In this document: positions 1-64,000 of the stretch, piece after piece | Layout of the letters: the number at the start of each line of letters is the position of its first letter | How positions within the stretch are numbered: the stretch's first letter is position 1 | Assembly: GCF_963921235.1 (NCBI RefSeq) | Contig: NC_086097.1 | Coordinates: 154,196,001-154,260,000 of the forward strand | Length of the DNA stretch: 64,000 bases | Source: Mobula hypostoma | Lineage: Eukaryota | Direction: 5' to 3' | Program-made: the position numbers and the translations under genes | Notes under the pieces: model-generated | The model's database searches: none | The model's input: only the letters and a program-made list of their open reading frames with translations | Told to the model about the DNA's origin: nothing

Positions 1-2124
1 ACATGCACTTACTTGTTCTGACCAGTTGCCTATTCAGTATCTTTCACTCTTGGGGACTACTGTACCACTTATTCCTGGCTTCACTGTCCAACTTTTCAAT
101 AGGACAGTTTCTTCTCTTGTTTCCACTCCAGAGAGCCACTTTCTATCTTGTATTAATTGATCATCTCAGTCTATATCCATCCACAGAAGAATATTTACAA
201 TTTAAGGCAATTATTTAAAATGATTTTTTTGTTAATCAACCTTCTCAGATATGCTTGTGCTTCAAGAGGACAACAGTTCTGCATGCATGGAAATTGTAAT
301 GCTTGCCTCTCACTATTCGCTCAATTAACGCAAGTTATTCATGAAATCCTTTGGTCAGGTAGCTGGCAGAAATGCTTGACGAAGCAGACTGTGTAAGAGC
401 CCAGTTCTAGCAGCAGCAAAATGAATTATTTTTTTAAAAAAGAATTTTGAACAGTTTGCAAAGGAAAAATAAAATCATAGTAAGATAATGGATAATAGTT
501 ACAATGGCAATATTACATTTGTCAGATTACATCTATCAGGATGCATGATCACATTCACTGCTTTCTGTGTACTGAATCAATGACCACCAACTGGAACTGG
601 AGATGCAGCTCAATAACCTACAGCTCATATGGAAACTGAGGAGGTGACTCATTGGGCTGGTTGGCCAAATTTTGCTCCTATGTTTTATGGTCTACTCACA
701 ATTGAGAATATGAGGAAAAACTAATTTTATTAACATGTAACAACTTGTTTTATTAGTTCCTCTGGGTCAACTATCTTTCATCCAAAAACAAATCACACAT
801 GGGTAGGAATATAATCACATCGTTTTAATCCTTGCCGAAAAGACAAATAGCCACTATTCCATCACCCAACCAAAAACTTTAATGACCTGTGAACATTAAA
901 CAAGGTTAGAATTTGAGTCATAATGACCAATTTGATTCTCAATGAAGCCTGCCATTGGAGATATATCTAGAGAGATTCCATGCTGCTACAAATACATCCT
1001 GTTGGTGCCATTTTCCTGTACTTGCCTGGCAAGAAGCATGGACTCTATTTGCAATGACCTGAATTTTTTTATGCTTAGGTTACCAAACTGAGACGTGCTA
1101 TTGCTTGAATGTACTGAAAGCTGGCAGGCCACAAACTGGGTAAAGGAAGGTGTGGTAGCAAGGGAGTATGGTTTCACTTTGGAGAAAAAAAAGGAATTAC
1201 AATAAAATTTATCCAGCTCCTTAACTTCAGTACTCACCTAAAAATTCAAAGTTATGACAAATGAGGATTCAAGCAAAATCATCCCTCTGGTTTAAAGAGA
1301 ACGGAAGAAAAATGGTACAAAGAAATGGCTCTTCCTAAAATAATCTAGCTGCATGTAAATGGACTTGATTTATTTATAAAGCACAAGTTGCAAGATGAAT
1401 AAAGGCAGCCAAAGGCAATGCAGGAACTAAGTGCTGACATTTTTCAGCTCCAAAAAGCAATATATTGCTTGTATAACCTTCCTATGAGGCAGTGCCTCCC
1501 ACTACTGCTAAAATATGGTGAATAATGGCAAATACTAATTGCCTGTGTTCACAGAAGTAATATTGCATCATACCTTATAAACTGAACTTGCTGCCAAAAC
1601 TATGTCATTCTTCATTTGAAAACATATTACTGCAACAAAAAGTGAACTAATTAGTCAGTGAGATTCACTGCAATAACAACAAAATATCAGCTTAATTGCT
1701 ATTTTCTATATACCAAATACAGCAAAGGCCATGAGCGCTGGATATCCAATTAGAGAAAATCAAAATCTACATAAAGCAAGGACTGACAGTGAAATTTCTA
1801 CTTTGTCCTGTCACCATTCATCAATTTGATGTCCCTCAGTAATCTGGCAGGCATTCGATGAATGGTTAATCTATGATTGTAACTTGCCAAGCCTTAAGAA
1901 CAGAAAATAAAGTTGCCACGTTGATCAACTTACTGTCTGAGTGTTCTACCTTCTAATATACTTGCAATCGCACATATTTGTTCTGCAGTTCCAATTTGGA
2001 CAGCAAAATTGTATCTAAATGATGACTATGGTCTGGATTTTTTCCTTTTTCTTGTCATATATAATTATTTTATTATTTTGAGAATATAGTTTATTCATAA
2101 ATATATATAGAGGAAACACAATGC

Positions 2125-2938
2125 AATCAGGGAGATTGAAAATTTGGCTGAGTGGTGTGATACCAACAACCTCTCACTCAATGTCAATAAGACCAAGGAA
2201 CTGATCATAAATTTCAAGAGAGGGAAGTCAGAGGTCCATCAGCCAGTAATCATTGGAGGAACAGAGGTGGAGAGGGTCAGTATCTTTAAATTCCTGGGTG
2301 TCACCTCTCAGAGGACCTGTCCAAAGAAAGCATGACAGCTCCTCTACTTCCTCAAGAGTCTGTGGAGATTGGGCATGTCATCAAAATCCTTGGCAAACTT
2401 CTATAGATGTGTGGTGGAAAATGTTCTGACGGGCAGCATTACGACCTGGTATGGGAACACCAACGCCTTTGAGTGGAAAATCCTACAAAAGGTAGTGGAT
2501 TCAACCCAGTACATAATGGGTAAAACCCTCCCAGCCATTGAGCACATCTACATGAAACGTTGCCGTAGAAAAGCAGCATCTGTTATCATACATCCTCACC
2601 ACCCCGGCTATGCTCTTTCCCCGCTGCTGCCATCTGGTAGAAGGCACAGGTGCCTCAGGACTCGCACCACCATCAAGAACATTATTACCCCTCAACCATC
2701 AGACTCTTGAATGAAAGGGGATAACTACACTCATTTAAGGACTGTTATATTGTTATTTCATGCTTGTTATTTATTGCTATTTATATCTGCATTTGCACAG
2801 TTTGTTTGCAGTTAACAGTTCCTGATGTTTATAGTTACCATTCTATAGATTTGATAAGTATGACACACAGAAAAAGAATCTCAGAGTTGTATGCAGTGAC
2901 ATGTACACACTCTGATAATAAGTTTTACTTTGACTTTA
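2125..2938 (+). mobile_element. Rex1/Babar-type LINE, 3' fragment
   Basis: WCDTNNLSLNVNKTKELIINF...FKFLGV...NFYRCVVENVLTGSITTWYG...LLPSGRR followed by an AT-rich 3' UTR. Confidence 0.85.
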
Positions 2939-3414
2939 TATTCACCAATCATTAGCTTCTATTTACAATGCATCAAGGTTATTCCTGTATCCTCTCTGGT
3001 ACATATACTTGTGAATTTTTTGTCACAAACAACACTGGGACGAGCTACAGCCCCATGTCTCAAAGTGAAACTAAGAAATTTCACAATAAAAAATGTAATG
3101 AGATAGTTATGATGACAACCAATAAGTTAGAACATGAACAACATATACAGTAATTGCTATGTTTTACGCATAAAGGCATGAACATAAGCAGCTCCAAAAA
3201 ATTATGTGTCAAAGTTTAATCTTAAAATTATTCGGATGCAGCACTAGGCAGAAACAATGTTTTGCCTCTGGAGTTAGCACAAAGTGTTATCAACGATCTG
3301 CATAACATTTTCAATAAAGCTTCTTTTTCCCTCAAATTTAATTTAAATTACAGAGCTGGTCCCTCTCCTTAATTGTTTTCAAAGCACAAAGAGCACTAAT
3401 AGAATGATGTCCTA

Positions 3415-6400
3415 GATAGAAACCATAGAAACCACAGCACAGAAACAGGCCTCTTGGCCCTTCTTGGCTGTGCCGAACCATTTACTGCCTAGTCCCACTG
3501 ACCTGCACATGGACCATATCCCTCCATACACCTCCCATCCATGTATCTGTCCAATTTATTCTTAAATGTTAAAAAAGAACCCGCATTTACCACCTCATCT
3601 GGCAGCTCATTCCATACACCCACCACTCTCTGTGTGAAGAAACCCCCACTAATGTTCCCTTTAAACTTTTCCCCCCTCACCCTTAACCCATGTCCTCTTT
3701 TTTTTTCTCCCCTTGCCTCAGTGGAAAAAGCCTGCTTGCATTCACTCTATCTATACCCATCATAATTTTATATACCTCTATCAAATCTCCCCTCATTCTT
3801 CTACGCTCCAGGCAATAAAGTCCTAACTTATTCAACCTTTCCCTGTAACTGAGTTTCTCAAGTCCTGGCAACATCCTTGTAAACCTTCTCTGCACTCTTT
3901 CAACCTTATTTATATCCTTCCTGTAATTTGGTGACCAAAACTGAACACAATACTCCAGATTCGGCCTCACCAATGCCTTATACAACCTCATCATAACATT
4001 CCAGCTCTTATACTCAATACTTTGATTAATAGAGGCCAATGTACCAAAAGCTCTCTTTACGACCCTATCTACCTGTGATGCCACTTTTAGGGAATTTTGT
4101 ATCTGTATTCCCAGATCCCTCTGTTCCACTGCACTCCTCCTTGCCTTACCATTAACCCTGTATGTTCTACCTTGGTTTGTCCTTCCAACGTGCAATACCT
4201 CACACTATTAAACTCCATCTGCCATTATTCAGCCCATTTTTCCAGCTGGTCCAAGTCCCTCTGCAGGCTCTGAAAATCTTCCTCACTGCCTACTACACCT
4301 CCAATCTTTGTATCATCAGCAAATTTGCTGATCCAATTTACCACATTATCATCCAGATCATTGATATAGATGACAAATAACAATGGACCTAGCACTGATC
4401 CCTGTGGCATACCACTAGTCACAGGCCTCCACTCAGAGAAGCAATTCTCTACCACCACTCTTTGGCTTCTACCATTGAGCCAATGTCTAATCCAATTTAC
4501 CACCTCTCCATGTATACCTAGAGACCGAATTTTCCTAACTAACCTCCCATGCGGGACCTTGTCAAAGGCCTTACTGAAATCCATGTAGACAATATCCACT
4601 GCCTTCCTTCATCCACTTTCCTGGTAACCTCCCCGAAAAACTCCAATAGGTTGGTCAAACATGACCTACCATGCACAAAGCCATGTTGACTCTCCCTAAT
4701 AAGTCCCTGTCTATCCAAATGCTTGTAGATTCTGTCTCTTAGTACTCCCTCCAATAATTTACCTACTACCGACGTTAAACTCACCGGCCTATAATTTCCC
4801 AGATTACTTTTCGATCCTTTTTTAAACAACGGAACAACATGAGCCACTCTCCAATCCTCCAGCACCTCACCCGTAGACAGTGACATTTTAAATATTTCTG
4901 CCAGGACCCCCGCAATTTCAACACTAGTCTCCTTCAAGGTCCGAGAGAACACTCCGTCAGGTCCCGGGGATTTATCCACTTTAATTTTCCTCAAGACAGC
5001 AAGGACCTCCTCCTTTTCAATCTGTACAGTTTCCATGATCTCACTACTTGATTCCCTCAATTCCATAGACTTCATGCCAGTTTCCTTAGTAAATACAGAC
5101 GCAAAAAACCTATTTAAGATCTCCCCCATTTCCTTTGGTTCCGCACATAGCTGACCACTCTGATCTTCAAGAGGACCAATTTTATCCTTTACAATCCTTT
5201 TGCTCTTAATATACCTGTAAAAGCTCTTTGGATTATCCTTCACTTTGACTGCCAAGATAACTTCATGTCTTCTTTTAGCCCTCCTGATTACTTTCTTAAG
5301 TATTTTCTTACACTTCTTATACTCCTCAAGCACCTGATTTACTCCCTGTTTCCTATACATTTCATACAACTCCCTCTTCTTCTTTATCAGAGTTGCAATA
5401 TCCCTTGAGAACCAAGGTTCCTTATTCCTATTCAATTTGCATTTAATCCTGACAGGAACATACAAACTCTGCACTCTCAAAATTTCCCCTTTGCAGGCTT
5501 CCCACCTACCAATCACATCTTTGCCAGAGAACAACCTGTCCCAATCCACGCTTTTTAGATCCTTTCTCATTTCTTCAAATTTGGCCTTCTTCCAGTTCAG
5601 AACCACAACCCGGGGACCAGATCTATCCTTGTCCATGATCAAATTGAAACTAATGGTGTTATGATTACTGGAACCAAAGTGCTCCCCTACACAGACTTCC
5701 GTCACTTGTCCTAACTCGTTTCCTAACAGGAGATCCAATATTGCATCCCCTCTAGTTGGTCCCACTATATATTGATTTAGAATACTTTCCTGAACACATT
5801 TTACAAACTCTAAACCATCTATACCCCTAACAGTATGGGAGTCCCAATCAATGTATGGAAAATTAAAATCCCCTACCACCACAACTTTATGTTTCCTGCA
5901 GTTGCCTGCTATCTCTCTGCAGATTTGCTCTTCCAAGTCTCGTTGACTATTGGGTGGTCTGTAATACAATCCCACTAATGTGGCCATACCTTTCCTGTTT
6001 CTCAGCTCCACCCATAAGGACTCAGTAGACAAGCCCTCCAATCTGTCCTGCCTGAGCACTGCTGTAATATTTTCCGTAACAAGCAATGTTACTCCCCCAT
6101 CTTTCATTCCTCTGCCTCGATCACATCTGAAACATCGGAACCCTGGAATATTAAGCTGACAGTTCTGCCCCTCCTGTAGCCAAGTTTCACTAATTGCTAT
6201 AACGTCATAATTCCACGTGTAATCCACGCCCTCAACTCATCTGCCTTCCCCGCAATACTCCTAGCATTGAAATATATACACCTCAGAAGATTTTTACCAA
6301 CACTCACAACCTTTCTATTAGCGGATTTGCTTGAACTTTATTTTCACCCCAGCCACACTGTCAGCTCTGGCACTCTGGTTCCCATCCCCCTGCAAATCTA

Positions 6401-7610
6401 GTTTACAGCCTCCCCACTAGCACTAACAAACCTCCCTGAAAGGATATTGGTCCCCCCGTAGTTCAAGTGTAACCCGTCTCTCTTGTGCAGGTCCCACCTG
6501 CCCCAGAAGAGGTCCCAATGATCCTGAAATCTGAAACCCTGCCCCCTACACCAGTTCCTCAGCCACCTGTTCATCCTCCAGAGCATCCTATTTTTACCCT
6601 CACTGGCACGTAGCACAGCTAGCAATCCTGAGATTACCACCCTTGAGGTCCTGTTTTTCCACTTCCTACCAAGCTCTCTATACTCACTCTCCAGGACCTC
6701 CTCACTCTTCCTTGCTATGTCATTGGTACCAATGTGCACCACAACATCTGGCTGGTCACCCTCCCACTTCAGAATGTCATGCAATCGATCGGAGAGATCC
6801 TTGACGCTGGCACCCGGGAGGCAACAAACCACCCTGGATTCTCTGTCACGACCACAGAACCTCCTATCTGCACCTCTAACTATCGAGTCCCCTATCACTA
6901 CTGCTCTCCTCTTTTTCCACCCTCCCTTCTGCACTGCAGAGCCAGACACAGTGCCAGAGATCCAGCTACTGCAGTTAGTCCCAGGTAAGTCATCCCCCAC
7001 AACAGTATCCAAAGCGGTATACTTGTTGTTGAGGGGAATAGCCACAGGGGAACCCTGCTCTGCCTGCCCTTTCCTCTTCCTTCACCTGACAGTGACCCAA
7101 TTTCCTGTCCTCTGCTCCTTTGGCGTAACTACCTCCCTGTAGCTACGATCTATAATCTCCTCATTCTCCCGAATGATCTGCAGGTCATCCAGCTCCTGCT
7201 CCAGTTCCCTAACGCAGTTTGTCAGGAGCTGCAGCTGGATGCACTTCTTGCAGGTGTCATTGTCAGGGACACCGGAGGGCTTCCTGACTTCCCACATCCT
7301 GCAAGAGGAGCATTCCAACATCCTGCCTGGCATTCTCTCTACTCTAAACAATCTGAACAAAAAACTTACCGGAACCTACCCTGGCCTCTGCCTGTTCTCG
7401 CTGAAGCCTGTTTGAGCCAAAGCTGTCCCACTCTGACTCAGTCCACTCCGACGATGGCTGCTGTATATGGCGGTCTGTTTTTAAACCTTGGCGCACTACG
7501 TCACGCGCCCGCGCAGTGCAGACCCTTCTCCCCGAGCAGTGTTTAAAAAAAAACGACTTTTTCTACCCGATTTCTTCCACTCTTCTTCTCAGCTGCTTGC
7601 TTCGACTGAA
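3415..7610 (-). mobile_element. Near full-length CR1 LINE (5' UTR, ORF1 Zn finger/leucine zipper plus SGNH esterase, ORF2 APE-RT, tail), frameshifted
   Basis: ORF pieces 7082-7360 (CSSC...CKKC...LEQELDDL), 6398-7045 (VIGDSIVRG...HIGTND...DGLHL), 4539-6227 (ETWL, GDFNFP, RT), 4225-4599 (FADD), 3683-4195 and 3489-3680. Short tandem tail at about 3415-3433. Confidence 0.95.
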
Positions 7611-10006
7611 ACAAGAACTGAAGTTCTTAAGGACATTTTATCCACACCATTCAGTCATCCTCTCAATTCTCAAGCAGAACTGATGGCTGAATAGAAAACA
7701 GAAAATGCCAGTATTATTCAACAGTTATGCAGCATTTGTACTGGGAGATGCAATTTTTCAGGCCGAAGAAATGGATTGGGAACAGTTAGAGATTAAACAT
7801 TTCAAGTTGCAGAGAAGAGGAACAGTAAAACTGTTGATGGAACCAGTGAAAAAAGACTGGTAAAGACTGGTGAGTAATAGTCAGGGACAGTGTAAATAGG
7901 AGAGGATGAAGAAAAACTGAAATTACCACAAAGAGACAGAAGCAATATCTGTGATGCTGGACGTGCAAGGGTGGAATGGATAAGTATCTATAACGACTCA
8001 ATTCAATATTCAATACAGAAAGCTATAATGTGCCTATTTATTCCTGTCTGTGGAAAATTCACAATGTTTACAGTGCTCATGAAGCTGTCTGAGTGGATAA
8101 TGGACACCTCACCATGTGATTGACCATTGTCATACCATAAGCACTCTTTTAGCACAGGTTGTTGATCTGTGTATCCATCTCAGAATAGACATGCCAGTGC
8201 TCAAACAGCCAAAGTGCAAAAGAAAAGAACAAATCATGCAAACAATACAAAGCAAGCAAATTCACATTCAGAGCTAAAGTTCACGAAAGTGGGTTCACAG
8301 CCATGAAGCCTGGCATCACTGCAGTGGTCCAGGAGCCCATTAGTTTTAAGCATCAAAGAATCAAATTAAACAAGTGAACACAACAGCACACCCACAATGG
8401 GAAGGCAATTCCGAGCAGCTGGTTGTGCTCCAGCAGCATTAATTCACTGGACTTGCCAGTGCAATCTTACTAGGGTCCATAACACTTCCCGGAGTTATAG
8501 TGCTGGGGCAGATCCAATTTTGAGGAGTTGACTCAAGCAGAAACAGGGAAATAATTTTGAGGACTTGACTTGCCATTGGTAATGCTAAAGACACAATGAA
8601 GTAGTGTTAACAATGTTGTATTATATCTTCAGTGTTTACTGTTGATACCAGTGGAACAGAATTTCTGAAACAGAATCTAACAAGCTGCTGTTATTGTTCA
8701 ACGCTGAACACCAGGGACAAATTTCTTAGCAGTTACCCTCTCAAGTAATTATTCTGTTGTTATAGCAAGCAATTGTGAAGTATCTTGAACTTCTTTTTTA
8801 AAAATAAAATTAAAATAATGGAATTAAAGCCCAAAGGAGCCATCAGCTTGACCAAAATGAGGCTATATGAAGGGCTATTTAATAATCAGGATGTTTTGGG
8901 AAGCTCGAGTACAGCTCTGAAACCTGAAGTACTTTTAAAAACAGAAATAAAGCTGCCAGCTTCAGAGAGAAAGAAGCAATGGCTGCAGATTGATGAGAAC
9001 GTTTTGAGCTGAAATCGGACCACATAATCCACATGGCTCAGCATCAGATCTGACAGAAACCCGAAACAGCCCATTCTACAAGAGTTTTCAGCACAACCAA
9101 ACAAGACTGCTTAAAAGAAGAACCTTTCTAAACCTGAGATTCACAAGACAAAAAATGTGCCTCATCAGTTATTACAGGCAGAAAATAGATTGCATAGTTC
9201 AGTTTTTGCATCCAGTATGAAATAGAGAATCATTTTTATCTGGATTAAAACATACTACTGATAATTTCTATGTGTAACAGCACCAATTAGAACAAGTAGA
9301 ACTCTTCCAATTATGATATATGCAAATTTCTCTGACATTTCCCAGAATTAGATGCACATGTTAATTGTCATTATTTGAAGTTCTTTAAAAGCTCTATTAG
9401 TTGTAATTGAAATAAGTATACTAGTTCAGTGAAGCTAATGTAATTATCATGCTCAAGTACAGGACGGCCACATAATTCACAAAAAAACAGCTTTGGCCTT
9501 ACATCACAGCATTGCCACAATGTTGCCTTAAATTGAATTTTAATGTGCCAAACAAATACCACAACTTGAGTGTACTGTACAAGGTCAGATATCACCTTAG
9601 GGCAATACAGACTGTCTCAGATCCTGCAAATACAATATTTGATGCCATTTTTGTGGAAGGAGTAGTTGATGTTAGCTTTATATTGAATTCAGCTGGATTC
9701 CTTTGGATATTGGATTTCCTTGCACAATTACTTTATTTTGAAAATCAAAGTAATGATGAGACAATCAGACTCCTCCGATTTGATAATAAGTTTTCTAAAC
9801 TGAGCAACAACTCAGACGCCTCCGAACTATATTATCTACATTTGCATGATTAACTTGTTCCCAATGTGCATCTTCAACTAGAAGTATTTCATAGTGGTCA
9901 ATTTCTTCCAGGGTAAGTGTACGATCATAGTACCACTCTTTGAAATTCTCCCCAGGACCACTCTATATCTTTCCATTAAATCACTGAGCAGTTTCACCAC
10001 GTCTGA

Positions 10007-10482
10007 TAGATAAGGAAGAAACTGGAGGGTTAACATATGAGGAAGGTTTGACCGCTCTTGGACTGTACTCCTTGGAGTTTAGAAGAATGAGGGGGGGGCC
10101 TCATAGAAGCATTTTGAATGTTGAAAGGCATGGACAGAATGGATGTGGCAAAGTTGTTTCCCATGATGGGGGAGTCTATTACGAGAGGGCAAGACTTAAG
10201 GATTGAAGGGCGCTCATTCAGAACAGAGATGCGAAGAAATTTTTTTAGCCAGAGGGTGGTGAATCTGTGGAATTTTTTGCCACGGGCGGTGGCGGAGATC
10301 AAGTCATGGGGTGTATTTAAGGCAGAGATTGATAGGTATCTGAGTAGCCAGGGCATCAAAGGTTACGGTGAGAAGGCGGGGGAGTGGGACTAAATGGAAG
10401 AATGGATCAGCTCATGATAAAATGGCGGGGCACACTCAGGCCGAATGGCTGACTTCTGCTCCTTTCTCTTATGGTCTTATGG
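10007..10482 (+). mobile_element. CR1 3' fragment
   Basis: RRNFFSQRVVNLWN motif and a (TCTTATGG)n tail. Confidence 0.88.
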
Positions 10483-10759
10483 ATGAGGATACCAAATGAG
10501 TGAAAGCAGATTCAGCATCATCTGACAGTGTGGGCACCTCCAAAACTACTTTAAGCTTGGTTGGAATGCACAAGGTTGATGTGAAAAAAAACTTCTTGCC
10601 TCCACAATTTCATTTTACAGTCAAGACAGAGCACAAAAACAGGTCTTTTAGTCCATTGCGTCCATGTCAAGTTCCTATTTTTTACAATACTACTACTTTA
10701 TTCTTCCCACATTCCCTTCATCATCCCTAATCCTCACTCCCAGATAGAACCACACACCT

Positions 10760-10915
10760 ACACACTATGGGCAATCTATGAACAATTAATTTAACAATCC
10801 ACATATTTTTGGGATCCAGAGGAAAACCAGAGCAAATGTGCAAATTCCACACAGGTAGCACCAGAGGCCAGATTGATGACTGCTCGCTGGAGTGCTATTC
10901 TGTTAGCTGTGCCAC
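10760..10915 (-). mobile_element. Degenerate HE1/V-SINE-like SINE
   Basis: Reverse complement of a gtgtggaatttgcacat...ctctggttttcctc core. Similar copies lie at about 24110-24340 and 62050-62240. Confidence 0.55.
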
Positions 10916-11806
10916 TGAGACACCTTCCTCTTTTTCGTCACTGCCCTATGCTCTTTGTTTCTTTTAACACATGTAGCTCAGTCTTCATCCTACTCTTGAA
11001 ATGCTTCTTCTGGCTTTTCTCAAAAAATGGTATTCACTAAATCCTCAGTTGAAATCTCTTATCAGCATCTCATGCATTTTTTTGGGGAAAAATTCTAGTG
11101 TAGAACTTATTCCAAATGGCATATGCTTCCAGCAGTACTGCCCAAAATGCATAGGGAAGGTAATTAAATTTAACAAATGTTCATCTAAACATGTGCCAAA
11201 AATCATTCCAAATATCCAGAACAATAAATGCAATTGCACAATCTGGGCATGCAAGAATTTCTTTTACCAGCAGTAGAAAATGCTCTGTTTAAGAATCTAA
11301 AGTGATCTATCCTTATTTGACATTGACACCAACGAACTGATTCAATAATTAATATTGCTACGGCAGTCAGCCCACTCGTCTGCCCACATCATTCAGTGCT
11401 AATTTCAATTTATCAATTAAAGTCACTGGCATCCTCGAACATTTATCTTGTACCAAATCCACCATTTCATCACAAACAAGAGAAAATCTGCAAATGCTGG
11501 AAATCTAAAGCTGCGCACACAAAATGCTAGAGGAATGGGGCAGGCCAGGCAGCATCTATGCAAAAGACTAAACAGTTGATGTTTCAGGCCAAGGCCCTTC
11601 ATCAGACTGAAAAGCAAAGATAAACAACCTGATAGCATGAGCATCAAATTTTTGAACTTATAGTAATTATCCACCCCCCCGCTGCTTCAACATTTCTCAT
11701 TATTGTTTCCTTCTATCACCTTATCTTCTTATCTGCCCAACAACTCCCCCCATTCCCTTTGTTCCATGGTCTTCTATACTTTCCTATCTGATTTCTCCTT
11801 CCTATC

Positions 11807-12029
11807 TGTACTGTATAGCTATTGTATAATATGGGACTACTTTATGCTGTAGGGACACGTCATTGCATGCACTATGAGGCACGTATTCAGCATGCGTTAT
11901 TAGGTGCGTATTGATCTGTACGTGTGTGTTCAGTTCAGTTTCAGTCAGTAAAGAACCCTGTTAACTTAGCTCCCGTCTTCAGCAATTTTGTTTATAGTTT
12001 TGTTGTGTAACCCAGCCACATACACAACA
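11807..12029 (+). repeat. 5' LTR (223 bp)
   Basis: TGTACTGTATAGCT...TACACAACA. About 19 substitutions and no indels against the 3' LTR by manual count (~91.5% identity). Confidence 0.95.
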
Positions 12030-12032
12030 AAT

Positions 12033-12043
12033 TGGCGACGAGG
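12033..12043 (+). promoter_or_regulatory. Primer binding site, tRNA-Ser(GCU) type
   Basis: TGGCGACGAGG begins after a 3-nt gap downstream of the 5' LTR and is complementary to the tRNA-Ser(GCU) 3' end CCUCGUCG-CCA. Confidence 0.85.
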
Positions 12044-12394
12044 TTAATGAACCTACATCGTATCGGAACGCTGCGTTTTAATTGATAACAACGCTGGGAA
12101 GAAGAGCGCATAGAACGAGACAAGGAGCGGGAGAAGGAGGCTGCGAGTCCGAAAGGAAGCGGAAGCACAGCCGGGGTCAGGAACGTCAGGAGACCCAGAG
12201 ACACAGTCGGAGCCACAGCACATCTAGGCAAGACCACAGCAGGCACTCACCCCAGGGGCTGAGGGTCTGACTGCCCCAGAAGGGAGATAAAAAGGAACGA
12301 CACACACATCTAGACGGAGTGCGCTCTTGGCACTAGCAAAAAGGTCATGTGAGTCAAAAAAAAGGAAGAACAGGGCTAAATTAACATAACAAAG

Positions 12395-13139
12395 ATGACA
12401 ATGATTGGAACCTTTACAGCATTTGATAGTAGCATTGAAGACTGGGCAATTTACATTGAAAGAGTGGAGTTATATTGTGATGCAAACGATGTTAATGATG
12501 AAAAGAAAGCCAGCGTCTTACTCAGTATTATGGGAGCAAAATCATACGGGCTGCTATGGAGTTTGTTAACCCCTGAAAAGCAAGCTGACAAAACGGTCAA
12601 GCAAATAGTAGACACTCTCCAACAGTGTTTAAACCCCAAACCGCTGGTCATTGCTGAAAGATTTAAATTTCACAATCGGAATCAGAGCAAAAATGAAAGC
12701 ATTTCTGAATATTGTGCTGAATTGTGCAAATTCTCAGAACATTGTCAATTTGGAGCTGGTCTATCAGACGCATTGAGGGATAGGTTAGTGTGTGGCATGC
12801 ACTGTGAAACCACAGAGAAGAAGGTCCCGTGTGAAAGGGACTTTATATTAGAGAAGGCGCTGAACATTGCAATATCAACCGAAAAAGCCGCACAAAGTGC
12901 TTCCGAGATACAACAAAAATCTCTGGAATATGCTACGAATAAAATGTCACTGAGCAGAAATGAAGGGAAGAAATGTTACCGTTGTGGGAAAATGTCACAT
13001 GACCCCGATGGCTATTGGTTTAAAGATAAAGAATGCAGAAACTGTGGCAAACAGGGCCACACTGGCAGAGTATGCAAAGCTAGTAAACAGCAGAAAAAGG
13101 TCAAAATACAGAGAAACAAGAAACCCCAGAATGGAAAAT
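12395..13139 (+). pseudogene. Gypsy gag (capsid plus two Zn knuckles)
   Basis: ORF MTMIGTFTAFDSSIEDWAIYIERVELY...LRDRLVCG...CYRCGKMSH (first knuckle degenerate)...CRNCGKQGHTGRVC, interrupted by a CR1 at about 13140. Confidence 0.92.
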
Positions 13140-13141
13140 CC

Positions 13142-14312
13142 CAAGGTCCCACACAGGAGATTAGTGTGCAAACTTAAAGCACACGGTATTGGGGGTAAGG
13201 TATTGATGTGGATGGAGAATTGGTTAGCAGACAGGAAGCAAAGAGTGGGAATAAACGGGACCTTTTCAGAATGGCAGGCGGTGATTAGTGGGGTACCGCA
13301 AGGCTCAGTGCTGGGACCCCAGTTGTTTACAATATATATTGATGACTTAGACGAGGGAATGAAATGCAGCATCTCTAAGTTTGCAGATGACATGAAGCTG
13401 GGCGGCAGTGTTAGCTGTGAGGAGGATGCTAACAGGATGCAGGGTGACTTGGATAGTTTAGGTGAGTGGGCAAATTTATGACAGATGCAATTTAATGTGG
13501 ATAAATGTGAGGTTATCCACTTTGGTGGCAAGAACAGGAAAACAGATTATCTGAATGGTGGCCGATTAGGAAAAGGGGAGGTGCAACGAGACCTGGGTGT
13601 CATTGTACACCAGTCATTGAAAGTGGGCATGCAGGTACAGCAGGCGGTAAAAAAGGCGAATGGTATGCTGGCATTCATAGCAAGAGGATTCGAGTACAGG
13701 AGCAGGGAGGTACTACTGCAGTTGTACAAGGCCTTGGTGAGACCACACCTGGAGTATTGTGTGCAGTTTTGGTCCCCTAATCTGAGGAAAGACATCCTTG
13801 CCATAGACGGAGTACAAAGAAGGTTCACCAGATTGATTCCTGGGATGGCATGACTTTCATATGATGAAAGAATGGATCGACTAGGCTTATACTCTCTGGA
13901 ATTTAGAAGATTGGGGGGGGATCTTATTGAAACATATAAAACTCTAAAGGGATTGGACAGGCTAGATGTAGGAAGATGGTTCCCGATGTTGGGGAAGTCC
14001 GGAACGAGGGGTCACAGTTTGAGGATAAAGGGGAAGCCTCTTAGGACCGAGATGAGGAAAAACTTCTTCACACAGAGAGTGGTGAATCTGTGGGATTCTC
14101 TGCCACATGAAACAGTTCAGGCAAGTTCATTGGTTATATTTAAGAGGGAGTTAGATATGGCCCTTGTGGCTAAAGGGATCAGCGGGTATGGAGAGAAGGC
14201 AGGTATAGGATTCTGAGTTGGATGATCAGCCATGATCATACTGAATGTCAGTGCAGGCTCGAAGGGCTGATTGGCCTACTCCTGCACCTATTTTCTATGT
14301 TTCTATGTTTCT
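13142..14312 (+). mobile_element. 5'-truncated CR1 LINE inserted between gag and protease
   Basis: KVPHRRLVCKL...GVPQGSVLGP...SKFADD...LVRPHLEYCVQFWSP, ending in a (TTCTATGT)n tail. AAAAT occurs on both flanks. Confidence 0.93.
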
Positions 14313-14775
14313 AAAATACAAGGTACACAAAATGAAAGACGGCAGTTCTGCTGAAAACGAATCCGATGAAAGTGAATTGTCTTGTCTGCAACTTCACGCT
14401 GTGAAAGAGACAGATGATGGAAGAGTAATATGGATCACTCCACAAGTGACAGGTGTGAGACTGAAAATGCAGTTGGACACAGGCTCAGCTTTAACAGTGA
14501 TCTCTGTACATGACTACAAACTACTGTTTTCGCACATACCTCTGAAATGATCGAAACTTCTACAAAAAACTTACACAGGACAGAAAGTACGTCCTGAAGG
14601 CAAAATTAAAGTGACAATGACCTACAGTGATAAAACACAGCAACTGAACCTCTATGTACTGAAAAATAGAGGACCATCATTGCTGGGACGTGAATGACTC
14701 AGGAAAATCCAGTTGGATTGGCACACCATCAAGGCACTAGATGTGTCAACAAAGGAGGGCAGCTTGGCAGGGAAG
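14313..14775 (+). pseudogene. Gypsy aspartic protease region
   Basis: KYKVHKM...LKMQLDTGSALTVIS...KTYTG...GPSLLGRE*LRKIQLDW in one frame, with two premature TGA stops (14548, 14695). Confidence 0.9.
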
Positions 14776-15385
14776 ATGTCCGCAGCTCTCCTCTCACCCA
14801 TTGTCAACTATTACAACGATAAGGAGGAGCTAGACAGCATCAACAGGGAGACAGATATTGCCAATAAAGCAGGATGATGAAGACCACCTGGAAGTAAAAG
14901 AGCAGATGCACCAGGAGAAATTGACATCTCTCAAAAGACAGTTACAGGAAGGCATTTTACATAAGTATCAGAAAAGGATGAAGAAATTAGATCAACAATA
15001 CAAGGGAAGGATATGAAATGCAGAGCTTTTCCTGCAACTGGAGACAGAACAAGTGGAAAGGAACTGTATTAAAGAGAAGAAGGCAGCAGTGAAGGAACTT
15101 GAAGATAAAAAGATTGAGTTAAAAGAAAAGAAAAAGTTGATTGAGAATGAGAGGCTAACAATGGAACTCACAGGAGATTCTATGGAGGTAAAGCCAATAA
15201 TGACTAGGAAACTAAGGAGGAGAACTAATGATCCTGTTCCAATTACAGACAGAAGACGAAAACCTGCACCTGCGCAGTTAAATTACTTGTTAACAGATGA
15301 ACAGATAATGAAAGATCTGCAAACTCTCAATAAGCTTAAATCGCTGAAAAGATCATCATCTCCATCTTCTCCTGAACAATTTCCT
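14776..15385 (+). pseudogene. SUDS3: Processed (intronless) SUDS3/SDS3 copy, start codon to about SSPSSPE, captured in the LTR element
   Basis: MSAALLSP...[21 protein letters not shown]...[13 protein letters not shown]...[16 protein letters not shown]...[49 protein letters not shown] closely matches vertebrate SDS3. It has a frameshift near 14865 and a TGA at 15014. Confidence 0.95.
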
Positions 15386-16219
15386 TGGGAAAGATCCATG
15401 AAAATTGGTCATCCCTTAAAAGCTCTTAGACAAAATCAATTCCATTCAAACAAAACAGCTTTCGCACAAGGTAAATCTTGAACCAATCATTTCCTCCATT
15501 GAGAGTCATACACTTCATCCTTTGCAGGGAAGTTTCTTTTTGCACGTACATATTTTGAATCCTCAGCCAATGTGTCTTGTTTTGCACAAAGAAGTTGGGA
15601 AACAGCATCAGAGCAGAGGCGAATTCTGGCAACAAACTAAGTTTTCTGTTGTTGCATTTTCACACTCGTGCTGAATGCGCATCTGATGGAATCCTCCCTC
15701 TTGAGCTAGGTACGCAATCTTTTCTTGCACTGTGCACAACTGGGATTTTTCACACATAGGATCCTCCAAACAATTCAGAAACAGTGCATAGAGTTCAGTC
15801 TCATTTTCTTGACCAAGATTTGTTTTTTTTTAAACTTCAGACAGATAGCACTGCAAGTAATCCTTAATATCAGCAAAACTGTACTTTAACAGCAGCTTAA
15901 GAACAATGGAACAAACAACAGGATTTCGATCAACTGCTTCATCAAATGGTGAAAGATTACTGATAAAGTACTGATCTTTCTGTGAGTTATCATTGGATTG
16001 CCCTGACTTTTGAATAACTAGCATAGACAGCAGATCACCAACCACTTCTTTTGTTGGTGCCAAGTCATCTTTGAAGCAAACCATGGAAAACAAAGCTACG
16101 AAAAATGCATCACACCTCTTGCGAAATATGACTAATTTTGCTACAGCTTCACTTATTTCTTCTGTTGCCGCTGGTACATAACCATCATCTAGAGAAGTAT
16201 GGCACAGTGGGCAGAGTCC
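15372..16219 (-). pseudogene. RNF213: Processed RNF213 (mysterin)-like cDNA fragment, from the end of the RING domain into the E3 region, antisense to the LTR element
   Basis: Minus strand reads GLCPLCHTSLDDGY...FRKRCDAFFVALFSMVCFKD...LSPFDEAVDRNPVVCSIVLKLLLKYSFADIKDYLQ...TELYALFLNCLED...VARIRLC...[12 protein letters not shown]...WIFPKE. This is colinear with recalled RNF213 (LSPFNDVVDKTPVIRSVILKLLLKYSF; NDWHRVYLVRKL; WVFPKD). Stops and frameshifts are present and there are no introns. Confidence 0.92.
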
Positions 16220-16413
16220 CCCCAGACCCTTGAGTTATAAATGGGTCTTCGACCAAAAGTAAAAGAAGGGCTTGTTATAATTTAATATTATTATTTTACT
16301 TTGTTATAATTGATATTATTAAGTAGTAAACAATTGGTAGCCATTTGTATGTTAAGGGTAAACATATTTGCATAGCACAGTGCCCCAGTAAAAAAAACAG
16401 TTGATACACTATT

Positions 16414-16431
16414 AAAATAAAAGGGGAGGAG
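16414..16431 (+). promoter_or_regulatory. Polypurine tract
   Basis: AAAATAAAAGGGGAGGAG immediately precedes the TG of the 3' LTR. Confidence 0.88.
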
Positions 16432-16654
16432 TGTACTGTATAGCTACCGTATAACATGGGACGACTTTATGCTGTAGGGACACGTCATTGCATGCTCTAT
16501 GAGGCACGTATTCAGCATGCGTTATTAGGCGCATATTGATCTGTACATGTGTATACAGTTCTGTTTCAGTCAGTAAAGAACCCTGTTAACTTAGCTCCCG
16601 TCTCCAGCGTTTTTATTTATAGCTTTGTTGTGTAACCTGGCCATATACACAACA
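16432..16654 (+). repeat. 3' LTR (223 bp)
   Basis: Direct repeat of 11807-12029. Confidence 0.95.
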
Positions 16655-17260
16655 GTCTCCTTCACCAAAGAACCTCCTACCTCTTTACTTCACCCCTCCC
16701 CCTTTCCTGGTTTTACCTATCATCTGCCACCTCTACTTCTTCCTCCCCTCCCGCACCTTCTTACTCTGACTTCCTCTTCCTTTCCAGTCCTGATGAAGTG
16801 TCTTATCTTGAAACATCAGCTGTTTGCTCTTTTCCATAGATGCTGCCTGGCCTGCTGAGCTTCCCCAGCATTTTGTGTGTGTTACTACTATTTCATTTAG
16901 TCTGATTTGGCATCCTGCTTTAAGTTTTCCAATTGTGTCAGGGCTTCTTTGCTTGAATCGAATATCGCTATGATGATTATACATTCTAGTATCAATTGTT
17001 TGGTGACAATAAAGTATAAAGATAAGAAAGATAAGAAGATAAGAAAGGTAAACATCACTTGATTAATGGCTATTAGTCATTTAATACAAGTCAAGACTCT
17101 AGTTGATGGTGTTTTCTTATCATTATTTTTATAATATCTCTGATAAAATATGCAGAGATTTTATAGTAGTACCATCCACAAACTTAAAATGTCCCCGACC
17201 TGTGCTGAATCAATAATTGTACCTACTCACCAAATCGAAGCTAAAAACTACCATAAGTTA

Positions 17261-18136
17261 TACTCAATTGCCACTTTATTAGGTGCACCTTCTCAATATT
17301 GCAAATATTTCATGGCCAATCATGCGGTGGCAACTCAGTGCATACAAGCATGCAGACATGGTCAAGTGATTCGGTTGTCGTTCAGACCAAACATCAGAAT
17401 GGGAAGAACTGTGATCTAAGTGATTTTGACTGTAGAATGACTGTTGGTATCAGGCAGGGTGGTTTGAGAATCTACAAAAATGCTGTTGTCCTGGGATTTT
17501 CATGCACTGCAGTTTCCAGGGAAGCAGATCCAACCAGGGGTCCACAGACCTTTTGGTCAATGGTAGGGGTCCACTGCATAAATAGAATCTCTCTATTGTT
17601 TTTTTTGTGCAGGAAGGGCTTGGGGGTTAGGGGGTTGATGTTTTAGCTGTTACGTCTGGGTGGGTGATCTATTTGTTTTATATGTGAGGGAGGGCTTGGG
17701 GTTTTTGGAGTTTGTGAGTTTTATTTTTCTTTTTCGTGTTGGAAGAGGACTTCAATGACTTCCATGGTTTTTCTGTATTCCATGGCTATCTGGAGAAGGC
17801 AATTCTCAGGACTGTATTCTGTGTACATACTTCAATAAAATGAACCTTTGAGTTTACAGAGAATGGTGCAAGAAACAAAAGACATCCAGAATCCAGCAGT
17901 TCTGTTGGTGCAAACACCTTGTTAATGAGAAAGGTCAGAGGAGAATGGCCAGACAGTTTCAAGCTGTCAGGAAGGTGACAATAACTCAAATAATGATCTG
18001 ATACCTTAATAGCGTGAAGAAGAGCGTCTCTGAGCACACAACATGTCAAGCCTTGAAATGGATGAGCTGCAGCAGCAAAAGAACACAGAGTTCCACCCCT
18101 GTGCATTGCTGTACCTAGTAAAGTGGCCACTGAGTG
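17261..18136 (+). mobile_element. Internally deleted Tc1/mariner element containing a nested insertion (~17520-17850)
   Basis: TIRs (T/C)ACTCA.T.GCCACTTTA.TAGGT.CA at both ends, flanked by TA. Transposase N-terminal remnants GKNCDLSDFDCRMTVGIRQGG...GFS and ...RKVRGEW region. Confidence 0.82.
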
Positions 18137-19699
18137 TATAACTGCAGTTCAAATCATTCCACCTTGACAAGTCTAAGTTCTTTGTCTGCTTGGAAGCTCT
18201 GTCCTCAGTGGTAACTAAAGCTGTCAATCCTGTTCCTGATTCCTCATCATTAGTACTGACTGGCTGTCTATACACACTCTTTTTCATAGCATTTTCTTTT
18301 CCTTTTGCAAACTGATTGTACTTCCTGCATGTTATACTTTACCAAATTCAGGATATCTTGCTCACTACAAAACATGCCTCCTTTCTGGATGTCCAACTCT
18401 TCCACATTCTCAGATTTCTTCTGCACCACTAGCAATTTCCTTACACTGGCATATTTTGCTTACAGCCTGTCCTGTTGGATTACTCATTGCTCTATGCTGA
18501 ATCTCCATACTTTCTACTGCATGACAAATCTCACTTATTTTCTCTATTCTTTTTCACACTCTCAAGAATGCAATTCCAAGCAAAAGTCTGTCCTTGCATA
18601 TTTCTTCTGACAGAACCAGATGGAACTAACCTGCTTGGTGAGTTTTCACAACACTGAATTTTCTATAGTTCAGAATCAGGATCAGAATTATTCAATGTAT
18701 GATGTATAATTTGTTGTTTTGCAGTAGCAGTATGGTATCTAGACCAAAAAACCTATAAATTACAGAAATAAATAAATAGTGCAAAGGAATAAGGTTCATA
18801 GGTTCATGGGCCATTCATAAATCTGCTGGCAATATTGAGAAAGTTTCCTGGGAGTAATTTAGTTCAATTCAGACTAATAAGGTGGAGTTAGCTTGTAAGA
18901 AGTATCCTACCTGGACTCATTCTGTCTTTTGCTCGAACTTAATTGCCCTAGCATAATTCAGTCAAAATGTTCAGTAAATCTCTTCTACTTCTCTGCCACA
19001 TTTTGAAAGCTGGTGGTGATAGAGCACATTCGAAAGCCACCATAACACAGTTAAATGACTGTCAATCAAGATTACCAGCTCAAAGATGTTCACCAAAATA
19101 AAAACAGAATAATTTTAAACAATTTCTACCTCCACTACCACAATGTATCAATTTCCATGGGTGGGGGGGGGTGGAATAAATGTACCATGGGGTGTTACAA
19201 GAAGAAATCAAGGTTTATTTAAAGTGAAGCCATACGTTTTTATCATTAATATTGTTTGTTATTCTCAAAAATTAACTCCGGAACAATCTTATTCTCCTTC
19301 ATTATATGTAAACACATGTTCAGTGGGGAATCGGTACAACAATATTTATTTAGCTTTTTATAGCAAGTGATTTCCTGACAGAAATGCATGTATGAAACTA
19401 CTGTTTCCTGGAACTCTCCTCCTGGTGTCTGCATGTTACAGACATTGTGGCTTTAAGAACTGATGATGTTTTTTGTGTATGTCCTGTAGCCAAGTGACGG
19501 AAGCTACTTTACAACGCTGCTGCATCCAACAAGATCTTTCTGGATGCAAATCACAGTAATGCTGTTGCATAAGAGTTAGCAACCAACTGTGTGACTTTTC
19601 AAAGAAGAACTTAATTGGAAACAACTGCTTTGGGTAATTTCACATCTGACATGTGGAACAACTACATGGAGTACTAGGCTGGTATATTCCATTAAAACG

Positions 19700-21510
19700 G
19701 AAGGAAAAGAATGGCAAAGCAAGGGAACTTCGGATTATGAGAGAGGTGAATAACATAGTCAAGAAGAAAACGAAAGGGGTTAAGGTTTAAGAAGCTAAAA
19801 ATCTAAAAAGGCCCCTAATGGTTACAAAGAAGCTAGAAAAGAACTCCACAGGGAATTGGGGGTGCCAGGAGTGGTCATGAATAGTCCTTGACAAGGTAGA
19901 GTTAAATAGAATTCCAGGACATTCTGTATGAAGATAATGAGGGAAAAGGTAAACAAGACATCCCTTTAGAATGGAGATGAGGAACAACTTGTGCCAGAAG
20001 GTGGTAATCTGTGGAATTCACTACTACAGGTTTGGTCATTGGGTGTATTTAAGGCAGAGGTTGATAGGTTTTTGATTAATCAGGGCGTGAAAGGTTACAG
20101 GAAGAAGGCAGGAGAATGGAGTTGATAGAAAAAATAGATCAGCCGTAATGAAATGGCAAAGCAGGCTCGATCGGCCAAATGGCCTAATTCAGCTCTTACA
20201 TTTTATGGTCTTTATAGTCTTATTTACTTGTAGCATTGCTGATAAAGGGCCCAAGGCATTGTTGAGGATCTCCACCATCGATCCCACAATCGATGACCCA
20301 GTACCATCAGGAAGGAGGTACAGAAGCAGCAGGACTAGGACTGCCAGACTGGGTAACAGCTTCATCCCTCCGGCTGTGAGACTACTGAATACCCTATCAC
20401 CACCAAGGTCTCGTCACTCCGACAGTGAGCTGTTTACTGTTTACCTGTGCATGCATTTTGAGATATATATGTTTTATAAACTTATTTATGGTAATATTTT
20501 GCTTTATGTGCTGTGTATGATATACGTTTTGTAGGAGTACTGTGGTCCAGAGGAATGTTGTTTCATTTGTTTTTTATATATGTAGAGTCAGGTGACACTT
20601 AGTTTCAACTTGAATTGAAAGTCATGCCTACAACAACATGGTTGATTCTTTCAAAGAGACGACCAATTTAATAGTTGAGTTTAAAGCTATGGATGTCGTG
20701 TAGGTGGATTTTTGTAGCCTGTTTGATAAGCTCCTACATGGTAGTTTCAACCAGAAGATTAAGGCATGTGGGATCCATGATAATTTGGCTATTTGGATTC
20801 ACAATTGGCTTGTTCACAAAAGATAGTGACCAAGGGGGATTATTCTGGCTGGAGGTCCATAACGAGTGATGTTCCACAGGAATCCAAACTGGGCCTTCTG
20901 CTGCTTTGATAAATATAAATGACTTGGATGAAATGTTGATGAACAGAGAACAGTACAGCATTGTATAGGCAAAAGTGATTAGTTGAGCATTTGATTACTA
21001 ATTTAATTAAATTGGCTCTTCGGCCTACAATGTTTGCCAAATTAATTAAGTTTGTAATCAAATACCCAACTAATCACTTCTGCTGAACACAATGTCCATA
21101 TTGTACCATTTGCTGCACGTTCATGTACCTGTCTAAGAGCCTCCTGAATACTTCTATTATATTTACTCCACCACCCTAGGCAGTGCATTCCAGCACCCTC
21201 CACTCTCTGTGTAAAAACAAAACAAAGCAAAAATTTAATTGTCCCACACATATCCCTTGAACTTATCCTCTCCCACCTTAAGAGGCTGCCCTCTGGTGAT
21301 ATACTGTACATTTCATCCTGGGCAAAAGATACTGGCTGTCCACTACCTATCACAAACTTATAAACCTCTGTCAGATCTCCTCCCAGCCTCCACCACACCA
21401 GATCAAACAACCAAATTTGTCCATCCTTCATATCCAAACAGCATCCTGGAAAACTTCTTCAGCACTCTTTCCAAAGCCATGATATCCTTCTGATAATGGG
21501 ATGACCAGCT
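19700..21510. mobile_element. Cluster of decayed LINE pieces: CR1 (+, ~19700-20215), Rex1 3' end (+, ~20245-20620), CR1 (+, ~20620-20940), CR1 3' end (-, ~21060-21510)
   Basis: PSGRRYRSSRTRTARLGNSFIP (Rex1); GGDLTEVYK and FTQRV (CR1). Confidence 0.7.
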
Positions 21511-21902
21511 TTATTTGTCACATATGCGGTACCACCGAAACATTAAGTGAAGTGGATCATTTGCACTGATGACCAACTCAGTTTGGGTATTGTGCTGGGA
21601 ATAGCCTACAAGTATCGCCATGCTTCTGGCACCAAAAAATCATGCCCACAATTTAGTAGCACTAACCTATTGTTTGGGTGGATGGATTAATACATTTACA
21701 ATGTATGGCAATTTTATTTTTAATGTAAGAACATACATACAACTTGCTGCTTCATCTTTGACTATTTTAGTTCTGAACAAGAGAAACATTGAAGGTTCAG
21801 ACACTGAGAAATATGGTTTAGAAATTATAATGGGTATTTATTTCAGTGGTCTGAGGACTGAATGAGCAAAGCATTTGTACAGGGGTTTGATGAGCTCTGG
21901 AG

Positions 21903-22807
21903 CAGTGGTCCCCAACCATCGGGCCATGGACCGGTACCCGGCCGCAAAGCATGTGTTACCGGGCCGCGAGGAAACAATATGATTTGGCAATATGAAACGA
22001 TATGAGTCAGCTGCACCTTTCCTCATTCCCTGTCATGCCCACTGTTGAACTTGAATTCACACGAGCTCATCAGTGACCTAAGATGTGCAAAGGAATGGGT
22101 CTGTGACCCATTTGTGAATGTCCGCGGTGAATCATCCATGTCACCGCGGGGAAAAAGATCAACTCCTTGAGCTTGCAAATGATGGTGGGCTGAAAAGTAT
22201 GTTTGACATAATATCTCTGCCGGCATTCTGGATCAAAGTCAAGGCTGAATATCCTGAGATAGCCACAAAAGCACTGAAAACATTGCTTCTATTTCCAACA
22301 TCATATCGCTGCGAAGCAGAGTTTTCTGCAATGAATGCAACGAAAACTAAATTGCGGAATGGACTGGACATAAGGAACCCCCTTCGACTATCGCTGTCTC
22401 CCATCACCCCTCGATGGGACCGTCTTGTTGCAGGAAAACAAGCCCAGGGCTCCCACTGATTCAGCAATATTGGTGTGTTGTAATGATATTATATGTTCAT
22501 ACGAGGAAAATATGTGCTGTGTGTTTAATATCCAAACGTTACTTAAAATGTTATGATGCTATTGACTTATAAGTGACTTATATTAATATAATTGACTTAT
22601 CACTATATTCATGCAAGGAAACCATGCACTGTGTGTTTCATATTAAATTCATTAGATAAACCCTTTTGGAAACAAAACTGAGTGTATTAGCCAATTATAA
22701 GTGACTTATAGTTGACTTATCACCTATATTGCGTTCGTGATTAACACCCCCGCCCCCCCCCCACCGGGTCGGCTGGTCCGCAGTGCAAAAAAAGTTGGGG
22801 AGCCCTG
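21903..22807 (+). mobile_element. Non-autonomous hAT (Buster/Charlie) DNA transposon retaining the transposase C-terminal dimerization domain
   Basis: Perfect 8-bp TSD CTCTGGAG (21895-21902, 22808-22815), TIRs CAGTGGTCCCCAAC / GTTGGGGAGCCCTG, and ORF ...FWIKVKAEYPEIATKALKTLLLFPTSYRCEAEFS...KQAQGSH*. Confidence 0.92.
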
Positions 22808-24400
22808 CTCTGGAGGAATGAGTGATGATAGCTTAGAAGATAATCAGCAGAATACCATCAATAACTTCGCACGAAAAAACAAAGACAAATTGTTACCTAA
22901 AAGAAAGGAAGATTGGAGGCTTCACTTTAAAGAAGGACAAGATGAAAAAGGAAGTTTCCAAAGGCCAATTTGTTCAATTAAGACCTTATGAGACTTGAGT
23001 AAGATACACCTATAATCTTCAAGACTTGCCATGTTTCACATTTGTGATTATAATGAGATTTGCCTTGGCAGAGAAGAAATTGTTTGATCAGTACCAGAAA
23101 AAAAATCTCAATCTGTTCACTGTCTGTTTCAAGTGTTCCTTTATCAAGCGATGACATTCATCTGTCTCAGTTGTACCTGCAGCAACAGGTCAATCAGAAG
23201 CAACTTGAATGAAACCCATTCCTATCTTGCCTCTTATCTGCAAAAACGAACTTTTCTATTTATGGATTTCTATCAAAGAAGTTAGACCACACATATTCCA
23301 AGCAGTACGTTATATTGTTCATCAAACCAATCAGAAAATACCAGGTACTTTGCAGCAACAACCCGAAGCCATTCTATAATTTAAGTCTGCAATGTTCCTT
23401 AACTAAATTATTCTCAAGTTCAAGGAGATTTTTGTGTTTATTTAGAAATATAGAATTCACTCACCAAATGAAACACAGAATATTATAGTCATACAGTCAG
23501 AAACACACCATATTATAGTCATAATATTACAGCTGTCTTAATGCACCTGATTTACTGTTTCAACACCACAGGAGACGTGTAGCTATCAAAATATTTGAGA
23601 TGTCTTGCACAATACCTATATCATTCCAACTGACAAATTCATTTTAAATGGTAGTTAGTATAAAAATGTTGGAAGTTTGCTTTTGTCTGTTTTCCTAAAC
23701 TGTGATAACACCATCTTCAGCAAGTGGTCTGATCAATCAAACAATACTAAAGTAGAAAAAATTCAATAAGCGTCATTACTTCAATAAGCAGTGCAGTGTT
23801 AGACCATCCTCACTGAGCAATGATTGAATCAGCAGCTGAATGTTTTATGCTGCTAAATCCTGACCCCTACCCTGTACCACCTCGTTCTACCAGTGTGATG
23901 AACTGATCTGTATGGATAACATGCAAACCAAATATTTTCATTGTATCTTGGTACATGTGACAATAATAAAACCAATACAGTACCAATTATTCTGTTGAAA
24001 GTCACAGAAGATCAGGTTTTCACATAAAGATTTTGGCCTGAAAAATTTGTTCCATGAACAAACACTTGCTATTGAATACTACTTAGCAATGTATTTACTT
24101 AATCGGAGATACAGAATGGAACAGACCCCTCAGAGCCAATGAGCTGCACCGCAACTTACCTATTTAACCCTAGCCTAATCACAGGACAATTTCCAAGGAC
24201 AAATTAACTCACTACATGATACAGCTTTGAACTTTGGGAGGATACCAGAGCACTCGAAGGAAACCCACGCAGTCACAGGGAGACTGGTGGGAAATGAACC
24301 TGGGTCACTGGCACTGTAAAGTGTTACGCTAACCGCTATTTATACATGCCGCCTATTTATTTTTGTGTTTAGAAAGTAAGGAAGATCTACTCATGATTAG

Positions 24401-24618
24401 CACACGCAAAATGCTGGTGGAATGCAGCAGGTCAGGCAGCATCTATGAAAAGTGATAAAGAGTCAAAGTTTTGGGCTAAGATCTTTCATCAGATGTTGCA
24501 GGGTCCTAGACTGTAACGTTGACTTTATTCCTCTCCATAGATGCTGCCTGACCTGCAGAGTTACTCCAGGATTTTATGTGTGTTACTCTGGATTTCCAGC
24601 ATCTGCAGAATCACTAGT
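24401..24618. mobile_element. Short inverted Penelope terminal-repeat insertion
   Basis: Two opposed copies of the gctgcctg/catagatgctg repeat. TSD-like atctactcatgatt / atccactcatgatt. Confidence 0.7.
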
Positions 24619-26004
24619 ATCCACTCATGATTTAGAAAGAAATACGCCAGTGAACGATGTAGAGAGCTGACCAGAGCAGGGAGATTTCATATTCTCTGTG
24701 GCAGGGGCAAATCTCCTGCAGCTGAGATCTGACAGAAGATGAAACTACAATGTACAGGGAGGAGAATCAACAAGTGTCTTTATTTGTGATGGGCATCACA
24801 ATCACTATCAAATGCAAACTGCCATCCTCACTCTTAGGCCAACATGAAGCAGAACAGGAAACGTTAAATGCAAAAGAATAGGAAGAACAAATATTGTAAA
24901 AAAAACCTTCGGAGGTTTCCATTTGTGGAGAACTGAAAAGCAACAGAAGGGCTTGTTTTTAATAAACTTGTGTTGTTGCCTCTGTAATTGATATTTCCAT
25001 TTGCAACCCTGGCTGATTAACTCTAGCAACTCCCTTGCTGTATCCACAGGATAAACTATTGTTTCCCCAAATCGTACTTGAATTTACAATGAAAGATCCC
25101 TCAGATGTTTCTCCTGGACTGCATACAGTCAATTTAGTTGTTGTAGATTTCCCTGAAGTTTGTGAATATACATTAACTGACTAATTACTTGGATGCATCA
25201 AGATTCTTCCTTGTTTACCTGAAATGACTTTCGAATTGATGTAGAAATTATAAGGTTACATCTGAAGTCTGAAGACAGCAGATGAGTTTCTCCGCAGGAT
25301 GGAAGGGACCCCACAGTGAGGAGTAGGTGGAGACCAATCGCCTTTCATTTGCCTGAGGAGGCTGAATACTCCAAAGCAATCTGGCAGATTATCACACTGA
25401 TAAAATTGCTTTATTTTAGCTCTCTTAATATAAATTCATTACTAAAATGACTGCCATGAAACTGTCAAAGTATCATTTAAAAATAAAACGGAATTTCATA
25501 AAACAGATTTTCAGCAAAACACCGAGCAATTTTCAGTACTTTTTATATCACTTACTGTTCAAATTGTTTTAAGCAAATACATGTACACTTCTTCTGACTT
25601 AACAGTTGCTGAAGAAATGCTGGACGATGATATTCCAATACACAATAGTATGAAGATTCACAGAATCTACTCTGGGGAGCAGAAGCAGGGAAGAGTAAAG
25701 AGCGGAAGGAGCAAAGTGTGCTGAATTCTTCTGTCTACCTCAGGGAACAGGTCTTTAGAACAGCAGAAATGGCAGCAGAAGTGAATACTATGAACCTTTG
25801 AGTCTGCCTTTATACAGGCTGTTCTACTTTAAAGGAAGTGAAGGACATCTAAAGGTGAGGCAGAAACAGAGTCAGTAGCAATCGGTGGATAAAGCTTCAA
25901 ATCCTTTTCCACATATTTGTGTTGAGCAATGGCCAATCCAAGGACATCCTAAAATAGCACATTTGTGAACATTTACACTTAAAGCTTGCTAGGGAGATTT
26001 TCAC

Positions 26005-27590
26005 AAACAAGAGAAAATCCGCAGATGCCAGAAATCCAAGCAATACACACAGAGTGCTGGAGGAATGCAGCAGGCCAGGCAGCATCTATGGAAAAGAGTA
26101 CAGTCGACGTTTCAAGCCGAGACCCTTTGGCAGGACTGGAGAAAAAATGCTGAGGAGTAGAGTTAAAAGGATGGGGGAACGGGAGAGAGAAACACACACA
26201 ACCTGAAGGGGGAAGGATGAAGTAAAGAGCCGGGAAGTTGATTGGTGAAAGAGAAACAGGGCTGGAGAAGGAGGAATCTGACAGCAGAGGACAGAAGGCC
26301 ATGGAAGAAAGAAAAGCAGAGAGGAGCATCTGAGGGAGGTGATGGGTGGGCAAGGAGATAAGGTGAGAGAGGGAAAAGGGGATGGGGAATACTGTAGGAG
26401 AGTGGCTTGGGGCGGTGGGTGGCATTATCAGAAGTTCGAGAAATCCATGTTCATGCCATCAGGTTGGAGGCTACCCAGATGGAATATAAAGTGTTATTTC
26501 TCTAACCTGAGTGTGGCCTCATCACGATAGAGGAGAGGCCATGGATAGACATATCGGAATGGGAATGGGACGTGGAATTAAAATGAGTGGCCACTGAGAG
26601 ACGCCGCTTCTTCTGGTGGACAGAGGGTAGGTGCTCGGTGAAGCGGTCTCCCAATCTACATCAAGTCTCACTGGTATACAGGAGGCCACACCGGGACCAC
26701 CACACACAGTATATGACCCCAACAGATTCACAGGTGAAGTGTTGCCTCACCTGGAAGGACTGTTTGGGGCCTGAATGGTAGTGAGGGAGGAGGTGTAGGG
26801 GCAGGTGTGGCACTTGTTCTGCTTGCAAGGATAAGTGCCAGGAGGGAGATCAGAGGGGAGAGAGGAATGAACAGGAGGGTATAACAGTCCTTCCAGGTGA
26901 GGTGACACTTCACCTGTGAGTCTATTGGGGACATATACCATGTCCGGTGATCCTGGTGTGGCCTCCTGTATATCGTTAAGACCCAACATAGACTAGGAGA
27001 CCGGTTCGCTGAGCACCTTCGCTCCATTCACCAGGAGAATCGGGATCTCCCGGTGGCCATCCATTTAAACTCCACTTCCCATTCCCATTCCGGTATGTCA
27101 ATCTATGGCCTCCTCCACTGTTGCGATGAGGCCACACTTAGGTTGGATGACTTATATTCCAACTGGGTAATCTCCAACCTGATGACATGAACATCGATTT
27201 CTCAAACTTCAAGCAATGTCCCCCCCGCCTTCACCATTCCCCATCCCCTTTTCCCTCTCTCACCTCATCACCTTACCCGCCCATCCTCTCCCTCTGGTAC
27301 TCCTCTCCATATCCTTTCTTCCATGACCCTCCGTCCTCTTCGATCAGACACCCCTCCTTCTCCAACCCTGTATCTCTTTCACCAATCAACCTCCTAATTC
27401 GTTACTTCATCCCTCCCCTTCAGGTTTCACCTATCACCTTGTGTTTCTCTCTCCTCTCGCCAACCTTTTAAATCTACTCCTCAGCAATTATTCTCCAGTC
27501 CTGCCGAAGGCGCTCAGCCTGAAGCATCAACTGCACTCTTTTCCATAGATGCTGCTTGACCTGGTGAGTTCCTCCAACAGTTTGTGTGTG
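26005..27590. mobile_element. Penelope-like element, inverted (back-to-back) structure with GIY-YIG remnants on both arms
   Basis: Left arm (minus) reads TYPCKQNKCHTCPY...SFQVRQHFTCESVGVIYC...RLGDRFTEH. The right arm (plus) starts at about 26883 with the same sequence. 15-bp TSD tagggagattttcac / tagggaggttttcac. Confidence 0.88.
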
Positions 27591-28016
27591 TAGGGAGGTT
27601 TTCACGCTGATCACAGTATTAAACCTTGACCTGCACTATTCAAAGTGGCACCTTCATCCATCTTTTGCTGCCCAGTTCCATGGGAATAAGTCAATGATTG
27701 AAGGAGCAAATTCCACGGCACCCAGAGGCGGGGGAGCATAGGTTAATAGTTTGGGGGGGGGGGGAGGTCACTCTCATTGCAAGAGCAGACCGCTGTCCCT
27801 GTGAGGCATGAACTCACATCCCCACACCAATCTTTGCTGTGCTCGTATACAATCAGTACCATGAGACCCAGCAATAATATGTGAAATATACAGTACAGAG
27901 CATTAAAACACAGCCAGGTCAGGCAACACCTGTGGAAAGAGAATGAGTTAATGTTGCAGGTCTGAAATACTTTTTCAGAACAACTCCAGGGCTTTGGATC
28001 TGAAAGCTTAATTCCG

Positions 28017-28310
28017 TGTGGGCAGCGCAGTGTGAGAAATGCTTTACAGAACCAGCGGTCAGGGTTCAAGTCCCACTGCAGCCTATAAGAATTTTGCACG
28101 TTCTCCGTGACTGTGTGGGTTTCCTCCCGGTGCTCTGGTTTCTTCCCATATACATTAAAAGACATGAGCGTAGTGAGTTGTGGGTGTGCTCCATTGGCAC
28201 TAGAAGTGTGGCAATGGCTGAGGCTGCCTCATGTACATCTCCGATGCAAGCAACCCGTTTCACTGTATGTTTCAATGTATATATAGCAAGTAAGGCTAAT
28301 CTTTATCTCA
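28017..28310 (+). mobile_element. tRNA-derived V-SINE/HE1-like SINE
   Basis: A/B-box-like head (GGGTTCAAGTCCC) plus a V-domain-like tttgcacgttctccgtgactgtgtgggtttcctcccggtgctctggtttcttccca. Confidence 0.65.
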
Positions 28311-29099
28311 TTACCTGTTTCCACTTACACCCACCTGCTGCTGAGTGTTTTCAGCATTCAGTGTTTTTAATTCAGATTTCCAGCATAAGCAAGTTTTTAA
28401 AAAATTCCCTTTAATTCTCATCTCTATACCAACATTTATGATCCTTTCTCTGTGGATATAAATGAAAATTGAATGAATTATTTTATGTCCATCAGTTAGA
28501 GATTTATTGCACGTTTTTATGTTGTGACCCATGCACTAATGCGCTGGGGAAGTGACAGGTCTTCTATGGTGTATCATGCTGAAAGGTGCCTGAACCAATC
28601 AGTAACAGACATTATTGTTATTATTGTGTTAAGCATGTGTTAAATGCTTTCATGCATAATTTGTGCATCAAACTGGATTCTATAAACTCCAATTTCTAGG
28701 CTGTTATGTTTCAAAGTTTATACTGAGTTAGTCAAGCAAGACATTACAATGATAGTTCTGCCATTTATTTAGAGGATGAATTCTAAAGAGAATACTAGAG
28801 TTGAAATGCAGAAAATTGCACATGCTAAAAATCTAATGGAAGCTCATTAACCAGAAATATTAACTCTGCTTCTCAATCCAAAGATACTGCCAAGCCCACA
28901 GACTTTTTCCATCATTTTCTGATTTTATTTTGAACATTATGGGGTAAATTTGCAATCTGATTGTAAAAAAATACCAATGCTTTATGAAAATGAATCTCAG
29001 GATAGTATGTGGTGACACATTTGTACTTTGATAATAAATTTATTTTGAACTTTGAACCATATGGCTACAATTATGCCAATATTGATTTTTCTTTCATTT

Positions 29100-30433
29100 A
29101 AAGATCCTGAGATGCAGGATTTATGAACATTTGGAGAGGTATAATATGGTTAGGAATAGTGAACATGGCTTTGTCAAGGGCAGGTCGTGCCTTACGAGCC
29201 TGATTGAATTTTTTGACGATGTGACTAATCACAATGATGAAGGAAGAGCAGTAGATATAGTGTATATGGATTTTAGCAAGGCATTTGATAAGATACCCTA
29301 TGCAAGGCTTACTGAGAAAGTAAGGAGGCATGGGATCCAAGGGGACATTGCTTTGTCCTGAACTGACCTGCCCACAGAAGGCAAAGACTGGTTGTAGATG
29401 GGTCATATTCTGCATGGAGGTCAGTGACCAATGGTGTGCCTCAGGGAACTGTTCTGGAACCCTTATTCTTCATGATTTTTATAAATGACCTGGATGAGGA
29501 AGTGGAGGGATGGGTTAGTAAGTTTGCTGATGACACAAAGGTTGGAGGTGTTGTGGATAGTGTGGAGGGCTGTCAGAGGTTACAGCGGGACATTGATAGG
29601 ATGTAAAACTGGGCTGAGAAGTGGCAGATAGAGTTCAACCCAGATAAGTGTGAGGTGGTTCATTTTGGTAGGTCAAATATGATGGCAGAATATAGTATTA
29701 ATGGTAAGACTCTTGGCAGTATGGAGGATCAGAGGGATCTTGGGGACCGAGTCCATAGGACACTCAAAGCTGCTACACAGGTTGAATCTGTGGTTAAGAA
29801 TGCATATGGCACATTAGCCTTCATCAATTGTGGGATTGAGTTTAGGAGCCGCGAGGTAATGTTGCAGCTATATAGGACCCTGGTCAGACCCCACTTGGAG
29901 TACTATGCTCAGTTCTGGTTACCTCACTACAGGAGAGATGTGGAAACCATAGAAAGGGTGCAGAGGAGATTTACAAGTATGTTGCCTGGATTGGAGAACA
30001 TGCCATATGAAAACAGGTTAAGTGAACTCGGCCTTTTCTCCTTGGAGCAACGGAGGATGAGAGGTGACCTGATAGAGGTGTATAAGATGAGAAGAGGCGT
30101 TGATCGTGTGGGTAGTCAGAGACTTTTTCCCAGGGCTGAAATGGTTGCCACAAGAGGACACAAGTTTAAGGTGCTGGGGAGTAGGTACAGAGGAGATGTC
30201 AGGGGTAAGTTTTTTACGCAGAGAGTGGTGAGTGCATGGAATGGGCTGCCAGCAACGGTGGTGGAAGCGGATACGATAGGGTCTTCTAAGAGACTTTTGG
30301 ATAGGTACATGGAGCTTAGAAAAATAGAGGGTTAAGGGTAAGCCTAGTAACTTCTAAGGTAGGAACATGTTCGGCACAACTTTGTGGGCCCAAGGGCCTG
30401 TATTGTGCTACAGGTTTTCTATGTTTCTATGTT
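29100..30433 (+). mobile_element. CR1 LINE 3' half
   Basis: HGFVKGRSCLTSL, DFSKAFD, KFADDTK and RPHLEY motifs, with a TTCTATGT tail. Confidence 0.92.
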
Positions 30434-30519
30434 TAAGTGAAACCACTTCAAATTATGCAAGTAGTCATCTCTCCCTTTACAATGTCATCAAGGGCAATGT
30501 TTTCAATAAAATAACTCAC

Positions 30520-30659
30520 CCTTTCTCCATCCAATAGGAGGTGAACTCTGAAGAGACTGGAACTGTTCACCACAATCTCCTCATTTCTGTACAGGATCTG
30601 AAATATTTTACTGTAAACTGTGTTGTCATGGATGAAGGGTGGATTAGTGGCTGAATCTC
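30520..30659 (-). CDS. FAM135B: Internal coding exon (140 nt, phase 1 to phase 0) of a FAM135B-like host gene
   Basis: On the minus strand: acceptor ttttgttttgcag, then an open frame (G)DSATNPPFIHDNTVYSKIFQILYRNEEIVVNSSSLFRVHLLLDGER, then donor gtgagt. It matches recalled FAM135B HDSTVHSRVFQILYRNEE...FRVHLLLGGER better than FAM135A (FKVKMLLDERK). No neighbouring exons were found in the window. Confidence 0.88.
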
Positions 30660-31759
30660 CTGCAAAACAAAACAGTCACCTGTTAAGTACGAAAAGAAAT
30701 AATTCAAAATTTCAGCACAATATAATTCTGATATCTCAGCAGGCTGAGAGAGCATGTGATAATCTGTAACAAAGTGGAACCTTTTTGTGGAGACTTAACT
30801 TTCTCATCCTATTTCTCAATACCTTGCTCCATAAACATTCCTGATTAATATGTTTTTGCACTGTCTTCTTTTGTAATTTAGATCTCAATATTTTATTTCT
30901 GGCTATTCTCTTTGTTTCAGATATTCTAAGCCAAGTTGTGCTGAGCCACAGAGATAACTCTATTCAAACTGAACTTAGCCATTTAGTTCCAAGGTCCAGC
31001 ACCCTAAATCTGTTTACTTATCTGCCATTTTCCATGTATTTAGAGCATTCCACATATATCTGTGGCTGCTACTAAAAGGATCAATGATTTTCACTACAAC
31101 CACGGTTACAACAAATGTACTCTCTCAATCTCTTTACCATGTTCAGTGATATTAAATACTCTATTGACATTACTCCTCTTTCAATCCAATTCATGTTAGC
31201 ACATTCTCCTGCCAGACTGCCCCTCACATGTTTACTCTTATTGTCACCAACATCTGTACTATGTTCCTGGGCTCAGTTATCTGCTTAGCTCCTAATCATT
31301 GGCACAAGTATTGGAAATTGCTGCCTCAGTTATTATGTGTAAGGTATTATTAATTCTACTTCTGTTTAGCATCATTAAGTGCTGTTATTCTTTGATTCAG
31401 CTTTACTTATATGTATATTGAAACACAGAGTGAAATACACTGATTGTGTTAACAACCAGCACACACAACACGACCAGCTGCCAACATGACTTCAAGATCA
31501 CTGATGTATGACTACAAAGAGCTTCGACCTCAACTCAGAATCCATCATTTACCACCCCTAACCTCAAATCCCCCACATCCTTGGGCCTATACACTAACCT
31601 GCTGTCCTAAAGCCATCCCTGTGAACCTACTATAAAAGTAAGGCTGAACCCCGACCTTGACAGACATCACAGCTCGGCACCTTCTTGACCTGCCGCTGAT
31701 ACTTCCACTAACAAAGACTTTATCATTGAAAAACATTGAAAAAAAATCAGATGCTATCA

Positions 31760-32470
31760 GGATCTGAATCATGTTTTAATATCACCGGCATATGTCATGA
31801 AATTTGTTGTTGTGCAGCAGCGGTACATTGTAATATGTATATATTAAAAAAGTAAAATTAAGTAAGTAACGCACATTGAGAAAAGGTAAAGCAGTGAGAT
31901 AGTTTTCATGGGTGCAATGTCCATTCAGAAATCTGATGGTAGTGGGGCCGAAGCTGTTCCTGAATCATTGAGTGTGTTCCTTCAGGCTCCTGTACCTCCT
32001 TCCTCATAGTAGCAATGAGAAGAGGACATGTCCTGGGTGATGGGGGTCCATAATGATGGATGCCGTCTTTTTGAGGCTTCACTCCTTCTAGTGCCCATGA
32101 TGGGGCTGACTGAGTTCACAACTTTCTGCAGCTTATTTTGATCCTATGCAGTGCCCTCCCCTCCCCACCCCACCCTACCACATCAGGAGGTGATGCAGCC
32201 AGTTAGAATGCTTTCCATGGTGCATTTGTAGAAATTTGCAAGTGTCTTTGGTGACATACCAAATCTCCTCAAACACCTAATGAAGTTTAGCCACTGTCCT
32301 GCCTTTCTTGTAACTGTGTCAATATGTTGGGCCCAGGATAGATCCTCAGAGAAGTTGACACCCAGGAACTTGAAATTACTCAACCTTTCCACTTCTGATC
32401 CTTCAATGTGTGTTCCCTAGCCTTACCTTTTCTGAAGTCCAGAATCAATTTTTTGGTCTTGAGTTTACAT
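31760..32470 (-). mobile_element. Rex1/Babar LINE 3' fragment
   Basis: FKFLGVNFSEDLSW...NFYKCTMESILTGCIT. Confidence 0.82.
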
Positions 32471-33202
32471 TGAGACTTGTTAGGACTGAGCGGCTAGAGG
32501 CAGAGAGATCAAAGTAAAATTGGATAGAGAGTTAAAGTTAAGGAAAACTGGCAACTCATGGGCACCTCGATAGGTTCTTCTATTCTACAAAACAGTCATA
32601 CACCGTGCATCTTGTTTCTCATCACGAGTACCAAATCCAGTACACTAGATTAGAAGTGCAAGTGAATGGCTGTGTGTGTAGGGGGGAAAGAAGAGGTACA
32701 AGAGCAGTTGTGGCATCTCTTGTGGCCGGTTGGGCATCTGTCATGAAAAGGGAGTAATGCTGAATATGAAGTGAAGAAGAAATGGTATCTGTGGGAGGCA
32801 TTATGCCACACAGTGGACACAGAAATATTCCAAATTCACAGAAAATGGCTTTCGTTCCTCAGTTTGAATTATTTCTAAAGTTCTATGAGAAGGATAGAAA
32901 ACTGCAGGATATTTACCATGCAAATTACTGTCAACTCTAGAAATCTGGAACAAAGATAATGCCAGCAAAACTCAGCAATTCAATCAGTACTTATGGGAAA
33001 TACCAGAGATAGCATTCCAGGTCAATGACATGATGTTTAAATTGCACATATATTAAGCAATAACATTGCTTTCAGTCGTTTTAAAAAAGAAAAAGCAGAT
33101 ACGCTTGTAAAATAAAAATACAAATCTTTCCTGATAGTGATAGTTTTCACTGGGAAGATCCATCAGGACTCAGAAAGGAAATTAATTAGTTGGGAGCAGT
33201 AG

Positions 33203-33621
33203 ACACAAAATGCTGGAGAAACTCAGCAGGCCAGGCAGTATCTATGGAAAAGAATACAGTCGATATTTTGGGCTGAAACCCTTCAGCAGGACTGGAGCAG
33301 CAGGGGTCACAGAGGGGGAGCAGTGAGAGAAGGTTTCACTGAACTCCCATCAAAGATGAGATTTAAACTTGTTCAGGCTAGGCATCCCTGGAAGAGACTT
33401 CACAGTGTAGTAATCCAATCACAAACAAGAGAAAACCTGCAGATGCTGGAAATCCGAGCAACACACGGAAAATGCTGGAGGAACTCCATCCTGCCAAAGG
33501 GTTTCAGCCCAAAACATCGACTGTACTCTTTTCCATAGATGCTGCCTGGCCTGCTGAGTTCCTCCAGCATTCACTGTGTGTTGCTCAGGTTTCCAGCATC
33601 TGCAAATTTTTCTTGTTTGTG
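33203..33621. mobile_element. Two Penelope terminal-repeat insertions (33203-33297, and inverted 33420-33621)
   Basis: Copies of the acaaacaagagaaaa.ctgcagatgctgg repeat. The second insertion has inverted ends. Confidence 0.7.
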
Positions 33622-34294
33622 TTAAGTAATTGGGAGTTTTCTTTGAAAGGATTTAAAAGATCAAATGGATGTGATCACATTGAAAAAGTCAAAGTGATAA
33701 TGTATGAGAGAAGTAAGAGGTGAGGGCTCATTAGCTTCAGCTTTAGTTAGGAGAAAATTTCTGCTCGTCCAGTTGTGAATATCAATTACAGAGTCTAACA
33801 ATTCAGAGGCAGTGAAGGGAATTACAGAGCGGTAAGCTGGAGTTCAGTGTGGAGAGCTTACCTGTGGAAAATGATGCTTGTTTTTCCACATCACCAAGGG
33901 GAAGCACTTGGATGAATTACAGAAAGGGGACAAGGATAAATGAAGATGAAGGTGGTCGTGAGAAAGCACAGATACAACAGACCAGTGTGAGGAGTAACAT
34001 TTCAATTGACGGATGTGAATGAATGGAATGAGGCAAACCCAAACATCTAACTGCAGTTGAGTGAGATGAGAGAAGATTGGTGCTGTTGGTCACATCAGCC
34101 TGCAGACAGGCAGAGAAGGTTGTGGGGGCAGCTATTTGAATTACCGGCATAAAATTCTGTTATTTTTCGACAAGCTAAACAATTTGTTTAATTGTAATCG
34201 TTAATAATGTCTCTTGCAATGCCTAACTTATAAAACACTCACCAAGCAGCTACCAAGGAAACTCCTTCTCAAATATTGTGTGGCCATGTAGCTT

Positions 34295-34702
34295 CCAACC
34301 TGACGGAATGAATATTGATTTCTCCAACTTACAATAATTCCACCCCCCCCCCCATTGTTCAATTCCTCACACTGCTCCCTCCTTACCCTTTCTCTTCTCC
34401 TCAGCTGCTTATCATCTCCCCCGGTGCCCTTCCTCCTTCCCTTTCTCCCATGGTCCCAGATTTCTTGTTCTCTTGCCCTTTACATTTTCCACCAATCTCC
34501 TCCAAGCTTTTTATTCCATCCCCCTTCCCCCAACCACCTGGCTTCACCTATCACCTTCCACTCCTTCCCCTCCCCTCACGTTCTTATTCTGGCAACTCCA
34601 CCCTTCCTTTCCAGTCCTGACAAAGAGTCCGGAAACATTAACTGTTTATCCCCCTCCATAGACAATGTCAGAACTGCTGAGTTCCTCCAGAATTTTGTGT
34701 GT
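34295..34702 (+). mobile_element. Penelope 3' fragment (pyrimidine-rich UTR plus terminal repeat)
   Basis: caacctgacggaatgaatattga...ccagtcctgac...ctgctgagttcctccag, homologous to 27170-27590. Confidence 0.7.
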
Positions 34703-35734
34703 ATTTTCATGTGGTTATGGACCAAGGGATGATATTACTGTGATTATGATATCACCTTATTCAGAACCTGTGGCAATACCAATGCAGCAAAAGCTCAATT
34801 ATTCTGGTGCTATTCTAAGACTGGAATGCTTTACTGTTGACTCCATTCAAAATAACCAAATTTATCATAACGAGGATGAAGATGAAGTGACAAAAATAGT
34901 TGCTATTCTGACATTGAATTATATGAACATGTGGTGCAAACTGTGGGATTTGGACACATTCCCTTAATTCTGTATATATCTGGTGACTAATCTCATCTGT
35001 ACTTCATGTTTTTCCTCTTCTTTACTGGGTTAAACCAAAACTCTTTAAACAGATCTGATTCCTATTCGACATTTCTCTAAATTAATCATACAATTATATT
35101 TTTTAAGCCAGGCTGTGCTTTACCTAACCATTACATCTTATTAAATTAGTCAGAATATCAAGTTGCTCATTATGTGAGTCTTCATTTGTTACTCAATTTA
35201 TAAACGATCTACTGTTGCAAGAACAAAAAACATTTTTGCTCCACAGTACACTATACTGGACCAACCATATGTGACAGCGAATATCAGAATCTGCAGTTAA
35301 AAAAACAATAATCTGCCGGAGGAAGACAGCAGGTCAAGCAGCATTGGTGGGAGGAAAAGTTATTGTCAATGTTTGAGTTGAGACTACATCAGGTAGCTCA
35401 ACTGGGCCAGAACAGGACGGCCTTGGAATGCTCGATTGGCAATGGTGTAGAACATGGATAAAAATTGGAAATGAGAAGGTAATATTAAGCTTTTCTTTTA
35501 AAATAGCTAACAGTTGTTTAAAAATTAGTCAAAGACCATTAGGTCTGCCTTACTCTTGGAGACATGATTGAAATTTCCTGCGGCCTTCCTTAGTTTAGGT
35601 CACAACCGTGTGCTGGGATCATGACTGCAGGCATCCTTTGATTGAAATTAAATTTAACTACTATCCTTAGGCACAACCAGTTCTACTCATTGTGTCATTC
35701 CTGGCACCAGGGCAAGAATGAATTCTCAATATTC

Positions 35735-38427
35735 CTGGACTTCAGTGCTTTAGAAGGGATAGAGAGGGGGGAAAAAGGGGAGGAGGGGTGGCATTACTGG
35801 TCAGGGATACTATTACAGCTACAGAAAGGGTGGGTAATGTAGCAGGATCCTCTTTACAGTCAGTATGGGTGGAAGTCAGGAGCAGGAAGGGAGCAGTTAC
35901 TCTATTGCGAGTATTCTATAGGCCCCACGGTAGCAGCAGAGATACCGAGGAGCAGATTGGGAGGCAGATTTTGGAAAGGTGCAAAAATAACAGCGTTGTT
36001 ATCATGGGTGACTTTAACTTCCCTAATATTGATTGGCACCTGATTAGTTCCAAGGGTTTAGATGGGGCAGAGTTTGTTAGGTGTGTCCAGGATGGATTTC
36101 TGTCACAGTATGTTGACAGGCCGACTAGTGGGAATGCATACTCGATCTAGTATTAGGTAATGAACTGGGTCAGGTCACAGTGGGTGAGCATCTGGGGGAC
36201 AGTGACCACCGCTCCCTGGCCTTTAGCATTATCATGGAAAAGGATAGAATCAGAGAGGACAGGAAAATAATTAATTGGGGAAGGGCAAATTATGAGGCTA
36301 TAAGGCCAGAACTTGCAGGTGTGAATTGGGATGATGTTTTTGCAGGGAAATGTACTATGGACATGTGGTCGATGTTTAGAGATCTCTTGCAGGATGTTAG
36401 GAATAAATTTGTCCTGTTGAGGAAGATAAACAATGGTAGGGTGAAGGAACCATGGGTGACAAGTGAGGTGGAAAATCTAGTCAGGTGGAAGAAGGCAGCA
36501 TATATGAGGTTTAGGAAGCAATGATCAGATGGGTCTATTGAGGAATATAGGGTAGCAAGAAAGGAGCTTAAGAAGGGGCTGAGGAGAGCAAGAAGGGGGC
36601 ATGAGAAGGCCTTGGCGAGTAGGGTAAAGGAAAACCCCACGGCATTCTTCAATTATGTGAAGAACAAAAGGATGACAGGAGTGAAGGTAGGACTGATTAG
36701 AGATAAAGGTGGGAAGATGTGCCTGGAGGCTGTGGAAGTGAGCGAGGTCCTCAATGAATACATCTTTTCGGTATTCACCAATGTGAGGGAACTTGATGAT
36801 GGTGAGGACAATATGAGTGAGGTTGATGTTCTGGAGCATGTTGATATTAAGGGAGAGGAGGTGTTGGAGTTATTAAAATACATTAGGGCGGATAAGTCCC
36901 TGGGGCCGGACGGAATATTCCCCAGGCTGCTCCATGAGGCGAGGGAAGAGATTGCTGAACCTCTGGCTGTGATCTTTATGTCCTCGTTGTCTACCGGAAT
37001 GGTACCGGAGGATTGGAGGGAGGCGAATGTTGTCCCCTTTTTTAAAAAGGGTAGTAGGGATAGTCCGAGTAATTATAGACCAGTGAGCCTTACGTCTGTG
37101 GTGGGAAAGCTGTTGGAAAAGATAGGATCTATGGGCATTTAGAGAATCATGGTCTGATCAGGGACAGTCAGCATGGCTTTGTGAAGGGCAGATCGAGTCT
37201 AACAAGCCTGATAGAGTTCTTTGAGGAGGTGACCAGGCACATGGATGAGGGTAGTGCAGTGGATGTGATCTATATGGATTTTAGTAAGGCATTTGACAAG
37301 GTTCCACACGGTAGGCTTATTCAGAAAGTTAGAAGGCATGGGATCCAGGGAAGTTTGGCCAGGTGGATTCAGAATTGGCTTGCCTGCAGAAGGCAGAGGG
37401 TCGTGGTGGAGGGAGTACATTCAGATTGGAGGGATGTGACTAGTGGTGTCCCACAAGGATCGGTTCTGGGACCTCTACTTTTCGTGATTTTTATTAACGA
37501 CCTGGATGTGGGGGTAGAAGGGTGGGTTGGCAAGTTTGCAGACGACACAAAGGTTAGTGGTGGTGTAGATAGTGTAGAGGATTGTCGAAGATTGCAGAGA
37601 GACATTGATAGGATGCAGAAGTGGGCTGAGAAGTGGCAGATGGAGTTCAACCCAGAGAAATGTGAGGTGATACACTTTGGAAGGACAAACTCCAAGGCAG
37701 AGTACAAAGTAAATGGCAGGATACTTGGTAGTGTGGAGGAGCAGAGGGATCTGGGGGTACATGTCCACAGATCCCTGAAAGTTGCCTCACAGGTAGATAG
37801 GGTAGTTAAGAAAGCTTATGGGGTGTTAGCTTTCATAAGTCGAGGGATAGAATTTAAGAGTCGTGTGGTAATGATGCAGCTCTATAAAACTCTGGTTAGG
37901 CCACATTTGGAGTACTGTTTCCAGTTCTGGTCGCCTCACTATAGGAAGGATGTGGAAGCATTGGAAAGGGTACAGAGGAGATTTACCAAGATGCTGCCTG
38001 GTTTAGAGAGTATAGATTATGATCAGAGATTAAGGGAACTAGGGCTTTACTCTTTGGAGAGAAGGAGGATGAGAGGAGACATGATAGAGGTATACAAGAT
38101 ATTAAGAGGAATAGATAGAGTGGATAGCCAGCGCCTCTTCTCCAGGGCACCACTGCTCAATACAAGGGGACATGGCTTTAAGGTAAGGGGTGGGAAGTTC
38201 AAGAGGGATATTAGAGGAAGGATTTTTACTCAGAGAGTGGTTGGTGCGTGGAATGCACTGCCTGAGTCAGTGGTGGAGGCAGATACACTAGTTAAGTTTA
38301 AGAGACTACTAGACAGGTATATGGAGGAATTTAAGGTGTGGGGTTATATGGGAGGCAAGGTTTGAGGGTCGGCACAACAATGTGGGCCGAAGGGCCTGTA
38401 CTGTGCTGTACTATTCTATGTTCTATG
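35735..38427 (+). mobile_element. CR1 LINE ORF2, 5'-truncated within the endonuclease
   Basis: GDFNFP, SDH, PEDWREANV, and a 394-aa open RT/C-terminal ORF (37181-38365), ending in a TTCTATG tail. Confidence 0.94.
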
Positions 38428-38789
38428 TCAACCCCATCCCTCCTCCAACACCACCTTTTACATACATAACCTGCCCTCTTTCCGGAGAGATTGAAATCTT
38501 CTGCTGAAACAATGCTAATTTGAGCAGCAACTAGGACTCTTGCAGCATGTCGAATAAGGAAGGCTGCCACACTGCAAATAAGACACGCTTTCTCAGATTG
38601 CAATAAACAAAATAGCAGGTGCAGCATTATTCAGCATCTGCTTTCAAACAGTGAGAATGCAGGATCTTTCATCCTCCTGTGCTAAAAGCACTGAATTTAA
38701 TAAGCTTTAGATTTAAATCCTTCCAAAAGTTAAGGAAAACAGCTAATTCTAGCAAGAGAAGATAAAGTCTACTTAAAAACTAAAAATCC

Positions 38790-40370
38790 CAGGGAACACC
38801 ACTCTAATGGAATCAAGATATATGGGGTATATCCCATCTAGCCCCAGGGACTTACCTATCATAATGTTTTTCAAAAGTTCTAACATATCATCTTTCTTAA
38901 AATCAACATGTTTACACACATCAGCCTGTTTTATGCTGTCCTCACAAACATCAAGGTCCTTTTCGCGGGTGAATACTGAAGCAGAGTATTCATTAAGAAC
39001 CTCCCTATCTTTTCAAATTCCAGGCAGATGATTCCTGTACTATCTCTGATCAATCCTACCCTTACTCTGGTCATCCTCCTGTTCTTAACATACATGTAGA
39101 ATGCCTTGGGGTGTTCCTTAATCCTTCTCACCAGGCATTCTCATGTCCCCTTCTAGGTCCCCTGTCCATCCTTGCTTCCCTGTGACTCTCTAGAGCCCTG
39201 TCTGATCTTCACTTCCGCAACATTGAGTAAGCTCTTCTCTTCATTTCTCTTGTCAACCATCACCTTACCACCCTTTCCCTCCCTGAATGGGACAAACCTA
39301 TCTAGAACTCCAAGCAAGTGCTCCCAAAACAACCTCCACATTTCTGTTGTATATTTCCCAGAGTTCATCTGTTCACAATTTATGATCTGCAGTTCCTGTC
39401 TAAAAGCATTATAATTCACCCTCCCCCAATTAAATACTTTCCCATGCTAGCTGCACCTATCCCCCTCCAAGGCTATAGTGAGAGTCAGGGAGTTGTGATC
39501 ACTGTCTGCGAAATGCTCTGTCACTGTGAGTTCTGGCACCTGACCCGACTCACTGCCTAGCATCAAGTCCAATGTGGCCTCTTCTCTCGTTGGCTTGTTC
39601 GTATACATTAGATCAGGAATCCTTTCTGGGCATAACTAACAAATTCTGCCCCATCTAAATTTTTTGCACTAAGGAGGTGCCAATCAATATCAGGGAAGTT
39701 GAAGTCACCCAGGACAACAACCCTGCAACTTTTCCACTTTTCCAGAATCTGCCTCCCAATTTCCTCCATGTCTCCATTGTAAATGGGAAATGGGCATTCT
39801 ATAAAATACGCCATACTCTTGCACCCTTCCTATTTTTGACTTCCATCCACACTGACTCAGTAGACAATCCCTCCACGGAGTCCTCATTACCTGCGGCTAT
39901 GATACTATCGACAATTAGCAATGCCACTCCTCCACCTCTTTTACCTCCATTCCAAGCTTTGTGACAGCCAAGCCTCTGTAATGCCCATAACCTCATAAAT
40001 ACATGTACTATACTGACCTGAGCTCTAAACTCATCACCCCTGTCCCTGTTACTTCTTGCATTAAAATAGACATATTTTAACCCATTCAACTGAATGCAAT
40101 TTTGCCCTATCAGCTGTCTATCCTTCCTCACAGGTTTACCTTACCCCTGCATCTACCTGTACACCAAATGCCCTATCCACTCTGCTATCATTCTTAGTTC
40201 CTATCCCCCTGCAAAACCAGTTTAAACCCTCCCCAACAGCTCAGGCAAATTTTCCCACAAGAATATTGGTCCTCCTCAAGTTCAGGTGTAACACATCCTT
40301 TCTGTACCTTTCTCAGAAAAGATCCTAATGATCCATAAAACCTCACACCAATTCCTCAGCCGTGCATTCA
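38790..40370 (-). mobile_element. Decayed CR1 5' part (end of ORF1 plus endonuclease)
   Basis: YFNARS, GGGVALLI, ESVWMEV, GDFNFPDIDW and PKAFYMYVK fragments. Confidence 0.82.
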
Positions 40371-41814
40371 TCTTTTTTACTGTACATTCTGACATGATTT
40401 GCATATAATTGTTCCATACATATAGCTTACAAACAGAAAGTTGAAGTCTGCTTTGGTATTTGATAAAGAGGATCTGATTCTTCTGGATCTATTGTTAAGG
40501 AGTGTGAGATAACTTCCTCTGACACTGCCTTGCTACATTCCGCTATCAATATGCCACTCTGTCCAGCCTCTCTTTGTGCTCCCTCTGTAGTGCTATTACC
40601 ATGTCAAATCATCCTCTAGCCACACCAAAAAATGTCCCCAGTGATCTTTTTTTAAACTCACACAATCTGTAATGGAACCAACTTCTTTCATAAGCTTTAC
40701 AGTATCAGGTGCAATAAAAGAAAAGGCCTTTGTGGACATGGAATCAAGACCTTCCCCAGTGCACATAATGCATTGAGCTCAGTCGAATTCTAATGGCAGT
40801 GTACTTCGCGCTCATTTTTCCCATTTCTCCCCTCAGCGATGTTATTATAATGCAATTTTGCAAGCACAGTACAATAGTACAATTTCTAGAGCAATTTGTT
40901 TTAAATCAGCAGCTGGAATTGAATATTCATTAACATTAGCACCAAATCACATAGGAAATTTGTCAATAGTACAGTATTGTTGAATAAAATATCATGCCTT
41001 GTTCCAAACACAGACACAAAGTTAAAGAAACTGCAATCATTCTTCAGACTGTACATCCTCACTGTTTTACTTTTTCACTGTACATCATCGTCCATTTACT
41101 TCAGCATGCTATCAACCCATTTCTTATAATAAGTGGAGAGACAGGAAGATAAGCATATTTGTTTAAAAGCTTCCATTACAGGGCCCCTAGCTGTAAGTTT
41201 GGTGCCTGTATTACCATTTGATTTATGTTCCAAGTTCTTTCTTTTTCTAAGTCTTTCCAACTGGGCACCCACCATTCCTGGCCTGGGGACTGATGAGCTC
41301 CTGCCAAGCCTTTGCTAACACCACTGTTAATCCATCTGTTCGAAGATATGCAACAGTGGCTCGCTCAATTCACACCGGTTCTCTTTCCCTTTTTGCCCTA
41401 TAGGGAAGCTTCTGGTCTCGGCTTGACACCTTACCCTTTAGGTACAGACAAGAATGCAAACGCAGTGTGTTGAAAATGCTTTCAAGTTAAGAGTACTTTC
41501 ATGCCGTAGATCCTTGAACAAGCCTGGTTGTTTTATAGATAAATCAACAATTCAGTCCTAATCTTTCTGACCTCAGAATCAGGAAAGCAGCGGCTGCACT
41601 ATAATTAGCATTACTACCTTTGTGCCAGGAAGTGAAAGGTTACCAAGAGTGCCTTTTCCATAGTCTTTAACTGAAACTCTTTGTGTGAAAATTAGCAGGG
41701 TTATGATGACATTCTTCCATCCCCAAAGAAGCAGACTGATCAGAGTTCTGAAGGCAAATTGCAACAGGAAATGCTACAGACAAAAATGACCGAGAAGAAA
41801 GAAAACTGCAAATT

Positions 41815-42667
41815 AGTGAATTTGCTGATGACACAAAGATTGGGGGTGCTGTGGATAGTGTGGAAGGAGTTACAGCGGGACATCAATAGGATGCAAAACT
41901 GGGCTGAGAAGTGGCAGATGGAGTTCAACCCAGATAAGCGTGAGGTGGTTCAATTTGGTAGGTCAAATATCATGGCAGAATATAGTAAGACTCTTGGTAG
42001 TGTGGAGGATCAGAGGGATCTTGAAGTCTGAGTCCATAGGACACTCAAAGCTGCTACACAGGTTGACTCTGTGGTTAAGAGGCATACAGTGCATTGGCCT
42101 TCATCAATCGTGGGATTGAGTTTAGGAGCCAAGAGGTAATGTTGCAGCTATATAGGACCTCGGCCAGACCCCACTTGGAGTACTGTGCTCAGTTCTGGTC
42201 ACCTCACTACAGAAAGGATGTGGAAACCATAGAATGGGTGCAGAGGAGATTTACAAGGATGTTACCTGGATTGGGAAGCATGGCTTGTGAGAATAGGTTG
42301 TGTGAACTCGGCCTTTTCTCCTTGGGGTGACAGAGGATGAGAGGTGTACAAAATGATGAAAGGCATTGATCGTGTGGATAGTCAGAGGCTTTTTCCCAGG
42401 GCTGAAATGGCTAACACAAGAGGGCACAGTTTTAAGGTGCTGGGGAGCAGGTACAGAGGAGATGTGGTGAGTGTGTGGAATGGGCTGCTGGTGACGGTGG
42501 TGGAGGTGGATATAATAGGGTCTTTTAAGAGACTCCTGGATAGGTACATGGAGCTTAGAAAAATAGAGGGCTATGGGTAACCCTAGGTAATTTCTAAAGT
42601 TAAGGACATGTTCTGTACCGCATTGTGGGCCAAAGGGCTTGTATTATGCTGTAGGTATGTTTCTATG
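41815..42667 (+). mobile_element. CR1 3' fragment
   Basis: LQRDINRMQNWAEKWQMEFN and RPHLEYCAQFWSP. Confidence 0.88.
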
Positions 42668-44159
42668 TGTGGTACCCTCCTGATCATCCCATTTTTATTC
42701 CCTTTATCACCCCTCCCCTTCAGAACCCCCATCACTCATCTTTGCAACAACCCCACCACCACAGATATTCCTTCTGCCATTTACTTCTCCCTCTGACATT
42801 CATCTTCAATCTTCAGTTCCTTTTCCTCTACCACACACCATCTGCCTCTCACTTTATTTCAATTTGCCTGCCTCTGTCTACCATCAGCCTGTCACTGCCT
42901 TACACTCCCCGCTCCCCCCACCCCCCCCCACCCACCATCCTCTACCTTATGGAATCTGCCTATAATATTTTAACCCTCCTTCATCCACCATTCACCACTG
43001 GCTCGTGTCTTATCTTTATACCGACCATCTCCCTTACAAGGGAGTAAGTGTGCGCCTGGGAATGAATGTGTGTCTTTTGGGGAGTGTGAATGTGAATGTG
43101 TGTGCATGTGTACACACACTGTGGGAAGTTGACAGGAGGGGGAAGGACAGGAAAGGGAATGAAATAAAACATTTGAAGGATTCATGACAAAGACCAGAAT
43201 TTTGTTTTTAAAATCTGATCCAGAAGGAGGGAATTCTTGGCTCCATTTTGCTGGTGGTATTGACTGCTTCTTTGAGCACTTCATTTCATTAAATGAAATT
43301 CATTCTTTTATTTTTTTCCATCAGGCTTTTAAATTGATTATGTTGCAATCTGCTTATGATTTATCATTTGCAGAGCAAATAGGTCATCAATTTCACAGAT
43401 GTGCAAATATTTCATTCTGGTTTGCACAGAGGTAACTTGATCTACTTTTTAAAATGTAAAATAGATTCATTTGTATCAAAATATATTGTAATGAATCCAT
43501 CAAGAAATGACTCAGATTTTCTTTTACCAGTTTTACTAGCCTGAGATAGAAATATATAAACTGTAACATACAATTTAATATGTCTGCTTCTGTATTTCTG
43601 TAAGGAGTCTTGAAACTTCAATCCAAACTAAGTTAGAGGTAAAATGCAAGAAACAAATTGGCTTTAGCTAGAAAACAAAAACTGGTACAACAACACAGGC
43701 TTTGGGACTTTCTAAACATCTAAGCAGGCCACATACATCACCTTGAACTCTTTTAGTTGATCAGAGAATCAGCATGGATTTAGAAAGGTTAGGTCATGCC
43801 TGACAAACCGAATTATTTTTTAAAGAAGTGAACAAAGTAATAGTTAGGGGAGAATTTATAAATAATTATTTTATGAGCTTCCCTCATTAGTGAAAAGTGA
43901 AGCTTATGGGATTAATGGAAGATTTTTGACCTGATTAGGAAATTGCCCAACTGGCAGAAAGTAGAATGTAGAGAGAATGGTGGATACTTTAATTGGCTGG
44001 GTGTTTGATTACCACTGCAAGGAATTATACTGGGATCGAGAAATTGAACCCTCATTTATTTTTCATAAATGTGGAACCACCGCATAGAAATGGTGTCTTA
44101 TGGGTTAGATAGGTTATCTGTCAATTTGCGTTCACTGGGAAACTGATCTGGGAATAACT

Positions 44160-44930
44160 ATGCAGATTGGAAATAACATCTCCAGCTCGCTGATAATCAA
44201 CACTGGCACACCTCAAGAGTGTGTGTTCAGCCCTCCGCTCTACTCTCTTTACACCCATGACAACGTGGCAAGGCATAGCTCAACTGCCATCTATAAATTA
44301 GCATGATGATACAATATTTCTGAGGACCTAACCCGGCTGCAACATATTGATGCTGTCATAACGAAGGCAACACAGCAGCTACAGTACACTCAGAGTTTGC
44401 CACCTAAACCACTTAAAAACTTCTATAGATGTGTAATGAAAGCATTCTGATAGGCTGCATCTCTGTCTGGTATGGCGGGGGGGCTACAGCACAGGATCGA
44501 AGAAAGGTGCAGTAAAATTAGTCAGCTCTGTCATGGGTACAGTATCCAAGACATCTTCAAGCAGCGGTGCCTCAGGAAGGCGGCGTACATCATTAAGGAC
44601 CCCCACCACCCAGGACATGCCCTCTTCTCATTGTTACCATCAGGAAGGAGGTACAGAAGACTGAAGGCACACACTCAGCAATTCAGGAACAGCTTCTTCC
44701 CCTCTGCCATCCGATTTCAAAATGGACATTGAACCTATGAACACTCCCTCACTACTTTTTTCATTTATTTCTGTTTTCGCACTACTTATTTTAAATTAAC
44801 TATTTAATATGTGTATACATACTTACTGTAATTCAGTTTTTTTAATATTTACCATGTATTGCATTGTACTGCTGCCGCAAAGTTAACATATTTCACAACA
44901 TATACTGATGATATTAAACCCAACTTATTA
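44160..44930 (+). mobile_element. Rex1/Babar LINE fragment, preceded by decayed CR1 (~43765-44040)
   Basis: TGTPQECVFSP.LYSLYTHD and KDPHHPGHALFSLLPSGRRYR. Confidence 0.82.
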
Positions 44931-45254
44931 TGATTCTTGTTAGATGGGGTGGACATGTGCCTGGCATCGGACAAGCAGCTGATGTTAATACTGTGTGTGC
45001 ATAGCAACTATTCTGGTACAGTAACACACACTAAACAGTACAAAATTGGACAACCTTTGATTTAAATTATAAACACACTAAATGAAGCAAAATGCATAGC
45101 AGTCCTATAGGGCCCCAATGTGATGTTACTGTTCATCTCACAGCCACTGCCAAGGTCCGCTTTCATTCCTCGAGGGACATGGAGAAACATAACAGTGGGC
45201 ACTCTTGCTAACTGCAGCATTTCTATGTTGGATATCTCATTGCTAGATGCTACA

Positions 45255-45900
45255 ACATAGAACAGTACAGTACAAACCCTTTGGCCTATGATGTGCCAAC
45301 CTACATAATTCAACACTTCCCTCCTGCACAGTCAATAACCCACCATTTTTCCTGCATTCATGTGCCTATCTAAGAGTATTTTAAATGTTTCTATTGTATC
45401 CCGGTCTATGACCATCCTCAACACTGCACATCTACTTCTAATGTCTTCCCCAAACTTCTCTCCACTCATCTTCAATGGAAGTCCATTAATCTTGGCCTTT
45501 CATGACCTAGGAAAATGGTGCTGGCTACCAACACGATCTAGGACTCTCATAATCTCATACATTTCTATCAGGACACTTCTAATTCACCTTCGTTCCACAG
45601 AGAAAACACCTCACTCACTCAACATTTCCTCAAAGTATTTTCTGTAATCCTGGTAAAACTTCTCTGCACCCTCTCTAAAGCTTTCACCTCCTTCCTATAA
45701 TGAGGTGACCAGAACTAAACACTCCAAAGGTGGTCGAACCAGAGCTTTACAGACCTGCAATATTATTCGTGGCTCTTGAACTAAATCCCCTGACTAATGA
45801 AGGCTAGCACACCATATGCTTTCTTAAAGAGCTGATCAACTTGAGCAAATCTGAGTATGGATTTGGATCCCAAGATCCCTCTGTTTGTTCCTCCACATCT
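45255..45900 (-). mobile_element. Decayed CR1 3' fragment
   Basis: KKAYGVLAFISQGI and a CR1 3' UTR with tail. Confidence 0.75.
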
Positions 45901-46139
45901 ACCAGATCTGATAATAGCAGTACACCTCCTGCAGGAAGGGGCTTTATCAGGTCTTTCAGTCAGAGTAGTTATCACCACATGCATGTACAAACACAAATAG
46001 AAGTTTGTTATGTCTCTCCCATCACTGTCCATAACTTGTTCTAGCCTTTTCTGTATCTCATTTGTGGCCGCCTTCATGCGAGCTTCCTTAAGGCCAGTAC
46101 AACAAGGTTCTATGTGCAGTCCCCACTAGGAACCTCACA

Positions 46140-47036
46140 GAGGCTAGGCATAGCTCAAATACCACCTACAAATTTGCTGATGATACAACCATTGTTGGTA
46201 GAATCTCAGGTGGTGACGAGAGGGCATACAGGAGTGGGATATGCCAACTAGTGGAGTGGTGTTGCAGCAACAACCCGGCACTCAATGTCAGTAAGATGAA
46301 AGAACTAATTGTGGACTTCAGGAAGGGTAAGACGAAGGATCAGAAGTGGAGAGAGTGAGCAGCTTCAAGTTCCTGGGTGTCAAGATCTCTGAGGATCTAA
46401 CCTACTGATGTAGTCATAAAGGCAGCAAAACAGCGGCTATACTTTATTAGGAGTTTGAAGAGATTTGTTATGTCAACAAATACACTCAAAAACTTCTATA
46501 GTTGTACTGTGGAGAGCATTCTGACAGGCTGCATTACTGTCTGGTATGGAGGGGCTACTGCACAGGGCTGAAAGAAGATGCAGAAGGTTGTAAATCTAGT
46601 CAGCTCCATTTTGGGCACTAGCCTGACCAGAATATCTTTGGGGAGAAGTGTCTCAGAAAGGCAGCGTCCATTATTAAGGACCTCCAGCACCCAGGGCATG
46701 CCCTTTTCTTACTGTTACCATCAGGTAGGAGATACAGAAACCTGAAGGCACACACTCAGTGATTCAGGAACAGCTTCTTCCCCTCTGCCATCCAATTCCT
46801 AAATGGACATTGAAGCTTTGGACACTACCTCACTTTTGTAATATACAGTATTTCTGTTTTTGCACATTTAAAAAAAATCTATTCACTATATGAATTGATT
46901 TACTTGTTTATTTATAATGTTTTATTTTATTAATTATTATTTTTTTCTCTCTCTGCTAGATACGTATTGCATTGAACTGCTGCTGCTAAGTTAACAAATG
47001 TCACGTCACATACCGGTGATAATAAACCTGATTCTG
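46140..47036 (+). mobile_element. Rex1/Babar LINE 3' fragment
   Basis: KFADDTTIVG...FKFLGV...LLPSGRRY and an aataaacctgattctga tail. Confidence 0.87.
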
Positions 47037-47349
47037 AGATCCCATTAAATAGTATGTGAAATGCCATACACTACTTTTCATGTACTTTTGTCCAATTTTC
47101 CAAGATCTTTTAAAGAGCTTACAAATGGCCCTAGATGGCTTTTAGTTAAAAATTAAGTTTCAACATGAATTTGTCTCTTTCTTTACCTGAAGTATTCAAA
47201 ATACAGAACAAAAGCAGCACATGAAGTTAAGTTACAGGTTAGACATGAATACAGAGCTTTAATGATTCACCGCTGTCCACTTGGAGAATAGGAACAGGAG
47301 GAATTCATTCTGTCATTCAAAGTGGGCAAAAACTTAGCAGATGGAAATC

Positions 47350-48585
47350 ATGTGGAAAATGTAATTTTTTTTCTGCACGGAAAAGCTGAGTTTTTTTCTA
47401 AATGGTGAAAGAAATGTTGATATTCACAGGACCAAGGTGTGCTTGTACACAAGTCACTGAAAGATAACATGCAGATGCAGCAAGTAACTAGAAAGGCAGG
47501 CCGCATGGTTATATTTTTTGGCAGGATACATGAATGAACTTGTCTTACCACAATTATCTGGGTTCTTACTGAAGATAAGACAGAAGATTGGCTGACTGAT
47601 AGTATTCTGCAGGAGTCGATATGAGGACTGCTACTTTTAACATCAAACGTAAATGATCCGGATGATGGAATTGACGGTCTGTGGCCAAGTTTGTTGATGA
47701 TACAAAGATAGATGAAGGGGTAGGAAGTCAACAGAAGGACGTGGACAGATTAGGAGAATGGGCAAAGAAGTGACTGATGGAATACAGTGTAGGAAATAGC
47801 ATGGTCATGTACTAACATAGAAGGCATAAAGGCATAAGCAATTTTCTAAACGAGGAGCAAATTCAGAAATCAGAGGTTCCAAGGGCCTTGGGAGGCATCG
47901 TGCAGGATTAAGGAAAGTTTAATTTGCAAGTTGAGTAGGTAGGAAGGAAGTCAAATGTAATGTTAGCATTTATTTTGAGAAGGTTAGTATATATAAGCAA
48001 GGATGCAATGCTGAGGCTTTATAAGGCATTTGTCTGACTGCATTTGGATTATTGTGAGAGTTTTGGGCCCCATATCTAAGAAAGGATGTGCTGGCATTGG
48101 AGAAGGTCCAGAGGAGATATACAAGAATGATCCCAGGAATGAAAGGGTTAACAAATGAGAACTGTTTGATGGCTCAAGGCCTGTACTCTCTGGAACTGAA
48201 ACGGTTGAGAGTACTCTCAGTGAAACCTGCTAAATATTGAAAGACCTAGACAGAGTGGATGTGTAGAGGATGCTTCCAATAGTGAGAGTGTAGGACCAGA
48301 GGGCACAGTCTCAGAATACAAGGATGTTCCTTTAGAACAGAGGTGTGGAGGCATTTCTTTACCCAGAGGGTGGTGAATCTGTGGAATTCACTGCCACAGA
48401 GAGATGTGGAGGCCAAATCATTGGGTATATTTAAAGTGAAGTTTGATATGTTCTTGTTTAGAATTGACATTAAAGATTACAGGGAGATAGCAGGAGAATG
48501 GAGTGGAGAGGGAAAATAAATTAGCCATGATCAAATGATGAGGCAGACTCAATGGGCTGGATGGTCTAGTCCTATTTCCTATGTC
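47350..48585 (+). mobile_element. Decayed and rearranged CR1 3' region
   Basis: Degenerate FADD region, ...FTQRVVNLWNSLP and the 3' UTR. Confidence 0.75.
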
Positions 48586-50739
48586 GCCAACCTCATATTC
48601 ACTCATTGCTTAAAAGTTCTATAAATTTCATATTTAAATTAATTACCGTGCTTTGTTCTAGTGACCCCACTAATCTCTTCACAAAATAAGCAAGAGTGTA
48701 TTAAAAATATGACTGTGATAATTTGTATATTGAATCCTGCTCAGATGGGAGCTGTTGGGTTCTGAACTGCTAGTTTGGATTTCTATTTTTAAATGCCAAC
48801 CCAACATGGTTTCTCAAAGAGCTCAGCTTGGTATTAGGCTTGGTTCCAAGTGTTTTTTAGACAAAATACTATGAAGAAGCAGATAGCTGCCCAAATCTCC
48901 ACTATCCCCAACCTGGCCACTGATCAGTCATCTATCACATCCCTGTCCTTCCTGGACCAGTTAGCTGGGCCTTACAGCTGCCTCCTGGTGACTGAAAATC
49001 TCTCTCATCAGATGACATTACAGTTCCACCCACTCTCTTAAACTTGAACTTAACACACCAATACAATGGAAGAGAAAGTCTTATGATTAGGCAAGGCCTA
49101 TTGCATTGTGCACGATAGTTGGACCTTGTGCACTTTTAAGTTTTGCAACAGCTCCTCCTCAAATATGCTTTTAATGGCAGCTTTCTCTTTCTGTCACCAT
49201 CCAGACCCTGGACAAACAAACTGACAAAGACAATCAAGGAAATTCTACTGTAACTTTCAAAACATAATTGGACATTTACAAATCACAGGGCTGATTAGAA
49301 AGAGAAAGTGAGTAGAATTAAATGCTTAACTTTTTAAGGGACAAAATGAGCTTTAATAACTTCTGCTGTGCAATTCAGTTCAATAAGCTTCAGAATTACG
49401 ACTTGATAAAAGATGGGATCTTCAATGGAAGAACACGGGAGGAATTACTCCCACTAAGAGGCAGACAGTTGATTCCGTATTTGTCATTAATACAATTTCC
49501 CTAAAGGCTGGCCACTCTGAAGAGATGGAACAAAATTAAAGGGGAGCAGAAATGATTACAACTGCTTTTAAATTCTGGTGTAGTGCTGTTGAAGGACTAA
49601 ATTAAAGAAAAATGGTAATGATCAGTCTCTGAATCATGTGCTATCAATGACAGTGCAACTCAACGACACTTCTTTATAGCACATCATCCTCCATTGTGAA
49701 GGAAATTCCACTTAGTGCCACATTCAGTTTGCCAGAAATGAAGTGGTCCATGCTCATGTGTAAGATGGCTTGAACGATCTCAAAATGTTCAGTGGCAAAG
49801 AACAAAAGTTCAAGCAATAATATCACCAATACTCACCATCTGTACTCAGTACAATCATCAAGATTCCTAGAGTCACTTTTGATTAGAAACTTTTAACTGG
49901 ACCCACCATGTAATTACTGAAACTTTTTCAAATAGATGCAGGGAATTCTGCTGCATGTCAGTCTTCCCCAAACCATCAAAGGCTCCCCACTACAGAAATG
50001 GAAGGCAAACTTCATCAGTCCAGATGAAACATCTTAATCCAAAACGTCCACTATCCATTTTCCCCCATAGATGCTGACTGACCCACTGAATTCATCATTA
50101 TCTCACGTGTTGTTCCAGATTCCAGCATCTGCAGTCACTCCTGTCTCCAACACAGGACCTATTGAATGAACTTCATTGTCAAAATACCTTGTTTGGATAT
50201 GGACTTATCCTCCATATCATTAATGCAGGCCTCTAGATTAACGTCCCATACACAAACTTGGACATTCACTGGTGCAATGTAAACAGAGCATTTTTAATGT
50301 ACAAGTTATATTAGAGCAACTTCCCAATTCTTTTTTGATAGCATAATATCTACTAAATAAAAGGTCAAGGGCCTGAGGTGCATGGAAGCATCACCAAGGT
50401 TCCCTCCAAGTGGTACACTAGCCTGGCTTGGACAAGATAACAAGACAAATTACTGGAGGCACTCAGCAGGTCAGACAGCACCTATGGAAAGAAAAGCAGA
50501 GTTAACACTCACTTCAGGTGCTATACCTATCACTGAAATTTGTAAAAGATCAAATGTATTATTCAGTGGCAGAGAAGATGAGGAAGAACATATAGAATAT
50601 GTCTAACAAAGTAGGGCCCCATTAGTTAAATACACTCAATTCTTTGTCTGAATTATGTGTTGTCAAGAACAAGGCATGCACAATAGGCTAGGCTATTCTA
50701 ATGATAGAAAATCTGAGACTTAAATCACAAATGTGTAAT

Positions 50740-51150
50740 TGGCAGAAATGGTCAATTCTGATCCATATGGGAAGAAACGATAAGTTACTTAAAATTGGAG
50801 GTATTGATATTGAGTCAAGAAGACTGCAGTGTGCTCAAAGAAAAGACAAAGTGTTGGGCCTTATGCTTACACTGGGCCATAGTGTAACAGTGCAGGAGGT
50901 CACAGATCGATAGATCAGAGTGGTAGTGTAATGGTGAACAGTGCAGAGCCACCACTATAGACTGGATTCAGATGCTCTGCAGATCACTCAAACCATGTTT
51001 GGCCTCTTCTGTATGAGAAGTCCACATTGCGAACATTGAATGCAGTACACTGGATTGGAAGAAGTGCAGTGCATCATTGTTTCACCAAGAAAGACTATGT
51101 CCCTATATGGCAGGAAGGGAAGTAGCATAAGAAGGGGTGTCACCACTCTT
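50740..51150 (-). mobile_element. Highly decayed Penelope GIY-YIG remnant
   Basis: CTSSNPVYCIQCSQCGLL. Confidence 0.6.
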
Positions 51151-52542
51151 GCAGCTGAAAAACCCTGGAGCTTCACAAATTTGGTAGCAGTTTAATAAAC
51201 TTCTCAAGGACAACTACGGATAAGCAATAAATATAAGGTTTGTCATTAACGCCTGCATCCTGAGAATTACTAATAAAAGATTCCTGCTGCATTTTCACAA
51301 TGTACAACACATCCACACCACAACAATCAAAAGCTGAAATTGGATTCCATGAGTACAGTGCTGTTAATTTAATGTTTGCCTTTAGTGACTACTGATGGCA
51401 TTAGCAATTTATTGCTGGATGAGCTCACAGGCACAATGTATGACCTTGTGTAATATCACACACAATGTGAAGGTTAAATAAGATGATTCCTATGCTATAT
51501 TTTCATCGATATACAGTGGATACTTTAGAGCAAAGTTAATGAGGTGCACTTAAATGCAAAATAGAATTTTATGGTATTATATTTCAAAATTTCATTAGAT
51601 GTTGATGCTTGAAGCATCCCCACTAAAATTTAGCAAACTCTAGTATCTGATTTAGTACTAGGTATTTAGCCTGAAGAAACTCACATTGATTTTGCACCTT
51701 ATTGTGTTGCTGGAGTGAAAACAAAACACTTCAGATACATTGAATGCCTTCTCTTGCTGGGTAGGTAAACATGATCCTACTGTCCACGTTTCCTGTTAAA
51801 CTATTTCTGATGGAGTTAGTTAGTGGAGGTGTAATGGACAGGACAACTGACCTCTTAGTGTCTCTTCTGAAGTAAAACACTTCTGACAATGAGACATGGC
51901 CTACGCTAAATAGATTGTATGCTGCAGTCTTGAAGTGAGATTTGAATATGCAATTTTCTTACGATACTGAACAATGTTTCCAAGTTATATTTCAATGACT
52001 GGAGACAGTTGGTTTCAATTCAGCCAATGGATCTTTAGTAGGTCTTGGACTTCCAGGTACCATACATCCTGCACATTTCAAAAGTTTGAGACCTACAAAA
52101 TGACAAATGACATCACATCTGTTCATCACTAGTTTCCACCTGGACTCTTAATGATAGAGTCTAGCCTTGATCAGATCCCCCTGATTACATTGTGCCCTGC
52201 TACTCATTTCCCATGCAGGATAAGATATGGCATTGGATCTTTCAACGGAGAATACAAGTCTGCAGACTACAAGGCAATAGTGGATAGTTTTGTTTCAGTT
52301 TTATTTCTAACTTTTTTTCAATTAACATTTTCAAATATCTTCGTCGTTTTTTTTAACCTGTTATTTTCTCAGTTAACCATTTCTGAAAACAGTTAAAATT
52401 CTCAACAATCTTGCTAGCAACTCAGCTTCTGCCTCAGCTTTGCCTTCCACCAAAGCTTGGCGAGGAGCTGGGTCTCAACAGAGTCACCTGAGGCTTAGTG
52501 ACATCAAAAGCTGGCTCGTGAGAATGCAGTGCCAGTGGGATC

Positions 52543-54255
52543 TGTTATGATTTGTAATTCCAAAGCGTAAAAACTAATTGAAAAGAAAGCAAGGGAGCCA
52601 GTAATGTGAGTTTAGCTTCATTTTTTTTTACTTTAAGCGAGACATGTATGTATGACTCGGTAGCATCATGATGTATGTAATTCACTTATTTTTACATATA
52701 ACCCATAATTAATTATTTAAACAAACAAGAACAATGAATCAAACAATACATTTACAATATTGCTCAAATACTACTAAAATATTAAATACGCAACACTCCT
52801 CCCTGCTTAGCTACAAACTCCAACTCAATATAGAATGCATCTCAACTATATACATGCAATACGCTGTAAGGTTTCACTGCTGATGTAATGGCTTTTCTGC
52901 AGCAGCAATGTTTGGGTTATGACTAGAGATAACGGGGCTTTGGAACGTGGGGCTGTCCAATGAGAGGAATGTTGTTCTTTCTTGTGGGTCTGGGAGGAGG
53001 AACTTTGCGGTATTTTGCCGGGGAAAGATAAGAAGGGAAGACACGAATGAAGAGAGTTGGTAGACCGCCGGGTTGGAGTGGACTTGGAGCAAGGGTCTGA
53101 GGGTCAGCTATGATTGGAGAAGGTCGATGGGAAGCCAGTGGACTGAATTGTGAGGTCTAACGTTGCACATTAGACTGTTTCATGAGAATGGGCCCTTTTC
53201 TTTTTTTTGTTTCTTTACAATCAGATTAAGAATTATTAAGCTGGGTCACTTAATCACATATTGTGTAATGTTTGTTATTTTGTGCTACTGATTTGTAACA
53301 GGGGACACATCGCACAGCATCCACCCAAACGAGATTTCTAAGTTTGGCCGGGCTGATGGCTGTCTTCCCCTATATTAAGCCGCTAGTCGAACTGAGAGTT
53401 ACATACACAATATGTACTATATAACACAACTATTATATAGACATTCACAGACCAGTAACTTTTAAACTGCCCCATTCAGGCCTAAAGATTTAATTGCTGT
53501 AAAGGATTTCTTACTCTTGTGGGATAACATCGTTCCTGACAAGGGACGTCACTCTGCTTTACAGGAGACACTTGTGGCTGTGAAAAAGTCTCAGGTTCTG
53601 GGGTCTCTTCCTAGGTAATTGTAGAAGTTAACTCTAGACCGCAGGAATGGGCTCTGACAGCTCTGGCCACCTTTCCTCTCAATGTGTTGCTATCCTGCAC
53701 AGTGCATGGCGAGCTTAACTGGGCAATGAGGATCATAATTTGAGAGCACAGTGTCTGACGTCACCATTTCCTTTACCTTTTTGAAAGCCATCTCACATTA
53801 CTTTGTCCTTTGCCATATTCAAGGAGTGGAACAGAGTAGCCAGATTTAGCAGGAAGCTGTTATAGTAATTGACAAGTCCTAAAAAGGACCACAATTGTGA
53901 CACATCCTTTGCCCTTGGGGCATCCACCTCAGCACAATTATATAATTCTTGAGCATTACTGGTGTGACCACAGTAAGTAACATTTGGTTTCAAGAATTCA
54001 CATTTCTTGTGTCATGCACTGAGCCCATAATCTTCTAACCTTTTTAACACTGTCTTCAGATTTTGGAGACTTTACTTGTTGTCCTTAGCAGTAACAATGA
54101 GTGCCTGGGCAACCTTGCAATACCTGGTCCATCGTTTTTCTGCCAAAGTGCAGTTGCAAATACTACTCCAAAAATAAGCCTATTATAGCAAGAAAAAGCC
54201 CTTTACAAGTGTTTCTGGTGAGAAACACTTTGGACTCTTCTTCCATTTCATCTCT
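52543..54255 (-). mobile_element. Second Gypsy element remnant: 3' LTR (52543-52795), PPT and deleted pol fragments
   Basis: TGTT...AACA termini. On the minus strand, AAGCAGGGAGGAG abuts the LTR. RT remnants YNRLIFGV...WQKTMDQVLQG, VLKRLEDYGL and SFLGLVNYYNSF. Confidence 0.82.
52865..53403. mobile_element. Solo LTR (539 bp) nested in the second Gypsy remnant
   Basis: TGTAA...TTACA termini with 5-bp flanks TACGC / TACAC. Confidence 0.72.
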
Positions 54256-54259
54256 AGTT

Positions 54260-55610
54260 AGGCAATCACAGTAAATACAAGAAACATAATCGAATAAATG
54301 AAAGAATGCAACCAACAGGATTGACGAACAACCAATGTGGGAAAAAACAACAAACTATGCAAATACAGAAATAAATAAATAAGCAATAAATATCGAGAAC
54401 ACAACATGAAGCATCCTTGAAAGTGAGTCCCTAGGTCAAGGGAACAATTCAGTTTTGTGGCGAGTGAAGTTATCCCTTCTGGTTCAGGAGCCTGATGGTT
54501 GAGGGTTAATAACTCTTCCTGAACCTGGTGGTGCAGATCCTGAAGCTCCTGTACCTTCATACTGATGACAGTAGTGAGAAGAGAACATGGCCTGGATGGT
54601 GGGGGTCTGTGATGATGGATGCTGCTTTCCTGTGTCCGTTCTCCGTGTAAATATGCTCAATAGTGGAGAAGACTATACCCATGATGGACAGGGCCATATC
54701 CACTACTTTCAGTAGATTTTTCCATACAAGGGCATTAGTGATTCGGTATCAGGCCATGATGCAACCAGTCAATATACATATCTACAGAAATTCAACAAAG
54801 TTATAGATGTCATGCCGAATCTTCACCAACTTTTAAGGACGTAGAGGTGATGCTGTGCTGAGCCCAAGACAGGTCCTTCAGTGATAACACTGAGGAATTT
54901 AATGTTGTTGATTCCCCCAATGAGGTCTCTTCATTGACTTTTAGTTTCCTCCTGTAGTCAATAATTGTGTGAGAGGTTGTTATTGTGGCATCACAGACAG
55001 GTTTTCAATTTTCTTCCAAAATGCTGATTCATCACCACCTTTGATTTGACCAGCAACAGTGGTGTCATCAGCAAACTTAAATATGGCACTGGAGCTGTGC
55101 TTAACCACACAGTCATAAGTGTCGAGTGAGTAGAGCGGTGGGGTGGTGGGGGCGGTTAAGTCTTGTGGTGCACTTGTGTACTGATGGAAATTATGCAGAT
55201 GTCATTGCCAATTTGAATTGAGGTCTACAAATGAGAAAATCAAGGATCCAGTTGCTCAAGGGCGTATTGAGGCCTAGGTCTTCAAGCTTATTGATTAGAT
55301 TTGAGGGGATGTTAGTGCTGAATATCAAGCTGTAGTTAAACAAAGAGCATCCCGATGAATGGATCTTTACCGTCCCGATGTTCCAGGGGCGAGTGAAGAA
55401 CAAATGACATGGCACCTGCTGTGGGCCAGTTGCTCCGGTAGGCAAACAACAGTGGATCTAAGTCACTTCTCAGGCAGGAGGTGATATGTTTCAGCACCAA
55501 GCTCTCAGAACATTTCATCACAGCTGATGTAAGTGCTACTGGACGATAGTCATTCAGGCAGGTTACATTCTTCTTAGGCACCAGTATAACTGAAGCCTGC
55601 TTGAAGCAGA
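54260..55610 (-). mobile_element. Rex1/Babar LINE RT and 3' region
   Basis: CLNDYRPVALTSAVMKC...LDPLLFAYR and WILDFL. Confidence 0.85.
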
Positions 55611-56769
55611 TAACCATAAGTAAATTTGCCAATCTTGCATGCAAAACATGCTTAAGAAGACAGAATTAGTCAATTTACCCTTGCCTATACATGAAAAAGA
55701 ATGTTAAACAAAAAACAAATCAACAATGTTTATGGAATACTTGTAACTGTGTTTCAACCCAGTCAACTACAGTATTTGAAAGTTACAAACTATTTTAATA
55801 GACTGTATATTTAAATAATGATCGTTCTCTTCTGAAAACTGACGAATAGATGATAGGCATTTTGGTCAGATTATAAACTGAGGGTTTCAAATACTTTATG
55901 CAACTGAGAGGGAAGTACATTTTGAAACATAGAAGATTTGGAAATAGTATGACAAAGGCTTGAGGCAATACTGTGAATGCAATGTGAAAGCTGTGCATTG
56001 ACACAATGCCTTAGATAATCTCAAATTAGTCCAAAGCACATCACATCTGATGAATTACTTTCGAAGTATCTGCCCTGATTACAAATGATGCCCAAAAAAA
56101 GAAGCTGCATATAGAGAATCCAGTGGTATGAAAGCTGGACAATTTTAATGACAGCTCTTCATTGAAAACAGAATTCCCCAGTGCAACATCAGGCAACTTC
56201 ATTGGTGAGTGTGAGTGGAAATCTGGTAGTGGGGGCAGCTGTCAGGGATTGAGGTCTAGCTGGATAAATCCTTAGACTAACAATATACTATTAACTACCT
56301 ACAGTAAGATCATAAGACATAGGAGCAGAATTAGGCCATTTAGCCCAGCAAGTCTGCCCCACCATTGCATCATGGCTGATCCCAGATCCCATTCAACCCA
56401 GAAAAAAATTGTGTACTAACAGAAAAAAAAAATTGGATAATATTAATCATATTTGAAATCACAGCATCAAGTACTATTTTATTCTTGGGAAATAGAAGTT
56501 GATATATGTTATCAAACATTACGGAGAAACTACCTCAATAAACTAAATCACATCCAATTACACTGTATATACACTTGGAATATCTGTTTGGTTTTACAAG
56601 TTCAAGATCTATTTTAAAGTTGAAGAGCAAAAATATTCTAAAATATCAGGATTTCTTAAAAAATTATTTTCTTTTTTAAAGAAATTTGGTTAGATGCAAA
56701 GATTTTCAAAATGGTACAAGGCTGCTACATTCTTCAAACTCCAGTGAGTACAGGGACAGGGCCATCAAA

Positions 56770-59700
56770 TGCTCCTCTTATGTTCCTCTAGGAACTCTCT
56801 CATTCCTAGGATCATTCTCGTGAACCTCCTCTGGACTCTCTCCAATGGCAGTGCATACTTTCTTAGATAAGGGGCCCAAAACTGCTCACCATACTCCAAT
56901 ACTCAGAACTGATCACTTGACCACACATTGGTCAAGTGTAGTCTGACCAACGACTTACAAAGCCTCAGCATATTCTGAGCAAGATCTCTGAGGACTTAAC
57001 ATGGTGCCAACAGCTATAAAAAAAAAGGCACCACAGCCGCTATATTTTATTAGGAATTTGAGGAGATTTGGATTGTCAACTCAAACACTCGAAAACTTCT
57101 ATAGATGTACCATGGAGAGCATTCAGACAGGCTGCATCACTGTCTAGTATGGGAGGTGGCAGTGGGGTGCTACTGCACGGAACTAAAAGAAGCTACAGAA
57201 AGTCATAAAATTAGTCAGCACTATCTTCAATACTAGCCACTGTAGTACCCATGACATCTTCAAGGAATGGTGCCTCAGAAAGGCAACATGCATTATTACG
57301 GACCCCCATCACCCACAGCATGCTTTCTTCTCATTGTTACCATCAGGAAGGAGGTACAGAAGCCTGAAGGAACACACTGAGCAATACAGCAACAGCTTCT
57401 TCCCCTCTGCCATAGGATTTTTAAATGGACATTGAACCCATGAACACTACCTTACATTTTTATATATATATTATTTGTTTTTGCAATTTTTTAAAATCTA
57501 TTCAATACACATATATACAGTATACTTACTGTAATTGTTTTTTTTCCATTCTATATTATCGTGTATTGCATTGAACTGTTGTTGGTAAGTTAACAAATTT
57601 CACAACACATGCCAGTGATAAAAAAAAACCTAATTCCGATTCTTTGTTAAACAACACACACAAAATGCTGGTGAACGCAGCAAGCCAGGCAGCATCTATA
57701 GGAAGAAGTACAGTCGACATTTCGGGTCAAGACCCTTCGTGAGGACTAACGGAAAAAAGAGATAGTAAAAGATTTGAAATTGGGGGGGGGGATGGGGAGA
57801 CCTGAAATGATAGGAGAAGATAGGAGGGGGAGGGATGAAGCTAAGAGCTGGGAAGTTGATTAGCAATAGGGATACAAGGCTGGAGAAGGGGGATTATCAT
57901 AGGACGGAGGGCCTTGGAAGAAAGAAAAGGGGAGGGGAGCACCAGAGGAAGATGGAGAACAGGCAAGGAGTTATTGTGAGAGGGAAAGAGAGAGAAAAAA
58001 ATAAAAATTAGGGCTGGGGTAAGAAGGGGAGGAGGGGCATTAACGGAAGTTAGAGAAATCAATGTTCATGCCTTCACTGATTCTTTGTTTTTGTTTTCTA
58101 GTCCTCTCGAAATGAATGCTAACATTGCATTTGCCTTCCTAACCAACTACTCAACATGCAAGCTAAACTTTTGGGGTTCTTCATGCAAGGTTTCCAGGTC
58201 CCTCTGCACCTCTGATTTTTGAATGCTGTCCCTACTTACAAGATAGTCTAAACCTTTATTCCTTCTGCAAAAATGCATGACCATGCACTTCCCTATATCA
58301 CAAGCAAGAGAAAATCTGCAGATGCTGGAAATGCAAGCAACACACACAAAATACTGGAGCAACCCATCAGGGCAAGCCCAAAGCATCAACTGTGCTTTTT
58401 TCCATAGATGCTGCCTGGCCTGATGAGTTCCTCCAGGATTTTGTGTGTGTTGCTCACTTCCCAACATAATATTCCTTCTACCACTTCTTTACCTACTCCT
58501 ACAATCTGTCTAAGTCCTTCTGAAGACACCCTCTTTCTCAACATTACATGCTTTCATATCATTGCAAATTAGGCCACAAAGCTAACAATTCCTTCATCCA
58601 AATCACTGACATACAATGTAAAGAGAAGCAGTCCCAACGTAGACTCCTGCGTCACACCACTTGTCAGTGGCAGCCAACCATAAAAAGCCTGCATTATTCC
58701 CATTCTTTGCCTCCTGCCAGTGAACAACCTTCTAACCATTCTAGTACCCTTCCACTATACAATTGGCTCTCATTTTGTTCAGGATTCTCATGCATTCATC
58801 TTAACAAAGGTTTTCTGAAGATCCAAGCAAATAACATCCACTGACAACAAAAACAACAGGAATTCTGCAGATGCTGGAAATTCAAGCAACATACATCAAA
58901 GTTGCTGGTGAACGCAGCAGGCCAAGCAGCATCTATAGGAAGAGGCGCAGTCGACGTTTCAGGCCGAGACCCTTCGTCAGGACTAACTGAAGGAAGAGAC
59001 TGAACTGAAGGACTAACTGAACATCCACTGACTCTCCTTTGTCTACCCTACTGGTCATTTCATCAATGAATACCAACAGATTTGTCAGTTAATATTTCCC
59101 CTTATTGGCCTCCAAGCACCCTGAAACCTCACCTTAACAATTGACTCCAACATCTTCCCAACCACTGATGTCAGACCAACTGGCCTATAAGTTCCTTTCT
59201 CCTGCCTCCCTCCCTTCTTAAAGAATGGAGTGACATTTGCAATTTCTCTGTCCTCCAAAACCATTCCAGAATCTAGTGATTCTTGAAAGATCATTACTAT
59301 CGTGCCTCCACAATCATTTCGGCTACCTTGTGCAGAACACTGGGGTATAGTCCATCTGGTCCAGGTGACTTATCTATCTTCAGACTTTTCAACTTCACAA
59401 GCACCTTCTCCTTACTAATAGCAACAATGCTCATGTCTGCACCCTGACTCTCCCACATTTCTTGTATTCTGCTTGTTTCTTCTGATGCAAACTACTTGTT
59501 AAGTTCCTCCACCGTTTATATATTCCCATTACTACTTCTCCAGCAACATTTTCTAGTGGTCTTCTGTCCATTCTTGTCTCTCTTTTACTCCTTAAATATC
59601 TGAGAAAACCTTTTGTATCCTCTTTTAAGTTACTGGTTAATTCACCTTCATATTTAATCTTTTCTCTCTTTATGGTTTTTTGTTGCCTTCTAGTGGTTTT

Positions 59701-60945
59701 TAAAAGCTTTGTAAACCTCTAACTTCCCACTATTTTTTGCGATATTATATTCACTCACTTTAGCTTTTATGCTGTCTTTGACTTCCCTTGTCAGCCACAG
59801 TTTTCTCCTCCTCCCTTTAGAATACTCCTTCTTTAGGTGTGTACTTCCTGCACTTTCCAAAGAAGCACCACCCATTGCTGTTCCTCCATCCATTGTGGTA
59901 GCGTTCCCTTTCAATCAACTTTGACCAGCTCCTCTCTCATGTGTCTCAAATTTCCACTACTGTAAAACTGATATATCCTGGTTTTAGCTTCTCCTTCTCA
60001 AACTACAGAGTGAATTAGAAAAATAAGAGGGCTATGGGTAAACCTAGTAATTTCTAAGGTAGGGACATGTTTGGCACAACTTTGTGGGCCGAAGGGCCTG
60101 TATTGTGCTGTAGGTTTTCTATGTTTCTATGTTTCTATGAATTGTATCATATGACCACTCTCTCCTAAGGATTCCTTTACCTTAAGCTTCCTAATCAAAT
60201 CTGGGTCATTACATGATACCCAATCCAGAACTATCTTTCCCCTGGTTGGTTCAATGACAAGCTGCACTAAAAAGTCATCTCATAAATATTCTACAACTTC
60301 CCTGTCTTGGGATCCAGTACCAACTGGATTTTCTCAATGTACGTGCACATTGAAATCCCCCATGATTATTGTAATATTGCCCTTTTGCCATGCATCTTCT
60401 ATCTCCCATTTTATACAATTCCCATCAGGGTCTTTTTATGCTAGCAATTCCTTAAATCTATCCATAAAGATTTTACATCTTCTGATTATACATCCCATCT
60501 TTCTAAGGATTTGATAACATTCTTTACCAACAGTGCCACCCCATCCCCTCTGCCTACCTGCCTGTCCTTTGGTTACAATGTGTAACCTTGGATGTTAAAC
60601 TCCCAACTATAAACTTCTCTCAGTTAGGATTCAGAGATGTCCACATCAGACACAAATCAGAGATGCCCACAACGTCAAACCTGCCAATCTCTAACTGTGC
60701 TACAAAATCATCCACCTTATTGTGTACACTGCCCATTCAAATACAACACCTGCAGTTCTGCATTCATCACCCTTTTTGATTTTGGCCCACTGTTACACCT
60801 TAACTCATCAAACTGACAGCAACGTTGCTCTATCGTCTGTTTATCCTTCCTCACATTCTCATTACACACTGCATCTACGTGTATAACAACTGACCATCCT
60901 CTGTCTTATCACTCCAGTTTCCATTCCCCTGACAAATTAAGTTCA
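56770..60945 (-). mobile_element. Old CR1 ORF2 fragmented by nested Rex1 (+, ~56975-57642), Penelope pieces (57650-58075, 58299-58454, 58846-59019) and a CR1 tail (+, ~60015-60140)
   Basis: Colinear CR1 motifs (IFQESLDSGMV...YRPVGLTSVVGKMLES; WLTREVK). Nested inserts have TSDs such as aacatccactgac twice and cacttccc.a.at twice. Confidence 0.8.
58948..58985 (-). ncRNA. Minimal type I hammerhead ribozyme motif in a Penelope terminal repeat (best-preserved copy)
   Basis: Minus strand reads tagtc-CTGACGA-agggtctcggcct-GAAA-cg-TC-gactg: intact core boxes, stem I agtc/gact, a short stem II and a minimal stem III. Confidence 0.75.
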
Positions 60946-63149
60946 ATAGGTAGCAGTGATTGGCTTTCTTCAACAAGTTTTGCCTCCATTTTATTGTGAA
61001 GCAAATTAATATAAATTCTTGAAGCAGCAGGCTGATGAAAACAGAACCACCTTCCAGGTCACATACCATTCTGATACTGAAAATATTTAGGTAGCATCCC
61101 AACATCACTATGCTGTGGTAGTGCATTCAATCATGAAGTGTTACAGTTCTAAAAAGCAGCTCATCATCAATCTTATAAGCAATTAACAATGAGTGATAAC
61201 TGCTGCCCTTGCCAATGGAACACAAAACACATCGATGAATGAAAACAATCTTGTGTCAAAACTGTGTTACTAAGCACATTGTTTGCCAATTTCAGTTCTT
61301 ATTTCTGCCAGCCAGAGCAGAAGACTCTTGCTTGAGCTTTTAGAGTGCAGTAGAGACACAGTTTTTTAAGCCCACTGATCCATACTGACCATTAAGCACC
61401 CACTTACACTTATCCCGCACCATCCCCATTTTCTTTGAGGCCCAAAGTTCAAACCCATGTCTGACGAGTCCTTGGGTTGATACCGAGAGGTCGACAAAAA
61501 ATGAAGGGCAAAGCTGGAGGGTCAAAGTCCAGAACATGGTGAGTTCTGAGGTAGAAAAGCCTGAAAAGTCAAAGACCGAAGTCAGTGAGTCTGGTGGGCA
61601 AGTCTGTGAGCCGGGCCAGAGACTGGAGGACGGAGACCTGATGTATGCAAGTTCAGGACCCTAGACCAGAGACTGGAATTTGGAAACCCAAATTCTGAAA
61701 ATTTGAGAGTCTAGGGACAAGGACTTGAGGCCTGGAGGCAGCCTGTCCTGGGACTGTAGTTTGTATGAGGGACTAGGGAAAGGGGCTTATTATGCTGTTT
61801 TTTGCTTTTTTTTTTGTTCTGAAGTTATTGATGTTGCTTGTTTGTTTTGTTGTGTTACACGCTGTGTTGTTGCATTGGACATTGTGGGTATCCACTGTTG
61901 GCGCCAGGATATGTGGCGGCATTTGCGGGCTGCCCCCAGCACATGCTTAGGTATTTTGGTCATTAATGCAATCAACACATTTCACTGTAAACTTTTATGT
62001 ATAAGCCATGAATTGATCTGAATCTGATCTTATTCTTCTCACTTTCCCATCATTCCACCACTCACCTACACATGAGGGGCAATTTATATTGGCCAACTAA
62101 CCTACCAAAATGCATTGGGATATGAAATAAAATCAAAGCATTAGAGGAAAGCACAAAGTTACAGGGGAAATGTGCATATTTCACATAAAGAGCAGTAAAA
62201 ATCAAGTCTGAATCCAGGTTACTGGAGCAATGAGGTTACAGTTTTCCTAGCCCCTCAGTGAACAAAGTAACACAATACCTTTATGATAGGTTAACTTCAT
62301 CCATCCACCTTTGTACGGAGGCTGAAAGAACACATTTCTCTGATTTTTTTGTTGGTCTAATATTCCTCAAAGTGATTTTATATTAATTTCTATCATTGAC
62401 ATCTCTTAATCTCAACTTCCTAATTACTTTACACGCCTGGTAGGTGTTCTGAGGAGGTAAGGTTAGTTTGTAATTTCCCACAAACAGATGGATTTGTATC
62501 AGATAGGGATAGAAAGACATCAAGAAAATTAAAGCAAAACTCTATTGTAACTAAGTAAAGCCAAGTCACACAGAAGCTGCAACTGGGAAAATATAAAAAC
62601 CTTTATTCATACAGCAAACCTCCAAAAGAGAATGAGTCCAGGAGAGTCTAAGAGAATCACTCTCTCCTGGCACAATGTTTTATAATTCTTCAATCCAAAG
62701 ATTACTATGAACTACAGTTTCAATTGCTATAATCACCTATATAATTTTAACATTTGGAATTTAGTCAAATGAATTTACAGAATTACATAGTTACAATAGT
62801 AGCACATCCCCAACCAGCAGAGCCTCTGAATAATCACCACTGGTGTCTGTTCCAAAAACCGCTGAATATAAACTGCAGACAGTCGTAATAATAACCCTTT
62901 TGTTGCACGTATTGGAAGATGGATAGACAACTAACCAGAAGGTCAAGAGACAAAACCCATCTGTCCTGATTTATGTCTTTAGTGGCAGGGATGTACCTTT
63001 AACAATGTTTTAATAGCAGAAACAATGTATTTCTCTGTGCAGTTTCAATGGGATAGAATCAGAATGTCCCCAACCCAATGATTCTTTTCATGAGCACAAA
63101 GTATGATCTGGAAGATGAAGATTTGTTAACAGCTTCTTTCCAAATTGTG

Positions 63150-63515
63150 ATAAGACTGCTGAACGGATCCTGACCCGGATCTGGGCCGTACCCTCCAAAT
63201 ATCCGGACCGGCCTCTCGGTTTTTTTGCACTACCTTACTTTCCATTTTTCTATTTTCTATTATGATTTATAATCTAAATTTATAATATTTACTATCGATT
63301 TGTAATCCGGGGAGCAGGAAGCGCAGAATCAAATATCGCTGTGATGATTGTACGTTCTAGTATAAATTGTTTGGCGACAATAAAGTATAAAGTGTCCAGG
63401 TTTTATTTCCTGAACAATGCACACAAAATGCTGGAGGAACTCAGCAGGTCAGGCAGCATCTATGGAAAACAGCAAGTTGTCGACATTTTGGGCCGAAATC
63501 CTTCATCAGGACTCT
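63150..63515. mobile_element. LINE 3' UTR (+, ~63150-63393; same tail at ~16955-17020) followed by a Penelope terminal repeat (-, ~63418-63515)
   Basis: Shared gaatc.aatatcgct.tgatgatt...gacaataaagtataaag tail; cacacaaaatgctggaggaactcagcagg. Confidence 0.65.
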
Positions 63516-64000
63516 TGTTTTAATTCCTGAAGACTGGTTCTTATTTTGGTTAAACCATAATTATGCTATCCACAATGTCATAATTGCAGAATGATCCCTA
63601 GCTAACTCAACTTGTCTCAAATCCACAAACCTTCAGTTTCAATAAAGGAAGGACAGACAGTCAACAATTAACATGGCCTCTCTTTGCATATATTTTAACC
63701 TGGAATATGATCTAAAAACACATAGACTGCCCATATAATTCCCAGCTCATGGATGCATTGGGTATGCTGTGCAATCAAGAACAGAACTTCAAACCACACA
63801 TTCAGCAAAGCCACCTGCAGAACTATTTTCATTCGCAAGGTCTCACATTAGTAACTCAGCCATGATGCAGCCCACATGTGACTTAAATAGAGATCAAGGC
63901 TTCCTCACACACTGGCTCAAACTTCAGAAGTGTTGCTGGCAAATTTTCTCTGGGTTTTGGTACTCATGATAACCACACCATGATTATCAGTTCTGTAAGT

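What the first reader, a model, noticed from the sequence alone, without database searches (positions are those of the whole stretch)
11807..16654. LTR retrotransposon whose pol is replaced by two captured host mRNAs (SUDS3 and antisense RNF213)
Seen in sequence: LTR - PBS - gag - protease - SUDS3 cDNA - inverted RNF213 cDNA - short 3' remnant - PPT - LTR, with all cis signals kept and no RT, RNase H or integrase core. Neither insert has introns, a poly(A) tail or its own TSD, so they do not look like LINE-made processed pseudogenes that landed here. Established: template switching onto co-packaged cellular RNA produces transducing retroviruses and LTR-mediated retrocopies. Inference: this is a gene-transducing non-autonomous Mag-like element, mobilised in trans after two captures. 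I know of no description of such an element in a cartilaginous fish.
Basis: partly seen in the sequence, partly recalled or inferred. Interest (0 to 1): 0.93.

Follow-up and report, generated by a model that had tools for sequence, protein, structure and literature searches.

The report
Ray retrotransposon carrying two captured genes
This is one decayed copy of a jumping-gene family in a ray that swapped its copying enzymes for a spliced copy of the gene-silencing factor SUDS3, later gained a backwards piece of RNF213, and multiplied with that cargo to hundreds of places, which probably explains why SUDS3 has so many copies in these fishes.

Summary
Real, and a family. The window holds LTR, tRNA-Ser primer site, gag, protease, spliced SUDS3 (sense, in frame with gag-protease), spliced RNF213 (antisense), integrase tail, PPT, LTR. 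Both parent genes were found with introns; 13 of 14 exon joins are precise. Sister forms give the order of events: pol-bearing form; form A (whole SUDS3 replaces pol, 7-nt microhomology; roughly 300+ copies); form C (RNF213 inserted backwards into SUDS3 with a short target duplication; 3 copies checked); form B, this one (jump to the integrase tail; at least 40, roughly 80 copies). So RNF213 was first an insertion into SUDS3, and a LINE-type origin of that step is not excluded. Copies have 5-bp TSDs, LTR divergence about 9%, and recombined with each other. No selection on the SUDS3 frame is detectable. LTR-mediated capture is known (Tan 2016; crocodilian ERVs; Bs1); the scale, stacked steps and antisense insert are the new part. 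A 2026 preprint lists SUDS3 as a top retrocopy parent in cartilaginous fishes without this mechanism. The scan noted other copies of this family before.

The parts
11807..12029 (+). 5' LTR, 223 nt, TG...CA; 5-nt left flank matches the right flank at 3 of 5 positions
12033..12043 (+). primer-binding site, 11 nt complementary to the 3' end of tRNA-Ser(GCT)
12395..13139 (+). gag (zinc-knuckle region; 67% to P0124, 62% to single-ORF Gypsy polyprotein P0125), interrupted by the LINE
13140..14312 (+). CR1-type LINE 3' fragment (RT piece, short tandem tail) with its own 5-bp duplication at 13135-13139 / 14313-14317; later insertion, private to this copy
   Evidence: 'CR1-type' is recalled from the tail and RT likeness, no family library was searched
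14318..14763 (+). end of gag and aspartic protease region, broken by stop codons in this copy; last 7 nt (14757-14763) are shared by the pol linker and the SUDS3 5' UTR
14764..15375 (+). spliced SUDS3 mRNA: 12 nt of 5' UTR, start codon at 14776 in frame with protease, exons 1 to start of 10; 24-nt family-wide gap in the coiled-coil exon, 57-nt sub-lineage gap; stops and frameshift in this copy
15368..15375 (+). middle join: 7 nt shared with the RNF213 gene, 8 nt with its spliced mRNA
15369..16218 (-). spliced RNF213 mRNA piece, six exons, antisense to the element, 88-97% per exon to the parent
16219..16240 (+). last codons and stop of the integrase reading frame of the pol-bearing form
16241..16431 (+). 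element 3' untranslated stretch ending in the polypurine tract (16419-16431)
16432..16654 (+). 3' LTR; K2P distance to 5' LTR 0.092

Best explanation
A non-autonomous Ty3/Gypsy (Mag-like) LTR element that carries host mRNA as passive cargo. Step 1 (structure shown, mechanism inferred): during minus-strand synthesis RT left the integrase tail for a co-packaged SUDS3 mRNA and came back at a 7-nt microhomology just after protease, replacing about 2.8 kb of pol with the whole SUDS3 coding sequence (form A). Step 2 (structure shown in pieces, mechanism inferred): the 3' end of an element plus strand, complementary over 8 nt to spliced RNF213 mRNA, primed on that mRNA, copied about 1.2 kb towards its 5' end and rejoined about 20 nt upstream of where it left; this gives the antisense orientation, no poly(A) and a short duplication (ancestor of forms B and C). 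I favour this happening inside the particle as an out-and-back switch. Step 3 (shown by nested ends): later jumps to the integrase tail removed the last third of SUDS3 and gave form B, the window's form. All forms kept LTRs, PBS and PPT, were copied with RT and integrase of pol-bearing relatives (inferred; they have none), recombined with one another, and have decayed neutrally since.
For: Cassette at 40 places, 84-94% alike (40 of 521 candidates scored). SUDS3 C-terminal part intronless at 150 of 150 places scored (391 candidates). Exon-10 motif: 204 exact hits, first 100 listed = 81 A-type, 19 B-type (counted by hand); it is exact in 14 of 30 B loci, so roughly 440 copies in all. 5' join motif: 255 hits, first 100 = 48 pol-side, 52 SUDS3-side (by hand). 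Pol-bearing copies share LTR, gag, protease and 3' end at 80-88% (L065, L049). 7-nt microhomology at the 5' join with the host 5' UTR. TSDs in 15 copies with both ends readable: 7 exact 5 bp, 4 at 4 of 5, 1 exact after a 1-nt shift, window 3 of 5, 2 unclear (by eye). LTR-LTR K2P median 0.089, n=18, same range for A, B and pol-bearing copies. All four combinations of two deletion markers occur among 30 B loci; A, B and pol-bearing gag-protease are mixed on a star-like tree, B as one clade p-AU 0.049. Among B copies pN/pS is 0.68 for SUDS3 and 0.72 for antisense RNF213, no lower than in shifted frames. Contigs of runs from organisms B, C and E bridge the protease-SUDS3 join, C the middle join, B the 3' join (table 8).
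Against: The RNF213 piece is flanked by a duplication in form C, which is also the mark of target-primed LINE insertion. The full ancestral insertion (B's left join with C's right join) was not seen in one copy. The dominant B 3' join is not a clean microhomology (a 7-nt shared word ends 2 nt before it). gag and protease of B copies show pN/pS about 0.5, so 'wholly passive' may understate cis use of Gag. The AU test is borderline, and pol-bearing copies as a clade were not rejected (p 0.34). Mobilisation in trans was not shown directly.
Confidence: 0.68

Rival explanations
1. Same history, but RNF213 entered by a LINE-type or repair-type event in the chromosome: a nick in a genomic form-A copy primed reverse transcription internally on RNF213 mRNA, leaving a target duplication; that copy was then transcribed and amplified by the LTR machinery.
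For: 10-nt duplication around the RNF213 piece in 3 of 3 form-C copies, 19-22 nt inferred from B's left join; priming-end microhomology fits equally; LINEs are abundant and one sits in this very copy.
Against: No poly(A) and the piece lies about 3 kb from the end of the RNF213 coding sequence; the part of RNF213 just downstream has only exon-wise matches in the genome (8 matches, 59 of 59 candidates scored); the LINE insertion seen here has a 5-bp duplication, not about 20.
Confidence: 0.22
2. The captured SUDS3 was useful to the element: a Gag-protease-SUDS3 polyprotein released an altered Sin3/HDAC subunit that weakened silencing, or the host-like sequence shielded the element from small-RNA silencing.
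For: Whole coding sequence captured, in frame with protease in 35 of 38 copies and gag-protease in frame in 34 of 37; both shared SUDS3 deletions (24 and 57 nt) keep the frame, against 12 of 36 private ones; the 24-nt gap lies in the coiled-coil construct of PDB 4zqa, the dimerising part (PMC8800102, passages); SUDS3-side joins at least match pol-side joins in number.
Against: pN/pS of SUDS3 among copies equals the neutral control (0.68 [0.54-0.85] vs 0.72 [0.59-0.87]); only 6 of 30 B copies are free of stops and frameshifts; an in-frame join has a 1 in 3 chance; forms B and C, which break SUDS3, also multiplied; other cargo families are noted in this genome (unchecked scan notes), which suggests cargo identity need not matter. 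The test used B copies only, and short inner branches give it little power.
Confidence: 0.08
3. Copies spread as DNA (segmental duplication) or the locus is a misassembly.
For: This copy's TSD is degenerate.
Against: Copies on more than 15 contigs with unrelated flanks, own TSDs and own LTR pairs; joins bridged in contigs of other organisms.
Confidence: 0.02

Closest known systems
LTR-mediated retrocopies of animals (Tan et al. 2016, PMC5131818; passages and section 6 read)
   Same: Partial spliced mRNA between discontinuous LTR-element parts, microsimilarity at joins, no poly(A); two-gene and four-gene chimeras are described; 5 of 7 zebrafish cases.
   Different: In the passages read these are single loci. 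Here the chimera became a family of hundreds, the intermediate forms survive, and one insert is antisense with a target duplication. No shark or ray is covered ('shark' 0 hits).
Crocodilian ERVs CrocERV29 (KIT-ligand) and CrocERV31 (nectin3) (PMC4299795; passages read)
   Same: Vertebrate LTR elements that captured a whole host mRNA and then multiplied across species.
   Different: Retroviral, 9 and 6 copies with ORFs, purifying selection reported; here Gypsy, pol lost, 30-50 times more copies, no selection signal, second capture.
Maize Bs1 (review PMC13317346; passages read)
   Same: LTR element with segments of several host genes from successive captures.
   Different: Plant element; its segments form a new transcribed, translated ORF. 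Here a whole coding sequence is fused to gag-protease and the second piece is antisense.
Mag family of Ty3/Gypsy in fishes (PMC11117352; passages and Table 2 read)
   Same: Pol-bearing form is 4,952 nt with 200-223-nt LTRs and one gag-pol frame, domain order PR-RT-RH-IN; Mag1/2 are 4.7-4.8 kb, LTR about 210, 1330-1365 aa.
   Different: Clade membership by RT tree was not tested; one V-clade element in the same table also has a single frame.
Acutely transforming retroviruses with gag-onc fusions (recalled, no call)
   Same: Host coding sequence in frame with gag in place of pol, helper-dependent.
   Different: No env, germ-line retrotransposition, no evidence of a selected function.

Membership tests
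Ty3/Gypsy LTR retrotransposon | Paired LTRs TG...CA, PBS, PPT | tested here: met
Ty3/Gypsy LTR retrotransposon | pol order protease-RT-RNase H-integrase in the autonomous form; closest solved relative Ty3 | tested here: met
   L065 aligns to P0125 over residues 1-1286; Pfam order; Ty3 Gag-Pol best PDB hit, E 1e-81
Ty3/Gypsy LTR retrotransposon | Short fixed-length TSD | tested here: met
   5 bp: 7 exact and 4 near-exact of 15 readable copies; window copy itself 3 of 5
Mag clade | About 4.7 kb, LTR 200-300 nt, single gag-pol ORF | tested here: met
Mag clade | RT groups with named Mag elements on a tree | not tested
   no named reference sequences were returned by any tool
LTR-mediated retrocopy (Tan 2016) | Intronless host sequence with precise exon joins, parent with introns | tested here: met
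   13 of 14 joins precise; parents at C78:8.38-8.44 Mb and C68:48.81-48.85 Mb
LTR-mediated retrocopy (Tan 2016) | Microsimilarity at switch points | tested here: met
   7 nt at 5' join, 7-8 nt at middle join, 3 nt at form-C right join; imperfect at 3' joins
LTR-mediated retrocopy (Tan 2016) | No poly(A) and no TSD around the insert: SUDS3 | tested here: met
LTR-mediated retrocopy (Tan 2016) | No poly(A) and no TSD around the insert: RNF213 | tested here: inconclusive
   no poly(A); none visible in the window, but a 10-nt duplication flanks it in 3 form-C copies
Non-autonomous element mobilised in trans | Many independent integrations lacking RT and integrase, contemporaneous with pol-bearing copies | tested here: met
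Non-autonomous element mobilised in trans | Direct demonstration of trans-mobilisation | not testable with these tools
   family is old and decayed
Functional transduced gene (v-onc or CrocERV type) | Purifying selection on the captured frame | tested here: not met
   pN/pS 0.68 vs 0.72 control among 29 B copies; low power, form A not tested

The most novel reading that the evidence does not exclude
The element captured a core subunit of the Sin3/HDAC repressor as an in-frame Gag-protease-SUDS3 fusion, shortened its dimerising coiled coil by 8 residues, and used it (as a decoy protein or as host-like camouflage) to escape silencing during a burst that made it as numerous as its pol-bearing parent: a vertebrate LTR element with a host-derived anti-silencing gene.
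Probability: 0.1. Interest if true: 0.9.

Novelty: new variant of a known kind. Interest (0 to 1): 0.62.

Why it matters
A survey of 244 vertebrate genomes names SUDS3 among the top retrocopy parents in cartilaginous fishes and reads such lists as germ-line expression plus selective retention driven by non-LTR elements (bioRxiv 10.64898/2026.06.26.734816, passages). Here hundreds of SUDS3 copies trace to one capture and the burst of an LTR element, so copy counts of this kind need not reflect many retroposition events or selection; the other genes on that list can be tested the same way. The family also preserves a rare step-by-step record (pol-bearing, A, C, B) of how cargo is gained, trimmed and shuffled, including a spliced mRNA taken up backwards. 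It explains 'SDS3-like' gene models in Mobula annotations (6 of 120 proteins share the family's 8-residue gap, all Mobula).

Tried and rejected
Single-locus oddity or misassembly: rejected. Intronless parents: rejected. Pre-existing long RNF213 pseudogene: none found downstream of the captured part, absence not proven. Selection on SUDS3: not found; the low ratio against the host (0.19-0.29 for shared differences) is explained by constraint on the host gene (5 synonymous, 2 non-synonymous near-fixed differences). Long open frames among form-A hits (4 of 150 with 317 aa or more and no stop in the match) are about what neutral decay gives. A first pattern for host exon 1 found nothing; a looser one found it. 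An ungapped TSD script placed only 8 of 18 pairs, some wrongly; TSD counts come by eye. Extra inserts in 10 copies were known repeats or pol remnants or unassigned, none shown to be a third mRNA. Two long-spaced A-type copies were other insertions, not form C (L087-L090). Expression: no RNA holder listed; the one run guessed to be RNA gave host SUDS3 and RNF213 contigs and no listed piece that bridges a join; no conclusion. Dating: the epaulette-shark rate (7e-10 per generation, PMC10587355, passages) would give about 6e7 generations, not usable. PMC5880236 and PMC2774666 (passages) gave nothing relevant; a search for antisense capture by retroviral recombination listed 3 reviews, not read. 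No structure or complex was predicted: a pass would follow from likeness to the solved Sds3 coiled coil. Only about 90 short loci of the genome could be read, so most form-A copies are known from coordinates only.
Full report
What is in the window. Two 223-nt direct repeats, 91% alike, bound the element at 11807-12029 and 16432-16654. The primer site matches tRNA-Ser(GCT): a motif built on it found 16 loci, 2 of 2 fetched are tRNA-Ser(GCT), and 11 nt pair. gag starts at 12395; its closest full-length relatives are single-frame Gypsy polyproteins of about 1310 aa. After protease come SUDS3 in sense and RNF213 in antisense, then 22 nt of integrase tail, the 3' stretch, PPT and LTR. This copy's protease and SUDS3 parts carry stops and frameshifts.

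Parents. The 24 nt missing from the SUDS3 insert occur exactly once in the 3.48-Gb genome, at C78:8.40 Mb. That gene has 12 exons over about 60 kb and gives a 319-aa protein, identical at all 319 positions to a Mobula birostris SUDS3, so the host is a ray of that kinship; I did not identify the assembly. RNF213 lies exon by exon at C68:48.81-48.85 Mb. Against these, 8 of 9 SUDS3 joins and 5 of 5 RNF213 joins in the window are precise; the ninth falls in a deletion. One removed intron has AT-AC ends.

Family. The two-gene cassette matches 40 places at 84-94% (40 of 521 candidates scored), colinear with gag, protease and LTR. The SUDS3 part that the window lacks matches, without introns, 150 of 150 places scored (391 candidates). 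Two such copies read end to end are LTR-gag-protease-whole SUDS3-3' UTR-integrase tail-LTR: form A. Pol-bearing copies with the same LTR exist; most of those listed carry stops. About 2.8 kb of pol is missing from cargo forms. Exact-motif counts: 204 for the exon-10 site, 81 A-type and 19 B-type among the first 100 listed; 255 for the 5' join, 48 pol-side and 52 SUDS3-side among the first 100; both counted by hand. The first motif is exact in 14 of 30 B loci, which gives roughly 440 SUDS3-bearing copies, about 80 of form B; these are rough. Of 15 copies with both ends readable, 7 have an exact 5-bp TSD, 4 have 4 of 5, 1 is exact after a 1-nt shift, the window has 3 of 5 and 2 are unclear. LTR pairs differ by K2P 0.066-0.160, median 0.089, n=18, alike for all forms: one old burst, which I cannot date. 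Contigs from coded organisms B, C and E bridge the protease-SUDS3 join, C the middle join and B the 3' join (4 of 23 listed runs laid). Six of 120 proteins share the 8-residue gap, all annotated in two Mobula species.

Joins and order. At the 5' join the pol linker and the host 5' UTR share 7 nt; 12 nt of UTR follow, then the start codon, in frame with protease in 35 of 38 copies, with gag-protease in frame in 34 of 37. At the middle join SUDS3 and antisense RNF213 share 7 nt, 8 with the spliced mRNA; 30 of 30 B loci have this join. An earlier scan note (e1-7790731) pointed to a copy in which RNF213 splits SUDS3. I fetched it: SUDS3 runs to position 675-677, RNF213 follows in antisense and reaches further upstream than in any B copy, and SUDS3 resumes at 668 and runs to its end. 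Two more copies chosen by spacing have the same two joins; two others chosen the same way held unrelated insertions. So form C has a 10-nt duplication around RNF213. B keeps more RNF213 on the left, C more on the right, and they share a deletion of about 129 nt in some copies, so the common ancestor was an insertion of about 1.2 kb with a 19-22-nt duplication (inferred), and B arose by jumps to the integrase tail (two nested ends).

Mechanism. SUDS3 in sense, with element sequence on both sides, microhomology and no poly(A), fits two minus-strand switches on a co-packaged mRNA as described by Tan et al. (PMC5131818). An antisense spliced piece cannot come from that step. It follows if an element plus-strand end primed directly on the mRNA, which the 8-nt complementarity allows, and then rejoined slightly upstream, which gives the duplication. 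This can be an out-and-back switch in the particle or an internally primed LINE-type or repair event in the chromosome; I put them at about 3 to 1 and cannot separate them here. Later co-packaging is shown by all four combinations of two deletion markers among 30 B loci and by a star-like gag-protease tree of 36 rows that mixes forms (B as one clade p-AU 0.049 on 30 rows, six rows of unknown form left out; pol-bearing pair p 0.34).

Function. Among 24-29 B copies pN/pS is 0.51 for gag and 0.53 for protease (0.60-0.83 in shifted frames), 0.68 for SUDS3 (0.54, 0.77 shifted) and 0.72 for RNF213 in its own frame. SUDS3 thus looks neutral. Hints the other way are the in-frame join and 2 of 2 shared deletions keeping frame against 12 of 36 private ones. 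The test lacks form A and has short inner branches, so a useful cargo is unlikely but not excluded.

Known and new. The mechanism is in print for animals, two-gene chimeras included (PMC5131818: passages and section 6), as are multi-copy captures in crocodilian ERVs (PMC4299795: passages) and Bs1 (PMC13317346: passages). The pol-bearing form fits the size, LTR length and single frame given for Mag (PMC11117352: passages, table); no clade tree was made. A 2026 preprint lists SUDS3 among top retrocopy parents in cartilaginous fishes and ties non-mammalian retrocopies to CR1 or Tx1 LINEs (passages; its supplements were not seen and may hold more). Ten searches listed no paper on this family; the library lacks most subscription journals and Repbase was not searchable. 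The scan itself noted other copies of this family. Verdict: a new variant of a known kind, notable for scale, for the preserved series of forms and for the antisense insertion; interest 0.62.

Noticed in passing
L063 (host SUDS3, intron between exons 7 and 8); window 15272/15273: This intron has AT-AC ends (minor-spliceosome type, label recalled) and is removed precisely in the insert, so the template was a fully spliced mRNA.
   Followed up: partly
L011:2870-3027: A form-B copy with a longer RNF213 piece crossing one more exon join before the integrase tail; ends of C, L011 and the usual B are nested.
   Followed up: yes
L066 and L067: Form A has at least two 3' joins, after about 340 and 110 nt of SUDS3 3' UTR.
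   Followed up: partly
window 16089, run X17: One contig runs from the RNF213 piece into SUDS3 3' UTR-like sequence, perhaps a further recombinant form (table 7); single contig.
   Followed up: no
L041, L054, L057: Internally deleted derivatives that join gag or protease to the integrase tail with no host insert.
   Followed up: partly
L025 = G000:C1:154333946-154337881: A second form-B copy 124 kb from the window.
   Followed up: partly
G000:C68:41.30 Mb: Exon-wise matches to a second RNF213-like gene, 51-57% to the skate protein; not the donor by identity.
   Followed up: no
window 11516-11617 and 16656-16894: The element sits among short interspersed repeats found many times in the window; the two flanks match neighbouring parts of another repeat copy at 27175-27591 with a gap.
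   Followed up: partly
gag and protease of L002-L030: Synonymous diversity is about 1.6 times that of the inserts and pN/pS about 0.5 in the true frame: either exchange with diverse pol-bearing partners or selection on Gag made in cis.
   Followed up: partly
scan notes: Unchecked notes report other Gypsy families in this genome carrying RBM25, USP35 or MYH16 pieces.
   Followed up: no

Follow-up and report, generated by a model that had tools for sequence, protein, structure and literature searches.

The 64,000-nucleotide stretch of Mobula hypostoma DNA analyzed here (the window) holds one decayed copy of a multi-copy Gypsy LTR family in which host SUDS3 sequence replaces reverse transcriptase, RNase H, and integrase (RT-RH-IN). 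The family is probably an amplified LTR-mediated retrocopy, a non-autonomous Ty3/Gypsy element carrying SDS3 more as a likely passenger than as a working corepressor. No description of it was found in the literature searched; subscription papers lay mostly outside that search, and preprint supplements may list copies.

Architecture of the window copy

The element lies on the forward strand between a 223-nt 5' LTR with TGT...ACA ends (11807..12029) and a 3' LTR (16432..16654) of 91.5% identity to it. A putative primer-binding site abuts the 5' LTR (12030..12043), assigned from its position and the general anatomy of LTR elements, and an open gag frame with two CCHC knuckles follows (12395..13139; a sister copy matches Retrotrans_gag). 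The next segment is a 5'-truncated LINE (13140..14317; RVT_1 match, E = 5e-11), which we take to be a CR1. It is confined to the window copy, being missing from the sister copies compared, and related LINE pieces occur elsewhere in the window. Beyond it lie the gag-pol linker and an aspartic protease with a DTG motif (14318..14763), interrupted here by two stops and matching gag-asp_proteas in a sister copy at a sub-cut-off score. The last seven nucleotides of this segment (14757..14763) are a microhomology between partner pol and the SUDS3 5'UTR and mark the capture point. Twelve nucleotides of SUDS3 5'UTR, read in frame (14764..14775), lead into SUDS3 sequence without introns (14776..15384), which spans codon 1 to about codon 233 and has 93% identity to the 12-exon host gene. 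An RNF213 coding piece follows on the reverse strand, antisense to the element (15385..16217; PDB RNF213 matches, E = 6e-33), and then the element's 3' end, with the last pol codons and 3'UTR (16218..16431), which aligns with the corresponding part of pol-bearing partner copies and includes a polypurine tract (16419-16431).

A preliminary description had proposed that, once the LINE is removed, gag, protease, and SUDS3 form a single broken frame. The sequence bears this out. AAAAT flanks the LINE at 13135 and 14313, its removal joins ...PQNGK to YKVHKM, and sister copies without the insert confirm that gag runs into protease in one frame. The protease frame ...KEGSLAGK continues into the SUDS3 ATG at 14776; TGA stops are present at 14548, 14695, and 15014, with a 1-nt insertion at about 14865; and the downstream frame enters antisense RNF213 and ends at 15479-15481. 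Host 5'UTR accounts for no more than the 12 nt adjoining the ATG, and the residues KEGS are element sequence. That description overlooked three in-frame deletions, of 57, 9, and 24 nt, that set the window's SUDS3 apart from the host gene. A Pfam search of the window's own broken pieces returned no Sds3 match and no protease match.

A dispersed family with a pol-bearing partner

A 30-nt pattern spanning the join has 68 exact, dispersed matches in the genome, and its reversed control has none. First-look candidates number 690 and distinct copies at least 159, and the family likely comprises several hundred. Of the 68 copies, 65 keep the frame across the 5' join, SUDS3 codon 1 being 12 nt away from it in 64 and 21 nt away in one further copy; the gag-protease-SUDS3 layout is thus a family trait and not an artefact of the window. 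The expectation that a multi-copy comparison would yield one open frame held in part: the window's three TGAs are minority, recurrent states, two of them also occurring in pol-bearing partner copies, but none of the 68 copies is open end to end. In one natural copy the frame stays open across both joins for 461 codons. Among 71 full-length copies, in a pool enriched for long frames, the SUDS3 frame is unbroken in four, where 1.65 would be expected. Many copies have LTR pairs and 5-bp target duplications, and terminal branches of the SUDS3 tree total 2.91 against 0.21 for internal branches, showing a star-shaped burst and then neutral decay.

The identity of the cargo is supported by matches of a sister-copy protein to PDB 4zqa (E = 4.5e-29) and 2n2h and to Pfam Sds3. 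Host SUDS3 has 12 coding exons across 59 kb, and the element copies are intronless. The preliminary description envisaged a C-terminally truncated SDS3 as the ancestral form; this does not hold, since 38 of the 68 copies contain the whole SUDS3 coding sequence and 3'UTR, so that the truncated form was not the family's first. Most likely, full-length SUDS3 was captured first and truncation was secondary.

A partner family shares the same LTR, gag, and protease (86 exact 25-mer matches). After exclusion of six possible loci without the join motif, pol sequence was found behind the join site in 26 fetched partner copies, one of which aligns over residues 1-1311 of a single-ORF Gypsy gag-pol polyprotein (1311 aa) to which the element's gag is 58% identical. 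Partner copies encode gag-PR-RT-RH-IN, in that order, in a single ORF. Their 3' LTR begins a few hundred bases past pol, leaving no space for env. In a gag-protease tree, chimeric and partner copies interleave, as repeated recombination would predict. The suggested likeness to retroviruses fails at the backbone: the nearest relatives are single-ORF Gypsy polyproteins, and the backbone is not that of Retroviridae. By these matches, the element appears to be a Ty3/Gypsy retrotransposon and not a retrovirus.

Serial captures and the reading frame

Further captures are recorded as subfamilies. A Y-box (YB-1) cDNA, a second sense capture newly found here, was taken up in frame by a subfamily of about 30 copies; the YB-1 host gene has seven exons, and the element copy is intronless. 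Antisense RNF213 is another capture, later than SUDS3; the host RNF213 gene was not found among the 150 candidates scored of 229. One copy carries RPS8 within its leader, which has no bearing on the frame analysis.

All four lineage-level events within the reading frame kept it: the protease|SUDS3 join, a 24-nt deletion, a 57-nt deletion, and the SUDS3|YB-1 join. The two large shared deletions behind the stop (131 and 32 nt), by contrast, are not frame-keeping. It may therefore have mattered that the cargo region was translatable. A 29-nt loss in four copies seems recurrent, as its carriers are no nearer each other than average. The YB-1|RNF213 join, which meets the window's stop in 23 of 24 cases, was rejected as evidence on the frame, as the C-type join does not do so.

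Chance and a microhomology bias might account for all of this, with translation of the cargo never having mattered. This is the no-selection end of our preferred explanation, and we judge it a substantial possibility, though not the likelier outcome. About 6 of the 17 7-mers shared in the 5'UTR would join in frame, 22 of the coding sequence's 39 direct repeats of at least 6 nt have in-frame spacing, and two such in-frame repeats bound the 24-nt deletion. The C-type join, moreover, shifts the frame into an early stop and nonetheless multiplied (14 of 17 copies have that offset), and the locus was itself chosen on account of the first join. Against chance, the three events that played no part in choosing the locus all kept the frame, at a joint probability of about 0.05-0.1, and no frame-breaking SUDS3 indel defines a lineage among 158 copies. 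Together, these data hint that an open frame was favoured (p about 0.05-0.1).

Selection on the cargo

The preliminary description had proposed dN/dS of the captured SUDS3 against the parent gene as a check. We detected no constraint on the SUDS3 cargo, at a power kept low by the short replicating lineage: changes private to single copies behave neutrally, and those that were inherited are mostly replacements. Private SUDS3 changes fit the neutral expectation, with replacement-plus-stop to silent ratios of 178:80 for transitions (possible, 594:304) and 312:52 for transversions (possible, 1640:268). Among shared transversions, gag-protease is enriched for silent changes (20:11 versus 418:52, p = 6e-4), and SUDS3 shows no such enrichment (4:0 versus 296:46). 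After exclusion of 6 of 11 subfamily-diagnostic entries as join-edge artefacts, the SUDS3 changes away from joins are five replacements and no silent change, and three family-wide replacements fall at residues where fish, ray, and mammal proteins retain the host residue. Purifying selection is thus seen in gag-protease, with no sign of it in SUDS3 at this low power.

Some raw figures resemble constraint. Family-wide SUDS3 differences comprise 12 silent and 3 replacement changes. A pooled pN/pS of 0.38 against the host gene was discarded as a test of constraint because it mixes in host-lineage change, and an unstratified shared-versus-private test (p = 0.026) was dropped after transitions and transversions were separated. 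Host-lineage change and transition bias lessen the weight of all three figures (0.38, 12:3, and p = 0.026), but the direction of change could be assigned at just 2 of the 12 silent sites, one of them with mixed outgroups.

These results bear on the idea that the SDS3 cargo worked for the element. A Gag-protease-SDS3 protein, its SDS3 perhaps cleaved free, would have bound Sin3/HDAC, with YB-1 as an added RNA chaperone; in variants of the same idea, the cargo would interfere with silencing or bring HDAC into the particle. The 4zqa segment, presumably the dimerising coiled coil of SDS3, contains a family-wide 8-residue deletion. Subfamilies B and C are without the C-terminal domain and D is cut at about codon 127, and all still multiplied. 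The Sin3-binding segment is kept in A, B, and C copies, which together with the in-frame joins and deletions speaks for a working cargo, but it is missing from D, and C ends just past it. In published accounts, Sds3 provides dimerisation, Sin3/HDAC contacts, and targeting of pericentric heterochromatin (PMC8800102), HIV-1 virions package Sin3a-HDAC1 components that aid reverse transcription (PMC3185528), and YB-1 supports HIV replication (PMC6040738). Contigs crossing the join occur in runs that are likely RNA, their RNA nature being a guess; those from one such run trace to broken copies, and in runs X9 and X11 (also guessed to be RNA) exon 1 contigs are of host type only, which is not evidence of absence. 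With no purifying selection seen in SUDS3 and YB-1 fixed changes at two replacements to one silent, we find a working cargo unlikely. We are equally doubtful that a Gypsy gag-protease ORF served as a carrier for SDS3 and then YB-1, each joined in frame by way of its 5'UTR, the translated fusion helping the element to out-replicate silencing during a burst to hundreds of copies.

Origin of the chimeric element

A LINE-made SUDS3 retrocopy inserted into an LTR element at this locus, or a domesticated host gene, is very improbable. LINEs are plentiful in the window, and a preprint (10.64898/2026.06.26.734816) that counts SUDS3 as a top retrocopy parent ties the abundance of retrocopies to non-LTR elements generally. 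But the cargo stands in place of pol rather than interrupting it, the joins inspected have microhomology at both ends and no poly(A), and no fewer than 68 dispersed loci, each with its own LTR pair, share the identical join. The window copy is moreover broken by three stops, a frameshift, and a LINE.

An LTR-mediated retrocopy is consistent with the retained LTR pair, with host sequence in place of part of the internal ORF, and with RT-RH-IN occupying the space between the same two join sites in partner copies. The 5' join, which lies 12 nt upstream of the ATG, and the short 3' join each show 7 nt of microhomology, and the YB-1 join shows about 10 nt. The chimera likely arose by template switching: reverse transcriptase would have moved from the element RNA onto a co-packaged SUDS3 mRNA, entering within its 3'UTR, copied it nearly to its 5' end, and then switched back at the 7-nt match; such a course would place the join just upstream of the ATG. 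The chimeric element was likely then copied in trans by the pol-bearing partner family. Since gag and pol form a single ORF in this clade, translation of founder RNAs would yield Gag-protease-cargo. There may have been mild selection for an open frame, perhaps through RNA stability or cis use of Gag, with the amino-acid sequence of the cargo free to drift.

Comparison with known systems

The family is an unusually large vertebrate example of LTR-mediated gene capture, and its many copies allow a test of whether captured cargo must stay in frame. It is likely the source of the "SDS3-like" genes annotated in Mobula. If the cargo did aid the element, a transposon would have exploited a subunit of host silencing, for which the present evidence falls short; the carrier reading, if true, would amount to a gag-onc-like strategy outside retroviruses.

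In gag-onc fusions, spliced host sequence lies in frame behind gag, replication genes are lost, and a helper is needed. The likeness drawn in the preliminary description stands as to layout: captured spliced host sequence in frame (65 of 68 joins), lost replication genes, and helper dependence. It does not extend to a Retroviridae backbone, the element having a single Ty3/Gypsy gag-pol ORF with the cargo behind protease, and constraint on the cargo was not detected, at low power.

In that preprint, SUDS3 ranks near the top of retrocopy parents in cartilaginous fishes (10.64898/2026.06.26.734816); this family likely accounts for that rank. Crocodilian ERVs carrying KIT-ligand and nectin3, as far as excerpts of PMC4299795 describe them, likewise captured whole host mRNAs, amplified, and share in-frame indels; their captured ORFs are open and under purifying selection, whereas the SUDS3 cargo has decayed in the same way as the element around it.

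Close parallels are LTR-mediated retrocopies, as documented in the available part of Tan et al. 2016 (PMC5131818). There too, spliced host mRNA stands in place of part of an internal ORF, multiple parental genes can be combined, and secondary retroposition occurs; shared sequence at switch points has a median of 6 bp, compared with 7-10 here. Maize Bs1, in the same partial account (PMC5131818), is an LTR shell with three host-gene pieces, two in frame and one out, and shared switch points; it reportedly makes a functional hybrid protein and exists in low copy number, whereas here none of 68 copies is intact and the cargo shows no constraint. Copies of such retrocopies are few (one to five for Bs1) in those pages of PMC5131818, whereas the ray family numbers at least 159 distinct copies and, measured against that account, stands apart in its subfamilies formed by serial capture, with two sense captures in frame with gag-protease.

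A SUDS3-carrying Gypsy element

The window contains a decayed Ty3/Gypsy LTR element (11807-16654) with two 223-nt LTRs that are 91.5% identical to each other. Its gag frame opens at 12395. An AAAAT at 13135 and another at 14313 bracket a LINE fragment with an RVT_1 match; in sister copies this fragment is absent, and gag and protease form one frame. From protease, the SUDS3 ATG at 14776 is reached in frame. The reading is broken by TGAs at 14548, 14695, and 15014 and by a 1-nt insertion near 14865, and the final open stretch closes at 15481, within antisense RNF213. Relative to the host gene, this SUDS3 has lost 57, 9, and 24 nt in three in-frame deletions. A preliminary description had proposed a Gag-protease-SUDS3 fusion here, and all of its coordinates were correct on rechecking of the window sequence. 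The target duplication of this copy has decayed, with 3 matching letters out of 5. A short interspersed repeat (11471-11606, 16790-16886) encloses the element and recurs many times in the window, which also holds a minus-strand LINE (4539-7081) whose two ORFs encode an esterase (GDSL-like; ORF1) and an endonuclease-RT (ORF2).

Host gene, partner family, and joins

Among named proteins, the nearest come from Pristis, Mobula, and Hemitrygon; the genome is therefore likely that of a ray, probably a devil ray or a near relative. We located the host SUDS3 gene through a motif matching exactly once in the genome. It has 12 coding exons across 59 kb and a product of 319 residues, and its introns are absent from the element's copy. 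Intron 7 (L066), precisely missing there, has AT-AC ends, which we take to be of the minor-spliceosome type. The element's gag-protease is 58% identical to a single-ORF Gypsy polyprotein of 1311 residues, and the protease-SUDS3 join, a putative cleavage site, falls near residue 400 of that polyprotein. A partner family has the same LTR, gag, and protease, with 86 exact matches to a 25-mer and pol sequence behind the join site in 26 fetched copies. Partner and SUDS3 5′UTR have 7 nt in common at 14757-14763, and element sequence switches to host sequence exactly at this match, 12 nt upstream of the ATG; at the short 3′ join there is another match of 7 nt. We infer that SUDS3 was acquired by template switching within the partner's particles; the chimeric element would then have been mobilised in trans, and founder RNAs translated as Gag-protease-cargo.

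An amplified family with several cargo types

A 1-kb query returned 690 first-look candidates (40 scored), and a SUDS3 C-terminus query returned 391 (150 scored). A 30-nt join pattern matched exactly 68 times (control, 0), and these 68 copies, the window's included, formed our detailed set. Type A, with whole SUDS3 and 3′UTR, accounts for 38/68; type B, as in the window, is cut near codon 233 and continues into antisense RNF213 (14/68). The remaining 16 include type C, with an RNF213 piece within full SUDS3, and type D, described below. A larger, non-random pool of 159 distinct copies divides into types A (67), B (44), C (13), and D (29) and truncated copies (6). Target duplications of 5 bp flank many copies, and median LTR-LTR identity is 0.914 (24 copies). 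From how the parts nest, the simplest order would begin with full-length SUDS3, and RNF213 and YB-1 would have joined later. The family is likely older than at least one species split, because three annotated Mobula birostris "SDS3-like" proteins share the 8-residue deletion and run X12, under a different organism label, has contigs spanning the join.

A second B-type copy (L210) lies ~126 kb past the window's, and their RNF213 parts are 94% identical, the highest value among those compared. Another B-type copy has spliced RPS8 in its leader, sense to the element and 5′ of gag (L266:4902-5331). In C-type copies (L083, L115, L127, L136, L141, and others), ~310 nt separates the RNF213 piece from resumed SUDS3; this stretch may belong to RNF213 as well or derive from a different captured RNA.

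Reading frame and later captures

The in-frame layout holds across the family: the distance from the join to SUDS3 codon 1 is 12 nt in 64/68 copies, with one further copy at 21 nt. None of the 68 has an end-to-end open frame; one natural copy can be read without a break through 461 codons, from gag on into SUDS3. When copies are compared, the window's three stops prove to be minority states (16/59, 6/60, and 27/68 chimeric copies), of which the first two recur in 5/24 and 1/25 partner copies. Such a distribution is what recurrent decay of inserted copies would give, so founders most likely had a single frame that began with gag and ran through all of SUDS3.

D copies (L233-L262, ~30 loci) record a further capture. 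SUDS3 near codon 127 is joined, at a ~10-nt match, to the 5′UTR of a Y-box gene, identified by its YB-1 cold-shock domain; the host gene (L263-L265) has 7 matching exons. Some 700 nt of YB-1 cDNA (median 94% identity to the host gene) follows SUDS3 in frame, then antisense RNF213. In 19/27 copies the YB-1 ATG shares its frame with SUDS3; D copies 1 nt shorter differ within a C run and are scattered over the tree. SUDS3 itself has a family-wide 24-nt deletion and a 57-nt deletion in 20/158 copies. Thus, all four lineage-level events within the frame (both joins and these two deletions) keep it, whereas neither large shared deletion behind the stop does; of these, one removes 131 nt and is found in 37 copies, and the other removes 32 nt and is found in 7. 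Against nulls of about one third per join, 22/39 repeat-guided deletions, and 30/107 private (single-copy) indels, the joint chance is ~0.05-0.1, omitting the join that prompted the finding. The pattern hints at an advantage in translating through the cargo region. It gives no proof of SDS3 activity, because C copies, ending just past codon 225, and D copies, without the Sin3-binding segment, both multiplied.

Transcripts

We searched sequencing runs guessed to be RNA. Two contigs in X2 span the join; one is a D copy open for only 63 codons before it and 105 after. A very deep X2 contig is another broken, internally deleted D copy (L207/L203, G000:C36 near 85.92 Mb; depth ~2190 in X2 and ~7 in X4), which may be a heavily transcribed non-coding copy. 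The traced copies are broken, no intact fusion transcript was seen among these contigs, and none of them was traced to the window's copy.

Tests for selection on the cargo

Private SUDS3 substitutions agree with neutral expectation, and the SUDS3 tree is star-shaped (terminal 2.91, internal 0.21). As a positive control, shared (multi-copy) transversions in chimeric gag-protease are richer in silent changes than private ones (replacement:silent 20:11 vs 418:52, p=6e-4), as in partner gag-protease (11:9 vs 212:33, p=0.001); chimeric and partner copies interleave in the tree, so this signal may be inherited from partners. SUDS3 gives 4:0 vs 296:46 for transversions and no significant silent excess for transitions (18:11 vs 145:61, p=0.39). 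Subfamily-diagnostic changes, excluding six join-edge entries, are 5 replacement and 0 silent. At the positions of three family-wide replacements, the six proteins checked have the host residue, except that one of them lacks the third site. Counting against a passenger reading are a pooled pN/pS of 0.38 relative to the host gene, family-wide differences of 12 silent and 3 replacement, and an unstratified shared-versus-private test (p=0.026). Two of the 12 silent sites were compared in other organisms: both carry the element's letter in run X9, whereas in X11 one carries that of the host and the other a third letter. At these 2 sites the comparison suggests change on the host lineage. The dN/dS comparison envisaged for the captured SUDS3 thus found no cargo constraint, in tests of low power throughout.

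Comparison with known systems

The likeness to gag-onc fusions proposed earlier extends to the layout; the backbone failed a retroviral test, and selected cargo was not seen. Crocodilian ERV captures differ in that, according to PMC4299795, captured ORFs are kept under selection. According to a preprint (10.64898/2026.06.26.734816), SUDS3 is among the top retrocopy parents in cartilaginous fishes. We found no description of this SUDS3-carrying family in the literature searched, which took in few subscription papers. The sequence features tested from LTR-mediated retrocopies (PMC5131818) are present in this family, which by its sequence appears to fit that established class.
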